DNA from: Candidatus Latescibacterota bacterium
GTDB taxonomy: Bacteria; Latescibacterota; UBA2968; GCA-2709665
Direction: 5' to 3'
Length of the DNA stretch: 64,000 bases
NCBI GenBank assembly: GCA_963662665.2
Contig: CAXXJS010000028.1
Location: forward strand, 96,001 to 160,000
Part shown: piece after piece, positions 1-64,000 of the stretch
Numbering within the stretch: position 1 is the first letter of the stretch
Layout: each line of letters opens with the position of its first letter
Program-made: the position numbers and the translations under genes
The notes under the pieces: generated by a model
Told to the model about the DNA's origin: nothing
Seen by the model: the letters and a program-made list of their open reading frames with translations, nothing else
Database searches by the model: none

Positions 1-1
1 G

Positions 2-337
2 GCCTGGGGAAGCCGGGGCGTCGCGGTCGGCCACGACATGGCCGAGACGGACTGGCGGGCTACTATAGACTCCGCGCTCGGCGACTATCACAGGTCGCCT
101 CGCATTCTGCAGGAGTTCCACACGGGTTCCCGTTTTGCAGTGGCGTATTATGATTTCGAGACGGATCGCATGATGCGCCTCAAAGGGCGCGTGCGCATTC
201 AACCTTACTATTTCGTACTGGACGGGCATCCCGTGTTATCGGGCGTCCAGGCCACGGTTTGTCCGCCGGACAAGAAGGTATTGCACGGGATGGTCGACGC
301 GGTGGTGATGCCGGGCGGGGTGGGAAAACCCGGGTGA
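2..337 (+). CDS. C-terminal fragment of a circularly permuted ATP-grasp / glutathionylspermidine-synthase-like protein (5' truncated by window)
   Basis: Frame is open from the window edge: AWGSRGVAVGHD...ILQEFH...GRVRIQPYYF...ATVCPPDKKVLHGM. These motifs resemble CP-ATP-grasp ligases. The stop overlaps the next start (GTGA 334-337). Confidence 0.55.
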   Translation, partial: AWGSRGVAVGHDMAETDWRATIDSALGDYHRSPRILQEFHTGSRFAVAYYDFETDRMMRLKGRVRIQPYYFVLDGHPVLSGVQATVCPPDKKVLHGMVDAVVMPGGVGKPG

Positions 338-1212
338 AGTCTCCAGTGGAACCGGATATGAGCGAAGACACGCGAACCGGGCATTTGCAGGCTGAAAGTA
401 AACTGGCGCAGCTCGAGAACCTCCTCGAACGAATGGGGAGCGCGGTCGTTGCGTTCTCAGGAGGCGTGGACAGCACGTTTCTGGCTGCCGCGGCTCACAG
501 GGTGCTTAAATCGAAAACGCTGGCGGTAACGGCGGTTTCGGCCAGCTACGCTACAGGCGAACTCGAGAACGCGCAGGCTCTCGCGGCCCGGATTGGAATT
601 TCGATGGAAGTGGTCCACACCCGGGAAATGGAGAATCCCGACTACGTAAAAAACGAATCCGATCGATGTTATCATTGCAAGACGGCGCTGGCGGACAAGC
701 TGGATGAAGTCCTCGAAAAGTATGTGGGACGGTACCGATTTCTGATTTACGGGGCCATCGCGGACGACGTGGGTGACTTCAGGCCGGGTATGACGGCGGC
801 CCGGGACCGTGGCGTGCGGGCGCCGATGGTCGAGGTGGGCCTGACAAAAGAGGAGATCCGGCATTTGTCCAGAACCTGGGGATTGCCCACGTGGGATCAG
901 CCGGCGTCTGCTTGTCTGTCATCCCGCATATCCTATGGAACGCCCGTGACCGTGGAAGCGCTGTCGATGGTTGACCGGGCCGAGGCTTTTCTCAAAACGC
1001 TCGGTTTCAGCCTGGTCCGGGTGAGGCACCATGACGATATCGCCCGCATTGAAGTTCCTCGCGAAGAGATCGGCCGGTTTTTCCTGGAAGGACTCGTCGA
1101 CCGGGTTGTGGCGCACTTGAAGGAAATCGGATATCGGTTCGTCACGGTGGATATGCAGGGATACCGGAGCGGGAGTCTGAACGAAACGTTACTGAATATT
1201 CGGGACAGGTAA
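334..1212 (+). CDS. larE: LarE-family ATP-dependent sulfur insertase (PP-loop, TIGR00268-like), CxxC-C type
   Basis: PP-loop AFSGGVDS, RCYHCK, DFRPG, ACLSSRI and GYRSGSLN motifs. Start is GTG 334 (coupled) or ATG 358. Confidence 0.9.
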   Translation: MKSPVEPDMSEDTRTGHLQAESKLAQLENLLERMGSAVVAFSGGVDSTFLAAAAHRVLKSKTLAVTAVSASYATGELENAQALAARIGISMEVVHTREMENPDYVKNESDRCYHCKTALADKLDEVLEKYVGRYRFLIYGAIADDVGDFRPGMTAARDRGVRAPMVEVGLTKEEIRHLSRTWGLPTWDQPASACLSSRISYGTPVTVEALSMVDRAEAFLKTLGFSLVRVRHHDDIARIEVPREEIGRFFLEGLVDRVVAHLKEIGYRFVTVDMQGYRSGSLNETLLNIRDR

Positions 1213-1254
1213 ACGTCACGGCTGAAGCGTGACAATGTACACGGAACCTGAAAA

Positions 1255-1848
1255 ATGGCATTTCTCGAGATAAAGAAATTCGGCTGTCCGATACTCAGAA
1301 GGAAGGCGCGGCCGGTTGAAGCGATTACGCGGGAGGTGCGGACCCTTGTGGACGATATGTTCGAGACGATGTATGCGGCGGAGGGGATTGGGCTTGCGGC
1401 GCCCCAGGTGGGTGTAAACCTGCGTGTGGTGGTTCTGGACGTGAGCCCCGGTGATCCTGAGTGCGAACCAACGGTATTGATCAATCCGGAATTGAGTGAG
1501 GAAGAGGGCGAGGTCGTGGGCGAAGAGGGTTGTCTGAGTATACCGGGTATTGTGGGAGACGTCAGTCGCCGGGCAACGGTCCGGGTGGATGCCCTGGACC
1601 GGGACGGCAACGAGTTCAGCGGTATGATGACGGATATTGCGGCCCGGGCGGTTCAGCACGAGGTAGATCATCTGAACGGCATTCTGGTCACGGATCATTT
1701 CAGCGCAATCAAACGGAATCTTCTGCGCAGCCAACTCGTCGCATTGAAACGACAAGGCAGCCGCCAGAAGCAGGGGCTGACCCGCCTGGAAGCAATTCGC
1801 CCGTCAAACGCGGTCGGCGGCCCGGATGAAGCGAAGGCCGGGCCATGA
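1255..1848 (+). CDS. def: Peptide deformylase
   Basis: GIGLAAPQVG, EGCLS and QHEVDHLNG motifs. Confidence 0.96.
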   Translation: MAFLEIKKFGCPILRRKARPVEAITREVRTLVDDMFETMYAAEGIGLAAPQVGVNLRVVVLDVSPGDPECEPTVLINPELSEEEGEVVGEEGCLSIPGIVGDVSRRATVRVDALDRDGNEFSGMMTDIAARAVQHEVDHLNGILVTDHFSAIKRNLLRSQLVALKRQGSRQKQGLTRLEAIRPSNAVGGPDEAKAGP

Positions 1849-2675
1849 ACCAGCGTGTTGACCTGCATCTGCACTCGACGTGCTCCGACGGGACATTCAC
1901 GCCTCGGGAAGTCGTGCGTCGGGCCGCAGACGCCGGACTCGCCGTGATCAGTCTTACGGATCACGACTCAACCGACGGTATTGCGGCGGCAAAGGAGGAA
2001 GGCGCACGGTTGGGTGTCGAGGTGGTACCGGGAACCGAGTTGAGCGCCCAGGCCGGTGGAACCGACTTACATATTCTGGGGTATTTCATTGACCCCGATC
2101 ATCCGGACCTGATCGAATGCCTTGCCGCCTATCGCCACGCAAGGATGCGCCGGGCGGAACGAATTGTGAAAAAGCTGAACTGGCTGGGATTGCGGGTGTC
2201 CATGGATAAGGTGCTTGCCAAAGCGGATTCCGGTTCGATCGGACGTCCGCACATTGCCGACGTGATGTTGGAAGAAGGCCTGGTTCTGTCGGTTGACGAA
2301 GCGTTTCACAAATACCTGGGGTATTCCAAACCGGCATACGAAAGCAAATATTCGCTTTCGCCGTACCGGGCAATCCAGGTCATCAGGTCTGCGGGCGGGC
2401 TGGCCTGTCTTGCGCATCCGGGCCTGTACCGCAGGGACGATCTGATTTCTCCAATGGTCGCTGATGGCATGGACGGCATCGAGGTCCGGCATACAAAGCA
2501 CAACGCCTCGCTCGTCGCACGATATTCGAAGATCGCGAAGGAGAACAACCTTCTATGTACTGGAGGTTCGGATTGCCACGGCGACGGCAGGGGAGATCCG
2601 GTGATTGGAACCGTGGAGGTGCCGCTGTCCTGCGTGGAGGCGATGCGAGAGCGCTTGATTACAAGGAAAGGCTGA
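1845..2675 (+). CDS. PHP-domain metal-dependent phosphoesterase (TrpH/YciV-like)
   Basis: DLHLHSTCSDG, TDHD, GRPHIA, LAHP and TGGSDCHG motifs. ATGA overlap with def. Confidence 0.92.
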   Translation: MNQRVDLHLHSTCSDGTFTPREVVRRAADAGLAVISLTDHDSTDGIAAAKEEGARLGVEVVPGTELSAQAGGTDLHILGYFIDPDHPDLIECLAAYRHARMRRAERIVKKLNWLGLRVSMDKVLAKADSGSIGRPHIADVMLEEGLVLSVDEAFHKYLGYSKPAYESKYSLSPYRAIQVIRSAGGLACLAHPGLYRRDDLISPMVADGMDGIEVRHTKHNASLVARYSKIAKENNLLCTGGSDCHGDGRGDPVIGTVEVPLSCVEAMRERLITRKG

Positions 2676-2755
2676 TAGCTGGCCAGGCAGGATAGATGGA
2701 AATACGGGCGCTCGGCACGCGCAATACGTTTCGTGACTCTGGATGGGGCGAGCAA

Positions 2756-3736
2756 ATGCGGTCGGATAGTGCATTTTTGGACGAAGACCGGTCCGATCTC
2801 TATTTCCTGAATACCCGCGACGTGTTGGCGCGGGAGGAGATCGATCCGGTTGTTACGATGGAGGTGTTTCCCAACGGGGACGGCACGCTTTGCGGCATGA
2901 CCGAGGTGCTGGAGAACCTGGCAACGGTGTGGCCTGAGGACGCGTCCGTGTGGGCGCTTGACGAGGGCGCGGCGATGTCGCGGAAAGAAGTGGTACTCCG
3001 GATTCGGGCGCGTTACAACAGCTTCGGTATCTATGAGACCGCCTATCTCGGTACGCTTGCCCAGAAAAGCGGTTGGGCGACGGCGGCACGGTCGTGTGTG
3101 GCGGCCGCCGGGGGCATTCCGGTAATCAGCTTCGGTGCGCGCCACGTCCATCCCGCGGTTTCGGATCACATGGAATATGCCGCCATCGTGGGTGGCTGCT
3201 CCGGATGCGCCACACCCGCGGGGGCCAGGCTGGCCGGGCAGGACGCGACGGGCACCATGCCGCATGCACTGATGTTGATTATGGGAGACACGGTCGCGGC
3301 GGCGCAGGCCTTCGACCGGCACATGCCGGAATCGATCCGGCGGATCGTGTTGGTGGATACGTTCATGGATGAAGCGGAGGAGAGCGTTCGGTTGGCCGGG
3401 GAAATGCGAGGCCGGTTACCTGGCGTGCGTTTGGACACGCCCTCTGAACTCGGCGGCGTGACCCCCGATCTCGTGAGTCGGGTTAGAAGCAGGCTGGATG
3501 GCGCCGGGCATCCGGAGGTGAAGATATACGTGAGCGGCGGGATGACGCCGGAACGCATCCGTGAATTCGTAGACACCGGATCCGCGGTGGACGGGTTCGG
3601 CGTGGGCAGCGCAATCAGCGGCGCGTCCCCCATCGACTTTACATCCGATATCAAAGCCGTCGGAAGGCAGTCTGTGGCGAAGCGGGGGCGGAGGCCGGGG
3701 GTAACGGAGAACACCAGGCTCAAACGAGTGCGTTGA
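2756..3736 (+). CDS. pncB: Nicotinate phosphoribosyltransferase (short archaeal-like type)
   Basis: SFGARHVHP, GTMPHAL, LVDTF, VRLDTP, SGG and FGVG motifs. Start is 2756 or 2696. Confidence 0.85.
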   Translation: MRSDSAFLDEDRSDLYFLNTRDVLAREEIDPVVTMEVFPNGDGTLCGMTEVLENLATVWPEDASVWALDEGAAMSRKEVVLRIRARYNSFGIYETAYLGTLAQKSGWATAARSCVAAAGGIPVISFGARHVHPAVSDHMEYAAIVGGCSGCATPAGARLAGQDATGTMPHALMLIMGDTVAAAQAFDRHMPESIRRIVLVDTFMDEAEESVRLAGEMRGRLPGVRLDTPSELGGVTPDLVSRVRSRLDGAGHPEVKIYVSGGMTPERIREFVDTGSAVDGFGVGSAISGASPIDFTSDIKAVGRQSVAKRGRRPGVTENTRLKRVR

Positions 3737-3789
3737 CGAAACAAGCCCTCCGCCGGCTGACTTTCCGACCAAAGGGGTGGAGACGGAAC

Positions 3790-4044
3790 ATGGAGGTCAG
3801 GGTCTTGTTTTTTGCGTCGTGCAGGGATCTTGTTGGAACACGGGAGGCATTGATATCGATACCCGAGCGTGCCTCCGTGGCCGACCTTTTGGCGCGGCTG
3901 GCGGTGGATCATCCCCGGTTGCGGGAAATGGAAGGCAGTTTGATGGTGTCGGTCAACCAGACGTACGTGGACAGGTCCCGGCGTCTTGATCATGGGGATG
4001 AGGTGGCGTTTATCCCGCCGGTAAGCGGGGGAAGTACAGGCTGA
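3790..4044 (+). CDS. moaD: Molybdopterin synthase sulfur carrier subunit (MoaD/ThiS), with GG followed by an STG extension
   Basis: VRVLFFA...VSVNQTYV...DEVAFIPPVSGG-STG*. Confidence 0.9.
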   Translation: MEVRVLFFASCRDLVGTREALISIPERASVADLLARLAVDHPRLREMEGSLMVSVNQTYVDRSRRLDHGDEVAFIPPVSGGSTG

Positions 4045-4082
4045 ACGTGTTGCAAGAAGCCAAACGCAGGAGGCAAGACCGC

Positions 4083-4535
4083 ATGTCCGGTAATCTTTAC
4101 CGAATCCAGGAAGACGCCATACCTGCCGACGCGCTGCACGACGTTGTGCTGAGGGATTCGGATGGGGCGGTCGCGACCTTCGCCGGGGTGGTGCGGGACC
4201 ATGCGATGGGCCGCCGGACGGAATACCTGGTGTACGATGCATATAAAAAAATGGCCGAGAAGAAGATGGAGGAGATTGGCCGGGAGGTGAAGGAGAAGTG
4301 GGACGTGGATCGTGTGGGTATGCTGCATCGGGTGGGGCGATTGGAGATCGGTGAGACCAGCGTCTTGATCGCGATTTCCGCGCCGCATCGAAAGGCGGCC
4401 CTGGAAGCCTGTCACTACGCGATTGACCGTCTCAAGGAAACGGTGCCCATCTGGAAAAAGGAAGTATGGACGGACGGGGAGGAGTGGATCGAGGGCGATC
4501 CTTCGTCGCCGGAGCAGGCAGCCGGGAAGACATAG
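4083..4535 (+). CDS. moaE: Molybdopterin synthase catalytic subunit
   Basis: GAVATFAGVVR, HRVGRL, HRKAA and LKETVPIWKKE motifs. AGGAGG SD at 4068-4073. Confidence 0.95.
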   Translation: MSGNLYRIQEDAIPADALHDVVLRDSDGAVATFAGVVRDHAMGRRTEYLVYDAYKKMAEKKMEEIGREVKEKWDVDRVGMLHRVGRLEIGETSVLIAISAPHRKAALEACHYAIDRLKETVPIWKKEVWTDGEEWIEGDPSSPEQAAGKT

Positions 4536-4639
4536 AGTCGACCCGACTGGAACGCGACGCGGCCGTGAACTCAGTGGGTTGGGGGCACGGCTGTTTTGTT
4601 GGACGGGCAAAGGACAGAACATAAGAAAATATCAGTATT

Positions 4640-4790
4640 AAAAACCACATCTCCCCAGATTCCCTGCCTACGGCGTGTTCCTTGAAACCGGGGAGACGTG
4701 AGATGAAAGAGGGTAGAGATTACCTGCCTCGTGAGGTCTCTTTTCGCGCCGGAGGCAGGTTCTCCACGCTCTATAGTACAACATCTCTAT
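4640..4790 (-). repeat. Degenerate copy of the heptamer-ended miniature element
   Basis: Collinear with 52650-52770 (catctcccc..attccctgcct..gggtagagatt.cctgcct.gtgaggt...gccggaggca) and reverse complement of 11756-11826. Confidence 0.75.
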
Positions 4791-4835
4791 CGGAACGAAC
4801 CTCGTGGGATCTTTTCTTGAGTACGGTTGTGGCGC

Positions 4836-4975
4836 GGGGGGTTTTTCCGTGCAAATCCGTCCAGCACCGGAGCGTTGGAACACCTGACGGGCTTGAAGGT
4901 CACCGGATTTCCGTTAGTGCCGCTGAGGTGATTCACGGAAAAACCGGCCCCCCGCCGAGGGGCGCGGTTCTTTTT
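4836..4975 (+). promoter_or_regulatory. Candidate structured leader/ncRNA with terminator upstream of glutaminyl cyclase
   Basis: Perfect 12-bp inverted repeat ggtttttccgtg (4840-4851) / cacggaaaaacc (4934-4945). An overlapping GC hairpin (4942-4969) is followed by cttttt. Confidence 0.4.
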
Positions 4976-5045
4976 GGTCCTTTTTCTTACGCGCATAAGA
5001 AAAAGGACGAAGAAAAAATGAAAATAGAGAGAACGACTGAGGGAA

Positions 5046-5942
5046 ATGACCTTACAGTCCAGGAGCAGAACCCAGCATCTGGTTTTCCCGCGTTCCCCGG
5101 GCCTTCGCTCTCTGCCAGGAATCGCTCTGGTCTTATTCGCTGCGTCGGTTCTGACGAATCCACTTGCGATCGATCAGGTTGCGGCCCGGCAGGCGTCGCC
5201 CGATACTCGAGCGTCATCACGCGCGGACTCGACCGCCCGGCAGAAGCCTCGACAGTACACGTACCGCGTAATACGTTCGTATCCGCACGATCACGGCGCG
5301 TTTACGCAGGGCCTTGTCTATGAGAACGGTTTCTTTTACGAGGGAACGGGGCTCTACGGGCGGTCGTCGTTGCGCAAGGTCGATCCTGAAACCGGCGAAG
5401 TTACGCGGATGCAGCCGCTGGAATCGAGGTATTTCGGCGAAGGAATTACCATTTTTGGAAATCGCATCATTCAGTTGACCTGGGTGGCGCGGACCGGCTT
5501 TGTCTACGATAAGGAAACTTTCGAACGCGTGCGGTCGCTCACCTATGCTACCGAGGGGTGGGGGATTACCCACGACGGTCGGTGGTTGATCATGAGCGAT
5601 GGAACGCCGACGCTGTATTTCAGGGATCCGGTGACGTTTAAGGAGGTCGGGCGGATTGAGGTACGGGACAATATGGGCCCGGTGACCCGGCTGAATGAAC
5701 TGGAATACGTTGAAGGCGAAGTCTACGCCAATGTCTGGGAAACGGACCGGATCGCCAGGATCGACCCTGAATCAGGCAGGGTAGTGGGCTGGATCGACCT
5801 GACCGGGTTGCTTGCCGGGCGGGACCGGCTTGCCGTGGACGCCATGTTGAACGGAATCGCTTATGATCCGGCGGAGAAGCGCCTGTTCGTGACCGGAAAA
5901 CGATGGCCTAAGCTGTTCGAGATTGACGTGGTGCCCCGATAA
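5046..5942 (+). CDS. Secreted glutaminyl-peptide cyclotransferase (type I QC, beta-propeller)
   Basis: YPHDHGAFTQGL, YEGTGLYG, FGEG, EGWG, LNELE, NGIAYD and TGKRWP motifs, plus an N-terminal signal-like hydrophobic stretch. Confidence 0.93.
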   Translation: MTLQSRSRTQHLVFPRSPGLRSLPGIALVLFAASVLTNPLAIDQVAARQASPDTRASSRADSTARQKPRQYTYRVIRSYPHDHGAFTQGLVYENGFFYEGTGLYGRSSLRKVDPETGEVTRMQPLESRYFGEGITIFGNRIIQLTWVARTGFVYDKETFERVRSLTYATEGWGITHDGRWLIMSDGTPTLYFRDPVTFKEVGRIEVRDNMGPVTRLNELEYVEGEVYANVWETDRIARIDPESGRVVGWIDLTGLLAGRDRLAVDAMLNGIAYDPAEKRLFVTGKRWPKLFEIDVVPR

Positions 5943-6014
5943 AGTTGTAGAGTCGTTCTGCGCACGGGCTGCCAGGGCCCGTGGAGACATTCGAGGCGCG
6001 GCGCAAGCCGTGCC

Positions 6015-7404
6015 TTATTTGTTGAGGCGCCATTTGAGTAGCGTGCCGACGTCCATCAGGTAGGTGTGGTCTGTCTTTTCCTCTTCTGAGCGACTCTTAA
6101 GGGATTCGATTCTGGCCGTAATGGAACGGCAGAGGCCGTTGAGAATATTGGTCGGCACGTTCAGGCGGTTGCGGGTCTTGTAGAAGGCCCGGATGAGTTC
6201 GGCCCTGGCGGGGCCCGCAGTGCCCACAGGGTTGCCGTCACCGCCGAGACGGAAGTCCCGGTCATATTCCCAGCCGTTGAAATAATCCCCCGCAGGCGTC
6301 TGAAGGAAGGTGGCGAAATTGAGGGCGGCGCACAGGCGGGACCTGAGAGACTTCGAAAAGGAATGGTCCCGCGGGAGGACGTCGTACAGGGAAGCGAGGC
6401 CATTGGCCGTAATGGATTGATAGCCGACGTGAAAGTTGTGACCCGGCCATCCGCCCCGTGGGAGCTGCGCGAAGAAGACGCCGCCCCGGGTCCGCCAGAT
6501 TGCAGTGTTCAGGTACTTTTCCTCTCCGGTGAAATCATACAGGAGGGAGAGGAACCAGAGGGCGAATGCATCGTAGTTGTTGTTTCCCGTAAAGGGGCAG
6601 GTCGTCGTCCAGTCGGCGGCCCTTCGAACGGCATTGAGGTATTTCTCTTCGCCCGTAACGCGAAAACCCTCTACCAGCGCCAGACCTGCCCAGCCCGTGT
6701 CATAGAAGTTATCGCGCTGGTTCATCACGCCGCCGGGGACGGCTTTGTACCACCAGCGGAAGGCGCCGTTCTCGTCCTGCTCGGCAAGGAGATAATCCAG
6801 GCCGCCGACAGCCAGCTTCCGGTATTGCTCGTCACCCAGCGCTTCGTAGCCGTACAGATAACCCAGGATGACGTTCGCGGGCCAGCGGTACGCGGGTTTT
6901 TCCGCATCGGGGACCGTACCCCAGCCGCCGTCCGGATTGCGGCAGAGCTCACAGGCCGTATGCGCCGTATGAAACGCCGCTGCCAGCGTATCCGGGTCAA
7001 CCCGGTTCAAAGTTGGAGGAAGCGTCGACAATGCGGTCGCGAGGCGCATCCGGGAAACCGTCGGGCAGGCGGCGTCCGGGCACAACCACCTCGAAGGACT
7101 CGGTGGCGATAGCCCGGATATCCTGCAGTTCCGTGAGGACCTGCGCGGTGACGAGATAGGCGCCCGGATGAAGGTCGGACTCGAGATTGAAGTGGAACGG
7201 GAGAACCGTGTGCCCGCCGTCGAGGTCCCGTTCTACCTCCCGCAATGAGAACCGCGTGGCGCCGAGAGGATCGTTGATGGCGAACCGGACGCGGACCATC
7301 TGTTTGTCCAGCCCGATCACGTGGATGTCGATGGAGATCCGCTGGCCGGGAACAAAGCCGAAGCTCTTGTCGGGAATGGAAATGAGGAGATATGGCTCGG
7401 ACAT
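6015..7404 (-). pseudogene. Alpha/alpha-toroid hypothetical protein with N-terminal Ig-like part, split into two overlapping frames (7404-6997 and about 7020-6015)
   Basis: The downstream ORF has repeated 'TGEEKYLNA' toroid helices but no convincing start. The upstream ORF starts at ATG 7404 and overlaps it in another frame. A frameshift near 7020 would join them. Confidence 0.5.
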
Positions 7405-7452
7405 ATCGGAAGGTCCTTCAGGCGCACCTGGCGTCTCGACGGATCTGGATAG

Positions 7453-9128
7453 TTACGTTACCGGAATGACGGGCAGGAGAATATGGGATGGATATTGTCT
7501 TGAGTGATAAACGGTCTGATTGGCCTGGCGCATTTCGGTTTCGCTTGCCAAAGAGCCGCCCGTATTGAGATTGCGGTCGAACCTGGGAAAATTCGAAGAC
7601 GAGATCTCGAGACGGATGCGGTGGCCTCGCTGGAACACGTTTCCCGTGACGCCCAGGTCGATCTCATAGGCGTAGACGTTGTCAGGTTCGAGCAGGGACG
7701 GGCTGGTGAAGCCTTCCCGAAAACGGGCCCTCAGGATGCCGTCGCAGAGGTTCATGGCGTAACCGGAGGGGGACACGTCCACCAGTTTGGCGGTCCAGTC
7801 CGTGTCCGTGCAGTTGGTAGCGGCGTAGAGGACGCCCTTGACGGGTCCCGTGACTTCCACGTCTGATTCCAGAGGGTCGCTGGTGTAACAGAGTACGTCG
7901 CTGCGCATTTCCACCGGTCGCTGGTCCTGCGGCCCCCACGGGACGATATGGGGGGAGCAGCAGTTGTTTCCGCCCATGGTCGGCGCAGGGTAGCGGGGAT
8001 CGTACGTGTAATGATCGGGGTGTTCCTGTCCCGGGGTATCAGTCGACAGGCACCCGTCGCCAAGCAGCGTATTGGCATGCCCGGCAGAATGCAGGTGCCA
8101 TTTCTGCCATTGGGTTCGCGCGAGGGGCCACTCGTATTCATCCCGCCACCGGTTGACCCCCATGATGAACAGCCTAAGCGGCGGTTCGTCCGCGATGCCG
8201 TTGTCGATGCCCTTCAGCCAGTAGTCGAACCAGCGTTGTTCCAGGCTTTCCAGGTCAACCATGGACGGCGCACCGAAATCGACGTCGCCGGTTTTCGACG
8301 ACGTACTCAGCGCGTGCGGCCACGGTCCAATGATGAGTTTGCTCTTCTTTGCCTCTTCCGTGGCGCCATTCAGGCGAAGGCCGTTGAAGTTGCTGAAGGT
8401 CTGGGCGGCATAGAGGTCGTACCAGCCGCCCATGTTGAACGCCGGCGCGATAATTTCACCCCACCGGGTTTCGTCGTTGAATTCCTCCCAGTAATCGTCG
8501 TAAACGTCGTGTTCGACCCAGTCTTTCCAGAAGTCGACGTCGCGGCCCGCGTGTTCGTCCATTCTGTCGAGCGGCAGCGCCCGAAAGGCTTCGGTCCAGT
8601 TGTGAAACTCAATAGTCTGGCCCGTGCGGGCGTTGGTGCGCATACCCCAGGTCAACATTACGTTCAGTTGGAACGCGCCGCCGGGATGGACGAGCCCGGT
8701 GTAGTAGTCGGCGCAGATGACCCGCGGCGTCATGCATTTGAGATAACGACTCCCATACGGCGCGCTACGCCATTGTACGGCGCCGCCGTAGGAGCTGCCG
8801 GCCATCCCGATGCTCCCGCTGCACCACTCCCGGTCCCCGATCCACTCCTGGGTGTCGTACCCGTCTTCACCTTCCCGAAACGCATAGTAGGTCCCTTCGG
8901 AGTCCCAGCGCCCGCGGCAGTCCTGAAGGACGCATGCGTATCCGTTATTCGCCAGCCGCCGGGCTTTTTCGACCATCCCGTCGGCGTTATTGCTGTATGG
9001 GGTGCGCATGAGTACCGTGGGAAATCTTCCCCGGCGCGAGGCAGGTAGATGTCCGCCGAGAGGTTGATCCCGTCGCGCATCGGCACGTTCACGTCCAGTT
9101 GCATGTCTACATCGTAGTTGGGCTGCAT
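7453..9128 (-). pseudogene. CocE/NonD-family alpha/beta hydrolase with a single frameshift at the G4 run (C4 at 9029-9032 on + strand)
   Basis: The N-terminus VPMRDGINLSADIYLP is in one frame. RTPY, QDCRGRWDSEG, GSSYGG, GGWYD, IGPWPH and SSSNFPRFDRN are in another. One extra G restores the gene, so this may be an assembly error. Confidence 0.85.
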
Positions 9129-9166
9129 CGATTTCCTCGAATTTGAGGGTCTGTTCCTGCGGCAAG

Positions 9167-11500
9167 TTAGATATTGTTGACCAGCACAGGGCCGCTATTG
9201 TCCGACCAGTCCATCCGGATCCGGTCCACGGCCCCGTCCGGATGCGCGATGCGTACGTTCCAGACCTCCCCGCGACGAGTTATCCGCGAGGTGACACCCG
9301 CGCTGACGCCTTCGGTGAACGGCACGAGTGCGTAACCGGTCCGGAAGGGCAGTGTCGTCCGTTTCTTGTAGATGACGACCGGCGCTGGAACGTCCTGCTC
9401 GCTTATGGCGAGCCAGCCCTGGACCGGGTCGTTCCGTCCGCACACGAGGCGCGGCGTCATTCTGGCGAGGGGCAGGACTTCCAGGTTCGGCGGATGCATG
9501 CGTCCCGTTCGGGCGGCGCCGGTGTCCGGGTCGATCAGCACGCGGTAGGGCATGAAGTGGAAGAGCGCCTCGTAGGTGCGGCGGCCCTCGCCCGCGAGTT
9601 CGTCGAAGATCAGGAAGTAATCGGGCTTGACAAACATGACGACCCGGCGGTGGGCGACGGACGCGTCCAGTCCGGCATAACCGGCGTCGTAGGTCGCCAT
9701 GGCGACGTCGAAGCGGTCGTTGGAGCGCCACACCGTCTTGTCCCTGGCGGATTCCACCCATTCGGCAACGGTCTGTGCCCGGCGGTTCTGGCCGCAGCCG
9801 TCCACGAGCACCGTGTTGTGCGCTTCGGTTGTCCGGTAGAACGAGGTCCAGGCGTTCGGATAATACGAGGTGATTCCGGGGTCCACGATGAAGGGCAGGC
9901 CGTGGGCGTGGAGATCGAACGAGAGCATGTCTTCGTGCTGGTGAAAACGGCCGTACGGTCCGCCTTCGAAGAGGAGGTAGCGGGCGTCCCGGTCCCAGCC
10001 GCTGCGCATGACGAAGTAACCGGAGTCCCGGTGGGCGATGGAAGCATGGTCCGGCGGGCTGCCTTCTTCGCCCTCGCTGCCGATCCAGTTGGCAGATTCG
10101 CTGTTGAGAATGGCGCCCGGGCCGGCGAGTGCGTCACCGAATTTTCCGTCCAGGCTGCCGGCGTCGGAAATGGAGGGAAAGGTGAAGTCGGGTCGGTTGA
10201 TGGAGACGCACCAGTCGTACATGCGCCGGATGCCGGCTTCCAGTTCAGGATCCAGGGACCGGCCGAACTTTCCGGCCGCTTTATATGCATCCAGGAACCA
10301 CGAGGCGATCGAGATCTGATAGCCCGGGGTGAGTTCGTACGAGGCGCCGTCCGGCATCACCTGGATGTTCATGTCGTCCATCAGCCGCCTGCTGGCGGCA
10401 TCGTACCAGGCTTCGGCTTCTTGAAATTCGGGGAAGGAGCAGGCCGTAGCGAGCAGAGCCCTGCCTTCCGATATGGTCTTGTTGGAGGGCGGAAAGGATT
10501 CGAATCTGAGGAGATAGACGGTGTGTTCGTAGATGGATTTGAGCAGGTCCAGGATGGTTCGGTCTTCGGTTTCCTGACAGTCACAGAGTACGGTGAAGGC
10601 ATCGACAAGCGTATTGAACGACCGCATGCTCACAATCAGAGAGTGTCCCCAGGCCAGGCCGCCCGCACGGACGTCGAAAGGCATGGGTGTTTTGTGCATC
10701 CAGTCGCGAAGGATGGCTTCGATGCCTTTTGCATATTTGGGGTCCCGGGTCGTCGCCCAGGCTTGTTCGAGCGATTTGAAGTAGGAAAACGCGTGGATGC
10801 GGATGGACCACTCGATATATCCGTAGGGATTGGCGTCCCAGTCCACGCCGTCCGGCCAGTGGTGGTCCATAATGTAGCCGGCGAGGATGCGGTCCGCCTC
10901 ATCGATGTTTGTATCGGGGCCGGAATCGGGCGTCGTGTGCCGCCGGTCGAAGGCACTGGAACGGAAATGCGACGCGATCGCCCCAAGCCGGGCGTCCCCG
11001 TCGGTTGCCCGCGCCGCGGCTTCAAGTCCCGGATGGTCCAGATGTATGGCGGCGATGAGGGCGTCGTCCGTCATTCGCGGTCCCTGGACGATGCGGCGCT
11101 GGACCAGGCGGACGTTCCGGATTCGGCCTCCGGGCGGAACGCGGATATCGCCCGAGGACATATCGCCCCACCCCGAGGTCGGTATTCCGGCGGTATAAAA
11201 ACACTCTGCGGGGAAACGGAACTTGCGCCAGCCCCGCCAGATGTTTCCGCCGCGAGGGGAGACGATGGCGTTGAACCAATAGCCGTCGTCCTGGCTCATG
11301 CCTTCGGTACGATGCCCCGAGGTAAGCGTGCAGTAGATCTGGTCGTCTACTCCTTCCGGCAGGAAGATTTCGGCTCGGATCTCGTTCGCCCGGCCCCAGT
11401 CGCCGGTTTCCAAAGGGAGATCGATCTGTTCGCCCTGTTCGCCTTCCGCCAGGGTCCACTCGGACTCGATGGCGTCGTCCTGAAACATGGAGATGTCCAT
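9167..11500 (-). CDS. Heparinase II/III family polysaccharide lyase
   Basis: DGASYELTPGY, SGYFVMRSGW, HQHEDMLSF, VDPG and AHNTVLVDG motifs. GAAAGGAG SD upstream. Confidence 0.9.
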   Translation of the reverse strand: MDISMFQDDAIESEWTLAEGEQGEQIDLPLETGDWGRANEIRAEIFLPEGVDDQIYCTLTSGHRTEGMSQDDGYWFNAIVSPRGGNIWRGWRKFRFPAECFYTAGIPTSGWGDMSSGDIRVPPGGRIRNVRLVQRRIVQGPRMTDDALIAAIHLDHPGLEAAARATDGDARLGAIASHFRSSAFDRRHTTPDSGPDTNIDEADRILAGYIMDHHWPDGVDWDANPYGYIEWSIRIHAFSYFKSLEQAWATTRDPKYAKGIEAILRDWMHKTPMPFDVRAGGLAWGHSLIVSMRSFNTLVDAFTVLCDCQETEDRTILDLLKSIYEHTVYLLRFESFPPSNKTISEGRALLATACSFPEFQEAEAWYDAASRRLMDDMNIQVMPDGASYELTPGYQISIASWFLDAYKAAGKFGRSLDPELEAGIRRMYDWCVSINRPDFTFPSISDAGSLDGKFGDALAGPGAILNSESANWIGSEGEEGSPPDHASIAHRDSGYFVMRSGWDRDARYLLFEGGPYGRFHQHEDMLSFDLHAHGLPFIVDPGITSYYPNAWTSFYRTTEAHNTVLVDGCGQNRRAQTVAEWVESARDKTVWRSNDRFDVAMATYDAGYAGLDASVAHRRVVMFVKPDYFLIFDELAGEGRRTYEALFHFMPYRVLIDPDTGAARTGRMHPPNLEVLPLARMTPRLVCGRNDPVQGWLAISEQDVPAPVVIYKKRTTLPFRTGYALVPFTEGVSAGVTSRITRRGEVWNVRIAHPDGAVDRIRMDWSDNSGPVLVNNI

Positions 11501-11648
11501 GGGGGTCTCCTTTCGATAGAGGCAATTTACGAAATGGGGGATAGGGGTTCAAGAATCATTGCGTATGCCGTAGAGAGCCGCCTTCCTGTTTTGTTGCCGA
11601 CCGCTTTAGGGCTTGCGGATCGTCGGTCACGTGCATTTCTTATCGAAA

Positions 11649-11826
11649 CCCCCTCTCCCTTCGGAGAGGGGGTCGGGGGGAGAGGTCTCCTAAAGGCGGT
11701 AAGAAGGTAGAGGGAAGACGGTAGAAGAAATTCTTGCCAGGTATGTTATTCCACTTTGCCTCCGGCACGACAAGAAGCCTCACAAGGCAGGAAATCTCTA
11801 CCCTCTCCCGTCTCACGTCTCACCGC
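11649..11826 (+). repeat. Mosaic repeat: CCCTCTCCC..GGAGAGGGGGTCGGGGG palindrome joined to a heptamer-ended miniature element
   Basis: Similar blocks occur at 44013-44265 and 46224-46413. Ends in ctcaccgc. Confidence 0.8.
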
Positions 11827-11902
11827 TTTTTGCTGATTTCCGGTTTTCCCTTTGTGTCTTCATGCCTTCGTGTGAGTCAGACTTTTTTCGACGGGAGTAC
11901 TG

Positions 11903-13099
11903 ATGGGTATTCGTCTCGGGATCTGTGGCACCGGAGCGTTCGCAAACTCGTTCATCCCGTTGTTCAAAGCGCATCCGGACGTCGACCACGTGGTATTGTG
12001 CGACCTGGATGCAGAGAAGCTGGCTGAGAAATCCGCTCGTTTCGAAGTGCCTGATACGTATCCGTCTCTCGATGCGCTTTGCGCGGCCGACGTGGATGCG
12101 ATTGCGATCATTACGCAGCACCATCTGCACGGGCCACAGGCGGTTCAGGCCCTGCGCAGTGGCAAGCACGTGTATTCGGCGGTGCCGTCAGCCGTGAGCC
12201 TGGAAGAAATAGCCGGGCTTGTAAAGGCGGTGGAGGAAACGGGGTTGATCTATATGATCGGGGAGACGAGTTTTTATTACCCGTGTACGATCTATTGCCG
12301 GAACCGCTTTCAGACGGGAGATTTCGGACATATCGTTTACGGTGAGGCGGAGTACTACCACGATTACTCGCACGGACTCTATGCCGTTGCGCAGTGGCGG
12401 CACGGCGAGAATTGGAAGCAGTATTTCGGGGCGCCTCCCCTTTTTTATCCCACGCATTCGACAAGCATGATCGTGTCGGTGACAGGGGCGCATGCCACGC
12501 ACGTAAGCGGGATGGGGTTCGTGGACCGGCATGAGGATAATCTGTACGCACGTGAAGACAATGTCTGGAAGAACCCGTTCAGCAACCAGACGATGTTGTG
12601 CAAAATGTCGGATGGGAGTATCGCGCGCTTCAACGAGTTCCGGAGGATAGGACATCCGGGCACGGTTGGGATGAGCCTGTATGGGACGGACGCCGGTTAC
12701 GAGGAGCAGGTGGGCGGACAGGTGTGGATCACAAAGGACCGGAAAGCCTGCGTTGACCTGACCTCGGAGCTATCATGCGAAGGCGTATTTGCCGGTCCGG
12801 CCGACGACCCGATGGGTGCCGTCACGGGAGACGACGGGACGCACCAGGGCGCGTCGCGCGTACATCCGGTGCATCTGCTGCCCAGGGAGTTTGTCGGGTT
12901 GGGAAACGGGCATAAGGGGGCCCATCAGTTCCTGGTGCATGATTTCGTCACGGCGTGCGTGACCGGCGAAACGCCGTCCAATAACGTCTGGCAGGCGGCG
13001 CGGTACCTGGTCCCGGGGCTGGTAGCGCACGAGTCCGCGATGAATGGCGGCGCGTTAACGGCAGTGCCCGACTTTGGAGACGGCACGAAAGGGCCATGA
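11903..13099 (+). CDS. Gfo/Idh/MocA family oxidoreductase
   Basis: N-terminal GICGTGAF Rossmann fold, GKHVYSAVP, and YPTHS. Confidence 0.9.
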   Translation: MGIRLGICGTGAFANSFIPLFKAHPDVDHVVLCDLDAEKLAEKSARFEVPDTYPSLDALCAADVDAIAIITQHHLHGPQAVQALRSGKHVYSAVPSAVSLEEIAGLVKAVEETGLIYMIGETSFYYPCTIYCRNRFQTGDFGHIVYGEAEYYHDYSHGLYAVAQWRHGENWKQYFGAPPLFYPTHSTSMIVSVTGAHATHVSGMGFVDRHEDNLYAREDNVWKNPFSNQTMLCKMSDGSIARFNEFRRIGHPGTVGMSLYGTDAGYEEQVGGQVWITKDRKACVDLTSELSCEGVFAGPADDPMGAVTGDDGTHQGASRVHPVHLLPREFVGLGNGHKGAHQFLVHDFVTACVTGETPSNNVWQAARYLVPGLVAHESAMNGGALTAVPDFGDGTKGP

Positions 13100-13203
13100 G
13101 AGGGAAGCCGCGAGAGGCGAATCGAGAGGTTAACGCTAAAGAGACGCGTGGTCGTGTTCTTTACGGGACAGCAGGTATAACTGGCTTTCATTAAGGGAGA
13201 AAC

Positions 13204-13524
13204 ATGGCGGTTAAGCGAACTTCTGGAGAGGGATGGGCGTTTGTTTCCGACGATGTGCCTGACATTGACGTGGAAGTACTGGTTTCCCGCGCGCCGGAGG
13301 AGCAGAAGATTCGGATTTCGCTGGAGAAAAGGAAGCGGGGCAAAGTGGTGACGCTGGCCGGCGGTCTGGTGCTGGCGAAGGGAGATATGAAGGACCTGGC
13401 GCGTGCGTTGCGGGAAGCGTGTGGGACGGGCGGGACGATTCGCGGGGAAACGATCGAGTTGCAGGGAGATTGCAGGAGCCACGTCAGGGCGTGGCTCATG
13501 GAGAATGGTTGGGGGCTTCGATAA
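13204..13524 (+). CDS. yciH: Translation initiation factor SUI1/eIF1 homologue (YciH-like)
   Basis: RKRGKVVT, LREACGTGGT and IELQGD motifs. AAGGGAG SD. Confidence 0.88.
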   Translation: MAVKRTSGEGWAFVSDDVPDIDVEVLVSRAPEEQKIRISLEKRKRGKVVTLAGGLVLAKGDMKDLARALREACGTGGTIRGETIELQGDCRSHVRAWLMENGWGLR

Positions 13525-13736
13525 TAGAACAAGAATGTCAGCTGTCAGCCATCAGCGTTCAGCTTGAACCGAAAAACCAAACACCACAATCCTTGCAAAT
13601 ACGACACCGCGAATCCATGGTCGAGTGGTGCGGCCCTCTTACGTCTCCCGTCTCACCTCTCCCGGCATGAATTAACCGATCAGTGAGCCGATCACTGACT
13701 GATGACAGCGCCACACCTATAGCGGAGAACTTAACC

Positions 13737-15275
13737 ATGGCCATGGTAGATTGCGATGCGCTGATCCTGGGCGGCGGGCATAACGGACTGGTTGCGGCAT
13801 CCTACCTGGCGGATGCCGGAATGGACGTGCTGTTACTGGAACGCCGGGACCTCCTGGGGGGCGCCTGTGCAACCGAAGAGCTGTTCCCCGGGTACCGGTT
13901 TTCGTCCTGTTCCTACATCTGCCACCTGTTACAGGACCGGGTGATCGACGAGTTGGGCCTTAGGGAACACGGGTTCGACGTGTATCACCTGGATCCCTCC
14001 CGGTTTCAGCCCTTTCCCGACGGCTCCGCCCTCCGCCTCTGGGACGACCTGGATCGCAGCCAGGCGGAACTCGCCCGGTTCTCGCACAAGGACGCGGAGG
14101 CCTATCCCGAATGGCTCGCTTTCTGGGAACGGGCGGCGGGAATCATCTACCCGTATTTTCTGACGCCGCCGCCCACGATAAGTGAGATTGCCGCGCGTGT
14201 GAGGGGAACGGAGGACGAGGCGCTTCTGGACCGCCTGCTGACGACCAGCATGACCGACCTCGTAACCGGCTTTTTCGAGTCAGACCATGCCCAGGGCGCG
14301 TTTATCCAGGCGCAGGACGTGGGCGATCCCGCGGCGCCGGGCAGCGCGTGGGTTTACACGTACATCAAATGCGGCGTGTTCGGACGGCCGGAGAACGTGG
14401 GGATCGTCAAGGGCGGGATGGGTGGCATCGCCAACGCCCTTGCGAGAGCGGCGAGAGCGCGTGGGGCGGTCTTGCAGACGGGCGCGGAAGTCGAGCGGAT
14501 TCTATTGTCGAATGGAAGCGCGTGCGGCGTAGCGCTTGCCGACGGCACGGAGATCCGCAGCCGTATGGTGGTTTCCAATGCGGATCCCAAGCGTACGTTC
14601 CTGAAACTGCTGCCGCCCGATGCGCTGGATGCGCGATTCGTGGCGCGCGCGAGGGGCCTGAAAACCAGAACGGCCTATCTGAAGTTTCACGCGGCGCTCA
14701 CCGGTCTGCCTGATTTCGCGAGGGGCGAATCGGGATACGATCCGCGCTGGTTTGCGGAGATCAAGATTTGCCCGTCTATCGGCTACTTCGCCCGCGCCTG
14801 GGACGACGCGCGGCGGGGTGATCCCGCCACGGAACCCGTGATCGAAGTGCAGATACCATCGGTCTACGACGACACGATGGCGCCTCCCGGCCACCACGTG
14901 ATGTCCGTTTGGGCCCTGTATGCACCCGTGAGCCCGCGCGATGGAACCTGGGACGAACGACGTGAAGAGGTGGGGGAGCGCCTCATCGATACGCTCTCGG
15001 TCTACGCGCCGAACCTGAGGGACATTCTGGTGGACTGGTCGCTATTCACACCGCACGACCTGGAGGACCGCGTGGGCCTTACCGACGGCAATATCAGGCA
15101 CCTGGACATCGTTCCGGACCAGTTCCTCGCACAGCGGCCGCTGGGTGGATGGTCTCGCTACGCGACGCCCATCAAGAACCTCTATCTCTGCGGCGCGGGC
15201 ACCCACCCGGGCGGCGAGGTGACCGGCGCCCCGGGGCATAATGCCGCGAAGGCCATTTTGGAGGATTGGGGATAG
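13737..15275 (+). CDS. Phytoene-dehydrogenase-like FAD-dependent oxidoreductase (COG1233)
   Basis: GGGHNGLVAA, LERR..LGGA, VKGGMG and LYLCGAGTHPGGEVTGAPGHNAA motifs. Confidence 0.92.
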   Translation: MAMVDCDALILGGGHNGLVAASYLADAGMDVLLLERRDLLGGACATEELFPGYRFSSCSYICHLLQDRVIDELGLREHGFDVYHLDPSRFQPFPDGSALRLWDDLDRSQAELARFSHKDAEAYPEWLAFWERAAGIIYPYFLTPPPTISEIAARVRGTEDEALLDRLLTTSMTDLVTGFFESDHAQGAFIQAQDVGDPAAPGSAWVYTYIKCGVFGRPENVGIVKGGMGGIANALARAARARGAVLQTGAEVERILLSNGSACGVALADGTEIRSRMVVSNADPKRTFLKLLPPDALDARFVARARGLKTRTAYLKFHAALTGLPDFARGESGYDPRWFAEIKICPSIGYFARAWDDARRGDPATEPVIEVQIPSVYDDTMAPPGHHVMSVWALYAPVSPRDGTWDERREEVGERLIDTLSVYAPNLRDILVDWSLFTPHDLEDRVGLTDGNIRHLDIVPDQFLAQRPLGGWSRYATPIKNLYLCGAGTHPGGEVTGAPGHNAAKAILEDWG

Positions 15276-15323
15276 CGGGCGAGTTGCGTGCTCACAGCAT
15301 CCGCCCACCAGGCATAATGGAGA

Positions 15324-16667
15324 TCAGAATCGGAGGGTGAACACCGTTTCTTCTTCGGGCGTGGATTGAACGCTGATGGCGCCGCGATGCTGGCGCATAA
15401 TCTGGCGGCACAGCGACAGGCCGATACCCGATCCTTCCTGCTTCGTCGTGAAAAACGGAATAAAGATGCGCTCCTGCACGTCTTTGAGGATGCCCGGTCC
15501 ATTGTCTCGTACGCGGATGAGAACGCGGCCTCTCCGGTCGAGAAGGGCAACCAGGGCGATGCGGGAGGCGCCGCGCCCGGCAAGCGCGTGCATGGCGTTC
15601 CGAAGGAGATTGATGAGCACCTGCTCGATGAGTTCGGGGTCGGCAGTGACTTCGAGAGACGCGGGATCGACTTCAGTGTGCAGCTCGATACCTGCTTTTT
15701 CGCATTCAGGTTGCATGAGGGACACAACACGGTCAAAAAGACCCGTGACGGGACAGATTTTGAAGTCCGGACTGGGAATCCGCGTGAGCTGGCGGTAGGT
15801 ATCCACAAAGTGGTGCAGGCCTTCGCTGCGCGACTGTATGGTCTGAAGGGCGGTGTGCACGTCCGTCACGGTCTGTGGATCGAGTGACGACGCGCGACCG
15901 GATTCGGGGAAATGGCCGCGTAGGGTGGAGGCGAGGGACGAAATGGGTGTGATCGAGTTCATGATTTCGTGTATGAGTACCCGAATAAGCTTCTGCCACG
16001 CTTCCATTTCCTGTTCTTCGAGTTCGCTCTGTATATCCTGTACGGAGGCGAGAGTATACGATTCCCCCCGCATCCGTATCTCCGTGGCGTGAATTACAAT
16101 CTGAAAGAGGTCGTCCTCGTCCTGAACCTTGACCAGTGTCCGGTCGCCCGGCCGCAGGCGCAGAAGTGTTTCGGAGAGGGTCTTGCTTACCGGTTCCAGT
16201 TCGCGCACATTGTGGATATGGGGCCTGCGAAGCAAGCGTTGGGCGGCGGTGTTCATCAGTTCGATGCGTCCGTCGGATCCATAGCAGACCAGCCCCACGC
16301 CCACGTGTTGCACCACGGTCTGCAGGTACTGGAAGTTTTCTTCTTTTTCCGTCCGTGTTCTCCGGAAGGCGTTCAATACGTCGTTGAAAGCCTTCTTGAG
16401 ATCGTCGAATGCGGACCCGAGTCCGCGGCCGCTGAAGGACTGGGAGAAGTCTTCGTACCGGATGGCCTGCAGAAAGCGGGTGAGGTCCCGGTTGGTGCGC
16501 TCCACGTAGTGGATGAGGGCATAAGCCTGGTAGAGTGCGATGCCGGCCAGGATGAGGACGGTGGTGTAGTAGGTCGTCTGAAAGAGGACGAACGCAAGGG
16601 CGCAGATCGTGGCGCTCAGAAAGGCCACCCTCACGATGCAGCGGGTCCTGAAGTGTCTAAAGACCAT
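15324..16667 (-). CDS. Sensor histidine kinase (2 TM, PAS-like, HisKA/HATPase)
   Basis: HEIMNSITPI H-box, NLLRNA, DNGPG, FFTTK and GSGIGL. Overlaps the regulator stop. Confidence 0.95.
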   Translation of the reverse strand: MVFRHFRTRCIVRVAFLSATICALAFVLFQTTYYTTVLILAGIALYQAYALIHYVERTNRDLTRFLQAIRYEDFSQSFSGRGLGSAFDDLKKAFNDVLNAFRRTRTEKEENFQYLQTVVQHVGVGLVCYGSDGRIELMNTAAQRLLRRPHIHNVRELEPVSKTLSETLLRLRPGDRTLVKVQDEDDLFQIVIHATEIRMRGESYTLASVQDIQSELEEQEMEAWQKLIRVLIHEIMNSITPISSLASTLRGHFPESGRASSLDPQTVTDVHTALQTIQSRSEGLHHFVDTYRQLTRIPSPDFKICPVTGLFDRVVSLMQPECEKAGIELHTEVDPASLEVTADPELIEQVLINLLRNAMHALAGRGASRIALVALLDRRGRVLIRVRDNGPGILKDVQERIFIPFFTTKQEGSGIGLSLCRQIMRQHRGAISVQSTPEEETVFTLRF

Positions 16668-18033
16668 ATTTTTCCAGCCTGCGGTATAGAGCGCTGCGCG
16701 TGATGCCCAGTTCCCGGGCGGTGTGGCTGATGTTGCCCTCGTGCTTCTCGATGGCTTTGCGGATTGCGGTTTTCTCGATGCGTTCCAGATTGAAGTCTTC
16801 GCAGTGAATGTGGTCGCCCGCGGTGGTATCCGGCGTACTGAGCGGAAAGTCCGACGGTTGCAGCGTTCCGTTTTCGTTCATGATGACGGCGCGTTCGATG
16901 GCGTGCTGGAGTTCGCGGACGTTCCCGGGCCAGGAATACCCCTTGAGTCTTACCAGGGTGCGGGGATGCACGCCGATGCGGGGCTTCTTGTATTTCCTGC
17001 AATACCTGTCCAGAAAGTTGCCGATGAGGAGCGGCAGGTCTTCGCGGCGGTCCCGGAGTGGCGGGAGCCGGATTTCAACGGTGTTGACGCGGTAGAGCAG
17101 GTCCTGGCGGAACTCGTTCCGTGCGGCCAGTTCGTGGATGGGCGTATTGGTGGCGCAGACGAGCCGGATGTCAATGGGGACCGGCTTGTTGGTTCCCAGG
17201 CGAAAAACATTGCGTTTTTCGAGTACGGTGAGCAGCTTGGCCTGAAGCGGCAGTGAGAGGTTACCGATTTCGTCCAGGAAAAGCGTCCCGCCCGATGCTG
17301 TTTCAAAACGCCCCGCCCGGTCTTCTCTGGCGTCTGTAAAGGCGCCTTTTTTGTGCCCGAAGAGTTCGCTTTCGAAGAGGGTCTCGGGAACGGCGCCGAG
17401 GTCCACGTGGATGAAGACCTGGTCCGCGCGGCCGGAATGACGGTGAAGGGCGCGGGCGACGGCGTCTTTGCCCGTTCCGTTGTCGCCCAGGATTAGTACG
17501 TTGGCGTCCGTGGCGGCGACCTTGCGGATGGATTCGAAAACGTCGCGCATCACCGGAGACACGGCCACAATGCCGGGAAACTGCCTGTCCAGGTCGGCGT
17601 GGAGCTGCCGCTGGCGGGAGCGCAGCCGGAAGACGTCGAGGCGCGACCGGCGGAGCCTGGCTGCCGCGGACAGCGTGGCCAGCAGTTTCTCGTTCTGCCA
17701 GGGCTTGAGTACAAAGTCCGTGGCGCCCTCCTTGATGGCCTGAACGGCCGTCTTGACGTCGCCGAACGCCGTGATCAGGACCACCACGGCGGAGGCGTCC
17801 ATTTCCAGGATCCGCCGCAGCCAGTGAAATCCTTCCTTTCCCGACGTGGCGTCCTGGGCGAAGTTCATATCCAGGAGGATCACGTCGTACGCGTCGTTCT
17901 GCAGCAGTTCGGGAATGCGGTTTGGATCGGCTTCGGTATCCACGCTCCCCGCGTGCTGCTTTAGGAAGAGTTGTGCCGCCAGCAGCACGTCGTGGTCGTC
18001 GTCGACAATCAGGATTTTATCGAATGTCTTCAT
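16657..18033 (-). CDS. Sigma54-dependent response regulator (NtrC family: REC, AAA+, Fis HTH)
   Basis: [49 protein letters not shown] and a C-terminal HTH. GGAG SD before ATG 18033. Confidence 0.97.
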
Positions 18034-18247
18034 TGATGCTCCAGGGCGTTCGAGCATGGCTTGACGGGCGGTATCCGCGTCCCGTGCGGGCGAGCGGACC
18101 GGCGGCCAATCACGCTGGAGGTTTTTCAGCTTATGACAAAAGACGCATTTTTCGTGCCAATACGCCTCCTTGATCGAATTTGCGCACAACCATAATGATC
18201 ACATAGACTTACCCTGTCAAGCGGTTCGAGGACCGGCGCCCGCCATG

Positions 18248-18364
18248 TGTTCATTTTCGCACACTACTGTATCATTAGCGGACACCGGGGCGCGGGCCTT
18301 TTTCCGCATCGCATCGCTAAGTACCTGTAAAAGCGGGTGAAATCCGCGTGGCACGCCCGTTGCT
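18248..18364 (+). promoter_or_regulatory. Sigma54 promoter 1 with tandem upstream activator boxes
   Basis: TGGCAC-GCCCG-TTGCT at 18349-18364 (GG-N10-GC). Boxes TGTTCATTTTCGCACA 18248-18263 and TGTATCATTAGCGGACA 18268-18284. Confidence 0.85.
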
Positions 18365-18429
18365 TATGTTATCGTCGGGTCGATTCCGACATGCGCCGGA
18401 TGTATCCGTCGCGGATGTACATCGCCCAT

Positions 18430-18928
18430 TTCGTCATTCGGAGCGAACTTGCAGAGTGCGCGGACGTGCCGCCTGCCAGGTCGGGCTCAGTGCCATAAGC
18501 TCGGGGATCAAGCCATGCTGCAGTAGATCCTTCGTCAGCCAGCCTGCCGGTGACTCTCTGGCAGGCAGGGAGGCTTCCTCAGGATGGCAGTTTGGGCGAG
18601 CGGGCGACGGATACGTTTCGCCAACGGCTATTGCAACGCATGTCATTCTGAGCGCAGCGAAGAATCTCCCGTCTTCTCGGCTTGCCGTGCAGCGGAAGCA
18701 TTCAACAACCCATATGCGCGGAGGCTTCGTTTCCATGACGGCTTCCTCAGGATGGCAGTTTGGGCGAGCAGGCGACGGATACTTTTCGCCAACGGCTATT
18801 GCAACGCATGTCATTCTGAGCGCAGCGAAGAATCTAACGTCTTCCGCACTGTCCAAATGTCAGAGATCCGGGTAAAACCATATGCGCGGACACATCATCT
18901 ATGAATCCAATCCGCGAGGAGTCGACTG
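18430..18928. repeat. BIME-like mosaic spacer S0 (two 168-bp units)
   Basis: ggcttcctcaggatg at 18572 and 18740. tgtcattctgagcgcagcgaagaatct at 18641 and 18809. Confidence 0.9.
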
Positions 18929-21394
18929 ATGTTCTGGAATTATCTCAAGGTGGCTTATCGGAATCTGCTGCGGCACCCGCTGTATGCCGCGATCAACGTG
19001 GTGGGTCTGGGCATCGCAATCGCGTTCTGCGTGCTGGCATTCCTCTATGTGCGATATGAATGGACCTACGATGGATTTCACGAAAATGCTGATCGGATTT
19101 ACAGGATCGCAAGAGAGACAAAGTTCAGAGACTCGGTTTATTTATCAGATATGACGGCGATTACGTTAGCACCGGCGCTGTCGGATGCGTTTCCGGGCAT
19201 TCGTTCCGTGAGAATGAACCGCGATCCGCGCCTGATTCGCCACGCGGGCAAGACGACAAAGGCATCGTTTCTTTTCGCAGACCAATCAATTCTTGAAGTA
19301 TTCTCCTTTGCTCTGATCAAGGGAGACCCGGCCACCGCACTGGAGGTTCCCAACTACGTGGCTATTACCGAAACAATGGCTGAGAGGTATTTCCCGGGAC
19401 AAGACCCGATCGGCAAGACGATCTCAGTTCAGGATGTCGAAGGTGCAGCTCTCCGCACACGAGCAGCATCCGGAGTCAACGTTTTTTCGTTAGGTCGACA
19501 AGGCCAAGCCCCTGAAACCGGGGACGAATTCTCGGATGCACGACCGACTCAGGAGCTCACGGTAACCGGTGTGATCAGGGCGATTCCCATGAACTCTACG
19601 ATTCGTTTTGACTTTCTCTCCTCGTTAAATCCGGAGGACCAGAAACAAGGATCGAATACGCGCCGTGTAAACACTTACATAATGCTCCCTGACTATCTGA
19701 ATCCACTGGAAATCGAGCGTCGCCTCGAGGACTTCGAGATACCACGCTCCAGTAGCCGATACTCGAGTAAGCTAAAGTTGCAGCCACTTAGAGACATATA
19801 TTTTGACACCAGGCGCATCGGACCGCGCTCTATTGGCAATCCTGTCAATTCGCATCTCCTTGGAGCCATTGCAATACTGGTGCTATTCGTGGCCGCAGTC
19901 AACTATACGAACCTTTCGGTAGCCCGGTCGTTCTCCCGTGCCCGCGAAGTTGGAATGCGCCGGGTCGCCGGGGGTCTTCGGACGCAGTTGGCAAGGCAGT
20001 TTCTGGCGGAATCGGTTATGCTGACATTGGTCGCGGTTGCGCTCGGGCTGGCGCTGGCCGAACTGTTCATGCCGGGCTTCAACAGTCTGGTCTACAGGCA
20101 ATTCGCACTTTCCGATCTTGCGGATTCTAACTCGCTCGTGTTTCTGGTCGTCTTGGCGCTATTGGTAGGAGTTTTCGCCGGGGGTTACCCGGCATTATTC
20201 ATGTCCGGATTTCTCCCGGTCGATGCGCTGAAGGGACGTTTCAAGGCAGATCGAATGGGTCTTTTCAGCCGTTCACTCGTGGTATTTCAGCTGGCCATCT
20301 CCTCGTCACTGGTGACCTGTATGACCATAGCGTCCATACAAATGAACATGTTGAAATCGAAACCGCTTGGTTTCGAGCCCAGCCATATCGTTGTCATTCG
20401 TCTTCTTAGGATTTCTGACAGAATGGAACTGGCCGATATCTTTGAGGAGGAGATCCGGGCATATCACTCCATTCTAAGGACCACGAGAACATCACACGGC
20501 CTTAGCAATTCCATGCGGAATAATACACTCATTAGCTGGAAAGGGACGAAGCTGGAAGGCGTCGAGAGAATTTTCTGTGATCAGCGATTCCTTGAAACAA
20601 TAGGAATAGAGCTAATGTCAGGTCGAAACTTCGAGCTGGAAAGCGACGCGGAGACGTCGGTCATTGTCAACGAAACTCTCGCCAGGAAACTGGGATGGGA
20701 TGCGCCTCTCAATGAGACGATTCGACTGGACAGAAAGGAACTGTCTGTCATCGGGGTCGTCCGGGACTTTAATTTCCAGTCCCTCCACCACGCCATTGGC
20801 CCTGCTGTGGTGCAATTGCAGGCCACGCCGTCGCCCGGCCGGCCCACGTGGGATACGCGATATCTGCTCATGGTTCGGATTCGCCCCGAAAATGTCTTCG
20901 AGACACTTGATTTCCTGAGAGAGAAGTGGGGTGGGATCGTACCGGATGTTCCGCTCAACTATGATTTCCTCGATGAGGATATCGACTATCAATACCGGGA
21001 GGAAAGGCGGTGGTTCAGAATCGCGGGTTTCGCGACGTTCTTTGCCGTATTCATCGCCTGCCTGGGCGCCTTCGGGCTGACGTCGCTCACCGTTGCCAGG
21101 CGCACCAAAGAAATCGGAATCCGGAAAGTCCTGGGTGCCCCGACGTCGCGTATCGTCTCGTTGCTCACCCGCGAATACGTAATACTCGTCGGCATTGCCA
21201 CTCTGATCGCGTCGCCTGTGACCTACGTCGCGGCGGAGCGCTGGTTGCAGGATTTCGCGTATCGCGTGGACCCTGGGATCGGGACTTTTCTGCTGGGCGG
21301 CCTGCTCACGCTCCTCGTCGTGCTCCTGGCGGTGAGCCTTCAGGTCGCCCGCGCTGCCCGCGCGAATCCGGTCGACGCATTGAGGTATGAGTAA
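18929..21394 (+). CDS. ABC transporter permease 1 (duplicated MacB/FtsX type)
   Basis: NYLKVAYRNL..INVVGL, two periplasmic plus TM halves, R.REVGMR, RRTKEIGIRKVLGA and NPVDALRYE. Confidence 0.95.
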   Translation: MFWNYLKVAYRNLLRHPLYAAINVVGLGIAIAFCVLAFLYVRYEWTYDGFHENADRIYRIARETKFRDSVYLSDMTAITLAPALSDAFPGIRSVRMNRDPRLIRHAGKTTKASFLFADQSILEVFSFALIKGDPATALEVPNYVAITETMAERYFPGQDPIGKTISVQDVEGAALRTRAASGVNVFSLGRQGQAPETGDEFSDARPTQELTVTGVIRAIPMNSTIRFDFLSSLNPEDQKQGSNTRRVNTYIMLPDYLNPLEIERRLEDFEIPRSSSRYSSKLKLQPLRDIYFDTRRIGPRSIGNPVNSHLLGAIAILVLFVAAVNYTNLSVARSFSRAREVGMRRVAGGLRTQLARQFLAESVMLTLVAVALGLALAELFMPGFNSLVYRQFALSDLADSNSLVFLVVLALLVGVFAGGYPALFMSGFLPVDALKGRFKADRMGLFSRSLVVFQLAISSSLVTCMTIASIQMNMLKSKPLGFEPSHIVVIRLLRISDRMELADIFEEEIRAYHSILRTTRTSHGLSNSMRNNTLISWKGTKLEGVERIFCDQRFLETIGIELMSGRNFELESDAETSVIVNETLARKLGWDAPLNETIRLDRKELSVIGVVRDFNFQSLHHAIGPAVVQLQATPSPGRPTWDTRYLLMVRIRPENVFETLDFLREKWGGIVPDVPLNYDFLDEDIDYQYREERRWFRIAGFATFFAVFIACLGAFGLTSLTVARRTKEIGIRKVLGAPTSRIVSLLTREYVILVGIATLIASPVTYVAAERWLQDFAYRVDPGIGTFLLGGLLTLLVVLLAVSLQVARAARANPVDALRYE

Positions 21395-21968
21395 AAGCAG
21401 GCAGACAGGAATGTCTGCCCCACCCTCACAACGGATTTCTCAACATGGCAGTTTTGGCGGACGCATCAACACTCGCCCTTCCTCCTGACCGTGTAGGTGC
21501 AAACGTGCCGCCTGCCAGGTCGGGCTCAGTGCCATAAGCTCGGGGATCAAGCCATGCTGCAGTAGATCCTTCGTCAGCCTGCCTGCCGGTGATTCTCTGG
21601 CAGGCAGGGAGGCTTCCTCAGGATGACAGTTTGGGCGATTGGGCGACGGACGCGTTTCGCCAATGGTTATAGCAACGCATGTCATTCTGAGCGCAGCGAA
21701 GAATCTCCCGTCTTCTCGGCTTGCCGTGCAGCGGAAGCATTCAACAACCCATATGCGCGGAGGCTTCGATTACTTGGCGGCTTCCTCAGGATGACAGTTT
21801 GGGCGATTGGGCGACGGACGCGTTTCGCCAATGGTTATTGCAAAGCATGTCATTCTGAGCGCAGCGAAGAATCTCCCGTCTTCTGGACTGTCCATACGTC
21901 CGACACCCGGGAAAAAACCATATGCGCGGACACATCATCTATGAATCCCATCCGCGAGGGGTCGATTG
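21395..21968. repeat. BIME-like mosaic spacer S1
   Basis: ggcagacaggaatgtctgcc palindrome at 21400. 168-bp units at 21611 and 21779. Confidence 0.9.
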
Positions 21969-24341
21969 ATGTTCTGGAATTATCTCAAGGTGGCTTATCG
22001 GAACCTGCTGCGGCACCCGCTGTATGCCGTGATCAACGTGGTGGGATTGGCCGTGGGGCTTGCGTGTTGTCTGTTGGTTCTGATGCTCGTACTGGACGAA
22101 GTCAGCTACGACAGGTTTCACGAGAAGGCGGACAGAATCTATCGCGTACTCTGGGACGGGCAGTTCGGGGACAACGCATGGACTACGCCATTGAGTCCTG
22201 TCCCGGTGGCTGAAGCGCTGTCCAGCTTTCCGGATGTGGAGCGCACCGTACGAATGCGCCGGGAACGGCGCACGCTTCGGGCCGGACAAACACGCACAAA
22301 CGAGTCCGGCTTTTTTTACGTGGAGACGGGCTTCTTCGACGTGTTTACCGTGCGTTTTATAGCAGGAGATCGGGTGACCGCGCTTCGCGACCCCGATTCT
22401 GTTGTGATTACCGAACAGACGGCGCGACGATACTTCCGGGGTCAGGACCCACTGGGACAGCCGCTGAACCTGGCCGACGGTTCGACGTTGCGGGTCACGG
22501 GTGTGGTGCGAGAGTTTCCCCGGCAGTCCCATTTTAAATTCGACTTTCTCGCACCATTGTGGACGCTTCCCATAGTAGAGCAACGCAAGACGCAATGGGG
22601 ATCGGCCACCGTATATACGTATGTCGCTTTGAGGGAGCAGACTAACGCTTCCGATGTGGAAACGAAACTCCGCGAGTACGTTAATCGTCGAGGGCTGGCG
22701 GCAGGCTTTGCCCGATCGGGTGGTTACAGCCGGTTCCGCTTGCAGCCGATGACGCAAATTCACCTGCGCTCACAGTACGACTACGAACTCGAACAGAATA
22801 GCAAGATTGCGCACGTATATATCTTCGCCCTGGTTGCCGTGCTTGTTCTGTTCCTGGCGTGCGTGAATTTCGTAAATCTGCACACGGCGTTGTCAACCAG
22901 CCGGACTCGAGAGATAGGTATACGAAAGGTGCTGGGTTCACGACGCGGGAGACTCGTCCGCCAGTTTCTCATTGAGTCGTCCATGCACTTTGTCCTGGCG
23001 TTCGTTCTGGCGATGGGGCTCAGCGAACTGGCAATACCCCATCTGGCAAGCCTCACGGGAAAACAGTTGGCAATGAGCAACCTGAGTTCTCCTCAGGTTG
23101 TTCTGGCGGTGTGCGGGGTATTCGTCGTGGTCGCCGCACTGGCCAGCGCGTATCCCGCGCTCGTGTTGTCTTCCTTTCGGCCTGCGGACGTGTTTGCAGG
23201 CCGAATTGCGGCAGGCCCCGGGGCAGAGCGATTGCGCAACGGGCTCGTCGTTACGCAATTCTGCATCTCGATCGGAATGCTCATCGGGGTATTGGTGATT
23301 CGCGAACAACTTCTGTTTGTTCAACACAAACGACTCGGATTCGATAGAGAAAACGTACTTGTCGTACACGGCGCAAGGGCTCTTGGGCAGCAGTCACACG
23401 CATTTCAAGAACGACTCAAATCACTTGCTTCGGTAGTCACCGCTTCAGTTGCACAAAGCGTGCCGGGCAAGGAATTCGGCTCTGTGCTGTTCCGGCTGGA
23501 GCAACCGGCCAACTACGAACAGACCTCGCTCACCTTCACGACGGTTGGCGAGCATTACGTGGAAGCCCTGGGGCTGGAGGTCGTCCAGGGTCGAAATTTC
23601 GCGCCTGAAGAATTCCCGTCGGACTCCACGGCCTTCCTGATCAACCGTTCGGCCGCCTCGATACTCGGATGGAAAAACCCGGTGGGCAAGCGAATGGTAC
23701 TTGCGGGTCGCGAAGGAGGAGTCATCGGAGTTGTCGAGGACTTCCATTACCAGTCACTTCGCCACCGGATCGAACCACTGGTGCTTCCTTTTCTCCGCTG
23801 GAGCCGCGACTATGTCGTCGTTCGATTGCATCCCGCCAACGAGGCGGATGTTGTTTCATCGGTACGAGGCCTGTGGGAGGAGTTCGCACCCGATCAGCCA
23901 TTCGAATTTTCATTTCTGGACAGCGACTATCTTCGGCTCTACGAAAACGAGCAACGGATGATTCGTGTCGTGCAGGTATTTTCCGGCCTCGTGATTTTCA
24001 TCGCCTGCCTTGGTCTCCTGGGGCTGGCTTCCTTCGCGGCTGCGAAACGGAAAACAGAGATCGGCATTCGCAAGGTGCTGGGCGCCACGGTGGCGAACAT
24101 CGTGTTCCTGCTGACCAGGGACTTTGCCCGGCACGTGCTGATCGCTTTTGTTTTCACTTCGCCAATCGCGTATTACGTCCTGTCCCGGTGGCTGCAGGAC
24201 TTCGCGTATCGCTCGAATATCGAATGGTGGATGTTTGCTGCGTCCGGAGGCCTGGCGATGGGGATCGCGCTGTTGACTGTGAGTGGACAGGCGATCCGTG
24301 CCGCGACGGCCAACCCCGTGGAAGCACTGCGCAGCGAATAG
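21969..24341 (+). CDS. ABC transporter permease 2 (duplicated MacB/FtsX type)
   Basis: Same architecture, with REIGIRKVLG and NPVEALRSE. Confidence 0.95.
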   Translation: MFWNYLKVAYRNLLRHPLYAVINVVGLAVGLACCLLVLMLVLDEVSYDRFHEKADRIYRVLWDGQFGDNAWTTPLSPVPVAEALSSFPDVERTVRMRRERRTLRAGQTRTNESGFFYVETGFFDVFTVRFIAGDRVTALRDPDSVVITEQTARRYFRGQDPLGQPLNLADGSTLRVTGVVREFPRQSHFKFDFLAPLWTLPIVEQRKTQWGSATVYTYVALREQTNASDVETKLREYVNRRGLAAGFARSGGYSRFRLQPMTQIHLRSQYDYELEQNSKIAHVYIFALVAVLVLFLACVNFVNLHTALSTSRTREIGIRKVLGSRRGRLVRQFLIESSMHFVLAFVLAMGLSELAIPHLASLTGKQLAMSNLSSPQVVLAVCGVFVVVAALASAYPALVLSSFRPADVFAGRIAAGPGAERLRNGLVVTQFCISIGMLIGVLVIREQLLFVQHKRLGFDRENVLVVHGARALGQQSHAFQERLKSLASVVTASVAQSVPGKEFGSVLFRLEQPANYEQTSLTFTTVGEHYVEALGLEVVQGRNFAPEEFPSDSTAFLINRSAASILGWKNPVGKRMVLAGREGGVIGVVEDFHYQSLRHRIEPLVLPFLRWSRDYVVVRLHPANEADVVSSVRGLWEEFAPDQPFEFSFLDSDYLRLYENEQRMIRVVQVFSGLVIFIACLGLLGLASFAAAKRKTEIGIRKVLGATVANIVFLLTRDFARHVLIAFVFTSPIAYYVLSRWLQDFAYRSNIEWWMFAASGGLAMGIALLTVSGQAIRAATANPVEALRSE

Positions 24342-24933
24342 CGCGTACACCGCTTGCCATACGAGACCTGAGATCGACCAACCTGTCATTTTGAACGCAG
24401 CGAAGAATCTCCCGTCTTCTCGACTGGACGTGGAGCGGAAGCCCTCATCAGCTCATTTGCGCGGACGCTTCGTTGGCGTGACGGCTCGTCAATCTGTATC
24501 CATACCTACAGAACGCCAATGACGTGGGCAGACAGGAATGTCTGCCCCACCTTCACACCGGATTTCTAAGCATGACAGTTTTGGCGGAGGCATCAACACT
24601 CGCGCCGCCTCACCCTGACTGTGTAGGCGCAAACGTGCCGCGTGCCAGCTACTTGCGAATGACAGAACACGCTCGGGTTTCGTCCGATGCTGCAGGAAAT
24701 CCTTCGTCAGCCTGCCTGCCGGTGATTCTCTGGCAGGCAGGGAGGCTTCCTCAGGATGACAGTTTGGGCGATTGGGCGACGGACGCGTTTCGCCAACGGC
24801 TATTGCAAAGCATGTCATTCTGAGCGCAGCGAAGAATCTCCCGTCTTCTGGGCTGTCCATACGTCCGACACCCGGGCAAAAACCATATGCGCGGACACAT
24901 CATCTATGGATCCCTTCCGCGAGGAGTCGATTG
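24342..24933. repeat. BIME-like mosaic spacer S2
   Basis: Palindromes at 24384, 24527, 24744 and 24813 are shared with S1 and S3. Confidence 0.9.
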
Positions 24934-27285
24934 ATGTTCTGGAATTATCTCAAGGTGGCTTATCGGAATCTACTGCGGCACCCGCTTTATGCCGCGATCA
25001 ACGTGGTGGGATTGGGCATCGCGATAGCGTTCTGCGTGTTGGCGTTCCTGTATGTGCGTCACGAGTGGACATACGATGCGTTTCACGAAAACGCTGATCG
25101 GATTTACAGGGTCTATCTGGAAGACATGCCGGGACAAGCGATAACTAGCGCGCCGTCCCTGTTGGCGCCGACCATGGCAGAGGCGGTTCCGGAAGTTCGT
25201 TACGTTAGAATGGCTAATGAACTCGGCTTCATTCAACACCGAGGCGAGAAGATAGCCGAAAATATCAAGGTTGTGGACCCTGAAATCTTCGAAATCTTCT
25301 CCTTTCCGCTCCTGAAAGGCGACCTGAAAACGGCACTCCTGGATCCCCAGAGTGTCGTTATTACCGAAAAGATGGCCGAAAAGTATTTCCCTGCTGAAGA
25401 TCCGATGGGCAAGACGCTGTCAATCCAGATCGGCGATGGCAGGGGTTGGCGGGTCCGGGAGCTAACCGTTACGGGAATAGTCGGGCCAATACCCAGAAAC
25501 TCGAGTATTCGCTTTGACATCCTCTCCAGACTCGATGTTGTGCTCAATGAACCTCGATGGAAACACAGATTCTTGAATACATACTTCCTGCTTCCTGACT
25601 TCGTACGCGCCCCGGAATTCGAGCGGCGGATGGAAGCTCTCGCGACGGTATGGCGCACAAGTCGATACTGGAAATCGGCGAAATTGCAGCATCTGAAAGA
25701 TATTCATCAGTATTCAAAGGGAATCGAATTTCAACCTGCAGGCAATCCGGTATATTCGTACATCCTGGCGTGTATTGCAATGCTTGTGCTGGTTGTTGCC
25801 GCGGTCAATTATACGAACCTATCGGTGGGCAGGTCATTCTCCCGTGCCCGGGAAATTGGATTGCGCGAAGTGGCAGGCGGTCTGCGAACCCAATTGGCAA
25901 TACAGTTTCTGACAGAATCGGTACTGCTGACTCTTGTCGCATTTGGGCTTGGTCTGGCATTGGCCGAACTGTTCATACCGGGCTTCAACAGTCTGACCCG
26001 AATGGAGTTTTCAATTTCCGATCTGGCGGATTCCACCGCACCGGTTTTTCTGGTTGTCCTTTTGCTGGTGGTAGGCATCGTTTCGGGCAGTTATCCCGCG
26101 CTTATCGCGTCAAGATTTCTGCCGGCTGAAGCGCTTAAGGGGCAGATGAGATTGGAACGATTGGGCCGCATCAGACGGGTGCTTGTGGTATTCCAGGTTG
26201 CCATCTCCATTGTATTGGTCGGATGCACGACTGTCGTCGGCAGGCAATTGAGTCTGATGACGACAAAACCGTTAGGTTTTAGTCCGAAGGATGTTTTAAT
26301 CGTCCGTAAGATGGATAAACTGGATGATAAGGGCGTTGCCGGAGCCTATCAGGAGGCAGCCCAATCCTACCATGCCGTGTTGCAGACCGCAAGAACAGGG
26401 CACGCCTTCAGCAACAGGGTCCAGAGCGTTATAGATTTAAAGACAAACGGTACTATCTTGAATGACGTCGAGATCCTTGACGGTGATCTGGGCTTGCTGG
26501 AAACACTGGGTGTGCGGCTGAGATCGGGTCGAGGATTCGAGAGAGACGGCGACGCCAAGACATCCGTACTCGTCAACGATGCTCTGGTTGAAAAACTGGG
26601 ATGGCAAGCGCCTCTGGGAAAGACGTTACAGTTAGGCAGCGGCAGGCGCAAATATACCGTGATCGGCGTGGTTCGCGATTTTTACTTTCATTCAGTTCAT
26701 CGTTCCGTAAAGCCTGCTGTGATGAGACTCAATCCCAGATCTGTTCGAACAAGAATGCTGATGGTTCGCATCCGACCGGACGACAGGGCGGGCGCCGTTC
26801 GTTTCCTGAAAAAGAAGTGGGAGGAAATGGCGCCCGACGACGTGTTTTATCATTCCTTTCTCGAGGACGAAATTAATCGTCAATACCGGGAGGAGAACAG
26901 GTGGTTACGTATTCTCGGCTACGCCACCTTTTTTGCGGTATTCATAGCGTGCCTTGGCGCCTTCGGGCTGACGTCGCTCACCGTTGCCAGGCGGACCAAG
27001 GAAATCGGGATCCGGAAAGTCGTTGGCGCGCCAACAACACGTATCATCTCCCTGCTTGCCCGCGAATACGTGGTCCTCGTCGGCATCGCCGCTTTGATCG
27101 CCTGGCCGGCGACTTACATTGCGGCGGAGCGCTGGCTGCGCGATTTTGCGTACCGCGTGGATCCGGGAATAGGGACTTTCCTGCTGGGAGGCCTGCTCAC
27201 GCTCGTCGTCGTGCTCCTGGCCGTGAGCCTTCAGGTCACCCGTGCAGCCCGCGCGAATCCTGTCGACGCGCTGCGGTATGAATAG
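24934..27285 (+). CDS. ABC transporter permease 3 (duplicated MacB/FtsX type)
   Basis: MFWNYLKVAYRNL start as in the paralogues, and ends NPVDALRYE. Confidence 0.95.
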   Translation: MFWNYLKVAYRNLLRHPLYAAINVVGLGIAIAFCVLAFLYVRHEWTYDAFHENADRIYRVYLEDMPGQAITSAPSLLAPTMAEAVPEVRYVRMANELGFIQHRGEKIAENIKVVDPEIFEIFSFPLLKGDLKTALLDPQSVVITEKMAEKYFPAEDPMGKTLSIQIGDGRGWRVRELTVTGIVGPIPRNSSIRFDILSRLDVVLNEPRWKHRFLNTYFLLPDFVRAPEFERRMEALATVWRTSRYWKSAKLQHLKDIHQYSKGIEFQPAGNPVYSYILACIAMLVLVVAAVNYTNLSVGRSFSRAREIGLREVAGGLRTQLAIQFLTESVLLTLVAFGLGLALAELFIPGFNSLTRMEFSISDLADSTAPVFLVVLLLVVGIVSGSYPALIASRFLPAEALKGQMRLERLGRIRRVLVVFQVAISIVLVGCTTVVGRQLSLMTTKPLGFSPKDVLIVRKMDKLDDKGVAGAYQEAAQSYHAVLQTARTGHAFSNRVQSVIDLKTNGTILNDVEILDGDLGLLETLGVRLRSGRGFERDGDAKTSVLVNDALVEKLGWQAPLGKTLQLGSGRRKYTVIGVVRDFYFHSVHRSVKPAVMRLNPRSVRTRMLMVRIRPDDRAGAVRFLKKKWEEMAPDDVFYHSFLEDEINRQYREENRWLRILGYATFFAVFIACLGAFGLTSLTVARRTKEIGIRKVVGAPTTRIISLLAREYVVLVGIAALIAWPATYIAAERWLRDFAYRVDPGIGTFLLGGLLTLVVVLLAVSLQVTRAARANPVDALRYE

Positions 27286-28360
27286 AAGCAGGCAGACAGG
27301 AATGTCTGCCCCACCCTCACATCGGATTTCTCAACATGACAGTTTGGGCGGACGCATCAACACTCGCGCCGCCTCACCCTGACTGTGTAGGCGCAAACGT
27401 GCCGCGTGCCAGTTCCTTGTGAATGACAGAACACGCTCGGGTTTCTTCCGATGCTGCAGTAGATCCTTCGTCAGCCTGCCTGCCGGTGATTCTCTGGCAG
27501 GCAGGGAGGCTTCCTCAGGATGACAGTTTGGGCGATTGGGCGACGGACGCGTTTCGCCAATGGCTATAGCAAAGCATGTCATTCTGAGCGCAGCGAAGAA
27601 TCTCCCGTCTTCTCGAATGGACGTGCAGCGGAAGCATTCAACAACCCATATGCGCGGAGGCCTCGTTTCCATGACGGCTCGTCAATCTGTATCCATGTCG
27701 ACAGAACACCAATGACGCGGGCAGACAGGAATGTCCGCCCCACCTTCACACCGGTATCCTCAGCATGACAGTCTAGGCGAAAACCTCCTGGACACATTTC
27801 GTGGCTGAGGATCTGCCGTCGTATCATTCTGAGCGGAGTCGAATATCGCACACCGAAGCATGGTCATTGCTTGCGTTGCCTGCACTGAGCTTGCCGAAGT
27901 GGCCTGTCGAAACGGCTTGTCGAAATGCCCGGAACTCGGATTCCCGTCAACACTCGCCCCGTCAGCCTGACCGTGTAGGCGCAAACGTGCCGCGTGCCAG
28001 CTACTTGCGAATGACAGAACACGCTCGGGTTTCGTCCGATGCTGCAGGAGATCCTTCGTCAGCCTGCCTGCCGGTGATTCTCTGGCAGGCAAGGAGGCTT
28101 CCTCAGGATGACAGTTTGGGCGATTGGGCGACGGACGCGTTTCGCCAATGGTTATAGCAAAGCATGTCATTCTGAGCGAAGCGAAGAATCTCCCGTCTTC
28201 TCGAATGGACGTGCAGCGGAAGCATTCAACAACCCATATGCGCGGAGGCTTCGTTTCCATGACGGCTTCCTCAGGATGACAGTCCGTACCGACACTTGAC
28301 CGACAGTCTTCGCCAATGTTTATTGCAAAGCCTGTCATTCTGAGCGAAGTCGAAGCATCT
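27286..28360. repeat. BIME-like mosaic spacer S3 (longest, about 1.1 kb)
   Basis: Palindromes at 27291, 27577, 27720, 28165 and 28333. 168-bp period 28096 to 28264. Internal duplication 27375-27680 / 27965-28265. Confidence 0.9.
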
Positions 28361-28425
28361 CCCGCGGGTTCTGTTGTGCTTCGGATATCCCGGGCTCGTG
28401 CGGCACAAACAGCATCCGGCGCTGA

Positions 28426-29823
28426 ATGAATAGCGAGGGAGGAGAGCAATTGGAGACTGAATTTTTCGAACGTATCAAGACCAACGACGTGGGCGACCCG
28501 AACGCCGCTGCCGATCGCAACCATGGCGACGCCTTGCTGTCCGTGATCGCCGGCGAACGCGCAAGCCAGGGGCCGGGGAACAAGATTGTTGCCTGCTGCG
28601 GCAGAACCCACATTGCCTGGCAGGACTCGTACAATCAGAGGTACTTCGCCCGGGTACGCACGCTCGATCATGAAACGGGCAGGTGGAGCGCGGGCGCCAT
28701 CCTGGCCGAGGGCGTCGACGAGCATTCCCGTCCCACCCTTGCGAACGATAGCCAGGGCTACCTGCACATGGTCATGGGCGGACACAACTCGCCTCTGCAG
28801 TACCAGCGATCGCTGCGGCCGCACGATTCGTCGGCCTGGACCCCCGTCGAGGCCTTTGGCCGAAACACCTATCCCGTCCTCCTATGCGGTCCCGACGACA
28901 CGCTTCACCTCGCCGCCCGTGACGGCAGCCACAGCGGCATGGAGTTTTGGGAGAGACCGCCTGGCGGCCCGTGGAAAAGCCGTGGCCTGATCGTGACCCG
29001 GCAGCGGCGTTTCACGGGGTACACGGGCATGAACAACGACGTCGCCTGGGGACCGGGACGGAAGACAATGCACATGAGCATGGCCTTTTTCCTGGGTCGC
29101 AAGGCGAATGCGGGGGAGCACTCACGTGACGTATCCGGTCTGTACCAGGCCGTGGGTTACATGCGCTCCTTCGACTTCGGCCGCACCTGGCAGAAAGACG
29201 ACGGGACGCCGGTTCCGCTTCCGGCAACGCCGGACACGATTGACCTGCTGGAGGCGGGTGAGAGCAACAACCCCAAGCCCGGCATTCACCACTGCGGCCT
29301 GGCCGTCGATTCGAAGGACCGCCCCTACGTGGGCTACGTCCGCCACACACCCACCCCCTGTCGTGTCTTCCTGAAGACGCCCGACGCCGGGAAGTGGCGC
29401 GGACTGCCGTTAGGTGAGGCCGTGGCGTCGCACTGGCCCGGTTGGGGGGTGCTCGCCTTCAAGCCGGTAATGACGTCCGATGACGTCCTTTGCGTTCTCG
29501 CCCAGATCGTTGCCCTGGGGCACCCGGACGAGAATTGGGACCCGGGTATCCATGGCCTACCCTCCTTCTGGCTGCGCGACCATCCGGAACTCTCACGCGT
29601 CGTCTGGCTCGAATCGTCCGATTACGGGGAGACACTCACGCCGCGTGAGGTACTCGCATTCGATTCTGAACAAGGTCAGCTTATGTCTTCCCTGGAACGC
29701 ACAAACGGCGCCAATCCGATCCCGCCGGGCACCCGTCCGTCATTCATCTACACGCTGGGCGATTCCCGATACGCGGACGAGGGCGAGACCATCGACAACC
29801 ACCTGTACTGGGTACGCGTCTGA
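28426..29823 (+). CDS. BNR-4 repeat beta-propeller protein (sialidase/lyase-like)
   Basis: DEHSRPTLANDSQGYLHMVMGGHNSPLQY, and Asp-boxes SFDFGRTW and SSDYGET. Start uncertain. Confidence 0.8.
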   Translation: MNSEGGEQLETEFFERIKTNDVGDPNAAADRNHGDALLSVIAGERASQGPGNKIVACCGRTHIAWQDSYNQRYFARVRTLDHETGRWSAGAILAEGVDEHSRPTLANDSQGYLHMVMGGHNSPLQYQRSLRPHDSSAWTPVEAFGRNTYPVLLCGPDDTLHLAARDGSHSGMEFWERPPGGPWKSRGLIVTRQRRFTGYTGMNNDVAWGPGRKTMHMSMAFFLGRKANAGEHSRDVSGLYQAVGYMRSFDFGRTWQKDDGTPVPLPATPDTIDLLEAGESNNPKPGIHHCGLAVDSKDRPYVGYVRHTPTPCRVFLKTPDAGKWRGLPLGEAVASHWPGWGVLAFKPVMTSDDVLCVLAQIVALGHPDENWDPGIHGLPSFWLRDHPELSRVVWLESSDYGETLTPREVLAFDSEQGQLMSSLERTNGANPIPPGTRPSFIYTLGDSRYADEGETIDNHLYWVRV

Positions 29824-30014
29824 ATCGATGCGCATGCAGGGACTGGCGCCGAGGACGACTATAAGTGAGAAAATAGGACTGCATCGCGGCGCTGCGTTAT
29901 GTGTAGAAGCGGGCACGGCGACCCCTCCCCATCCCCTCCCCGGCACGGGGCGGGGAGCGGTCGTGCTGCCTCTCAGGTATTCACACGCGCAAATCACTCG
30001 GTGATGATCCAATG

Positions 30015-30230
30015 CCGCAGTAGATCCTTCGTCAGCCGTTCGGCTTCCTCAGGATGACAGATTCTACCGACACTTGACCGACAGACTTCGCCAATGGTTA
30101 TAGCAAAGCATGTCATTCTGAGCGTAGCGAAGAATCTCCCGTCTTCTCGATTGGACGTGGGGCGGAAGCCTTCATCAGCCCATATGCGCGGACGCTTCCT
30201 CAGCTATGCGACTTCCTGAGGACGACAGTG
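30015..30230. repeat. BIME-like mosaic spacer S4
   Basis: gcagtagatccttcgtcagcc..ggcttcctcaggatgacag..tgtcattctgagcgtagcgaagaatct (30111)..catatgcgcgga. Confidence 0.85.
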
Positions 30231-30354
30231 GCGGGCAGGTGGCAGCAACCGTCAGGTCGCCGGAGCAGTCCATGCGTGATATTTCTCATTCCATGAACCA
30301 TCGGCGCGACGTATCTTGAAACACTCCGAATCCGACCATTAATTCAAGAACAGG

Positions 30355-30381
30355 AAAAGCGGTCATAACGGACCGCTTTTT
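30355..30381 (+). terminator. Terminator-like hairpin just upstream of the MFS gene
   Basis: aaaagcggtc-ataacg-gaccgcttttt. Confidence 0.5.
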
Positions 30382-30396
30382 CCGTGCGAGTGCAAA

Positions 30397-31557
30397 ATGT
30401 CCGATAAGCGCCAGGAAGAACGATTCCAGACAACCGACGTGATGATGCTGTCCGGCGGGCACGCCGTGCACGATACGTACAGCGGATTCCTGGCGCCCTT
30501 GTTGCCGGTCTTTATCCAGACCCTGTCTCTATCCAAGACCGAAGCCGGCATGTTGATGGTCGTAAGGCAGGCGCCGTCTGTCTTTCAGCCGATTGTCGGA
30601 CTTCGCGCGGACCGCTCGAATCTGCGCGCCCTCGTCATTCTCGGACCCGCCGTCACGGGTATCGCGATGAGTCTGCTCGGCGTGGCTGGAGGGTACGCAA
30701 CTCTCGTAGCCCTCCTGGTAATCGTCGGCTTCAGTTCGGCGGCCTTTCACGCGGTTGGACCGGCGATGGCCGGAACGCTCTCGGGCCCGAATCTGGGGCG
30801 CGGCATGGGCATCTGGATGCTGTGCGGTGAGCTCGGCCGCACGATGGGGCCGATTCTGATTGTGAGCGTCATCGGCCTGTGGGGTGTGGCCGGTACAGCC
30901 TATCTGATCCCCGTGGGCCTTGTGGCGTCGCTCGTCCTGTTGCTGCGCATGCGGTCCGTTGCGGCGCAGTCGTTTTCATTCTACAAAGCGCTGCCGTGGC
31001 GATCCGCGCTGAAACGCATGGCCCCGGTTATGGTACCGCTGTCCGGCATCGTGTTCGTCCGCGCGTTTACAATGGCGTCGCTCACGGCATTTCTGCCCAC
31101 GTTCCTGAGCGAAGAGGGCGTGAGCCTGTGGCTGGCAGGAGCGTCGCTTTCCGTGCTGGAAGGCGCGGGCATCGCGGGGGCGCTGATCGGCGGATGGGCG
31201 AGCGACCGGTTGGGGCGCAAGCAGGTACTCGGTTTTTCAATGATTGGGACCCCCATTCTACTATTCGTCTTCCTCGACAGCCAGGGCTGGGTTCTGTTTC
31301 CGGTCCTGGTTGTGCTGGGCTTTGTCGCGCTTGCGACAGGTCCCGTTGTCATGGCGATGGTGCAGGAAAGCTGCCCGGAAAACCGGGCATTCGCCAACGG
31401 GATCTATATGGGCGGGGGATTCGCGCTTCGGGGACTGGCGATGCTGCTGCTGGGAATGATGGGCGACGCCTATGGCCTGCGGAGGGCATTCGAAGTCAGC
31501 GCGGTTTTGATGTTTATTGGCGTCGCGCTGGTATTGAAAATACCGGAGAAGCGGTAG
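30397..31557 (+). CDS. MFS transporter (Fsr/fosmidomycin-resistance-like)
   Basis: About 12 hydrophobic segments, H..HD.Y...LAPLLP, QP.VG..ADR, and GWASDRLGRK motif A. Confidence 0.92.
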   Translation: MSDKRQEERFQTTDVMMLSGGHAVHDTYSGFLAPLLPVFIQTLSLSKTEAGMLMVVRQAPSVFQPIVGLRADRSNLRALVILGPAVTGIAMSLLGVAGGYATLVALLVIVGFSSAAFHAVGPAMAGTLSGPNLGRGMGIWMLCGELGRTMGPILIVSVIGLWGVAGTAYLIPVGLVASLVLLLRMRSVAAQSFSFYKALPWRSALKRMAPVMVPLSGIVFVRAFTMASLTAFLPTFLSEEGVSLWLAGASLSVLEGAGIAGALIGGWASDRLGRKQVLGFSMIGTPILLFVFLDSQGWVLFPVLVVLGFVALATGPVVMAMVQESCPENRAFANGIYMGGGFALRGLAMLLLGMMGDAYGLRRAFEVSAVLMFIGVALVLKIPEKR

Positions 31558-31562
31558 GACAA

Positions 31563-31690
31563 GAGATCCGACCGTAGCGCGAACTGTTAGTTCGCGGGCA
31601 ATACATACGTTCGCGCTGCGAAAATTCAGCGGGCAGCCAAGCGCGGTGCGAGCTGAGATCCGACCGTAACGCGAACTGTTGGTCCGCAGG
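31563..31690 (+). repeat. Two GTAG-type REP-like palindromes in direct repeat
   Basis: gagatccgaccgta(g/a)cgcgaactgtt(a/g)gt(t/c)cgc at about 31563 and 31655. A third copy is at 33292. Confidence 0.7.
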
Positions 31691-31783
31691 TAGATATCAC
31701 AAGAATACCGGTGTTGATGCAATTCCACAATTGCCTGTGATTTGGCGCTAGCCACGCAATTCCGTCAACCACATTGCCTGAAG

Positions 31784-32503
31784 TTACACCGCAATGCCAA
31801 CTCGCAGCGAAGCATCATAGCCACCCGTCCCGGCATTGACATTCACTTTTACCAGCTGGTATTGGAGTGTATTGGCTGGCGAACGAAAAAGGCCATCGTC
31901 GGTGTTTTTCGTGGGATTCTGTCCATGAGCAGAATAATCCGCTGTATTGAACACAGCCGTATTGAATTCTTCGGGAAAAGCCAACTGTGATGTTGCCCTC
32001 AGTCCGTTATTCAAAAAAACCTGAAAATGAATATGCGTTGCTCTGCCCGGATACCATCCCGGATAAACCGTTGTAAATGTGGCATCTCCAATCTCGTCGC
32101 TCAACTGAATGCCCCTGCAGAAAGTCTGTCCGCTCGCATTTACACCGCCAGGTTGATTGGAAAATCCGGAATAAACCCCACGTGTATCGCAGTGCCACAC
32201 ATCGACGCGAGCATTGACAACTGGCGTACACCCGGCATTTACATTCACCACATTCAAAGTCAGTTTAAGCGGCACACCCGTTATGTCTTCCGCAATATCC
32301 TGTCGGAAATATTCGGGATTATCGCTTAGATTCAATGGAAAAGGTCCTGCTGTTTCTCGCGGTATCAGGATGCAGCTTCCCTCACCCAGCGCGGGATCTT
32401 CACTGTCGAAGGCCGAATCCTCGCTGCAAGCCTCCATAATCAGGCCACCAGCGCCTATCAGACCAACGCCGCCCAGGCGTTTAAGAACGTCCCTTCGGTT
32501 CAT
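31784..32503 (-). CDS. Intradiol ring-cleavage dioxygenase-like protein with Tat/lipoprotein-like signal
   Basis: MNRRDVLK..MEAC signal; GPFP, VDVWHCD..GVYSG, RGIQ and YPGWYPGRATHIH motifs. GGAG SD. Confidence 0.88.
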   Translation of the reverse strand: MNRRDVLKRLGGVGLIGAGGLIMEACSEDSAFDSEDPALGEGSCILIPRETAGPFPLNLSDNPEYFRQDIAEDITGVPLKLTLNVVNVNAGCTPVVNARVDVWHCDTRGVYSGFSNQPGGVNASGQTFCRGIQLSDEIGDATFTTVYPGWYPGRATHIHFQVFLNNGLRATSQLAFPEEFNTAVFNTADYSAHGQNPTKNTDDGLFRSPANTLQYQLVKVNVNAGTGGYDASLRVGIAV

Positions 32504-32581
32504 TTATCTTCTCCAAAACAGAATCGGTTTCGCAGCACTGAAATTCATCAAACCGGGAAGGAGGACCGTGGGCTTGATCGT

Positions 32582-32622
32582 AAAAACAGAACCACCGGCC
32601 TATTTCCGAGACCGGTGGTTCT
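32582..32622 (-). terminator. Intrinsic terminator between the small Arg-rich ORF and the dioxygenase
   Basis: Minus strand reads agaaccaccgg-tctcggaaatagg-ccggtggttct-gttttt. Confidence 0.7.
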
Positions 32623-32632
32623 TTGCGTTAAT

Positions 32633-32707
32633 TTATCCCTTTGGTCGCCTTTGACCCTTAACGAATATGAGCCTCGGGCGGCGTCTTCGCCGTTTGATCT
32701 GTGGCAC
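32633..32707 (-). CDS. Putative 24-aa Arg-rich small peptide MPQIKRRRRRPRLIFVKGQRRPKG
   Basis: Strong SD-like GAAGGGGGTG before GTG 32707, TAA at 32635-32633, and a terminator immediately downstream. Below the ORF-track length cutoff. Confidence 0.5.
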   Translation of the reverse strand: MPQIKRRRRRPRLIFVKGQRRPKG

Positions 32708-33383
32708 GATGACCACCCCCTTCTGAGTAAGAATATCGGTTTTATATATTTGATCGTTCTCCGTGAAGATTGGTTCCGGGAATCAACCTTGATTCGTAAT
32801 TCTTCGGGGAAGTAAGACCGAATATATGCAAGTAGATTAAGGCGATTAGACTTCTGATTACCGGGATAAACCAGGTCACCGGACGTGAACTGAAAAAACG
32901 TCCCTGTTTACGACCGTTACGCCCCGCTTCAGGGTTTTTCGTCTCGTTGCCGAGTTGCTGTTTTTTTCGAATTGGGGTTTATGGCGACCCGGTAAAGAGC
33001 TGTCAGCTATCAGTTTTTAGCTGTCGGCTAAACCCGACACGGTCTGGCGTTATCAATTCACGTCTATCAGCGCCTTGTCTTCGGCCACAATGACTCGGTC
33101 TCGCCTGCAGAGCGACTTTAACAACGGACTGTTAATGTGGGCGACTCCAAGAGGCGTCCCCGCGAATACGTGGTTGGCACATAATACGGCGATATCAATA
33201 TCGCGGATGGCGGCATTATTAGGGGCGGTTCCCGAACCGCCCGCAAAGCGCCGGCTTACCGCCCGGCGTCCCCGCAATGTAGTGTCAGACTGTAGCACGA
33301 ACTGGTAGTTCGCGGGTTATCGATGCGCGCGCGCTGATTGAAGGCACATCTGCAATCCGCCGATGGTGGAATCCCGCGCAAAC

Positions 33384-33500
33384 TGTCCATTTTCGGACAA
33401 TAGTGTATCATTATCGAACACTTGTTTAACAGTGTCGTTGGGCGATCATCTCACAAACAACTGTTATTTAGCAGTTTGAATCCATGGCACGATAATCGCG
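33384..33500 (+). promoter_or_regulatory. Sigma54 promoter 2 with tandem upstream activator boxes
   Basis: TGGCAC-GATAA-TCGC at 33485-33499. Boxes TGTCCATTTTCGGACA 33384-33399 and TGTATCATTATCGAACA 33404-33420. Confidence 0.82.
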
Positions 33501-33582
33501 AGTGGATAGAACGCCGGGAAGTCCGGCGATCCTCGTCCTTCGGTCCGGGGTGGTCTAAGGGAAATGCGTTGAGAGGGAATCG

Positions 33583-35946
33583 ATGTTCCGGAATTACCTG
33601 ATCGTTGCGTATCGCAATTTCATGCGGCTCAAGGTCTACTCCGTGATCAACGTGGTGGGCCTCTCGATCGGGATTGCGTTTTGTATTCTGACGTTCCTGT
33701 ACGTCCGGCACGAGTGGTCTTTTGACGCATTTCATGATAAGGCAGATCGGATATATCGCGTATATACGAAGGGAGAAGTGGGGGAAGGAAGTGTCGCCAT
33801 GGCGACGATGCCGGGACCTCTCGGCCCCGCGTTGGCGGAAGCATTTCCCGAACAAATGCAGCGGGTCGTAAGAATCCATACCCGGACTCGCACACTCCGG
33901 TATGAAGAACGTTCGCTTCGGGTACGTATTGCATATGTCGATCCGGGTTTTCGGGACGTCTTTACATTTCCCATGTTGAAAGGCGACCCGGAAACAGCGC
34001 TGGACGGCAAGGATGCCATCGTTATTACAGAGAAAACCGCTCGGAAATTCTTCGGTAGAGAAGATCCAATCGGTAAATCGATATCATTTACAAGAGATTC
34101 AGAAGTGCGTAAGGCGCTGATAACGGGCATCCTGAAAGATATTCCCGGGGTGTCCAGCATTCAGTTCGACTGTCTGCAGCCGTACGAGAATGTGGAGGAC
34201 GCGCTCAACACGTGGAATAAGACAAACAATACCAGCGTTTACGTGTTGCTGAACGAACAGGTCGATGTTGCGGCGTTGGAAGGCCTGTTTCCGCGTTTCG
34301 TTAAGTGGTCGTGGCCCATTATGGGCGAGAAGCAGGAGATGAAATTGCAGCCGCTTTCGGATGTGCGCTTCAGTCCGAAAATCCGTGGGCCCGAAACCGC
34401 CACGGACCGGGCATACAGTTACATCCTGTTGTGCGTTGCAGTTCTGATACTGTTTATCGCGTGCGTGAATTTTACGTCCCTCGCGCTGGCACGCTCGCCC
34501 TCCCGGGCGCGAGAGGTAGGCATACGCAAAGTAGCTGGTGCGCGCAGACTTCAGGTTATCGCGCAATTTCTGTCGGAGTCGATACTCCTGGGTCTTGTCG
34601 CGTTGGCGGTCGGCCTTGTGCTGGCAGAAGTACTGATGCCGTTGTTCAACCGCCTGATGGCGCAGGAACTTTCATTGGCTGAGAATCTGGATGGATCGGC
34701 AGTGGCCGCGTTGATCTGCATGGCCTTGATCGTGGGACTGTTTGCTGGCAGCTACCCGGCGTTTATCCTGTCCGGTTTTGTGCCGATTTATGTGCTCAAC
34801 GACCGATTGAGAATTGTCGGCGCAGGAGTTTTCAGCCGGTTTCTCCTGGTTTTTCAGATCGCGATGTCCGCGGCTCTGGTCATCTGTGCTCTGGTGGTGA
34901 CCCTTCAGCTCGACTATCTGCGGAACAAACCTCTCGGCTTTGACAGTGAACACCTGATTGGCGTCTGGCAAGCCGCCAAGCTCCGGGACCAGGGGAAAGA
35001 TGGCATTGAACCCTATCGGGACGCCCTCTTATCTCATCACGCGATTCTCGGCGTGACCGGAATGTTTCACCTGATGGACAACAGACAACAGTCGCGAGGT
35101 GGTGTGGCCCACGATGGAACAGACATCAAGGGCGTGGAGGTGTTTTACGTCGATTACGATTTTATTCCAACGCTGGATATCGAATTGATCGAGGGGCGGA
35201 ATTATTCACGAGGCCTTGAGACAGTCACTGCTGCGTCCGTGGTTATCAATGAGACGCTGGCCAGTCGGCTGGGGCCGGGGTCACCGATTGGAAAGACATT
35301 GAGATTTTTCGACGAAATGACGGTGATTGGGGTGGTGAACGATTTTCATTTTCGTTCGCTCCATCACAAGATCGGCCCCGCACTCCTGAAATGCGAGCCG
35401 GATTATCCATACGACCGACTGGTGGTTCGGGTTCGTCCCGACGATATCCCCGGCACCCTGGCATATATGAGAGATCGATGGGAAGCCGTGACAAAGTCCT
35501 CCGGATTCCACTATTTTTTTCTTGATGAGAGCATCGATCGCCAATACCGAACCGAAGAGCGACTCCATCGCATTGTCGGGTACGGCACGCTACTTGCCGT
35601 TTTTGTTGCGTGTCTGGGGGCGTTTGGATTGACGGCGTTTGCAGTAACGCGGCGAACGAAGGAGATCGGCATTCGCAAGATATCGGGCGCCAGTGTGACA
35701 GACGTCGTGGGTCTGCTGTCCCGTGAGTTAGTACTGTTGGTGGGGGCGGCGAATGCGATCGCGTGGCCGGTCGCATGGTGGGCGATGGATCGGTGGTTGC
35801 AGGATTTCGCGTATCGCATCGATCCGGGAGTCGGGACGTTCGTTGTGGGTGGTTTGCTGACGCTGGCGGTCGTGCTGCTGACGGTGATTACCCGGACGAT
35901 CCGGGCAGCCCGCGCGAATCCGGTGGATGCATTGCGGTATGAGTGA
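33583..35946 (+). CDS. ABC transporter permease 4 (duplicated MacB/FtsX type)
   Basis: MFRNYLIVAYRN, RAREVGIRK, RRTKEIGIRK and NPVDALRYE. Confidence 0.95.
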   Translation: MFRNYLIVAYRNFMRLKVYSVINVVGLSIGIAFCILTFLYVRHEWSFDAFHDKADRIYRVYTKGEVGEGSVAMATMPGPLGPALAEAFPEQMQRVVRIHTRTRTLRYEERSLRVRIAYVDPGFRDVFTFPMLKGDPETALDGKDAIVITEKTARKFFGREDPIGKSISFTRDSEVRKALITGILKDIPGVSSIQFDCLQPYENVEDALNTWNKTNNTSVYVLLNEQVDVAALEGLFPRFVKWSWPIMGEKQEMKLQPLSDVRFSPKIRGPETATDRAYSYILLCVAVLILFIACVNFTSLALARSPSRAREVGIRKVAGARRLQVIAQFLSESILLGLVALAVGLVLAEVLMPLFNRLMAQELSLAENLDGSAVAALICMALIVGLFAGSYPAFILSGFVPIYVLNDRLRIVGAGVFSRFLLVFQIAMSAALVICALVVTLQLDYLRNKPLGFDSEHLIGVWQAAKLRDQGKDGIEPYRDALLSHHAILGVTGMFHLMDNRQQSRGGVAHDGTDIKGVEVFYVDYDFIPTLDIELIEGRNYSRGLETVTAASVVINETLASRLGPGSPIGKTLRFFDEMTVIGVVNDFHFRSLHHKIGPALLKCEPDYPYDRLVVRVRPDDIPGTLAYMRDRWEAVTKSSGFHYFFLDESIDRQYRTEERLHRIVGYGTLLAVFVACLGAFGLTAFAVTRRTKEIGIRKISGASVTDVVGLLSRELVLLVGAANAIAWPVAWWAMDRWLQDFAYRIDPGVGTFVVGGLLTLAVVLLTVITRTIRAARANPVDALRYE

Positions 35947-36300
35947 AGTCAGGCAGACAGGAATGTCTGCCCCACCCTCACACGGGCTTCCTCAGCATGA
36001 CAGCCAGAGCGGACAAGTGCCGGACGCATTTCGACGATGGCTATTGAAAGATGTCATTCTCCGAAGAATCTCCCGTCAGTTCAATTCTGCATAAGGCGGA
36101 ATCCCGGGTAAACAGTTTGCGCGGACACATTGCCAGCCCTGGGCTTCCTCAGGATGACCGTTTAAGCGCACGTGTCTCTGATACACTTCACAGAGTGTTG
36201 TCGCCGAACATGTCATTCTGAGCGGAGCGAAGAATCTCCCGTCTGCTCGGCTGTCCAGTCGCCGGAAACCTGAGTCAACACATATGCGCGGACACATCGT
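35947..36300. repeat. BIME-like mosaic spacer S5 (more degenerate)
   Basis: ggcagacaggaatgtctgcc at 35952, ggcttcctcaggatgac at about 36141, tgtcattctgagcggagcgaagaatct at 36211. Confidence 0.85.
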
Positions 36301-36358
36301 CATGCCGACATCCTGCGATCCCGAGTGTTCTCAGGGAGATTGCGTTGAGAGGTGATCC

Positions 36359-38698
36359 ATGTTTCGAAATTACCTGATCGTTGCGTATCGCAATCTCATG
36401 CGGCACAAGGTCTACTCCGTGATCAACGTGGTGGGCCTCTCGATCGGAATTGCGTTTTGCATTCTGACGTTCCTGTACGTCCGGCACGAGTGGACGTACG
36501 ATGCATTCCATGAAAACGCGAAGCGGATTTACAGGGTCTACCTCCAGGATCGTACGAGCGCGAGCGGCATGACGCCGGATCCGCTGGGGCCGGCGCTGGA
36601 AGCGGCGTTTCCGGACGTTCGAACCGTCAGATTTGGCTGGGGCGCTTCCTCTGCGAAGTTTCAGGACCGGACCATACGCGGTAGCTTTAACTTTGCCGAT
36701 CCGGCGATTCTGGAAGTGTTCACTTTTCCGCTGCTGAAGGGAGATCCGGTGACCGTGCTGGAAGATCCGTCCTCTCTTGTGATCTCCGACGAGGCAGCTC
36801 GGAAATACTTTGGACATGAAGATCCCATCGGCAAAGTCCTTTCAGTGAAACTTTGGGGGCCACCGGCGGTGGACCGGGATTTCGTAATCACCGGGATTGC
36901 GAAATCCATTCCCAAGAATTCCAGCATCCGATTCGATTTTCTGGCTCCGTTTGCCGCCAGGGGCCAGGCGAGAAGTTGGTCAGTGAGAGCGATCCACACC
37001 TTCGTATTGCTACCGGAAAACCAACGTCCGGCAGAAGTCAAGGGTCGGTTTTCGAAGTTTCTAAAGTCCAGGCGGGGAGAACTGTGGGACGAGTCAATCG
37101 GCCTTCAACCACTTCTTGATATGCATCTCGGACGGGGTATACCGGGCCTCTGGGGAGCAGGCAATCCGGTATTTTCCTATATTCTTCTCGGAATCGCTCT
37201 GCTCGTGTTGGCGAATGCCTGCGTGAACTTCATAACCCTTGCCGTCGGCCGGTCATTCTCCCGCGACCGCGAGATTGCGATGCGAAAAACGGCCGGTGCG
37301 TCTCGGCCGCAGTTGATGATGCAGTTTCTTGGAGAGTCGATGCTATTGAGCGTGATCGCTATGATAGCCGGGGTCGGTCTGGCAGAGCTTCTCCTGCCCG
37401 TTTTCAACGATCTGTTACGAAAAGATCTCGCCCTTGGCGATCAGGCGGACGGAGTGGGGCTGGCGTTTTTATTGGGACTGGCGGCGGCCGTTGGGGTGGC
37501 AGCCGGCGGCTATCCGGCCTTGGTATTGTCCGGGTTTCATCCCATTGCAGTGTGGAATAGACGGCTCAGACTGGGAGCGTCCAGCCTGTTCGGACGGGCG
37601 CTGGTGGTTTTCCAGTTTGCCTTGTCGGTATTCCTGGTTGTTAGCACGTTTCTTATGATACGGCAACTGGAGCACCTGAGGACGAAACCGCTGGGCTTTG
37701 AGAGTGATCACGTCCTGCGAATCCGGGCATGGGACCTTTGGATGCGAGATACAGGCCTGGTCGGGGTGTACCGAAACGAGTTGATACGACACCATACAAT
37801 TCTGGGTGTGACGACAACCAGTCACGCGCTGAGCAACAGGACGAGGTACTCCCACACGGTTGAGCATAAAGGAAATGAAATCGACGTCGGACTCGTGGAT
37901 GTTGGCTACGACTTTCTACGGACTATGGGTGTGTCCCTTGTGGAAGGATCGGACTTCGATCCGCAAAGTACGGGTTCACAGTCTTCGATTCTCGTGAATG
38001 AGGCACTGGTCCGCCACCTGGGCTGGGATCATCCGGTAGTGGGCAGAATGCTGCGAATGGAAGAGCGGGATGTGACGGTAGCCGGCGTGGTAAAGGATTT
38101 CCATGTTCGCTCGCTGCACCACACGGTCCGGCCGGCGGTACTGAGGTTTACCTTGAACGAACATGGCAACGTGCTGGTCAGGATCCGACCGGAAAATATC
38201 TCCGGCACGCTGGCCTTCGTTAAGGAGAAGTGGCTTGAAGTCGCTCCGGACCTTCCGTTTCAGTATTCATTTCTGGACGACGAAGTGGACGGACAATACA
38301 GGAGGGAGGAGCGCTGGAACCGGATTGTCATGTATTCTGCATTGCTCGCGGTTCTGATCGCCTGTCTCGGGGCGTACGGGCTCACGGCCCTCTCCGTTGC
38401 GCGCCGGACCAGGGAGATTGGCATCCGCAAGGTCCTTGGCGCCCGTGGATCGGGAATCGTCTCCCTCTTGTCCAGGGTTTTCGTAAAGCTCGTGGTCATT
38501 GCAAGTCTGATTGCCTGGCCGGTGGCGTACTATGCGTCGCAGCGGTGGTTGCAGGATTTCGCGTATCGGATAGAACCGGGCATCGGCGCGTTTGTATTGG
38601 GTGGGATATTGATGCTGGCGGTCGTGTCGCTGACGGTGAGCGTCCAGGCCATCCGGGCGGCGTGGGCGAATCCGGTGGACGCGCTGCGTACGGAGTGA
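36359..38698 (+). CDS. ABC transporter permease 5 (duplicated MacB/FtsX type)
   Basis: Same architecture, ending NPVDALRTE. Confidence 0.95.
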   Translation: MFRNYLIVAYRNLMRHKVYSVINVVGLSIGIAFCILTFLYVRHEWTYDAFHENAKRIYRVYLQDRTSASGMTPDPLGPALEAAFPDVRTVRFGWGASSAKFQDRTIRGSFNFADPAILEVFTFPLLKGDPVTVLEDPSSLVISDEAARKYFGHEDPIGKVLSVKLWGPPAVDRDFVITGIAKSIPKNSSIRFDFLAPFAARGQARSWSVRAIHTFVLLPENQRPAEVKGRFSKFLKSRRGELWDESIGLQPLLDMHLGRGIPGLWGAGNPVFSYILLGIALLVLANACVNFITLAVGRSFSRDREIAMRKTAGASRPQLMMQFLGESMLLSVIAMIAGVGLAELLLPVFNDLLRKDLALGDQADGVGLAFLLGLAAAVGVAAGGYPALVLSGFHPIAVWNRRLRLGASSLFGRALVVFQFALSVFLVVSTFLMIRQLEHLRTKPLGFESDHVLRIRAWDLWMRDTGLVGVYRNELIRHHTILGVTTTSHALSNRTRYSHTVEHKGNEIDVGLVDVGYDFLRTMGVSLVEGSDFDPQSTGSQSSILVNEALVRHLGWDHPVVGRMLRMEERDVTVAGVVKDFHVRSLHHTVRPAVLRFTLNEHGNVLVRIRPENISGTLAFVKEKWLEVAPDLPFQYSFLDDEVDGQYRREERWNRIVMYSALLAVLIACLGAYGLTALSVARRTREIGIRKVLGARGSGIVSLLSRVFVKLVVIASLIAWPVAYYASQRWLQDFAYRIEPGIGAFVLGGILMLAVVSLTVSVQAIRAAWANPVDALRTE

Positions 38699-38817
38699 AG
38701 AGACTTGCCGTGCCCATGTATTGAGGCTGTCGCCCTCCCCAGCCTGGCAATCGGGGTTGTACCGAGGGGCGCAGGCTGCCAAGGTTGGACTTTTCCCGGT
38801 TGTGACATTGCCCCAAG

Positions 38818-38935
38818 TGTGCGTTTTCGGACATGTGTGTATCGAAATCGAACACTTTATTGTCGTTTGCTTGAAAGCGATTTCACATAGGTCTTTAAAA
38901 AATAACAATAAATAATCATTGGCACGGTTGTCGCT
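38818..38935 (+). promoter_or_regulatory. Sigma54 promoter 3 with tandem upstream activator boxes
   Basis: TGGCAC-GGTTG-TCGC at 38920-38934. Boxes TGTGCGTTTTCGGACA 38818-38833 and TGTATCGAAATCGAACA 38838-38854, with an AT-rich tract between boxes and promoter. Confidence 0.8.
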
Positions 38936-38985
38936 ACGCGTGTTCAAAGGCACGGTACTTTGCAGGCATTCGACTTGAATAGGGA

Positions 38986-39618
38986 GTGGGCTCCATTGTG
39001 CTGAAAAAGAAAACTGAATGCACGCCGCTGCAGTGCGCCCCCGAGTCCGACGCGGCGCTGATCGATCGGGCGCTTGCGGGCGATGAGGGGGCCTATACGT
39101 ACCTTTACAGGGCGCATCGCGACCGTGTGCGCGCACTTGTACACCAATGTGCGAGGAGCGTGGATGAGACCGAAGACCTGGTTCAATTGGTCTTTATCAA
39201 GGCCTTTTTGGGGTTGGCCGGATTTCGCGGACAGGCCGCTTTCTCCACGTGGCTGACACGAATCGCGATGAACGTGTGCACGTCCCATTCACTGTCCATG
39301 AGAAAGCGGAAGAACTGGTTAAGTGACGTCGAGGGTGCGGCGCCAGCGCTCCAGTCGCGCTGGTACGCGTCGCCTGACGAAGGTCCCGAGGCCGCTTTGG
39401 CGCGAAAGGAGCGCCGGCAAATTGTGATGCAGAGCATCCGGGCGCTGCCGGAACGGCATCGGGAGGCGGTCTGTCTGCATTATCTTATGGAACGGTCCTA
39501 CGATGAGATCGTCGAGCAACTGCAGGTGCCGATGGGGACCCTGAAAGTCTGGCTGTACAGGGGGCGCCACGGGTTGAGGCGGAAGGTCGAACGGCTGGGG
39601 ATAACGGGAAGCACATAG
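38986..39618 (+). CDS. ECF sigma-70 family RNA polymerase sigma factor
   Basis: Region 2 (EDLVQLVFIKAF..FRGQAAFSTWLTRIAMN) and region 4 (LPERHR..SYDEI..VPMGTLKVWLYRGR). Start uncertain. Confidence 0.9.
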   Translation: MGSIVLKKKTECTPLQCAPESDAALIDRALAGDEGAYTYLYRAHRDRVRALVHQCARSVDETEDLVQLVFIKAFLGLAGFRGQAAFSTWLTRIAMNVCTSHSLSMRKRKNWLSDVEGAAPALQSRWYASPDEGPEAALARKERRQIVMQSIRALPERHREAVCLHYLMERSYDEIVEQLQVPMGTLKVWLYRGRHGLRRKVERLGITGST

Positions 39619-39680
39619 GTACGGCAAGGAAACGACTCAGGATCGTCGGTTTTCGACGTCTCGAACGTCGTTAAGGAAAG

Positions 39681-41126
39681 ATGATGGAAGAGCAAAAACC
39701 AAAGAAGGAAGAGGGACGCGTGTTGCGGTTGAATCGAGCGGGTACGGCGTCTGATCGGCAGGCTTCCGATCGGGAGGCGTCTCAAGGTCCGGCGGACTCC
39801 GTTGGCGGAGATAAACCGGTTCCCGGGTTTGTGAATCCCGGTACTTCCGCGTCTGTACGGGAGACACCAACCGAGGGCATGGACCGCAGGATCCGGAAGA
39901 AGCTGTGGACGCCGAAGCGCATCATCAGTTTCGCCGCGATCGCAGGCTTTGTGGGCTTGGTGGTCTACATGGCCATATTCGGCGACCACAGCGCCAGGCT
40001 CAACGTGCAGGTCGAGCGAATCACGATATCTGAAGTCACCATCGGTCCCTTCCAGGAGTTCATCCCCCAGCGCGGCACGGTGATGCCCATTCAGACCCAC
40101 TATCTGGACGCGCTGGAAGGCGGGCAGGTGGAGGAGATTTTCCTTGAAGTGGGGGCGATGGTCGAACGGGGTACGCCAATCCTGCGGATGTCGAACCCCA
40201 CGCTTGAACAGACCGTATTGAGCCAGGAAGCCCAGTTGTTCGAGCAGATCAACAGAATGGAAAACACACGGTTGAACCAGGAAATCCAGGATATCCAGCG
40301 AAAACGCTCACTGATGGACATCGAACTGGAACTGCAAAGGTCGGAACGCGAATTTCTGAGGCAGAAAGCGCTATTCGAACGAAATTTCACGTCTCGAGAA
40401 AAATTCCTTTCGGCAGAAGACAGTTACAATCATGCCCAAAAGCTCAGGGTATTTATGCTGGAGACGGTCAGACGCGACTCACTGTATCGAATCAATGAAC
40501 TGGCTGCCCTGCAGAAGCGCGCGCGCAGCCTGCAGCTTCAACTGGATGACGTGCGCCGTCCATTGAGAAACCTGACCGTGCGTGCGCCGATCGACGGTCA
40601 ATTGTCCCAGCTCAACGCCGAAATCGGCAAGTTGATCGCGAAGGGGACCAGCATCGGCCAGATCGACGTTCTGGACGCCTACAAGATGCGTGCGGCCATC
40701 GATGAATTCTACATTACGAGAATTACAGCGGGACTCAGAGGGACGATTGAAATCGACGAACAGACATTCGAATTGAAAATCCGCCGGGTTTTTCCCGAGG
40801 TAAGGGAGGGGCAGTTCGAGGTAGACATGGATTTCACAGGCGATGCGCCGCGAAGCATCCGCCGCGGGCAGACCGAGCAGATTCGACTGGAGCTGGACGC
40901 GCCCGAAGAAGCGTTGCTGTTGCCGAGGGGCGGTTTCTATCAGACCACCGGCGGCAACTGGGTCTTCGTGGTGGAGGGCGACCTGGCCGTACGGCGCGAC
41001 GTCCGCATCGGACGCCAGAATCCGGAGTATTTCGAAGTGCTCGAGGGACTGGCTCCGGGAGAACGCGTTGTGACGTCGTCATACGAAAATTATGAGGATA
41101 TAGATAAGCTGGTATTAAATCGGTGA
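39681..41126 (+). CDS. Efflux periplasmic adaptor subunit (MacA/HlyD family)
   Basis: Single TM anchor, EGGQVEEI lipoyl half, coiled coil, VRAPIDG, and GL..GERVVTS. Alternative start is 39879. Confidence 0.93.
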   Translation: MMEEQKPKKEEGRVLRLNRAGTASDRQASDREASQGPADSVGGDKPVPGFVNPGTSASVRETPTEGMDRRIRKKLWTPKRIISFAAIAGFVGLVVYMAIFGDHSARLNVQVERITISEVTIGPFQEFIPQRGTVMPIQTHYLDALEGGQVEEIFLEVGAMVERGTPILRMSNPTLEQTVLSQEAQLFEQINRMENTRLNQEIQDIQRKRSLMDIELELQRSEREFLRQKALFERNFTSREKFLSAEDSYNHAQKLRVFMLETVRRDSLYRINELAALQKRARSLQLQLDDVRRPLRNLTVRAPIDGQLSQLNAEIGKLIAKGTSIGQIDVLDAYKMRAAIDEFYITRITAGLRGTIEIDEQTFELKIRRVFPEVREGQFEVDMDFTGDAPRSIRRGQTEQIRLELDAPEEALLLPRGGFYQTTGGNWVFVVEGDLAVRRDVRIGRQNPEYFEVLEGLAPGERVVTSSYENYEDIDKLVLNR

Positions 41127-41745
41127 GAAGTGAGCCGGGAGACGGGAGAAGAAAAACCTGAAAGCGGGGAGCCGTGAGCCGGGAGACGGGAGAAGAAAAA
41201 CCTGAAAGCGGGGAGCCGTGAGCCGGGAGACGGGAGAGGAAAGACCTTGCCACCTGATGCGGCGCCAAACCCTTATAGGATAGGTACAAACACGATGATG
41301 GAACTCAGCCACAAGAAGCTTGTAGTATGGAAAAAGAGCATCGAACTGGTGAACGAGATATATACCCTGACCGCCAAGTTTCCTTCCGCCGAGCTCCATG
41401 GCATTACCAGCCAGCTACGGCGATCTGCTGTCTCAATACCGTCTAACATCGCCGAGGGATCAGCAAGAACTTCGAATACTGAACGCAGAAGATTTCTCGA
41501 AATAGCCAGGAGTTCGTTGGTTGAGTTGGATACTCAACTTGAAATAGCACTAAACCTCCAATTGTGTTCGGACGACGACGTTCAGTCAATATCAGAAACG
41601 ATGAATCGATTGTTTGGTTTGCTGTCAGGATTGATTAGTAGAGTTTCCTCGTAACCCGTGCCGGGTCCTTAGCCATTTTTGTTACGGCTAATAAAACGAG
41701 CGGGCACTCATATCCTCTCCCGTCTAACGTCTTCCGTCTAACTTC
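41121..41745 (+). mobile_element. Putative repeat-bounded cassette carrying a four-helix-bundle gene
   Basis: Left end is a 44-bp tandem unit (41130, 41174, 41218) rich in GAGACGG. Right end ctctcccgtctaacgtcttccgtct is the inverted heptamer array. No transposase is seen. Confidence 0.55.
41295..41654 (+). CDS. Four helix bundle protein (23S rRNA IVP / Avd-like family)
   Basis: HKKLVVWKKS, FPSAELHGITSQLRRSAVSIPSNIAEG and FLEIARSSLVELDTQL motifs. More AT-rich than its neighbours. Confidence 0.93.
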   Translation: MMELSHKKLVVWKKSIELVNEIYTLTAKFPSAELHGITSQLRRSAVSIPSNIAEGSARTSNTERRRFLEIARSSLVELDTQLEIALNLQLCSDDDVQSISETMNRLFGLLSGLISRVSS

Positions 41746-41750
41746 GGAAA

Positions 41751-42135
41751 GAGGTGAGCCGGGAGAGGGTAGAGGAAAAACCTGAAAGCGGGGAGCCGTG
41801 AGCCGGGAGACGGGAGAAGACATCCTTGCCCGATTGGTTCATCCTTTATGCCACCGGCAAGAAATGAAACCGCACGGGGCAGGCAATCTCTCCCCGCTTC
41901 CGTCTAACGTCTTACCCCGGGTGAGGTGGCCGGGGGGCGGGAGAGGAAAGACCTTGCCATCTGATGCGGCGCCAGGTCAAAAAGGATAGAGAGGGAACGC
42001 CGTGTTGAAACTTTCGCGTCATGATTTTGAAATTGACAAAAGCGTTTCACCTTAACCCGTGCCGCTTCAGTAGCCATTATTATTGCGGCCAATAAAACGG
42101 ACGGGCACTCATATCATCTCCCGTCTCCCGTCTAC
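41751..42135 (+). repeat. Miniature element (41751-41915) plus gene-less copy of the four-helix cassette (41919-42135)
   Basis: 41938-41975 repeats 41232-41268, and 42054-42135 repeats 41653-41730. Only about 80 bp separate them, in place of the gene. Confidence 0.85.
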
Positions 42136-42156
42136 CCTTTTTATAGGAGTTTCGAG

Positions 42157-42846
42157 ATGATCAAGACTGTGGATTTACAGAAGGTTTACCGTACAGAAGA
42201 GGTCGAAACCACCGCGCTCCGAAACGTCAACCTGGAGATCAGTGAAGGCGAGTTCGTTGCGGTGATGGGGCCGTCGGGTTGCGGCAAGTCCACGCTGCTG
42301 AACGTGCTGGGGTTGCTGGATAACCCGACCGATGGAGAATACTATCTGAACGACGTGGAGGTATCGAAACACACGGAGCGGCAGAGAGCCGATGCGCGAA
42401 AGGCGAATATCGGGTTCGTGTTTCAGAGTTTCAATCTGATCGACGAGCTGACCGTGGCCGAGAATATCGAGCTGCCGCTCCTGTACCTCAAGATGCCGTC
42501 CAAAGAACGCAGGAAACGCGTGGACGAGTCGATGGAGTATATGGGCATCAAACACCGCGAGAAACACTTCCCGCAGCAGTTGTCAGGCGGCCAACAGCAG
42601 CGCGTTGCCGTGGCGCGGGCGGTTATCTCGAATCCGAATATTATCCTCGCGGATGAGCCCACCGGGAACCTGGACTCCGCCAACGGCAATGAAGTCATGG
42701 GATTGCTGACGGAGTTGAATAAGAACGGGACGACCATCGTCATGGTCACGCACAAAGCCCACGACGCGGGATTCGCCCATCGCGTCGTTCACCTGTTCGA
42801 CGGCCACGTGGTATCCGAGAATATCAGAGAACAGGCGCCGAATTAG
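42157..42846 (+). CDS. ABC transporter ATP-binding protein (MacB/LolD family)
   Basis: GPSGCGKS, FVFQSFNLI, LSGGQQQR, ILADEPTGNLD and VTH. AGGAG SD. Confidence 0.97.
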   Translation: MIKTVDLQKVYRTEEVETTALRNVNLEISEGEFVAVMGPSGCGKSTLLNVLGLLDNPTDGEYYLNDVEVSKHTERQRADARKANIGFVFQSFNLIDELTVAENIELPLLYLKMPSKERRKRVDESMEYMGIKHREKHFPQQLSGGQQQRVAVARAVISNPNIILADEPTGNLDSANGNEVMGLLTELNKNGTTIVMVTHKAHDAGFAHRVVHLFDGHVVSENIREQAPN

Positions 42847-42999
42847 CTCATGTCAATCACGAGCCAAGATTTACATGGATGGACAGGATAAGCAGGATAA
42901 GAACGAACGTCCCCGGAAAACGCACATCATTCCGGTCTGCAACGGCGAATCCGGTCGACGCCTTGCGTCATGAGTAGCGCTCACGATTGGCTCTCCCGA

Positions 43000-43962
43000 T
43001 CACAACGTACCCACGTGACCGGCGCGGATGGCCTCGCACAGGCGCATGGTCTGCACGGCGTCGTCCAGGGTTGACCATGGCGTGCGGTCTTCCAGAATAC
43101 AGTCGACGAAGTGGACGATCTCGTTGAAGCCGGCCCCGCCCACGGCCTCGATTTCGTCGTCTCCCACCGAAAACGCCTCACCCCGCACATACCCCTCCAC
43201 CCGCGGCGCTCTCGTCAGATCGAGATAGACCGACAGGTCCTCCGCGTGCACTTCCGCCCGCTGGATCCGATAACCCACGCCATAGTGGCTCATCAGCACG
43301 CCGAACGTGCCGGTGTCAAAGCGCACAACCGCGTTGTGGCGGTGGGCGACCGGGCGCTCGCCGTCCTGCACCATGCCCCGCACCTCAACGGGTATCGCCG
43401 CTTCCTCCGGGCCGGAGCCCGCCAGCCAGCGGATCAGGTCCACGTGATGGATGGCGTCGCAGATCACGGGGTCGGGCGTTGCGTCCTTGAACCGGACCAA
43501 CGGCTTGTTGTACGTGGCGGCGACGTGTACCGCCCCTCCGCCGGCCCGGATTCGTCGCCGGACGGCCAGCACCTGCGGATAGTATCGACGGTTGAACGAT
43601 ACGATGCCTTTGCCGGTGCTATCCCGGACGGCGCGCGCCATCTGCTCCGTCTCACCGGCGTTCATTCCCGGCGACTTCTCTACCGAGGTGTGAATCCCGC
43701 GTTCAAGGCAATCGAGCACGATAGGTAGCAGATGCCCTGGATCCGTGACCACGTAAACGACGTCCGGCCGGCACGCGTCGAGCATCTGCAGGTAGTCCGT
43801 AGAGGCCAGGTCCGGCGCCCATTCGGCCCGGTTCTTCCGCAGGCGCTCCTCGTTGAGTTCAGCGATGCCCGCCAGCCGAAGGCGGGGTTCGTCGGTAATC
43901 ATCTGCAGGTGCGACTGCGCGTGCCCGCCACAGCCGATCACCGCCGCTTTCAGATCAGTCAT
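43000..43962 (-). CDS. Gfo/Idh/MocA family oxidoreductase
   Basis: VIGCGGHA, VEKSPG, FNRRY and DAIHHVD. AAAGGAG SD. Confidence 0.92.
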   Translation of the reverse strand: MTDLKAAVIGCGGHAQSHLQMITDEPRLRLAGIAELNEERLRKNRAEWAPDLASTDYLQMLDACRPDVVYVVTDPGHLLPIVLDCLERGIHTSVEKSPGMNAGETEQMARAVRDSTGKGIVSFNRRYYPQVLAVRRRIRAGGGAVHVAATYNKPLVRFKDATPDPVICDAIHHVDLIRWLAGSGPEEAAIPVEVRGMVQDGERPVAHRHNAVVRFDTGTFGVLMSHYGVGYRIQRAEVHAEDLSVYLDLTRAPRVEGYVRGEAFSVGDDEIEAVGGAGFNEIVHFVDCILEDRTPWSTLDDAVQTMRLCEAIRAGHVGTL

Positions 43963-43980
43963 GTCAACTCCTTTCAATTC

Positions 43981-44265
43981 GGGAAGACGTTAGAAGGAAG
44001 AACCTGAAAGCGGTGAGACGTGAGCCGGTAGACGGTAGAAGAGGTCCGTGCCCGATCGGTTCTTCCTTTTTATGCGACCGGCAAGAAATGAAACCGAACG
44101 GGGCAGGCGATTTCTACCCTCTTTCGTCTAACGTCTTCCCGCCTTTAGGAGACCTACCCCTTTCCCGGTTCCTGAAAGGGGGGAACTTACATCGCTTGAT
44201 GTATACCTGGTTCTGCTCCCCCTCTCCCCTTGGGAGAGGGGGTCGGGGGGTGAGGGTCTCCCCGC
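43981..44265 (+). repeat. Heptamer-ended miniature element plus CCCTCTCCC/GGGAGAGGGG palindrome
   Basis: Core tgcccgatcggtt..tatgcgaccggcaagaaatgaaaccg..ggggcaggc is shared with 41827-41890 and 46322-46385. Confidence 0.85.
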
Positions 44266-44379
44266 TCGCCGCTGTCCGCCACGTAGGGTAACAGGTGTTC
44301 GGATACATAGGTAACACTTTTCGGGGCGGCCCTTGTCGGTTGACGATTGATCGCTGCGAGCGGTGCGCCATTTTTTCAA

Positions 44380-44409
44380 TTGACACCTCTGGATATCTAC
44401 AAGTATCAT
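44380..44409 (+). promoter_or_regulatory. Candidate sigma70 promoter of the PhyH gene
   Basis: TTGACA-N18-TATCAT. Confidence 0.5.
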
Positions 44410-44480
44410 GACTACTACATATTATGAAGGGGTCTGGGGATTGTACAACATATAGGAGGTCGGAACTGGACCGGCAAGAG

Positions 44481-46229
44481 ATGAGCCACGAGGAGAACTA
44501 CTGTTTCGATGTCTCGGGCTACCTCATTATGCGGGGCGTTTTAACTCCCGAAGGGGTCAAAGCCTGCAATCGGGCGCTCGAGCGTGAGGGCCGCGCGAGT
44601 GGCATGCTGGGATGGCCCGCGCCGCATCGGGAGCCGTTCCGCGACCTGATGGTCCATCCCCTGCTGGTTTGGTACCTGAACCAGCTGATCGGAGACGGAT
44701 TCCGGCTGGACAGCGAACCGGAGCTCATCGGCAATGCGGACGGGGATAGCGGCGGCCTTGTCGGCGGCAATGAACCGATGGACGCCGGCCGGGCCTACTA
44801 CATCCTTAACGGCCGCCGGCACTGCCAGGGCATACGCGCTATCTGGGCGCTGTCGGATACGTGCGCGGAAGACGGCGGGTTTTCACTGGTGCCGTGCAGC
44901 CACAAGAGCAACGTGGAAACCCCGGACGACGTGCTGAACGGAAGAGACGATCTGGGACTGACCGTACAGCCGTTGCTGGAGGCGGGCGACCTGCTGCTGT
45001 GCGCGGCGACCCTGCTTCAGGGCGTACGTCCCGGAACGGGGGAGCACACACAGCGGTTGCTCCAGTACAAATACGCGGGGCACGCGGCGGTGCAATCCAC
45101 CGGCGCCGGACCGAAGACCCAAAGGGAGGATCAGCCGGAATGGATGGCGGAATTGACGCCGGAGCAGCGTGTCATGCTGCACAAGCCGGGATACAGGGAT
45201 ACGGACCCGCCTCCCACGCTCAGTTCGGATGGAGTGACGTGTCGGGTGGACCCGGAACCCGACCTGTCCCACCCCTCCATCTATATCAGGAATCCGGATT
45301 CGAACATCGACGAGAAGGAGTTTTATTTTTGGGACCTGTGCGGTCATCTCGTCCTCCGAAACGTGATGACTCCGGAAGACCTGGCGCTGGCGAACGAGGC
45401 GATAGACCGGTTTACAGACCGCATCGTGGTTGAAAGCGTGGATCTCGCCATGGGGTCAAAAAGCCTGGCCGGAACCGGGCGGCCCACCATGACCGGGCTG
45501 CTTGAAATGCCCAGACCCTACTGTGAACCGTTCCGGAAAATGCTCGCCCACCCTGCAGTGGTACACCGCCTCACCTGGATGGGCGGGAAGGGCTTCCGGT
45601 GTTCGGGCTTTGAGGCGATCTGTACGGCCAGGGGAGGCGCCGGACACTTTCTTCATGGCGGCAACGAACCGTTGAGTCCGTCTCGCAACTATACCTTCCA
45701 AAACGGCCGCAGCTATGCGTTGGGTGGCCCATCCGTCGGGGTGGCCTGGCAATTGCGGGACGTCGCCGAAAGCGACGGGGGCTTTGCCTGCGTGCCGGGA
45801 AGCCACAAGGCGCAGTACCGCATCCCTAAGGGCGTGTGGACCTGCGACGATGACATGGGGCTTGTGTTACATCCGCTGACAAAGGCCGGGGACGTCATCT
45901 TTTTCATGGACGGCCCGCAGGCGCACGGCGCTCTGGCGTGGAAGAGCGACGTGCCGCGGCGCGTTATCCTCACGCGGTACTCCTCGCGGCACTTCAACGG
46001 GGGGGCCGCAATGGCGACCCCGGAGGAGCGATGGGGGGATCTTCTTGAAGGGATGGGCGAGGCGCAACTGGCGGTGATGCGTGGGCCGGACCGCGACGAG
46101 AAGGGCAACAACGTGCCACGGCTGGTTTCGGAAAACGGAAGCATCGAAGTCATTTACGACCGGAGTCAGGGTGGGCTCTACACCAAAGCGACCCCGAAGG
46201 TGGCGCCTGGTTCTGGCGTTCGAGGGTGA
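44481..46229 (+). CDS. Tandem two-domain phytanoyl-CoA dioxygenase (PhyH) family Fe(II)/2OG protein
   Basis: Two repeats of F/W-D..G(Y/H)L..R.V(L/M)T, PFR....HP, DGGF..VP.SHK and AGD. Confidence 0.9.
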   Translation: MSHEENYCFDVSGYLIMRGVLTPEGVKACNRALEREGRASGMLGWPAPHREPFRDLMVHPLLVWYLNQLIGDGFRLDSEPELIGNADGDSGGLVGGNEPMDAGRAYYILNGRRHCQGIRAIWALSDTCAEDGGFSLVPCSHKSNVETPDDVLNGRDDLGLTVQPLLEAGDLLLCAATLLQGVRPGTGEHTQRLLQYKYAGHAAVQSTGAGPKTQREDQPEWMAELTPEQRVMLHKPGYRDTDPPPTLSSDGVTCRVDPEPDLSHPSIYIRNPDSNIDEKEFYFWDLCGHLVLRNVMTPEDLALANEAIDRFTDRIVVESVDLAMGSKSLAGTGRPTMTGLLEMPRPYCEPFRKMLAHPAVVHRLTWMGGKGFRCSGFEAICTARGGAGHFLHGGNEPLSPSRNYTFQNGRSYALGGPSVGVAWQLRDVAESDGGFACVPGSHKAQYRIPKGVWTCDDDMGLVLHPLTKAGDVIFFMDGPQAHGALAWKSDVPRRVILTRYSSRHFNGGAAMATPEERWGDLLEGMGEAQLAVMRGPDRDEKGNNVPRLVSENGSIEVIYDRSQGGLYTKATPKVAPGSGVRG

Positions 46230-46413
46230 GGGTCTCCCCCTTTCCTTTAGGAGAGGGGGCCGGGGGGAGAGGTCGCGAAAAAGAGGTGAGACGGTAGAGG
46301 TGAGACGGTAGAAGACGTCTTTGCCCGATTGGATCTGCCTCTATGCCATCGGCAGGATATGAAACCGCCCGGGGCTGGTCATCTCTACCCTCTCCCGTCT
46401 TACGTCTCACCGC
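46224..46413 (+). repeat. Palindrome plus heptamer-ended miniature element between convergent genes
   Basis: gtgagacggtagag...ctctcccgtcttacgtctcaccgc. The terminus contains the stop codon of the minus-strand gene. Confidence 0.85.
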
Positions 46414-47393
46414 ATTTCATCCGCCCGTTTCTTCATGGGATCGTAGCCGATCTTGAGCGGCAGTTCGATCAGTTCGCGTGTGCGGGCGGATTCGTGCATG
46501 GCCATCAGCAGTTCAGTCGCGGCCCGACCCTTCTCGCCGCTGCTCCGGTGTTCAGCTCCGCCTTCCACCCATGCGATCATTTCCCGCGTCTGTTCGAAAA
46601 ACCCCGGTTTGGCTTCTTCCCGGTATGTTGTGATGCCGTTCGTGTCTGTAAGGACCACTTCGTCGAGGGCGGCGTCAATCGTCCCCTCGCTACCCAGAAC
46701 GCGAAAGCGGAACCCGTCCGTTGGCGTCCTTTCGCCCATTTCCACCACCGCGCGGGTCCCGGTGCTGAAGGCGACAAGCCCCATGCTCGATTCTTCGGCA
46801 GGAGAACCCTGATACATGGTACCACGTATTCGTGACGCCTGTCCCATCACCCAGTCCGCCTCCGGGTCCCCGAGAAGGTAGCGCATCATGTCGACGATAT
46901 GGGTGCCGTTGTCCACAAGGCAGCTTGTGAGATAACTCCAGACCAGGCGGGGGTGTCCGATAGCGCTTTCCGCAATCAGGCGGCGCGCCTTATTGAAGTT
47001 GGGGCTCTGGCGATGGCGGTGGGCAATGACCAGCCGCGTATTGTTCTGCCTGCAGGCCTGGATCATACTGTCGGATTCGTCCAGGCTTAAACACATCGGT
47101 TTTTCGCAGAGCACGGCTTTCGCGCCGGCGTTGGCGGCGGCGATGGTCTGCTCGGCGTGGACCATCGGGTAGGTACATACGCTGACGAGATCGATATCGG
47201 ACTCGTACTCGAAGAGGTCTTGGTGAGAAGCGTAGCGGCCGGGAATGTTCAACTGGTCGCAGGTCCTGTTGAGGTTCTCCGGATTGACGTCGCAGGCGGC
47301 AACGAGCTGGACGTTGCCCTGTTCCAGGTAGGCCCTCGCATGGCGGCCGGAGATGTTGCCGCAGCCTATGAGGGCCGCTCGGTAGGAGAGCAT
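46407..47393 (-). CDS. Gfo/Idh/MocA family oxidoreductase
   Basis: LIGCGNIS, LCEKPM and NGTHIVD. Confidence 0.93.
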   Translation of the reverse strand: MLSYRAALIGCGNISGRHARAYLEQGNVQLVAACDVNPENLNRTCDQLNIPGRYASHQDLFEYESDIDLVSVCTYPMVHAEQTIAAANAGAKAVLCEKPMCLSLDESDSMIQACRQNNTRLVIAHRHRQSPNFNKARRLIAESAIGHPRLVWSYLTSCLVDNGTHIVDMMRYLLGDPEADWVMGQASRIRGTMYQGSPAEESSMGLVAFSTGTRAVVEMGERTPTDGFRFRVLGSEGTIDAALDEVVLTDTNGITTYREEAKPGFFEQTREMIAWVEGGAEHRSSGEKGRAATELLMAMHESARTRELIELPLKIGYDPMKKRADEMR

Positions 47394-47618
47394 CGATGTC
47401 GCTCCGTGTGATGGGTTTGGACCATAAGCCGGTCCAGGTGGTTGCGCAGGCGGTAGGGTTTTTGCTTGAATGAACGGGTCATTTCAAATACCATGTCCCC
47501 GAACATTAATGCAGATCCCCGCTTTATATATACCATCGGCTTACGCGGAATTCAAGCGATGTAACGCCACGTATCCGAGCGGTCCCCCAACCGACCGTTT
47601 GCGGCAAGGACTGAAGCG

Positions 47619-48875
47619 ATGAAGATCACGGAGATCGAGGCGATTCCGCTACGGGTTCCCTATGAAGCCCGGATCCGGAAGGCGTACCATCACTTCGCGA
47701 TGCAGGAGGAAGTGACGGTATACAAATTTCATACGGATACGGGGCTCGAGGGGCTGGGCGAGAATCCCGGACCGCCGCTCGTACAGCAGGCGCTGGATGC
47801 CTACATAGGTACCGATCCCTTCGACCACGTGATGGGGCAGGGTCGGTTCAATCTGGATATGGCGTGCTACGATCTCATGGGGAAGCACCTGGGCCTGCCC
47901 GCGTGGAAAGTGATGGGGCAGCAGGCGCGTCATTGGGTGGCGATGGGGTGGTGGATGCCCAGCATGTCGCCGGAGGACACGGCGGCGGAAGTCCAGGAGG
48001 CGGCTGATCGCGGGTACCGCGGCTTGAAGTGCAAGGCGCGCGCGTTTTACGACGTGGTGGAATGCGCTCAGACGATTCAGGACGTGGCGCCGGCGGATTT
48101 CCGCGTGGAATTCGATTTCAACGGCGCGTTGATATGTGTGGAGATGGCGCTGCCTGTGCTGAGGGCGCTGGAGAAAATTCCCGTCGTCAAAGGCGTCGAG
48201 GAGCCGATCTTCGCATACGATATCGAAGGATGGCGGAGGCTGCACGGCGAGATCCGCATCCCATTCTATCTGCACGGCGTACGCGTGCTGTCCGAGGCGG
48301 CGTCAAGGCAGCCTTCCGGACCGTGGACGGGCCTTCGCGCCGGGGATTTTGAAGGCGCGTTGTGCAGCCACGAGTGCGTACGCGACGCGCTGGCGGCGGG
48401 GTGGACGTTCGCCGCGGCGAATACACCGATTCTACTGCAATACGTGGGCACGGGAATTACCACGGCGTTTGCGCTTCATCTGGGCGCCGTGATGCCCACG
48501 GCAACGTTGCCGGGGGTGACGGCCAGCCACTCGTACGAAGACGATCTGATCGTGGACGCGCATCCAGTCCAGCGGGGTTTTATGAAGGTCCCGGAGGCGC
48601 CTGGCCTGGGCGTGGCCCTGGATGAAGATGCCGTCGCGAAGTATCGGGAGACGCCCGCGGCGGAATGGCCCCGGCATCTGTCGGTGGTGACGTTTCCGGG
48701 CGGCGTCAGGCATTACTATCGAAACCTGCAGCAGGCCGAGAGGCTGATGAAGCAGGGCGTGGACGAATCCTTTGCGCCCGGCGTTCGGCTGGATGAGTGG
48801 GAGGACGACGGCAGCGGGCGGTTCGACGGTTTGTGGAAGCGCCTGCAGGCGCAGGATTGGCCGGTATGGGACTGA
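47619..48875 (+). CDS. Mandelate racemase/muconate lactonizing enzyme family (enolase superfamily)
   Basis: HTDTGLEGLGE, DLMGK, KCK, DFN, EEP and PGLGV..DEDA. Confidence 0.9.
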   Translation: MKITEIEAIPLRVPYEARIRKAYHHFAMQEEVTVYKFHTDTGLEGLGENPGPPLVQQALDAYIGTDPFDHVMGQGRFNLDMACYDLMGKHLGLPAWKVMGQQARHWVAMGWWMPSMSPEDTAAEVQEAADRGYRGLKCKARAFYDVVECAQTIQDVAPADFRVEFDFNGALICVEMALPVLRALEKIPVVKGVEEPIFAYDIEGWRRLHGEIRIPFYLHGVRVLSEAASRQPSGPWTGLRAGDFEGALCSHECVRDALAAGWTFAAANTPILLQYVGTGITTAFALHLGAVMPTATLPGVTASHSYEDDLIVDAHPVQRGFMKVPEAPGLGVALDEDAVAKYRETPAAEWPRHLSVVTFPGGVRHYYRNLQQAERLMKQGVDESFAPGVRLDEWEDDGSGRFDGLWKRLQAQDWPVWD

Positions 48876-48896
48876 TTCCGAGAGAGGTGTGGATCG

Positions 48897-49859
48897 ATGA
48901 AAGCGGCTAGATTGGTGGCGCCCCGGCGGTGGGAAATTGCCGAGGTGGAGAGACCCGAAGCGAACGGGAAGATGATGCTCGTTCGCCTGGAGCGGGTGGG
49001 GATCTGCGGGACGGACAAGCCGGCGTTCTATGGCATCGGCGCCTCCTATCCGATGGGGTTGGGACAGACGGGACACGAAGGCCTCGGTATCGTAGAAGCC
49101 TGTGCCTCCGGCGCCTTTAACGTTGGCGACCGGGTGCTGCTCTGGGGCTTCGACCGGGGCTTGTTCCAGGAATACGTGCTGGCCGATCCCGCGGGGTGCG
49201 TCAGACTGCCGATGGGCCTTAAGCCGGAGGTCGCTCTGATGAGCCAGTTGTTAGGTACGGTTATCCACTGTTTCTACAAACTGGGCAACGTGATCAACAG
49301 GAAGGCGCTGGTGATGGGGCAGGGTCCGGTGGGACAACTGTTCAACGCCACCCTGCGCAACCTCGGCGCAAGGACCATTATCGGCGTGGACCCGCTTCCT
49401 CACCGTCTGGCGGTGTCGCCGAAGATGGGCGCCACCCATACGATCGATTCCGGGACGTGCGATCTCTCGGAGGCGGTTTCGGAAATCACGGGCGGGGAAA
49501 TGGTGGACTTGGCGGTGGAGGCCGTGGGCCGGGAATCCACGTTCAACCTTTGCGGGGACCTGCTGCGCCAGGACGGAACGCTGGTTTATTTCGGCGTGCC
49601 GAACAAGGAGAATGCCGAGGGGCGGATGACGCTGTCATTTATGGAAATGTTCAGGAAGGAACTGCAGATCGTAACTTCGGTGGGGCCAAATCCGGGCCTG
49701 GACTATACGCTTGCGCTGGACTGGATCACCCAGGGCCGGCTGGACGTGCGGCCGATTCTGACGCACCTGATGCCGTTCGAGAAGATCCAGGAGGCGTTCG
49801 AACTGGCGTTTGAACATCCTGAAACGGACAGTGCGGTAAAGGTGGTCCTGGCATTTTGA
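48897..49859 (+). CDS. Zinc-binding (MDR) dehydrogenase
   Basis: GICGTD, GHEG, GDRV, GQGPVG and KVVL. Confidence 0.93.
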   Translation: MKAARLVAPRRWEIAEVERPEANGKMMLVRLERVGICGTDKPAFYGIGASYPMGLGQTGHEGLGIVEACASGAFNVGDRVLLWGFDRGLFQEYVLADPAGCVRLPMGLKPEVALMSQLLGTVIHCFYKLGNVINRKALVMGQGPVGQLFNATLRNLGARTIIGVDPLPHRLAVSPKMGATHTIDSGTCDLSEAVSEITGGEMVDLAVEAVGRESTFNLCGDLLRQDGTLVYFGVPNKENAEGRMTLSFMEMFRKELQIVTSVGPNPGLDYTLALDWITQGRLDVRPILTHLMPFEKIQEAFELAFEHPETDSAVKVVLAF

Positions 49860-49973
49860 CGGGGCCGGTATCGGCTGTTTCGTTGATACGACCCGTCTCG
49901 GGATGGCCAATCAGGGAAACGTTCCCCGCACTGAATCTTCCAACTTGAAGCGAAACCGGAGTGTTGACTGGCA

Positions 49974-51515
49974 ATGCAATGGATGCTTCCCATTTTGTTG
50001 CTCTGGTTGGTGCCGGGGCATACCGAGGAGAAACCTGTAATGCGTGTTACGACGACGATTGATTTCGGTCAGGATGTCGGACAGAATTGGGGGTCGCTGT
50101 TCGAAGCCCGGGACAAGGAGGGACGTGTCGTATTTGGCGCGGGCTTTGTGGGTGTCTACAATACGGCGTTTCGGATGGATCGGTTCACGCTGCAGTTTTT
50201 CCTCCGCGACGACGAGGCAGAGGAGACATTCGAGGCCCTGCCGCCCTCTACGGAGGACGGCGGCAGTTACCTGTTCGACCTGGATGGCCGGGTGTACTCG
50301 TGCAGCTATCACCAGGACCGGACAGCGCGATGGTGGGACGACGAAGCGGGCGGGTGGCAGGCGGACGAGAGCTTCGGCGTGGGCGAAACCGTTGCCGGGG
50401 ACGGAAAAATGCGGGTTGCCGGAAAGATATTCCAGTTCAAGGGAGGCGAAGCCTGGTACGACGGAGAGCGGATATTGGGGCCGCCCGCGTCAGGACATCA
50501 TCACCATTTCTATTACGCCCTGGGCTATCTGACGTTCTTCCATAAGGACCATGATTCGGATCCGCCGTACACCAGGCTGTACGCTGTTCCGTGGAAGCCG
50601 GGAGATGGACCGGTCGACCTGGATAAGGCGGTGACGCTGGACCTGAAGTATCCCCAGGAGACGCCGTTCTCCATCGGACAACTCGGCGATGAGATCGTGA
50701 ATTCCTCCAATATGGGCGGCGTCTACGTATTCGACGGGTCCAAATGGAAGATTGTGCGGGCGTCACTGGCGGGCGTGAGTTTTCAGCTGTATTCGATGTT
50801 GAACTGGTACGACGAGATGCTCATCGCACAGTACCCCACGGGAAATCTCTTCAGGTACGATGGCAAGGCGCTTCGTCACCTTGAGGACTCGCCGCCGGTA
50901 ATGCCCGGCGTGTCCGGCAGTGCGCGCGAGGCGCAGACAACCGCAATCTACGGAGGGGACCTCTACGTGGGGGTGTGGCCCTGGTCCGAGTTGTGGCGGT
51001 ACGATGCGCACGGGCACGAGTGGAAGTTTGTGAGGCGAAACTTTCGGAAGCCGCCGATTACGGACAGGATGACGCATCCATACGAAGACCGGGTGGTTGC
51101 CTACAACGAGGAACATGGTACTGACCTGGTGATCAACGAATGGGGACAACGCGTAACCGGACTGGCGCCGAACGGAGACGCAATGTTCCTGTCCGTGAGC
51201 GCCAAGGGTTGCCCCGTCCGTGACATGCGGCATTCATTCCTGCACGATGACGAGGTGTGGAACCAGTACCGCATGGTCTACCGGGTAAGAAAACCGGGCA
51301 GCGTCTCCGTGCCCGTTGCCTGGACGGGAGAGCCGACGACGCTTGAGTTTGCGATTGGAGAGGAAAGGATCGGCATCGCACAGGACGGGAGGTCCCTGGG
51401 TTCAGCGCCGGTCCCCGCCGGGCGAGCCGGGGCGGCAATGGACGCGGATATCCGATGGGGCAACGGCATGTTCGGACCCCTGCGGGCAAAGATGCGGTCA
51501 AACGAAGTGGAGTAG
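49974..51515 (+). CDS. Secreted hypothetical protein, probably beta-propeller
   Basis: Long ORF with genome-typical codon use, a short signal-like N-terminus and repeated 'YxFDG..W' blades. Operonic context. Confidence 0.75.
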   Translation: MQWMLPILLLWLVPGHTEEKPVMRVTTTIDFGQDVGQNWGSLFEARDKEGRVVFGAGFVGVYNTAFRMDRFTLQFFLRDDEAEETFEALPPSTEDGGSYLFDLDGRVYSCSYHQDRTARWWDDEAGGWQADESFGVGETVAGDGKMRVAGKIFQFKGGEAWYDGERILGPPASGHHHHFYYALGYLTFFHKDHDSDPPYTRLYAVPWKPGDGPVDLDKAVTLDLKYPQETPFSIGQLGDEIVNSSNMGGVYVFDGSKWKIVRASLAGVSFQLYSMLNWYDEMLIAQYPTGNLFRYDGKALRHLEDSPPVMPGVSGSAREAQTTAIYGGDLYVGVWPWSELWRYDAHGHEWKFVRRNFRKPPITDRMTHPYEDRVVAYNEEHGTDLVINEWGQRVTGLAPNGDAMFLSVSAKGCPVRDMRHSFLHDDEVWNQYRMVYRVRKPGSVSVPVAWTGEPTTLEFAIGEERIGIAQDGRSLGSAPVPAGRAGAAMDADIRWGNGMFGPLRAKMRSNEVE

Positions 51516-51540
51516 TTTCCATCATCACGAGGACAGGAAA

Positions 51541-52596
51541 ATGGCGGATCGATATCGGACGGCGTTGATTGGATGCGGGCGGATGGGAGCGACAATCGAC
51601 GACGAAGTGCGCGACCATCCCGATAGCAGGCTCTGGATCCCATACTCGCACGCGGCGGCCGCCGTGGCGTGCGAGCGTACGGAGTTGATCGCAGTCTCGG
51701 ACGTGATGGCCGGGAAGGCGGAGTCGATTCGGGACCGGTACGGCGTTCCCGTCTGCTACACGGACTACCGGGAGATGATCGACAAAGAGAAGCCGGATAT
51801 CGTGTGTATCGCCACGCGCCCGGCAACCCACTCGGAGATGACCGTCTTCGCGGCCGAACGTGGCGTAAAGGGGATTTATTGCGAAAAGCCGCTTTGCTGC
51901 TCGATGGAGGAAGCCGACGCAATGGTGGCGGCGGTAGAAAAGAACGGAACAAAGTTCAATTACGGCACCCAGCGCCGATATATTCCGATTTATCAGAAAA
52001 TGCGGGAACTGGCCGACGCAGGTGAACTGGGGACGGTCCAGGCCGTGATCATACAGCAGGGGGTGACCGCCGCGTTGTGGGGGCTCACCCACGGGTCGGA
52101 TATGATGCTGTACCTGGCGGGCGATCCGGAGATCGATTTCGTTCAGGGAACCATTGTGTGTGAGGATGGGGACTGGGACGACAACCGGTTGAACGTGGAC
52201 CCGGGCGTGGCAGCCGGGTTCGTCCGGTTTCACAACGGCGTCCTTGGTTATTCAACGGCCGGCAGCGGACCGGAATTCGAGCTTTGCGGCGCCGGCGGAA
52301 AGCTGAGGACGTTCGACAACGGGCTGACATGTCAGTTCCGGCAGGCCTGCGGCGCGCCGCGTGCACTGAAAGAGCGGCCGTTTCCCGAGGTCCCGATGGA
52401 AAGTGGTACGGTAAATGGTCTCAGGGATATCGCCGAGGCGCTGGATGAGGACCGCGAGACCAGGGGGCCGATCCAGTTGGCGCGGCGAAGCCAGGAGATG
52501 ATCATGGGCTTCATCGAGTCCCACCGACTGGGCGGCGTGCGGGTGCGGTTGCCCATGAAGAATCGGGGCCTTTACGTGGGGCGTCAGGGTTGGTAG
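51541..52596 (+). CDS. Gfo/Idh/MocA family oxidoreductase
   Basis: LIGCGRMG, YTDYREM, YCEKP and THGSD. Confidence 0.93.
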   Translation: MADRYRTALIGCGRMGATIDDEVRDHPDSRLWIPYSHAAAAVACERTELIAVSDVMAGKAESIRDRYGVPVCYTDYREMIDKEKPDIVCIATRPATHSEMTVFAAERGVKGIYCEKPLCCSMEEADAMVAAVEKNGTKFNYGTQRRYIPIYQKMRELADAGELGTVQAVIIQQGVTAALWGLTHGSDMMLYLAGDPEIDFVQGTIVCEDGDWDDNRLNVDPGVAAGFVRFHNGVLGYSTAGSGPEFELCGAGGKLRTFDNGLTCQFRQACGAPRALKERPFPEVPMESGTVNGLRDIAEALDEDRETRGPIQLARRSQEMIMGFIESHRLGGVRVRLPMKNRGLYVGRQGW

Positions 52597-52599
52597 GAA

Positions 52600-53172
52600 A
52601 GCAGCCTTTAGCGATCAGCTTTCAGTCAAAGTCAAGAGCTTAGATCAAAATCAACATCTCCCCAAATTCCCTGCCTCCGGCGGGTTCCATAAAACCGGGA
52701 AGACGGAAGACGGGAGAGGGTAGAGATTTCCTGCCTTGTGAGGTTTCTTTTGTTGCCGGAGGCAAGAAGGAGGAACCAATCGGGCAAAGACGTCATCTCA
52801 CGGCTCCCGTCTCACCGCCGTCAGGCGACCTGTCATGACATTGGAATTTCTTAGCAGTCTACGTACATAGAAGGTATTTCACCAAGCTCGACGTACTCAT
52901 CGTCCCGCCACAGGCATTCTCCGTGGCGAGTTTTTTCTTTGCGGCTGCCCTCGGTGCGCCGTCATCGAATTCGAAGGGCGACCGGCCGGTCGCCCCTACA
53001 AGAACCGCGAAATCGCGAATTGACATCGCCGTGTTTCGCGCCAACCTTGAATTCACAGGGGCAACCCTTGTGGTTGCCCACATTACGGCGCAGACATAGG
53101 TGAGTCGATTTCGATTGGCCATAACGTTAGCCTGGTTTAGCTGATGGCTGAAAACTGACGGCTGACCGCTGC
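52600..53172. repeat. Intergenic cluster of REP-like repeats (TCAGC-type heptamers at both ends in inverted orientation, miniature element 52695-52818, GTAG-type palindromes)
   Basis: tagcgatcagctttcag (about 52610) versus gctgatggctgaaaactgacggctgaccgct (about 53140). gggcgaccggccggtcgcccctac at 52976, also at about 59207. Confidence 0.75.
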
Positions 53173-53678
53173 CTTTTGATATTCCGGGATCGAGAGCCTT
53201 CTACCCTCGGTGCGCCACCTCTGGTTCTGCGTTCTCATGGCGCTGACGTCGCCGGATTGGATTCTTGATTCAAGCTGACGGTTGACTGCCGAGAGCTGAT
53301 TTTACTGCTTTTCGGAACAACAAGGGATGCCAGGGCTTGGCGATCGAGACTGGATAGCGAGCGGCGCCCATCTCGAAGGGTCGATATATCGTCAATGGAC
53401 GACATATCGCCCTGCGACAATGGGAACTGCTTTTCGTTATTTTGTCTTGTGATTTTCCTATCATAAATTAAAACAACATCTTATTCGACATTCATCCAAA
53501 GCGACACACGGTGGCACACGTACTGCGAGTAAATATCAGTTTGTACTTCACATGAGCAGGCTCTGAACCGCACCATGGTCCTGGCCGGGAGAATCGCAAA
53601 CCAGTCCAAGCGCATGGCCGAAAACTGATCGTCGAGGGCTGATTCGGCATCGGTTTTTCGTGTGAGGTCTTATTGTAC

Positions 53679-56600
53679 ATGCGTCGTCTACATTCGTCCG
53701 AACGACGGTCGACCGGGAATGGAGCGAAATCGGCCTCGATATTCGCAGCCACGTCTCTCGCCGTGTTGATTGGCCTGGGAGCGCTCTATTCGCAGGCAAG
53801 TTTGCCGCATTCCGCCGGCTCACCGGATTTCGATGGGAATGGGACGGTCGGCTTCAGCGATTTCGTTCTGTTCGCCGAGGCATTCGGGTCCGATAAAGGG
53901 GCTACCGGATTTGATGCGCGGTACGATCTGGATGGGGATGGCGCCATCGGATTCCCCGATTTCGTGATCTTTGCGAGTCGTTTCGGCGAAAAGGTACCTG
54001 TTTCCGGCGGGGACCGGGATGCTCTGGTCGCGCTCTACAAGGCGACGGACGGTCCGAATTGGGAGAACAACGCCAACTGGTTGACGGAACAGGACCCTTC
54101 AACCTGGCATGGCGTCAGCCTTCACAACGGCCGGGTCACGGCTCTGGTTCTTGCCGAGAATAATCTGTCGGGCACGATACCGAGAGAGCTTGGACAACTC
54201 GCGGACCTCGAGTGGTTGAACCTCAGATGGAATGAATTGACCGGACCTATCCCAAAAGAACTGGGCCAACCCACCAACCTCACGCAATTGAGCCTAGAAT
54301 TGAATGAACTGACCGGACCGATTCCGTCGGAACTCGGTCGGCTCACCAGACTCACAAAGCTAGACCTTGGCTGGAATGAATTGACGGGATCCATCCCGAA
54401 GGAACTGGGTCGACTCACCGACCTCAAAGAGCTGGACCTTGGACTCAATCAATTGACCGGACCGATTCCGTCGGAACTAGTCCGACTTACCAACCTCACA
54501 GAGCTGGACCTTGCCAGGAATGAATTGACCGGACCTATCCCAAAGGAACTGGGTCAACTCACCAACCTCACTCGGTTGCGCCTTTACGGAAATGAGCTGA
54601 CGGGCACGATCCCTTCGGAACTCGGCCAGCTCACCAACCTCACAGAACTAGACCTTGAAAATAGTCAATTGACGGGACCGATCCCTGCGGAACTGGGCCA
54701 ACTCACCAACCTTACAGAGCTGGACCTTAGCGTTAATCGGTTGACGGGACCGATCCCTGCGGAACTGGGTCAACTCACCAACCTCACGAGGTTGATCCTT
54801 TACGGGAATCAGTTAACCGGGGGGATCCCCCCGGAGCTTGGCCGCCTTACCAAACTTCAGAATTTGAGTCTTACCAAGAATCAATTTAGTGGTGGGATTT
54901 CGCCAGAACTTGGAAAACTCACGAATCTACATTCGCTCTTTCTCTCGGACAACCCGCTGAACGGAACGATACCAAAGGAACTCGGACAACTAATCAACCT
55001 TGATTTACTCTACCTTTCGCGAAATAAGCTGACCGGTGAGATCCCCCCAGAACTTGGACAGTTGACGAATCTCACTGAATTGGCCCTCAGCTGGAATTCG
55101 TTGAATGGAGGGATCCCCCCAGAGCTTGGCCAACTCACCAATCTCAGGAGTTTGGATCTTTCGGTGAACTCACTGAATGGGCCGATCCCTGCCGAATTGG
55201 GTCAACTTACAAGGCTCAAGTATTTGAGACTATGGGTCAGTGGGTTGATCGGCGAGATCCCCCCAGAGCTTGGCCAACTCACCGAGCTAGAAACCCTGGA
55301 CCTTAGTTGGAATAACAATTTGACCGGTCCGATCCCGCCGGAATTGGGCAAACTATCCAAACTCAGGGTATTGGATCTTGATTTGAATGATTTGACGGGT
55401 TCGATACCAAGGGAACTGGGGCAACTTGCCGGCATAGAGTCGTTGGACTTGAGCGATAATGATTTGACGGGCCCAATCCCGTCAGAGCTTGGCCAAATTA
55501 CCTACCTTACACAGTTGCTCCTTAACTCGAACGATTTGACGGGCCCGATCCCCGCCGAACTGGCCCGGCTCACCAACCTCGAATTGTTATGGCTTGGCAA
55601 TAATCAGTTCGCGGGCCCGATCCCCCCGGAACTGGGCCAACTCACCAGCCTTACAGAACTGAAGCTTGGCGGTAATGAGTTGCTTGGAACAATCCCGCCG
55701 GAATTAGGCCAACTCACCAGCCTTACAGAACTGAAGCTTGGCGGTAATGAGTTGCTTGGAACAATCCCGCCGGAATTAGGCCAACTCACCAATCTCAGAA
55801 CACTATACCTCTATGGAAACGAAGAGCTGACCGGACCGTTGCCTCAGTCTTTCCTCGGTCTAGACCTGCGTCATTTCGAGTTTCAAGGCACACAGGTCTG
55901 CATACCTGCGACTGCGGAATTCCAGGAGTGGCTCGAGGGGATACCGGACAAAATAGTCACCGCTGAATGTGCCTTTCCGGAACGGGATGCTCTGGTCGCG
56001 CTCTACAACGGCGCGGATGGCCCCAACTGGACGAACAGGACCAACTGGTTGAGCACCCCAACCCTGGGCGAATGGTACGGCGTGACCGCCGATGCGGACG
56101 GGCACGTGACCAGACTTGACCTGCAGAAAAACAACCTGCGGGGAACGATACCTCACCAACTCGGACAGTTGACCCATCTCAATACGCTGAACCTCGCTTC
56201 AAACGCCGCGCTGTTGGGACCGGTGCCAGTCGGTCTCACACGTCTGTCCCTGGATTCCCTGGCTCTGGACGGAACACAATTGTGTGCGCCTCCGAGGACG
56301 GAATTCCAGACGTGGCTCAACAGGATACCGAACAGGACGGAAATAGACCGCTGTACCGACGCTCGCGCGGATTACTATGCTTTGGTGGAGTTGTACAACG
56401 GCACGGATGGATCGAACTGGAGGAATGCGACGAACTGGACGGGCAAAGCGCCGTTAGGCGATTGGTACGGCGTGACCACCGATGGCGGCGGACGGGTGAC
56501 CAGACTGGACCTGTATGAAAACAACCTGAGCGGAACGATACCTCGCCAACTGGGACAGTTGGCACATCTAACATTCCTCGACCTCGGAGATAATCAATTA

Positions 56601-59168
56601 ACGGGCGGCATTCCACCAGAGCTTGGACAGTTAACCAGACTCACCTATTTGAATCTGTTCGGGAATCAACTGACGGGCGGGATTCCGCCGGAACTTGGGC
56701 AACTCACAAACCTCACGTCCTTGACCCTTGCCGCGAGTGGGTTAACGGGGGAGATCCCACCGGAGCTTGGAAGGTTGACCAGTCTCGAAATGGTGCGTCT
56801 TGATGGAAACAGGTTTTCGGGCAAGATACCCGTGTCACTGGGGCAGTTGACCAATCTCAACCGCTTAAGCCTTACTGGTAACAGGTTAACGGGACGGATC
56901 CCGCCAGAGCTTGCACAACTCACGAATCTCGAATCGCTGGAACTTGGGAATAATCGGTTGACGGACGAGATACCCCCGGCACTCGGACGGTTGTCTGTTC
57001 TCCGAAATTTGTCCCTTAGTGGTAATGAGTTAACGGGAGGTATTCCACCGGAGCTTGGGCGTCTCACCAATGTCATACAACTGGGAATTGGCCACAACCA
57101 GTTGACGGGTGGGATTCCCACGGAATTGGGACGTCTGGCCGATCTTGGATGGTTGTTTCTTGACAATAACCAGTTAACCGGTGAGATACCTGCCGAAATG
57201 GGCCAGCTGACAAATCTCTGGGGGTTGTACATCGGCCACAACCAGCTGACGGGTGGGATACCCACCGAAATGGGACAGTTGGCTGATATCCATGAATTGT
57301 CCCTTAACAATAACCAGTTGACCGGTGAGATACCTGCCGACTTGGGAAAGCTGACCAATCTACAAAGATTGAATCTTTCCTCAAATCGGCTGTCCGGCAA
57401 GATCCCGGCGGAACTGGGGCAACTCATCTATCTCGAACAGTTGGACCTCAGCGTCAACCAGTTGTCCGGTGAGATACCTCCGGAACTGGGCAATCTCGGA
57501 AGCCTGCAATCGCTGGATCTCTCATTCAACGGCGCTCTGTCAGGGAGCCTTCCCCACACATTAACCAATCTAAGCCTGGAATCCTTGGGTTTGAAAGAAA
57601 CGCTCCTGTGTGTCCCGGAGGGAATCGAATTCCTGGCGTGGCTTGGTAGTATTCCGGACAGCCGTGTGCCGAACTGCGCCCGTATCGACATGTCAACCGT
57701 TTATCTGACGCAGGCGACACAGTCTCTCGAATATCCCGTGCCTCTGGTGGCCGGCGAGCCGGCACTCCTGCGCGTATTCGTCACCGCGGCGCAGGACGCG
57801 AATGCCACCATGCCCCCCGTGATGGCGACCTTCTACCTGGAAGACGCCGAGGTACATACTGCGGAAATCGAAGGCAAGGCGAACAGCATCCCGTGGCAGG
57901 TCAACCAGGCGTCATTGTTGAATTCGGCCAACGCGGTGGTGCCGGGCTCGTTGGTGATGCCGGGACTGGAGATGGTTGTGGAGATCGATCCGGACCGGAC
58001 GCTGGACCCGAGTCTGGGCATCGGCGCTCGATTGCCCGCGACGGGTCGGACTGCATTGGATGTGAGGTCCTTGCCACCGTTCGAACTGACGCTGGTCCCG
58101 TTTCTCTGGAGTGAGAATCCCGATAGTACCGTATTGACCGAAACTGAGGACCTGTCTTCCGAATCCGATCTGTTCCGGTTGACCCGCGACATTCTTCCAG
58201 TGAAAGACTTCAGATTGACCATCCACGAGCCCGTGTTGACTTCGGTGGATCCCACGGGAAACAATCACGAAACATTAATGCCTGGAATCGAGGTGATTTT
58301 TGCCATGGAAGGGAGGAAGGGGCATTATATGGGCGTCGTCAGAGAGACTGACGAGGATGGCGTACAAGTGCGAGGGATAGCACAGTTACCCGGATACGTA
58401 AGTCTGTCCATCCTCGACGGAAACGTCATCGCGCACGAACTTGGGCACAACCTGAATCTCTATCACGCCCCCGGGTGCGGCACAATTGGTACCGATCCCG
58501 ATTTTCCGACGGAGGACGGATCCATCGGCGCGTGGGGGTACGATTTCCTCAATGAAACTCTTGTGAATCCCGAAACGTCGGACCTGATGTCGTACTGCTG
58601 GCCACAGTGGATCAGCGAGTTCAGTTTTTCCAGGGCGCTACGCCATCGCTACCATGAAACAGGCAGGCGTGAGGCAGCGGCCTACACAGGTTCGACAAGG
58701 GGCTTGTTGCTGTGGGGCGGCATGAACGGCGACAAGGAGCTATTCCTCGAACCGGCGTTCGTGGTCAGCGCCCCGCCTTCTCCACCGCGGATGGACGGTC
58801 CGTACCGGCTCACGGGAGAGGCTGAAGACGGAAGCACCGTATTCGACGTGGCATTCGGTATGGCCGAGATCGCGTGCGGCGGCACGGGCGGCGCCTTCGC
58901 TTTCATTCTTCCCGTGCAGCCTGACTGGTCAGCCAGGCTGGCTCGCGTTACGCTCTCAGGCCATGAAGGCGTCTCGACGCTGGACGGCGAGGAGGGCGCC
59001 GCCGCCGCGCTGCTGCTGGACCGCTCAACAGGAAATGTCCTTGGTATCCTGCGAGACTGGTCAGAGCCGGCCGCGAAACGGGCCGCCGCCAGCCTTGGGC
59101 TGCCGGAACCGGACCTGGAGGTCCTCGTCAGCCGCGGCATCCCGGATGCGGCCTCGTGGACGCGATGA
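53679..59168 (+). CDS. Giant secreted protein: dockerin/EF-hand, three capped plant-type LRR solenoids, C-terminal metzincin (M66-like) protease
   Basis: DFDGNGTVGFSDF / DLDGDGAIGFPDF, about 41 24-aa repeats LxGxIPxELGxLxxLxxLxLxxN, HELGHNLNLYH and Met-turn DLMSYC. Confidence 0.93.
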   Translation: MRRLHSSERRSTGNGAKSASIFAATSLAVLIGLGALYSQASLPHSAGSPDFDGNGTVGFSDFVLFAEAFGSDKGATGFDARYDLDGDGAIGFPDFVIFASRFGEKVPVSGGDRDALVALYKATDGPNWENNANWLTEQDPSTWHGVSLHNGRVTALVLAENNLSGTIPRELGQLADLEWLNLRWNELTGPIPKELGQPTNLTQLSLELNELTGPIPSELGRLTRLTKLDLGWNELTGSIPKELGRLTDLKELDLGLNQLTGPIPSELVRLTNLTELDLARNELTGPIPKELGQLTNLTRLRLYGNELTGTIPSELGQLTNLTELDLENSQLTGPIPAELGQLTNLTELDLSVNRLTGPIPAELGQLTNLTRLILYGNQLTGGIPPELGRLTKLQNLSLTKNQFSGGISPELGKLTNLHSLFLSDNPLNGTIPKELGQLINLDLLYLSRNKLTGEIPPELGQLTNLTELALSWNSLNGGIPPELGQLTNLRSLDLSVNSLNGPIPAELGQLTRLKYLRLWVSGLIGEIPPELGQLTELETLDLSWNNNLTGPIPPELGKLSKLRVLDLDLNDLTGSIPRELGQLAGIESLDLSDNDLTGPIPSELGQITYLTQLLLNSNDLTGPIPAELARLTNLELLWLGNNQFAGPIPPELGQLTSLTELKLGGNELLGTIPPELGQLTSLTELKLGGNELLGTIPPELGQLTNLRTLYLYGNEELTGPLPQSFLGLDLRHFEFQGTQVCIPATAEFQEWLEGIPDKIVTAECAFPERDALVALYNGADGPNWTNRTNWLSTPTLGEWYGVTADADGHVTRLDLQKNNLRGTIPHQLGQLTHLNTLNLASNAALLGPVPVGLTRLSLDSLALDGTQLCAPPRTEFQTWLNRIPNRTEIDRCTDARADYYALVELYNGTDGSNWRNATNWTGKAPLGDWYGVTTDGGGRVTRLDLYENNLSGTIPRQLGQLAHLTFLDLGDNQLTGGIPPELGQLTRLTYLNLFGNQLTGGIPPELGQLTNLTSLTLAASGLTGEIPPELGRLTSLEMVRLDGNRFSGKIPVSLGQLTNLNRLSLTGNRLTGRIPPELAQLTNLESLELGNNRLTDEIPPALGRLSVLRNLSLSGNELTGGIPPELGRLTNVIQLGIGHNQLTGGIPTELGRLADLGWLFLDNNQLTGEIPAEMGQLTNLWGLYIGHNQLTGGIPTEMGQLADIHELSLNNNQLTGEIPADLGKLTNLQRLNLSSNRLSGKIPAELGQLIYLEQLDLSVNQLSGEIPPELGNLGSLQSLDLSFNGALSGSLPHTLTNLSLESLGLKETLLCVPEGIEFLAWLGSIPDSRVPNCARIDMSTVYLTQATQSLEYPVPLVAGEPALLRVFVTAAQDANATMPPVMATFYLEDAEVHTAEIEGKANSIPWQVNQASLLNSANAVVPGSLVMPGLEMVVEIDPDRTLDPSLGIGARLPATGRTALDVRSLPPFELTLVPFLWSENPDSTVLTETEDLSSESDLFRLTRDILPVKDFRLTIHEPVLTSVDPTGNNHETLMPGIEVIFAMEGRKGHYMGVVRETDEDGVQVRGIAQLPGYVSLSILDGNVIAHELGHNLNLYHAPGCGTIGTDPDFPTEDGSIGAWGYDFLNETLVNPETSDLMSYCWPQWISEFSFSRALRHRYHETGRREAAAYTGSTRGLLLWGGMNGDKELFLEPAFVVSAPPSPPRMDGPYRLTGEAEDGSTVFDVAFGMAEIACGGTGGAFAFILPVQPDWSARLARVTLSGHEGVSTLDGEEGAAAALLLDRSTGNVLGILRDWSEPAAKRAAASLGLPEPDLEVLVSRGIPDAASWTR

Positions 59169-59378
59169 TGTAAGGATGCGGACATACTCGCGCAGCGATC
59201 TACCAGGGGCGACCGGCCGGTCGCCCCTACGAAAACCGGGCATCCGCGAATTGACTTGGTTTGGACTATTCGCTAACCTTTTTACCACTGCCTGTACTCT
59301 GATAGCTGGTTTCCCTTAGTGTCTTCGTGCCTTGTGTGAGTCGATGTTTTCTGTCTTACCTGAAATAAGGAGACCATT

Positions 59379-60359
59379 ATGTCCGATTATAAATGGATTT
59401 GCGTAACCGAAAACGCCGCCTTTGCAGGCCGCGACGGCGCCGGTGCGCTGGTGTTTCAGGATAAAATGTGGCTGCTGGGTGGCTGGAATCCCCGTGACAG
59501 GGTCAATTTTCCAATCATCTGCAACAGCGAGGTTTGGAGTTCCGGGGACGGGGAAACCTGGATCGAGGTGAACGATGAAGCGCCGTGGGAAGGGCGGCAC
59601 ACTGCCGGCTACGCCGTTCATGACGGGCGGATGTGGATCGTGGGAGGAGACTGCAACCAGGGGCACTATCAGAACGACGTCTGGCGCAGCGCGGATGGCA
59701 TGGCCTGGGAACGGATGTGTGATCCCGTGCCATGGGGGCCGAGGGTTTTGCACTATACAGCGGTTCACGACGGCAGAATCTGGGTCATGGGCGGCCAGAC
59801 CATCCCCCAATTCGCGGATGAAGAGGAGATCTTCTACAACGACGTGTGGCATTCGGCCGACGGCCGGACCTGGAACCGGGTCGTCGAAAACGCGCCGTGG
59901 GAGGCAAGGGGGATGATTGGCGGGAGCGCGGTATTTCAGGACCGGATCTGGATTCTGGGCGGCGGGACGTACGATACGCCCCGTATCAACAGCCGGAAGA
60001 TGTTCGGCGACGTATGGAGTACCGGTGACGGCGTCAATTGGGAGTTGCACACCCGTGCGGCCCCGTGGGCGCCTCGACAGTATCACGACGTGGGCGTGTG
60101 GGACGACAAACTGTGGGTGATGGAGGGCTGCTTTCACGAGGCGGCCCATCGTTCGATGGAAGAGGCGACCGGCAGCTGGAACCGGAACGACGTTTGGTAC
60201 AGCCCGGACGGGGTGAACTGGTCCGAACTGCCGGGTACGCCGTGGGCCCCGCGTCACGCCGCCAGTGTATTCGTCTATGACGACGCCCTCTGGATGGTGG
60301 CAGGCAACAACATGTTCCCGGACGTCTGGAAGCTGGTCCGCACGAATGTTGGCAAATAA
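59379..60359 (+). CDS. Kelch-repeat beta-propeller protein
   Basis: Six repeats of (M/I/L)W..GG....DVW.S.DG..W......PW..R. AAGGAG SD. Confidence 0.9.
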   Translation: MSDYKWICVTENAAFAGRDGAGALVFQDKMWLLGGWNPRDRVNFPIICNSEVWSSGDGETWIEVNDEAPWEGRHTAGYAVHDGRMWIVGGDCNQGHYQNDVWRSADGMAWERMCDPVPWGPRVLHYTAVHDGRIWVMGGQTIPQFADEEEIFYNDVWHSADGRTWNRVVENAPWEARGMIGGSAVFQDRIWILGGGTYDTPRINSRKMFGDVWSTGDGVNWELHTRAAPWAPRQYHDVGVWDDKLWVMEGCFHEAAHRSMEEATGSWNRNDVWYSPDGVNWSELPGTPWAPRHAASVFVYDDALWMVAGNNMFPDVWKLVRTNVGK

Positions 60360-60456
60360 CGACAAAGACATTCAGTCGGGCCGCGAAGCGCCGTGGACGG
60401 TGTTTCGCGGGACCCGAAAACGGTCTTCGAATGCGCCGTGGAAAGGACGTGGTCTC

Positions 60457-63174
60457 GTGGACGTAATTAACGTGTTGACGCTGGCAGTCTGCTGCGTGAT
60501 TGCACTGGGCTGGGCGCGGCCCGCTGGGGCGGAGCCAACCCGCCCGGTATATCGCGTCGATGCGTCTTCGGAAAGGGTGAATCGCCTGAAACGATCGGTA
60601 TCCAGGGTGATGTCGATGCCCGAAGCCGACATGGTGGCTCTGGTACCTGACAAAACGGGATTCCGGTTTATGGGCTGCCCGAACTGTGACGAGGGGACGC
60701 AGGAGGGGCAGTTGCGATGGTCGATATCGGATCCGCACCGGGTGAAATGTCGATTTTGCGACATGGTCTTTCCGAACGATCAGTATCCCGAGGATCGGGT
60801 GATGAAGGTGGTGAATCCGGTGGGCGTGGAGGTGGCATATCCCTACTGGGAGGACGCGACCGGTTACAGGTATCTGTTTTCGGCCAGGGGATGGCGTGAG
60901 GCGAGGACGTATTTTTCGAGGATCGCGCAACTGTTCGGTGAGTTGTACCAGATGACAGGTGAGCAACCGTATGCGCGGCGAGCCGCGTTGATTCTGAATG
61001 CGTTCGCCCGGTATTACCCGGGTTTCCTGGTCAGCCGCGACTGGCCGCACCGTCCCAAGGGATTCGCAACGGAGCCGCCATATCCAAATGGCGGCGGGAA
61101 ATGGGGGCGGTGGCGCCACGACGAGATGCCAACGAACCTGGTGTTCGCGTACGATTCGATCTACAACAGCGGCGAGTTGGAGCGGCTCTCGGAAGAGATG
61201 GGGACGGACGTGAAGGCGCGTATCGAGAACGACTTCTTCCGGGGCGCCATTCGACAAGACCAATTTCACGAGACCGATTACGGCAACGCGGGGCCGCGGA
61301 TATACGAAGGATATATTGCGATCGGGCGGGTCCTGGGAGATCCCGGGCTGGTACACGAAGGCGTAAGGCAAAGCCGGGAACTGTTCAGGCGGACGTTCTA
61401 CGAGGACGGGTTCTGGATGGAGGGCAGTGTAGGTTATCATCAGATGACGATGGGGGGAATGAACAGGGTATTCCGTGCCGTTCGGGGGTACAGCGACCCG
61501 CCGGGGTATGTGCATCCGGAGAACGGGACGCGCCTGGAAGACCTGGACCTGGAACGGGATATCGCAGTGATTACCCGGGCAAAACGAATCCTGGACATCT
61601 GCCGATATCCTGACGGGCGGCAGATGACAATGCACGACAACTGGGCGCACTTCAGGAACCTGCGGGTACCCGATCGCTCGGTCTCGACGTTGCTGGCCGG
61701 CGTTGGGCACGCGTGGCTCGGGCAGGGAAAGGTTGACGAACAGGTACAGCTGCATCTGCACTTTTCCGGGGGCTACGGGCACCAACACGCGGATAATCTG
61801 AACATGGGTCTTTTCGCCAACGGTCACGAACTGTTGCCGGACGTGGGGTACACGCACACGCGGCACCGGGTCTGGAGTACGAGCACGCTGTGTCACAATA
61901 CGGTCGTGATCGATGAGCGGCGGCAGCATACCGGGGGCCGATCCGGACCGTCAGACGGACGTCTGCTGGCCTTCGAACCGGGGTTTGACGCGGTGAAGTG
62001 GGTGGAAGCGAGTGGAGAGCGGGCGTACCCGGGGCTGGCGAAGGTCTACCGGCGCTCGCTGCTTCTGGTGAACGCCGGGGGTTCGGACGTGTACGCGGTG
62101 GACCTGTTTCGCGTGACCGGTGGCTCGCAGCACGACTGGGCGCTGCACGGGAATGCGGATGCGGACGGGGACGCGACGGTCAGCGTTCCGCTCGCGAATT
62201 ACGGCGAACACATGCTGCCCGGCGTGGACGTCCGAATGCCCACGGGTGAGTCGGACCGGGGGGACGCCGAAGGTCGGAATATCGCCTACGCGTATTTCCA
62301 GAATGTCTCTCGTGGCGCGGCTTCGGACGATCTGAAGATCACGTTCAGCATTGACGATTCACCCGCGGCGGTGCGGACGCATATTCCCGGACAGGCGGGC
62401 GCGGAGGTGTTCGTGGGGGATGCGATGTCGTTTCGACGAGCGGAGGAGAACGATGCGCTCCAGGACCGGATTCGGATGCCGATCTTCCTTCTTCGCCGGA
62501 AGGGAACGTCGCCGCTCTCGAGCCGGTTCATCGCGGTACACGAACCGTTCTCAGGATCGCCATTCATAGAAGACGTGCGTCTGGAAACGCTGGATGGAGA
62601 CGCGGTGGGGATCGCGGTGAGCCATCACGGCGTTGTCGATCATATCGTGTATCGGGGAGGACCGGGAGACAACGCCATATCCATCGGAGACCTGTCGCTG
62701 AATGGCGAAGTCGGATTCGTGAGGGAGCGGGACGGCCGTCCGGAAATGATGGGTCTGTGGGGCGGTACGCTGCTGAAGTGGGATCAGATCGTACTCGAAG
62801 GCAGCGGCGCCTATGAGGGCGAAGTGACAGGTACCCTGAGGACCGAAGCCGGCGCGCCGCACGATGCACTGATCGTAAGCGGCGAGTTGCCGAAGGGCGA
62901 GGCATTGAAGGGTGCGACCGCGATCGTGACGTTCGGCGACGGATCTACCCGGGGATGCCGGGTGCGAGGGGTCGCGCGCGAAGGAGGGAAGACACACGTG
63001 TTGCTGGAATCCGATCCCGGGTTCGACGTCGACAGCGAAGGCATGCGTCACCTGTTCTTCCCGCATCGCGAGATCCCCGGGACGGTACGTTACCGCCTCA
63101 GAACATCGGCCTTCGTTCACACCGCCGACCGCTCGCTCACCTCAATCGGCGAGGCGAAGTTTTCGGGGAATTGA
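60457..63174 (+). CDS. Secreted heparinase II/III family protein with N-terminal CxxC..CxxC motif
   Basis: Signal peptide ending ARPAGA; CPNC and CRFC; DGFWMEGSVGYH, GHQHAD, PDVGY and HNTVVID. GAAAGGA SD before GTG 60457 (alternative start 60346). Confidence 0.88.
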   Translation: MDVINVLTLAVCCVIALGWARPAGAEPTRPVYRVDASSERVNRLKRSVSRVMSMPEADMVALVPDKTGFRFMGCPNCDEGTQEGQLRWSISDPHRVKCRFCDMVFPNDQYPEDRVMKVVNPVGVEVAYPYWEDATGYRYLFSARGWREARTYFSRIAQLFGELYQMTGEQPYARRAALILNAFARYYPGFLVSRDWPHRPKGFATEPPYPNGGGKWGRWRHDEMPTNLVFAYDSIYNSGELERLSEEMGTDVKARIENDFFRGAIRQDQFHETDYGNAGPRIYEGYIAIGRVLGDPGLVHEGVRQSRELFRRTFYEDGFWMEGSVGYHQMTMGGMNRVFRAVRGYSDPPGYVHPENGTRLEDLDLERDIAVITRAKRILDICRYPDGRQMTMHDNWAHFRNLRVPDRSVSTLLAGVGHAWLGQGKVDEQVQLHLHFSGGYGHQHADNLNMGLFANGHELLPDVGYTHTRHRVWSTSTLCHNTVVIDERRQHTGGRSGPSDGRLLAFEPGFDAVKWVEASGERAYPGLAKVYRRSLLLVNAGGSDVYAVDLFRVTGGSQHDWALHGNADADGDATVSVPLANYGEHMLPGVDVRMPTGESDRGDAEGRNIAYAYFQNVSRGAASDDLKITFSIDDSPAAVRTHIPGQAGAEVFVGDAMSFRRAEENDALQDRIRMPIFLLRRKGTSPLSSRFIAVHEPFSGSPFIEDVRLETLDGDAVGIAVSHHGVVDHIVYRGGPGDNAISIGDLSLNGEVGFVRERDGRPEMMGLWGGTLLKWDQIVLEGSGAYEGEVTGTLRTEAGAPHDALIVSGELPKGEALKGATAIVTFGDGSTRGCRVRGVAREGGKTHVLLESDPGFDVDSEGMRHLFFPHREIPGTVRYRLRTSAFVHTADRSLTSIGEAKFSGN

Positions 63175-63324
63175 GGTGTAAAACACAACGCGACAACAGG
63201 ATGACGCGCACCCTCACCAGCTCATCATAACTCTTCTTGGACAGCACCCGGTAGCCCTGATTATGCGGGACATGCTGATCGTTTAAGCAGGATTATACTG
63301 TACTAAAGTACAGGATTCAAACAC

Positions 63325-63352
63325 GCCCTCCGTTCGATGCGGAGGGCTTTTT
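63325..63352 (+). terminator. Intrinsic terminator
   Basis: gccctccg-ttcgatg-cggagggc-ttttt. Confidence 0.85.
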
Positions 63353-63429
63353 ATATGGGTAAATTTCAAGCACGACAAGAGAAGGGCGGATCATCACGGT
63401 TGGCGTTTCAAAATCAGAGGAGGTTGACT

Positions 63430-64000
63430 ATGTCGAAGCGAACGGCACTGATTACAGGCGCATCTCGGGGATTGGGATTTGCACTCGCGCGTGAACTCGC
63501 ACGCCGGGGATGGCGATTGGTCATAAACGCAAGAGATTCGGAGGCACTGGAAGCCGCACGGGAAGAACTGGCAAAATGGACGGACGTTATCGCCGTTCCG
63601 GGAGATGTCACGGAGGCCGAACATCGTCTGGAGCTTTCTTGGGCCGCGCAAGGAGCCGGAGGGCTGGATGCCGTGATCAACAATGCCGGCATGCTTGGCC
63701 CGAGTCCACAGCCTGAATTGCTGGATTATCCACCCGACGTCCTGGAAGACGTGTATCGCGCCAATGTAGTTGCGCCTCTGGGTGTGCTGCAGGCGGTTCA
63801 ACAGGCGCTGAAGCCTGGCGCATGCGTGATCAACGTGACAAGCGACGCAGCCCGCGAGGCGTACGAGGGCTGGGGCGGATACGGTTCTTCAAAAGCGGCG
63901 CTTGAACAGCTTTCAAACGTGCTCGCCGCAGAACGTCCGGACTTGCGCGTGTACCGGGTGGATCCGGGCGATATGCGGACCCGGATGCATCAGGAGGCAT
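63430..64000 (+). CDS. Short-chain dehydrogenase/reductase (3' truncated; absent from the ORF track)
   Basis: MSKRTALITGASRGLG..NNAG..NVTS..YGSSK..VDPGDMRT. GGAGG SD. Confidence 0.93.
   Translation, partial: MSKRTALITGASRGLGFALARELARRGWRLVINARDSEALEAAREELAKWTDVIAVPGDVTEAEHRLELSWAAQGAGGLDAVINNAGMLGPSPQPELLDYPPDVLEDVYRANVVAPLGVLQAVQQALKPGACVINVTSDAAREAYEGWGGYGSSKAALEQLSNVLAAERPDLRVYRVDPGDMRTRMHQEA

Follow-up and report, generated by a model that had tools for sequence, protein, structure and literature searches.

Two features of bacterial genomes, the gene-bearing intervening sequences (IVSs) of rRNA and the excess of heptamer repeats, have remained unexplained for decades. To our knowledge, the very large protein family PF05635/TIGR02436 likewise has no established function. 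The locus described here ties these three together.

The closest described system is the ORF-bearing IVS of 23S rRNA, reported from Coxiella burnetii (helix 45), Leptospira, and other hosts. In its Coxiella form, as given in PMC4990558, an S23p ORF is preceded by 2-3 tandem GACAGAT heptamers, and a 28-bp terminal stem is cut by RNase III; the same source states that S23p-type proteins take a ring form. Heptamer repeats are familiar from Xanthomonas and Nostoc, where GGGNATC units build abundant intergenic arrays, and in Xanthomonas 70-75 heptamer arrays are arranged in convergent pairs that could fold into stem-loops (PMC4692102). That article treats GGGNATC as a quadruplex-forming repeat, and its text contains neither “S23” nor “intervening.” PF05635 itself has been reported as Avd-like (PMC10053308).

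Our locus belongs to a MacAB-like transporter operon, where it fills the spacer that separates the adaptor gene from the ATPase gene, within a stretch of 64,000 nucleotides (the window). Like the 23S rRNA IVS of those accounts, it has a sense S23p/PF05635 gene in the loop of a long terminal-inverted-repeat stem, a purine-rich 5' part with a variable number of tandem heptamers, and no transposase, and some copies show ORF decay and internal deletion. Unlike that IVS, it lies between protein-coding operon genes (for an HlyD adaptor and an ABC ATPase) rather than in an rRNA helix, its arms are tandemly duplicated, and its gene-less derivatives are dispersed ~60 times in this genome. As with MITEs and their parents, full and internally deleted copies share terminal inverted repeats of ~30 nt, and many copies are dispersed between genes, with nested or adjacent insertions; MITE parents, however, carry a transposase, which the full element lacks, and the terminal repeats here are tandem heptamer units. 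The locus also recalls REP/REPIN sequences and RAYT, in that its extragenic palindromes number in the tens and a single-copy gene has these repeats on both sides, but the arrays survive in genomes lacking the four-helix gene, and the Y1 transposase PF01797 has 0 matches in this genome, G012, and G034 (with matches in G011 and G022). The heptamer units, GAGACGG, GCTGAYN, and GAAGGAA, differ from the GGGNATC of Xanthomonas and Nostoc.

Layout of the Locus

The block at 41121-42136 consists of three related elements, namely a full cassette, a mini hairpin, and a gene-less copy (Table 1). A preliminary description, made from the letters alone, had seen a gene-bearing cassette followed by an empty copy of itself, and all the parts that it named were recovered where it had placed them. 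Its 44-bp tandem left end was found at 41130-41247 (2.7 copies, 97% matches, score 222). Core A recurs, 41236-41270 matching 41943-41974 at 96.9% over 32 nt (93% over 46 nt), as do core B and the right end, for which 41640-41735 matches 42041-42136 at 81% over 96 nt. The ends are indeed inverted: the left arms pair with 41713-41742 over 27-30 nt at 73-78% and with 42114-42133 over 20 nt at 90%. The ORF is also more AT-rich than its surroundings, with a GC content of 45.6% vs 56.5% and 56.4% for its neighbours.

Table 1. Features of the adaptor–ATPase interval (positions are those of the window)
Feature	Position	Strand	Evidence
HlyD-family periplasmic adaptor gene, upstream neighbour	39681..41126	+	Pfam HlyD_3 E 1.4e-13, also HlyD_D23
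Left arm array, 44-bp unit x2.7	41121..41247	+	TRF period 44; repeat families D1, D2
Core A (41236-41270) and leader to start codon	41236..41294	+	Aligned in all full and deleted copies
Four-helix-bundle gene, PF05635/TIGR02436	41295..41654	+	Family-model scores, PDB match, dN/dS
Core B (to ~41712) and pyrimidine-rich right arm TCTCCCG TCTAACG TCTTCCG TCT	41655..41745	+	Repeat comparison
Additional left-arm unit	41746..41803	+	Third D2 copy, 41744-41820, 92%
Mini hairpin, palindromic, same arms as cassette	41786..41925	+	nhmmer 41804-41913, E 2.7e-29
Internal-deletion derivative of cassette	41919..42136	+	Aligned with full copies and 7 other deleted copies
ABC transporter ATPase gene, downstream neighbour	42157..42846	+	Pfam ABC_tran E 2.3e-36

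Each 44-bp unit of the left arm combines an outer flank, AAACCTGAAAGCGG, with the purine-rich heptamers GTGAGCC GGGAGAC GGGAGAA, and the same outer flank is found on many mini copies. The mini-family HMM in turn matches the right-arm region at 41693-41740. Besides 41943-41974, core A repeats at C17:27833-27865, C17:5853-5882, and C8:40602-40630. Directly after the last right arm comes the ribosome-binding site of the ATPase gene (TAGGAG, 42146-42151).

Some points of the preliminary description need amending. The ~170 nt between the two copies (41746-41919) are not plain spacer, since they include one more left-arm unit and a third element, the mini hairpin. The ~80 bp that stand in place of the gene are what is left of the leader and the two ORF ends. 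In order, 41919..42136 holds a degenerate left arm, core A, the leader with the ORF 5' remnant, the ORF 3' remnant, core B, and the right arm (42114-42136), so that arms, core A, leader, both ORF ends, and core B are common to the full and gene-less copies. The proposed full/empty pair thus stands as two forms of one transposase-less insertion element, whereas the second copy is an internal-deletion derivative, neither an empty cassette nor an empty site.

No Rfam family reached its gathering score in the window, and the matches within 40900-42300 were at chance level only. Searches of the + strand found neither promoters nor terminator-like sites.

The Four-Helix-Bundle Protein

The sole ORF of the full element is a PF05635 gene, and no transposase is encoded. 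Its assignment by the preliminary description is borne out by the family models, with 124.2 bits for PF05635 (E 3.3e-36; cut-off 33.8) and 120.1 bits for TIGR02436 (cut-off 24), and by the solved member XCC0516, which matches over residues 5-115 (PDB 2gsc_A, E 4.2e-29; an entry with five chains). The product is a helical protein of 118 aa. Translation likely starts at the second ATG, 41298, because orthologues begin MELSHKK. Family-model searches found no nuclease, recombinase, or polymerase domain in the protein. With dN/dS of 0.10-0.33, both in 27 pairs and against 7 orthologues, the gene is under purifying selection, and its product is functional; it may bind the arms as DNA or RNA, or do something unconnected with movement.

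The other four-helix genes of this genome, on contig C40, do not have the same ends; the purine/pyrimidine arms around them are of a comparable kind but have GAAGGAA as their unit.

Deleted and Mini Copies

The full and deleted forms share common descent, and the deleted and mini forms are dispersed. Eight deleted copies, with nearly identical deletion end points, occur across six genomes: this one, whose second deleted copy lies at C8:40534-40800, and five congeners. All eight retain the arms, core A, leader, and core B, together with ~20 nt from the start of the ORF and ~35 nt from its end. The copy at 41919..42136 has lost ~300 nt of the ORF.

The repeats are far more frequent than expected, as GGGAGACGGGAGA occurs 15 times in the genome vs 0.3 expected, and GACGNNAGACGNNAGA 66 times vs 1 for a backwards control. 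The mini family has 60 genomic loci, 49 of them near full length, with an element of 112-140 nt whose termini, AAAGCGG...CCGCTTT, are part of a palindrome. Seven of the 49 contain the inner end of the cassette's core B, GGGCACTCAYATC. By a rough ORF model, the spacers that hold mini copies are divergent in 15 cases, co-directional in 24, and convergent in 8. A role as terminators was considered and dropped, as the same rough model gave no convergent excess (8/47 classed vs 322/1835 for all neighbouring pairs).

The mini hairpin folds at -58.9 kcal/mol (z -2.96, 0/200 shuffles as good), and the deleted copy folds with a closing stem of ~19 bp (z -2.24, 4/200 as good). The whole full cassette folds no better than its shuffles (z -0.36, 8/20 as good), and only its closing stem came out as predicted. 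RNAalifold detected no conserved core-B structure on 7 copies, a weak negative, the anchor having missed 7 other copies. Separately, the heptamer arms were considered as three-frame stops, but the signal was too weak (left arms 17/44, right 11/44, reversed 13/44).

We identified no target-site duplication. Between genes, the nearest genomes have diverged too far for the exact insertion boundary to be drawn, and no filled/empty pair was similar enough to serve for this.

History of the Site

Adaptor orthologues are present in 35/41 related genomes. The preliminary description had the block interrupting a normally adjacent gene pair, and three species of the sister genus agree with this: in their loci, three of the five read, adaptor and ATPase genes are 30, 31, and 49 nt apart, with no hairpin between them. 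Of the remaining two spacers, one measures 288 nt and contains another heptamer array; the other, at 2539 nt, contains a permease gene. In the genus of our genome, the spacer is 223-2741 nt of repeat elements in 13/15 congeners; the contig of G003 stops after 1030 nt of such elements, and one congener has a permease gene in the spacer. Two very long spacers, in G010 and G039, were at first candidates for cassette arrays and turned out to hold an extra MacB-like permease gene.

Cassette families fill the spacer in 14/15 species of the genus. Eight spacers are of type 1, the family of the present cassette, and six of type 2, with GCTGAYN arms; five of these six have their own four-helix gene, 42-45% identical to type 1. 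On the adaptor tree, the two types are interspersed within well-supported clades; type 1 in G004, for instance, groups with type 2 in G003 (support 94/86). There has been gain and replacement at the adaptor–ATPase site among species, and part of this turnover could stem from species having exchanged the entire locus by homologous recombination, not from insertion. Three congeners also have the type-1 cassette in their rpsR-rplI spacer, and a fourth has it upstream of pth; this genome has a cassette remnant at rpsR-rplI.

Interpretation

Our preferred explanation, to which we would assign a probability of roughly 0.7, is that the operon spacer houses a selfish cassette of the rRNA-IVS type together with non-autonomous derivatives of it. 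On this reading the array comprises three members of one heptamer-armed hairpin family, inserted between the adaptor and ATPase genes. Its full member is of the 23S rRNA IVS type, with a purine-rich heptamer arm, a sense S23p/PF05635 gene, and a complementary pyrimidine-rich arm; the third is a non-autonomous deletion derivative and the second a still shorter mini form. The cassette would be carried along in the host transcript, where the paired arms may form a long stem that RNase III, by analogy with rRNA, would cut, and it is this cut that would make insertion between operon genes tolerable. New copies probably insert within heptamer arms already present or next to them, so that arrays and duplicated ends would build up, and movement would depend on host recombination or replication functions with no element-encoded transposase.

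The locus goes beyond what a single cassette can offer, in that full, deleted, and mini copies of one family stand side by side, the deleted form has spread to other loci and species, and a site that is empty in the sister genus has been refilled by two families. A more speculative and, in our judgment, rather doubtful extension makes the full cassette the master copy for a class of mobile elements without a transposase, in which the only protein, an Avd-like four-helix-bundle ring, would recognise its own arms, as DNA or as an RNA stem, and recruit host enzymes, with the deleted and mini copies served in trans. If this were true, the heptamer arrays common in many bacterial genomes would be where such elements land and what they leave behind. 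The simplest model of this kind is limited by the arrays that thrive in genomes without the gene. The occupation of the same site by two families that differ in their protein provides a ready-made specificity-swap system.

A RAYT/REPIN-like arrangement, which the preliminary description favoured, would have the four-helix protein bind the heptamer arms and mobilise its own cassette as well as, in trans, the copies without a gene. There is indeed a resemblance between the full, deleted, and mini forms and autonomous elements with their MITEs, with exactly the non-coding parts retained in the deleted forms, and the purifying selection on the gene, the five chains deposited for its relative 2gsc, and the ring form stated in PMC4990558 all point the same way. 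Each cassette family at the site moreover pairs its own heptamer with its own protein type, and matches to the GCTGA pattern number 115-216 in the five genomes with a type-2 gene vs 17-118 in the ten without (kin that are not independent), but simple linkage already predicts that gene and arms covary. Heptamer-pattern counts of this kind measure arms rather than elements and are a proxy only; so read, GACGNNAGACGNNAGA has 1060 matches in G022 (a closed genome, 98% complete), 357 in G034, and 124 in G004, and PF05635 was not found in any of the three. For type 1, pattern counts within the genus do not track the gene, being 48-618 in genomes with it vs 35-245 without, gene presence being scored from typed loci, while several PF05635 matches in relatives carry no type. 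No known catalytic domain is present in the protein. A RAYT-like role is not supported, given how abundant heptamer arrays are in genomes without such a gene, and we consider it unlikely. Neither a RAYT nor a reverse transcriptase will serve as a common trans factor, as neither is present in all array-rich genomes.

Less probable still is that these are RNA elements serving the host, the hairpins being selected operon punctuation (for processing, stability, or attenuation) and the gene a passenger. Such a role would suit the stable hairpins of the mini and deleted copies, the occupation of the same two operon spacers in many congeners, and the sense orientation between co-directional genes, since among distant relatives the gene is co-oriented with both neighbours in 48/55 loci with clear calls. 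Against it, three sister-genus species manage with a hairpin-free site of 30-49 nt, the content of the site is completely different among close species, and under the rough ORF model the mini copies do not favour gene ends; the lack of terminator-like sites on the + strand and of any Rfam family match adds to this.

That the gene is an orphaned accessory gene (Avd) from a diversity-generating retroelement, whose template and variable repeats would have decayed into the present ones, is very improbable, for although the four-helix fold family is distantly related to Avd and the protein is weakly similar to the Avd model NF033474 (E 8e-4), the score of 19.6 bits is far under the cut-off of 80, the locus has heptamer arms rather than a template/variable pair and no reverse transcriptase nearby (the genome's three RVT_1 matches are on contigs C24, C61, and C16), and G012 and G022 have no RVT_1 match at all.

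We give equally little credence to an assembly artefact, in which a collapsed or mis-joined repeat would have produced the duplication, as the two copies differ by 15-19%, both are reproduced exactly in public contigs of two studies (40700-41159, 41208-41804, and 41865-42500, without one difference), the full copy is contiguous with the next arm (41208-41804) and the deleted copy with the ATPase gene (41865-42500), and arrays of these kinds also occur in closed congener genomes. The intervals 41160-41207 and 41805-41864 are not bridged by any public contig, so the number of tandem copies and the sequence in which the three pieces follow each other are taken from this assembly alone.

Occurrence in Distant Relatives

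The selfish, IVS-type reading gains breadth from a sample of relatives gathered with a single four-helix protein as query, comprising 80 loci from many phyla, of which 76 were usable. Arm–gene–arm packaging is general among them; we found no paper on such packaging outside rRNA. At 44/76 loci, the inverted complementarity between upstream and downstream DNA exceeds the 99th percentile of mismatched pairs, a level passed by 0/73 shifted pseudo-genes and by 7/76 loci in direct orientation. The arms of these 44 loci have a period of 7 in 32 cases and of 8 in 9.

The cassette block and its derivatives

As judged by sequence comparison, the cassettes form a family that can insert, decay, and be replaced; it has non-autonomous derivatives, and its protein is under selection. 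At the block itself, every part named in the preliminary description (tandem left end, core A, ORF, core B and inverted right end) was found, with agreeing coordinates and repeats, and the ORF is indeed more AT-rich than the flanking genes (GC 45.6% versus 56.5%). Its product has a solved relative, XCC0516 (2gsc, E 4e-29). The nearest named record, with a protein 93% identical, places the organism as a metagenome-assembled Gemmatimonadota genome, and one run containing part of the block carries the label sponge metagenome. The right ends recur inverted as left arms, and the arm motif GGGAGACGGGAGA, with 15 occurrences where 0.3 would be expected, is far more frequent than chance predicts. MacB-type permease and ECF sigma factor genes also lie upstream of the block.

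Features of the cassette block and mini hairpin copies in the window
Feature	Position	Second copy	Remark
HlyD-family adaptor gene	39681-41126		left neighbour of block
Cassette block	41121-42136		between HlyD-family adaptor gene and ABC ATPase gene
44-bp tandem, x2.7	41130-41247		left end of full cassette
Core A	41236-41270	41943-41974	
Four-helix ORF	41295-41654		clear PF05635/TIGR02436 member
Core B and right end	41640-41735	42041-42136	81% over 96 nt
ABC ATPase gene	42157-42846		right neighbour of block
Further mini hairpin copies	4693-4758, 11710-11821, 44026-44137, 46297-46408, 52700-52811		five, one partial, intergenic

The two-copy layout described earlier needs amending: both copies are present, but the block comprises three elements, the 170 nt separating the full and deleted copies being an extra left-arm unit and a mini hairpin. 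Public contigs from two studies reproduce each block piece exactly, with the two repeat cores bridged by none of them.

The second copy had been taken for an “empty” cassette. We aligned eight gene-less copies to the full copies of the source genome (G000) and of a related genome, G013. Two of the eight are in G000 (the window copy and one on contig C8), another two are in G013, and the related genomes G002, G004, G014, and G011 contribute one apiece. Each of the eight lacks ~300 nt of the ORF between nearly identical end points; ~20 nt at its start and ~35 nt at its end survive, as do the arm, the leader, both cores, and the right arm. The window copy is therefore an internal deletion retaining both ORF ends, and the gene-less copies are one non-autonomous form, shared by several species and not confined to a single locus.

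The mini hairpin is a 112-nt palindromic element with 60 loci in G000, 49 of them near full length (iterated nhmmer). Its arms are heptamer runs (GAGACGG TAGAGGT GAGACGG TAGAAGA ... TCTCCCC TCTCCCG TCTTACG TCTCC), and it folds into a single long hairpin (-58.9 kcal/mol, z -2.96; 0/200 shuffles as good). Two findings suggest that the mini form is a further-shortened relative of the cassette: 7 of the 49 near-full-length copies contain the core-B inner end of the cassette, GGGCACTCAYATC, and the full cassette's right end is itself hit by the mini-family model.

History of the insertion sites

Adaptor orthologues were found in 35 of 41 related genomes. Of five adaptor-ATPase junctions read in the sister genus, three (30, 31, and 49 nt) hold nothing but a ribosome-binding site, a fourth (288 nt) carries a different heptamer array, and the fifth is occupied by a permease gene. 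Within the genus, repeat elements of 223-2741 nt directly separate adaptor and ATPase in 13 of 15 species (G000 counted); one species has a permease gene between the two, and the G003 contig stops after 1030 nt of repeat elements 3' of the adaptor. The GAGACGG-armed family (type 1) occupies eight spacers, with an intact gene in four (89.7-100% amino-acid identity). A second family (type 2), which has GCTGAYN arms and differs in its core, occupies six, five of them with its own four-helix gene, only 42-45% identical. On the adaptor tree the two types are interspersed within well-supported clades (for example, type-1 G004 pairs with type-2 G003, support 94/86), so the site has been refilled or exchanged several times.

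In the type-2 spacers (G009, G005, G008, G006, G003, and G001), a conserved core of ~170 nt lies between GTCAGC-type and GCTGA-type arms and holds the inverted repeat ACGTCATT...AATGACGT; the four-helix gene is placed between complete elements, never inside one.

Cassettes also recur at a second site, between rpsR and rplI in a ribosomal-protein operon: G010, G014, and G005 carry a full type-1 cassette and mini hairpins there (loci L032, L033, and L053), and G000 a type-1 remnant of arm and core A (C17:5803-6128). In G012, a type-1 cassette lies upstream of pth.

Four-helix genes and their arms

The expectation that other four-helix genes of G000 would share the same ends was not borne out. 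Its two other PF05635 matches (contig C40; one truncated) have no GAGACGG ends; purine arms of the GAAGGAA type, paired with complementary arms, enclose them (e.g., 41 nt at 85%). At C40:104520-105660 (L001 2020-3160), this second cassette type of G000 comprises, in order, a full four-helix gene, a purine-loop-pyrimidine hairpin, a near-identical but truncated copy of the gene, and a further hairpin; the set lies a short way upstream of a large helicase-like ORF.

Arm-gene-arm packaging of four-helix genes is general on the evidence of 80 distant-relative loci (39-57% identity, many phyla), 76 of which were usable. With the cut-off at the 99th percentile of inverted complementarity in mismatched upstream/downstream pairs, 44/76 loci exceeded it, as against 0/73 shifted pseudo-genes and 7/76 loci in direct orientation. 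The dominant arm period among the 44 was 7 in 32 and 8 in nine. By rough gene models, on which all ORF-based context counts rest, the four-helix gene points the same way as both of its neighbours at 48 of the 55 loci that gave clear calls. Among eight type-1 genes, pairwise dN/dS is 0.10-0.33 (27 pairs with dS above zero), and the gene is functional.

A CAGTGGT-armed four-helix cassette (L026 of G009, L041 of G024, and L042 of G026; gene at ~1470-1850 of each locus) interrupts an apparent single DNA-methylase-like ORF (...GEPDIS / cassette / VHGVDVFHPNTGE...), and does so at an identical position in genomes from two families. The methylase-like gene would then be split, unless the insert is removed at the RNA level.

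Is the protein needed for the arrays?

Several comparisons speak against this. The closed sister-genus genome G022 has 1060 arm-pattern matches and no PF05635 match; its GGGAGAC-type heptamers are arranged mainly as direct arrays on the two sides of another small hairpin core, GGACAGGCCCCCGTGCCTGTCC (L136, L139, and L141). G034 (357 matches) and G004 (124) likewise lack the gene. Where gene presence is classed by PF05635 matches, several of them left untyped, type-1 pattern counts overlap fully (48-618 with the type-1 gene versus 35-245 without). Type-2 counts are higher with the type-2 gene (115-216 versus 17-118), the genomes with the gene being kin. The cassette encodes no enzyme of its own, and the array-rich genomes have no Y1 transposase or reverse transcriptase in common. 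With heptamer arrays abundant in these gene-less genomes, the RAYT/REPIN analogy proposed earlier is not supported. G000 has three 463-aa reverse-transcriptase ORFs with near-identical scores (C24:9048-9713, C61:81626-82291, and C16:124715-125380), unlinked to the cassette and probably copies of one retroelement.

Proposed working and known parallels

Given the sense bias of the gene, the cassette would depend on read-through transcription. By analogy with rRNA, its arms would pair into a stem, making it tolerable between operon genes. New copies would land at or next to existing arms; such targeting would account for the nested arrays and for the tandem ends, which are left-hand here and right-hand in G013.

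The Coxiella 23S rRNA intervening sequence (IVS), as described in PMC4990558, is a 428-nt element in helix 45 that carries an ORF for the four-helix protein S23p, decayed in some strains. RNase III cleaves its 28-bp terminal stem, and the ORF is preceded by an AG-rich stretch and by 2-3 tandem heptamers. The IVS had earlier been proposed to be a mobile element. The window cassette is built on the same plan, although located in an mRNA spacer. Xanthomonas heptamer arrays and convergent pairs are described by Rehm et al. 2015 (PMC4692102), whose text contains neither “S23” nor “intervening.” Full-text searching outside subscription journals yielded no paper linking the four-helix family to heptamer-armed cassettes beyond rRNA.

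Two other repeats occur in the window: a 168-nt tandem repeat (x1.9) at 18572-18890, and long arrays of 72-nt units at 54227-57361, which from their repeat length are probably coding leucine-rich-type repeats.
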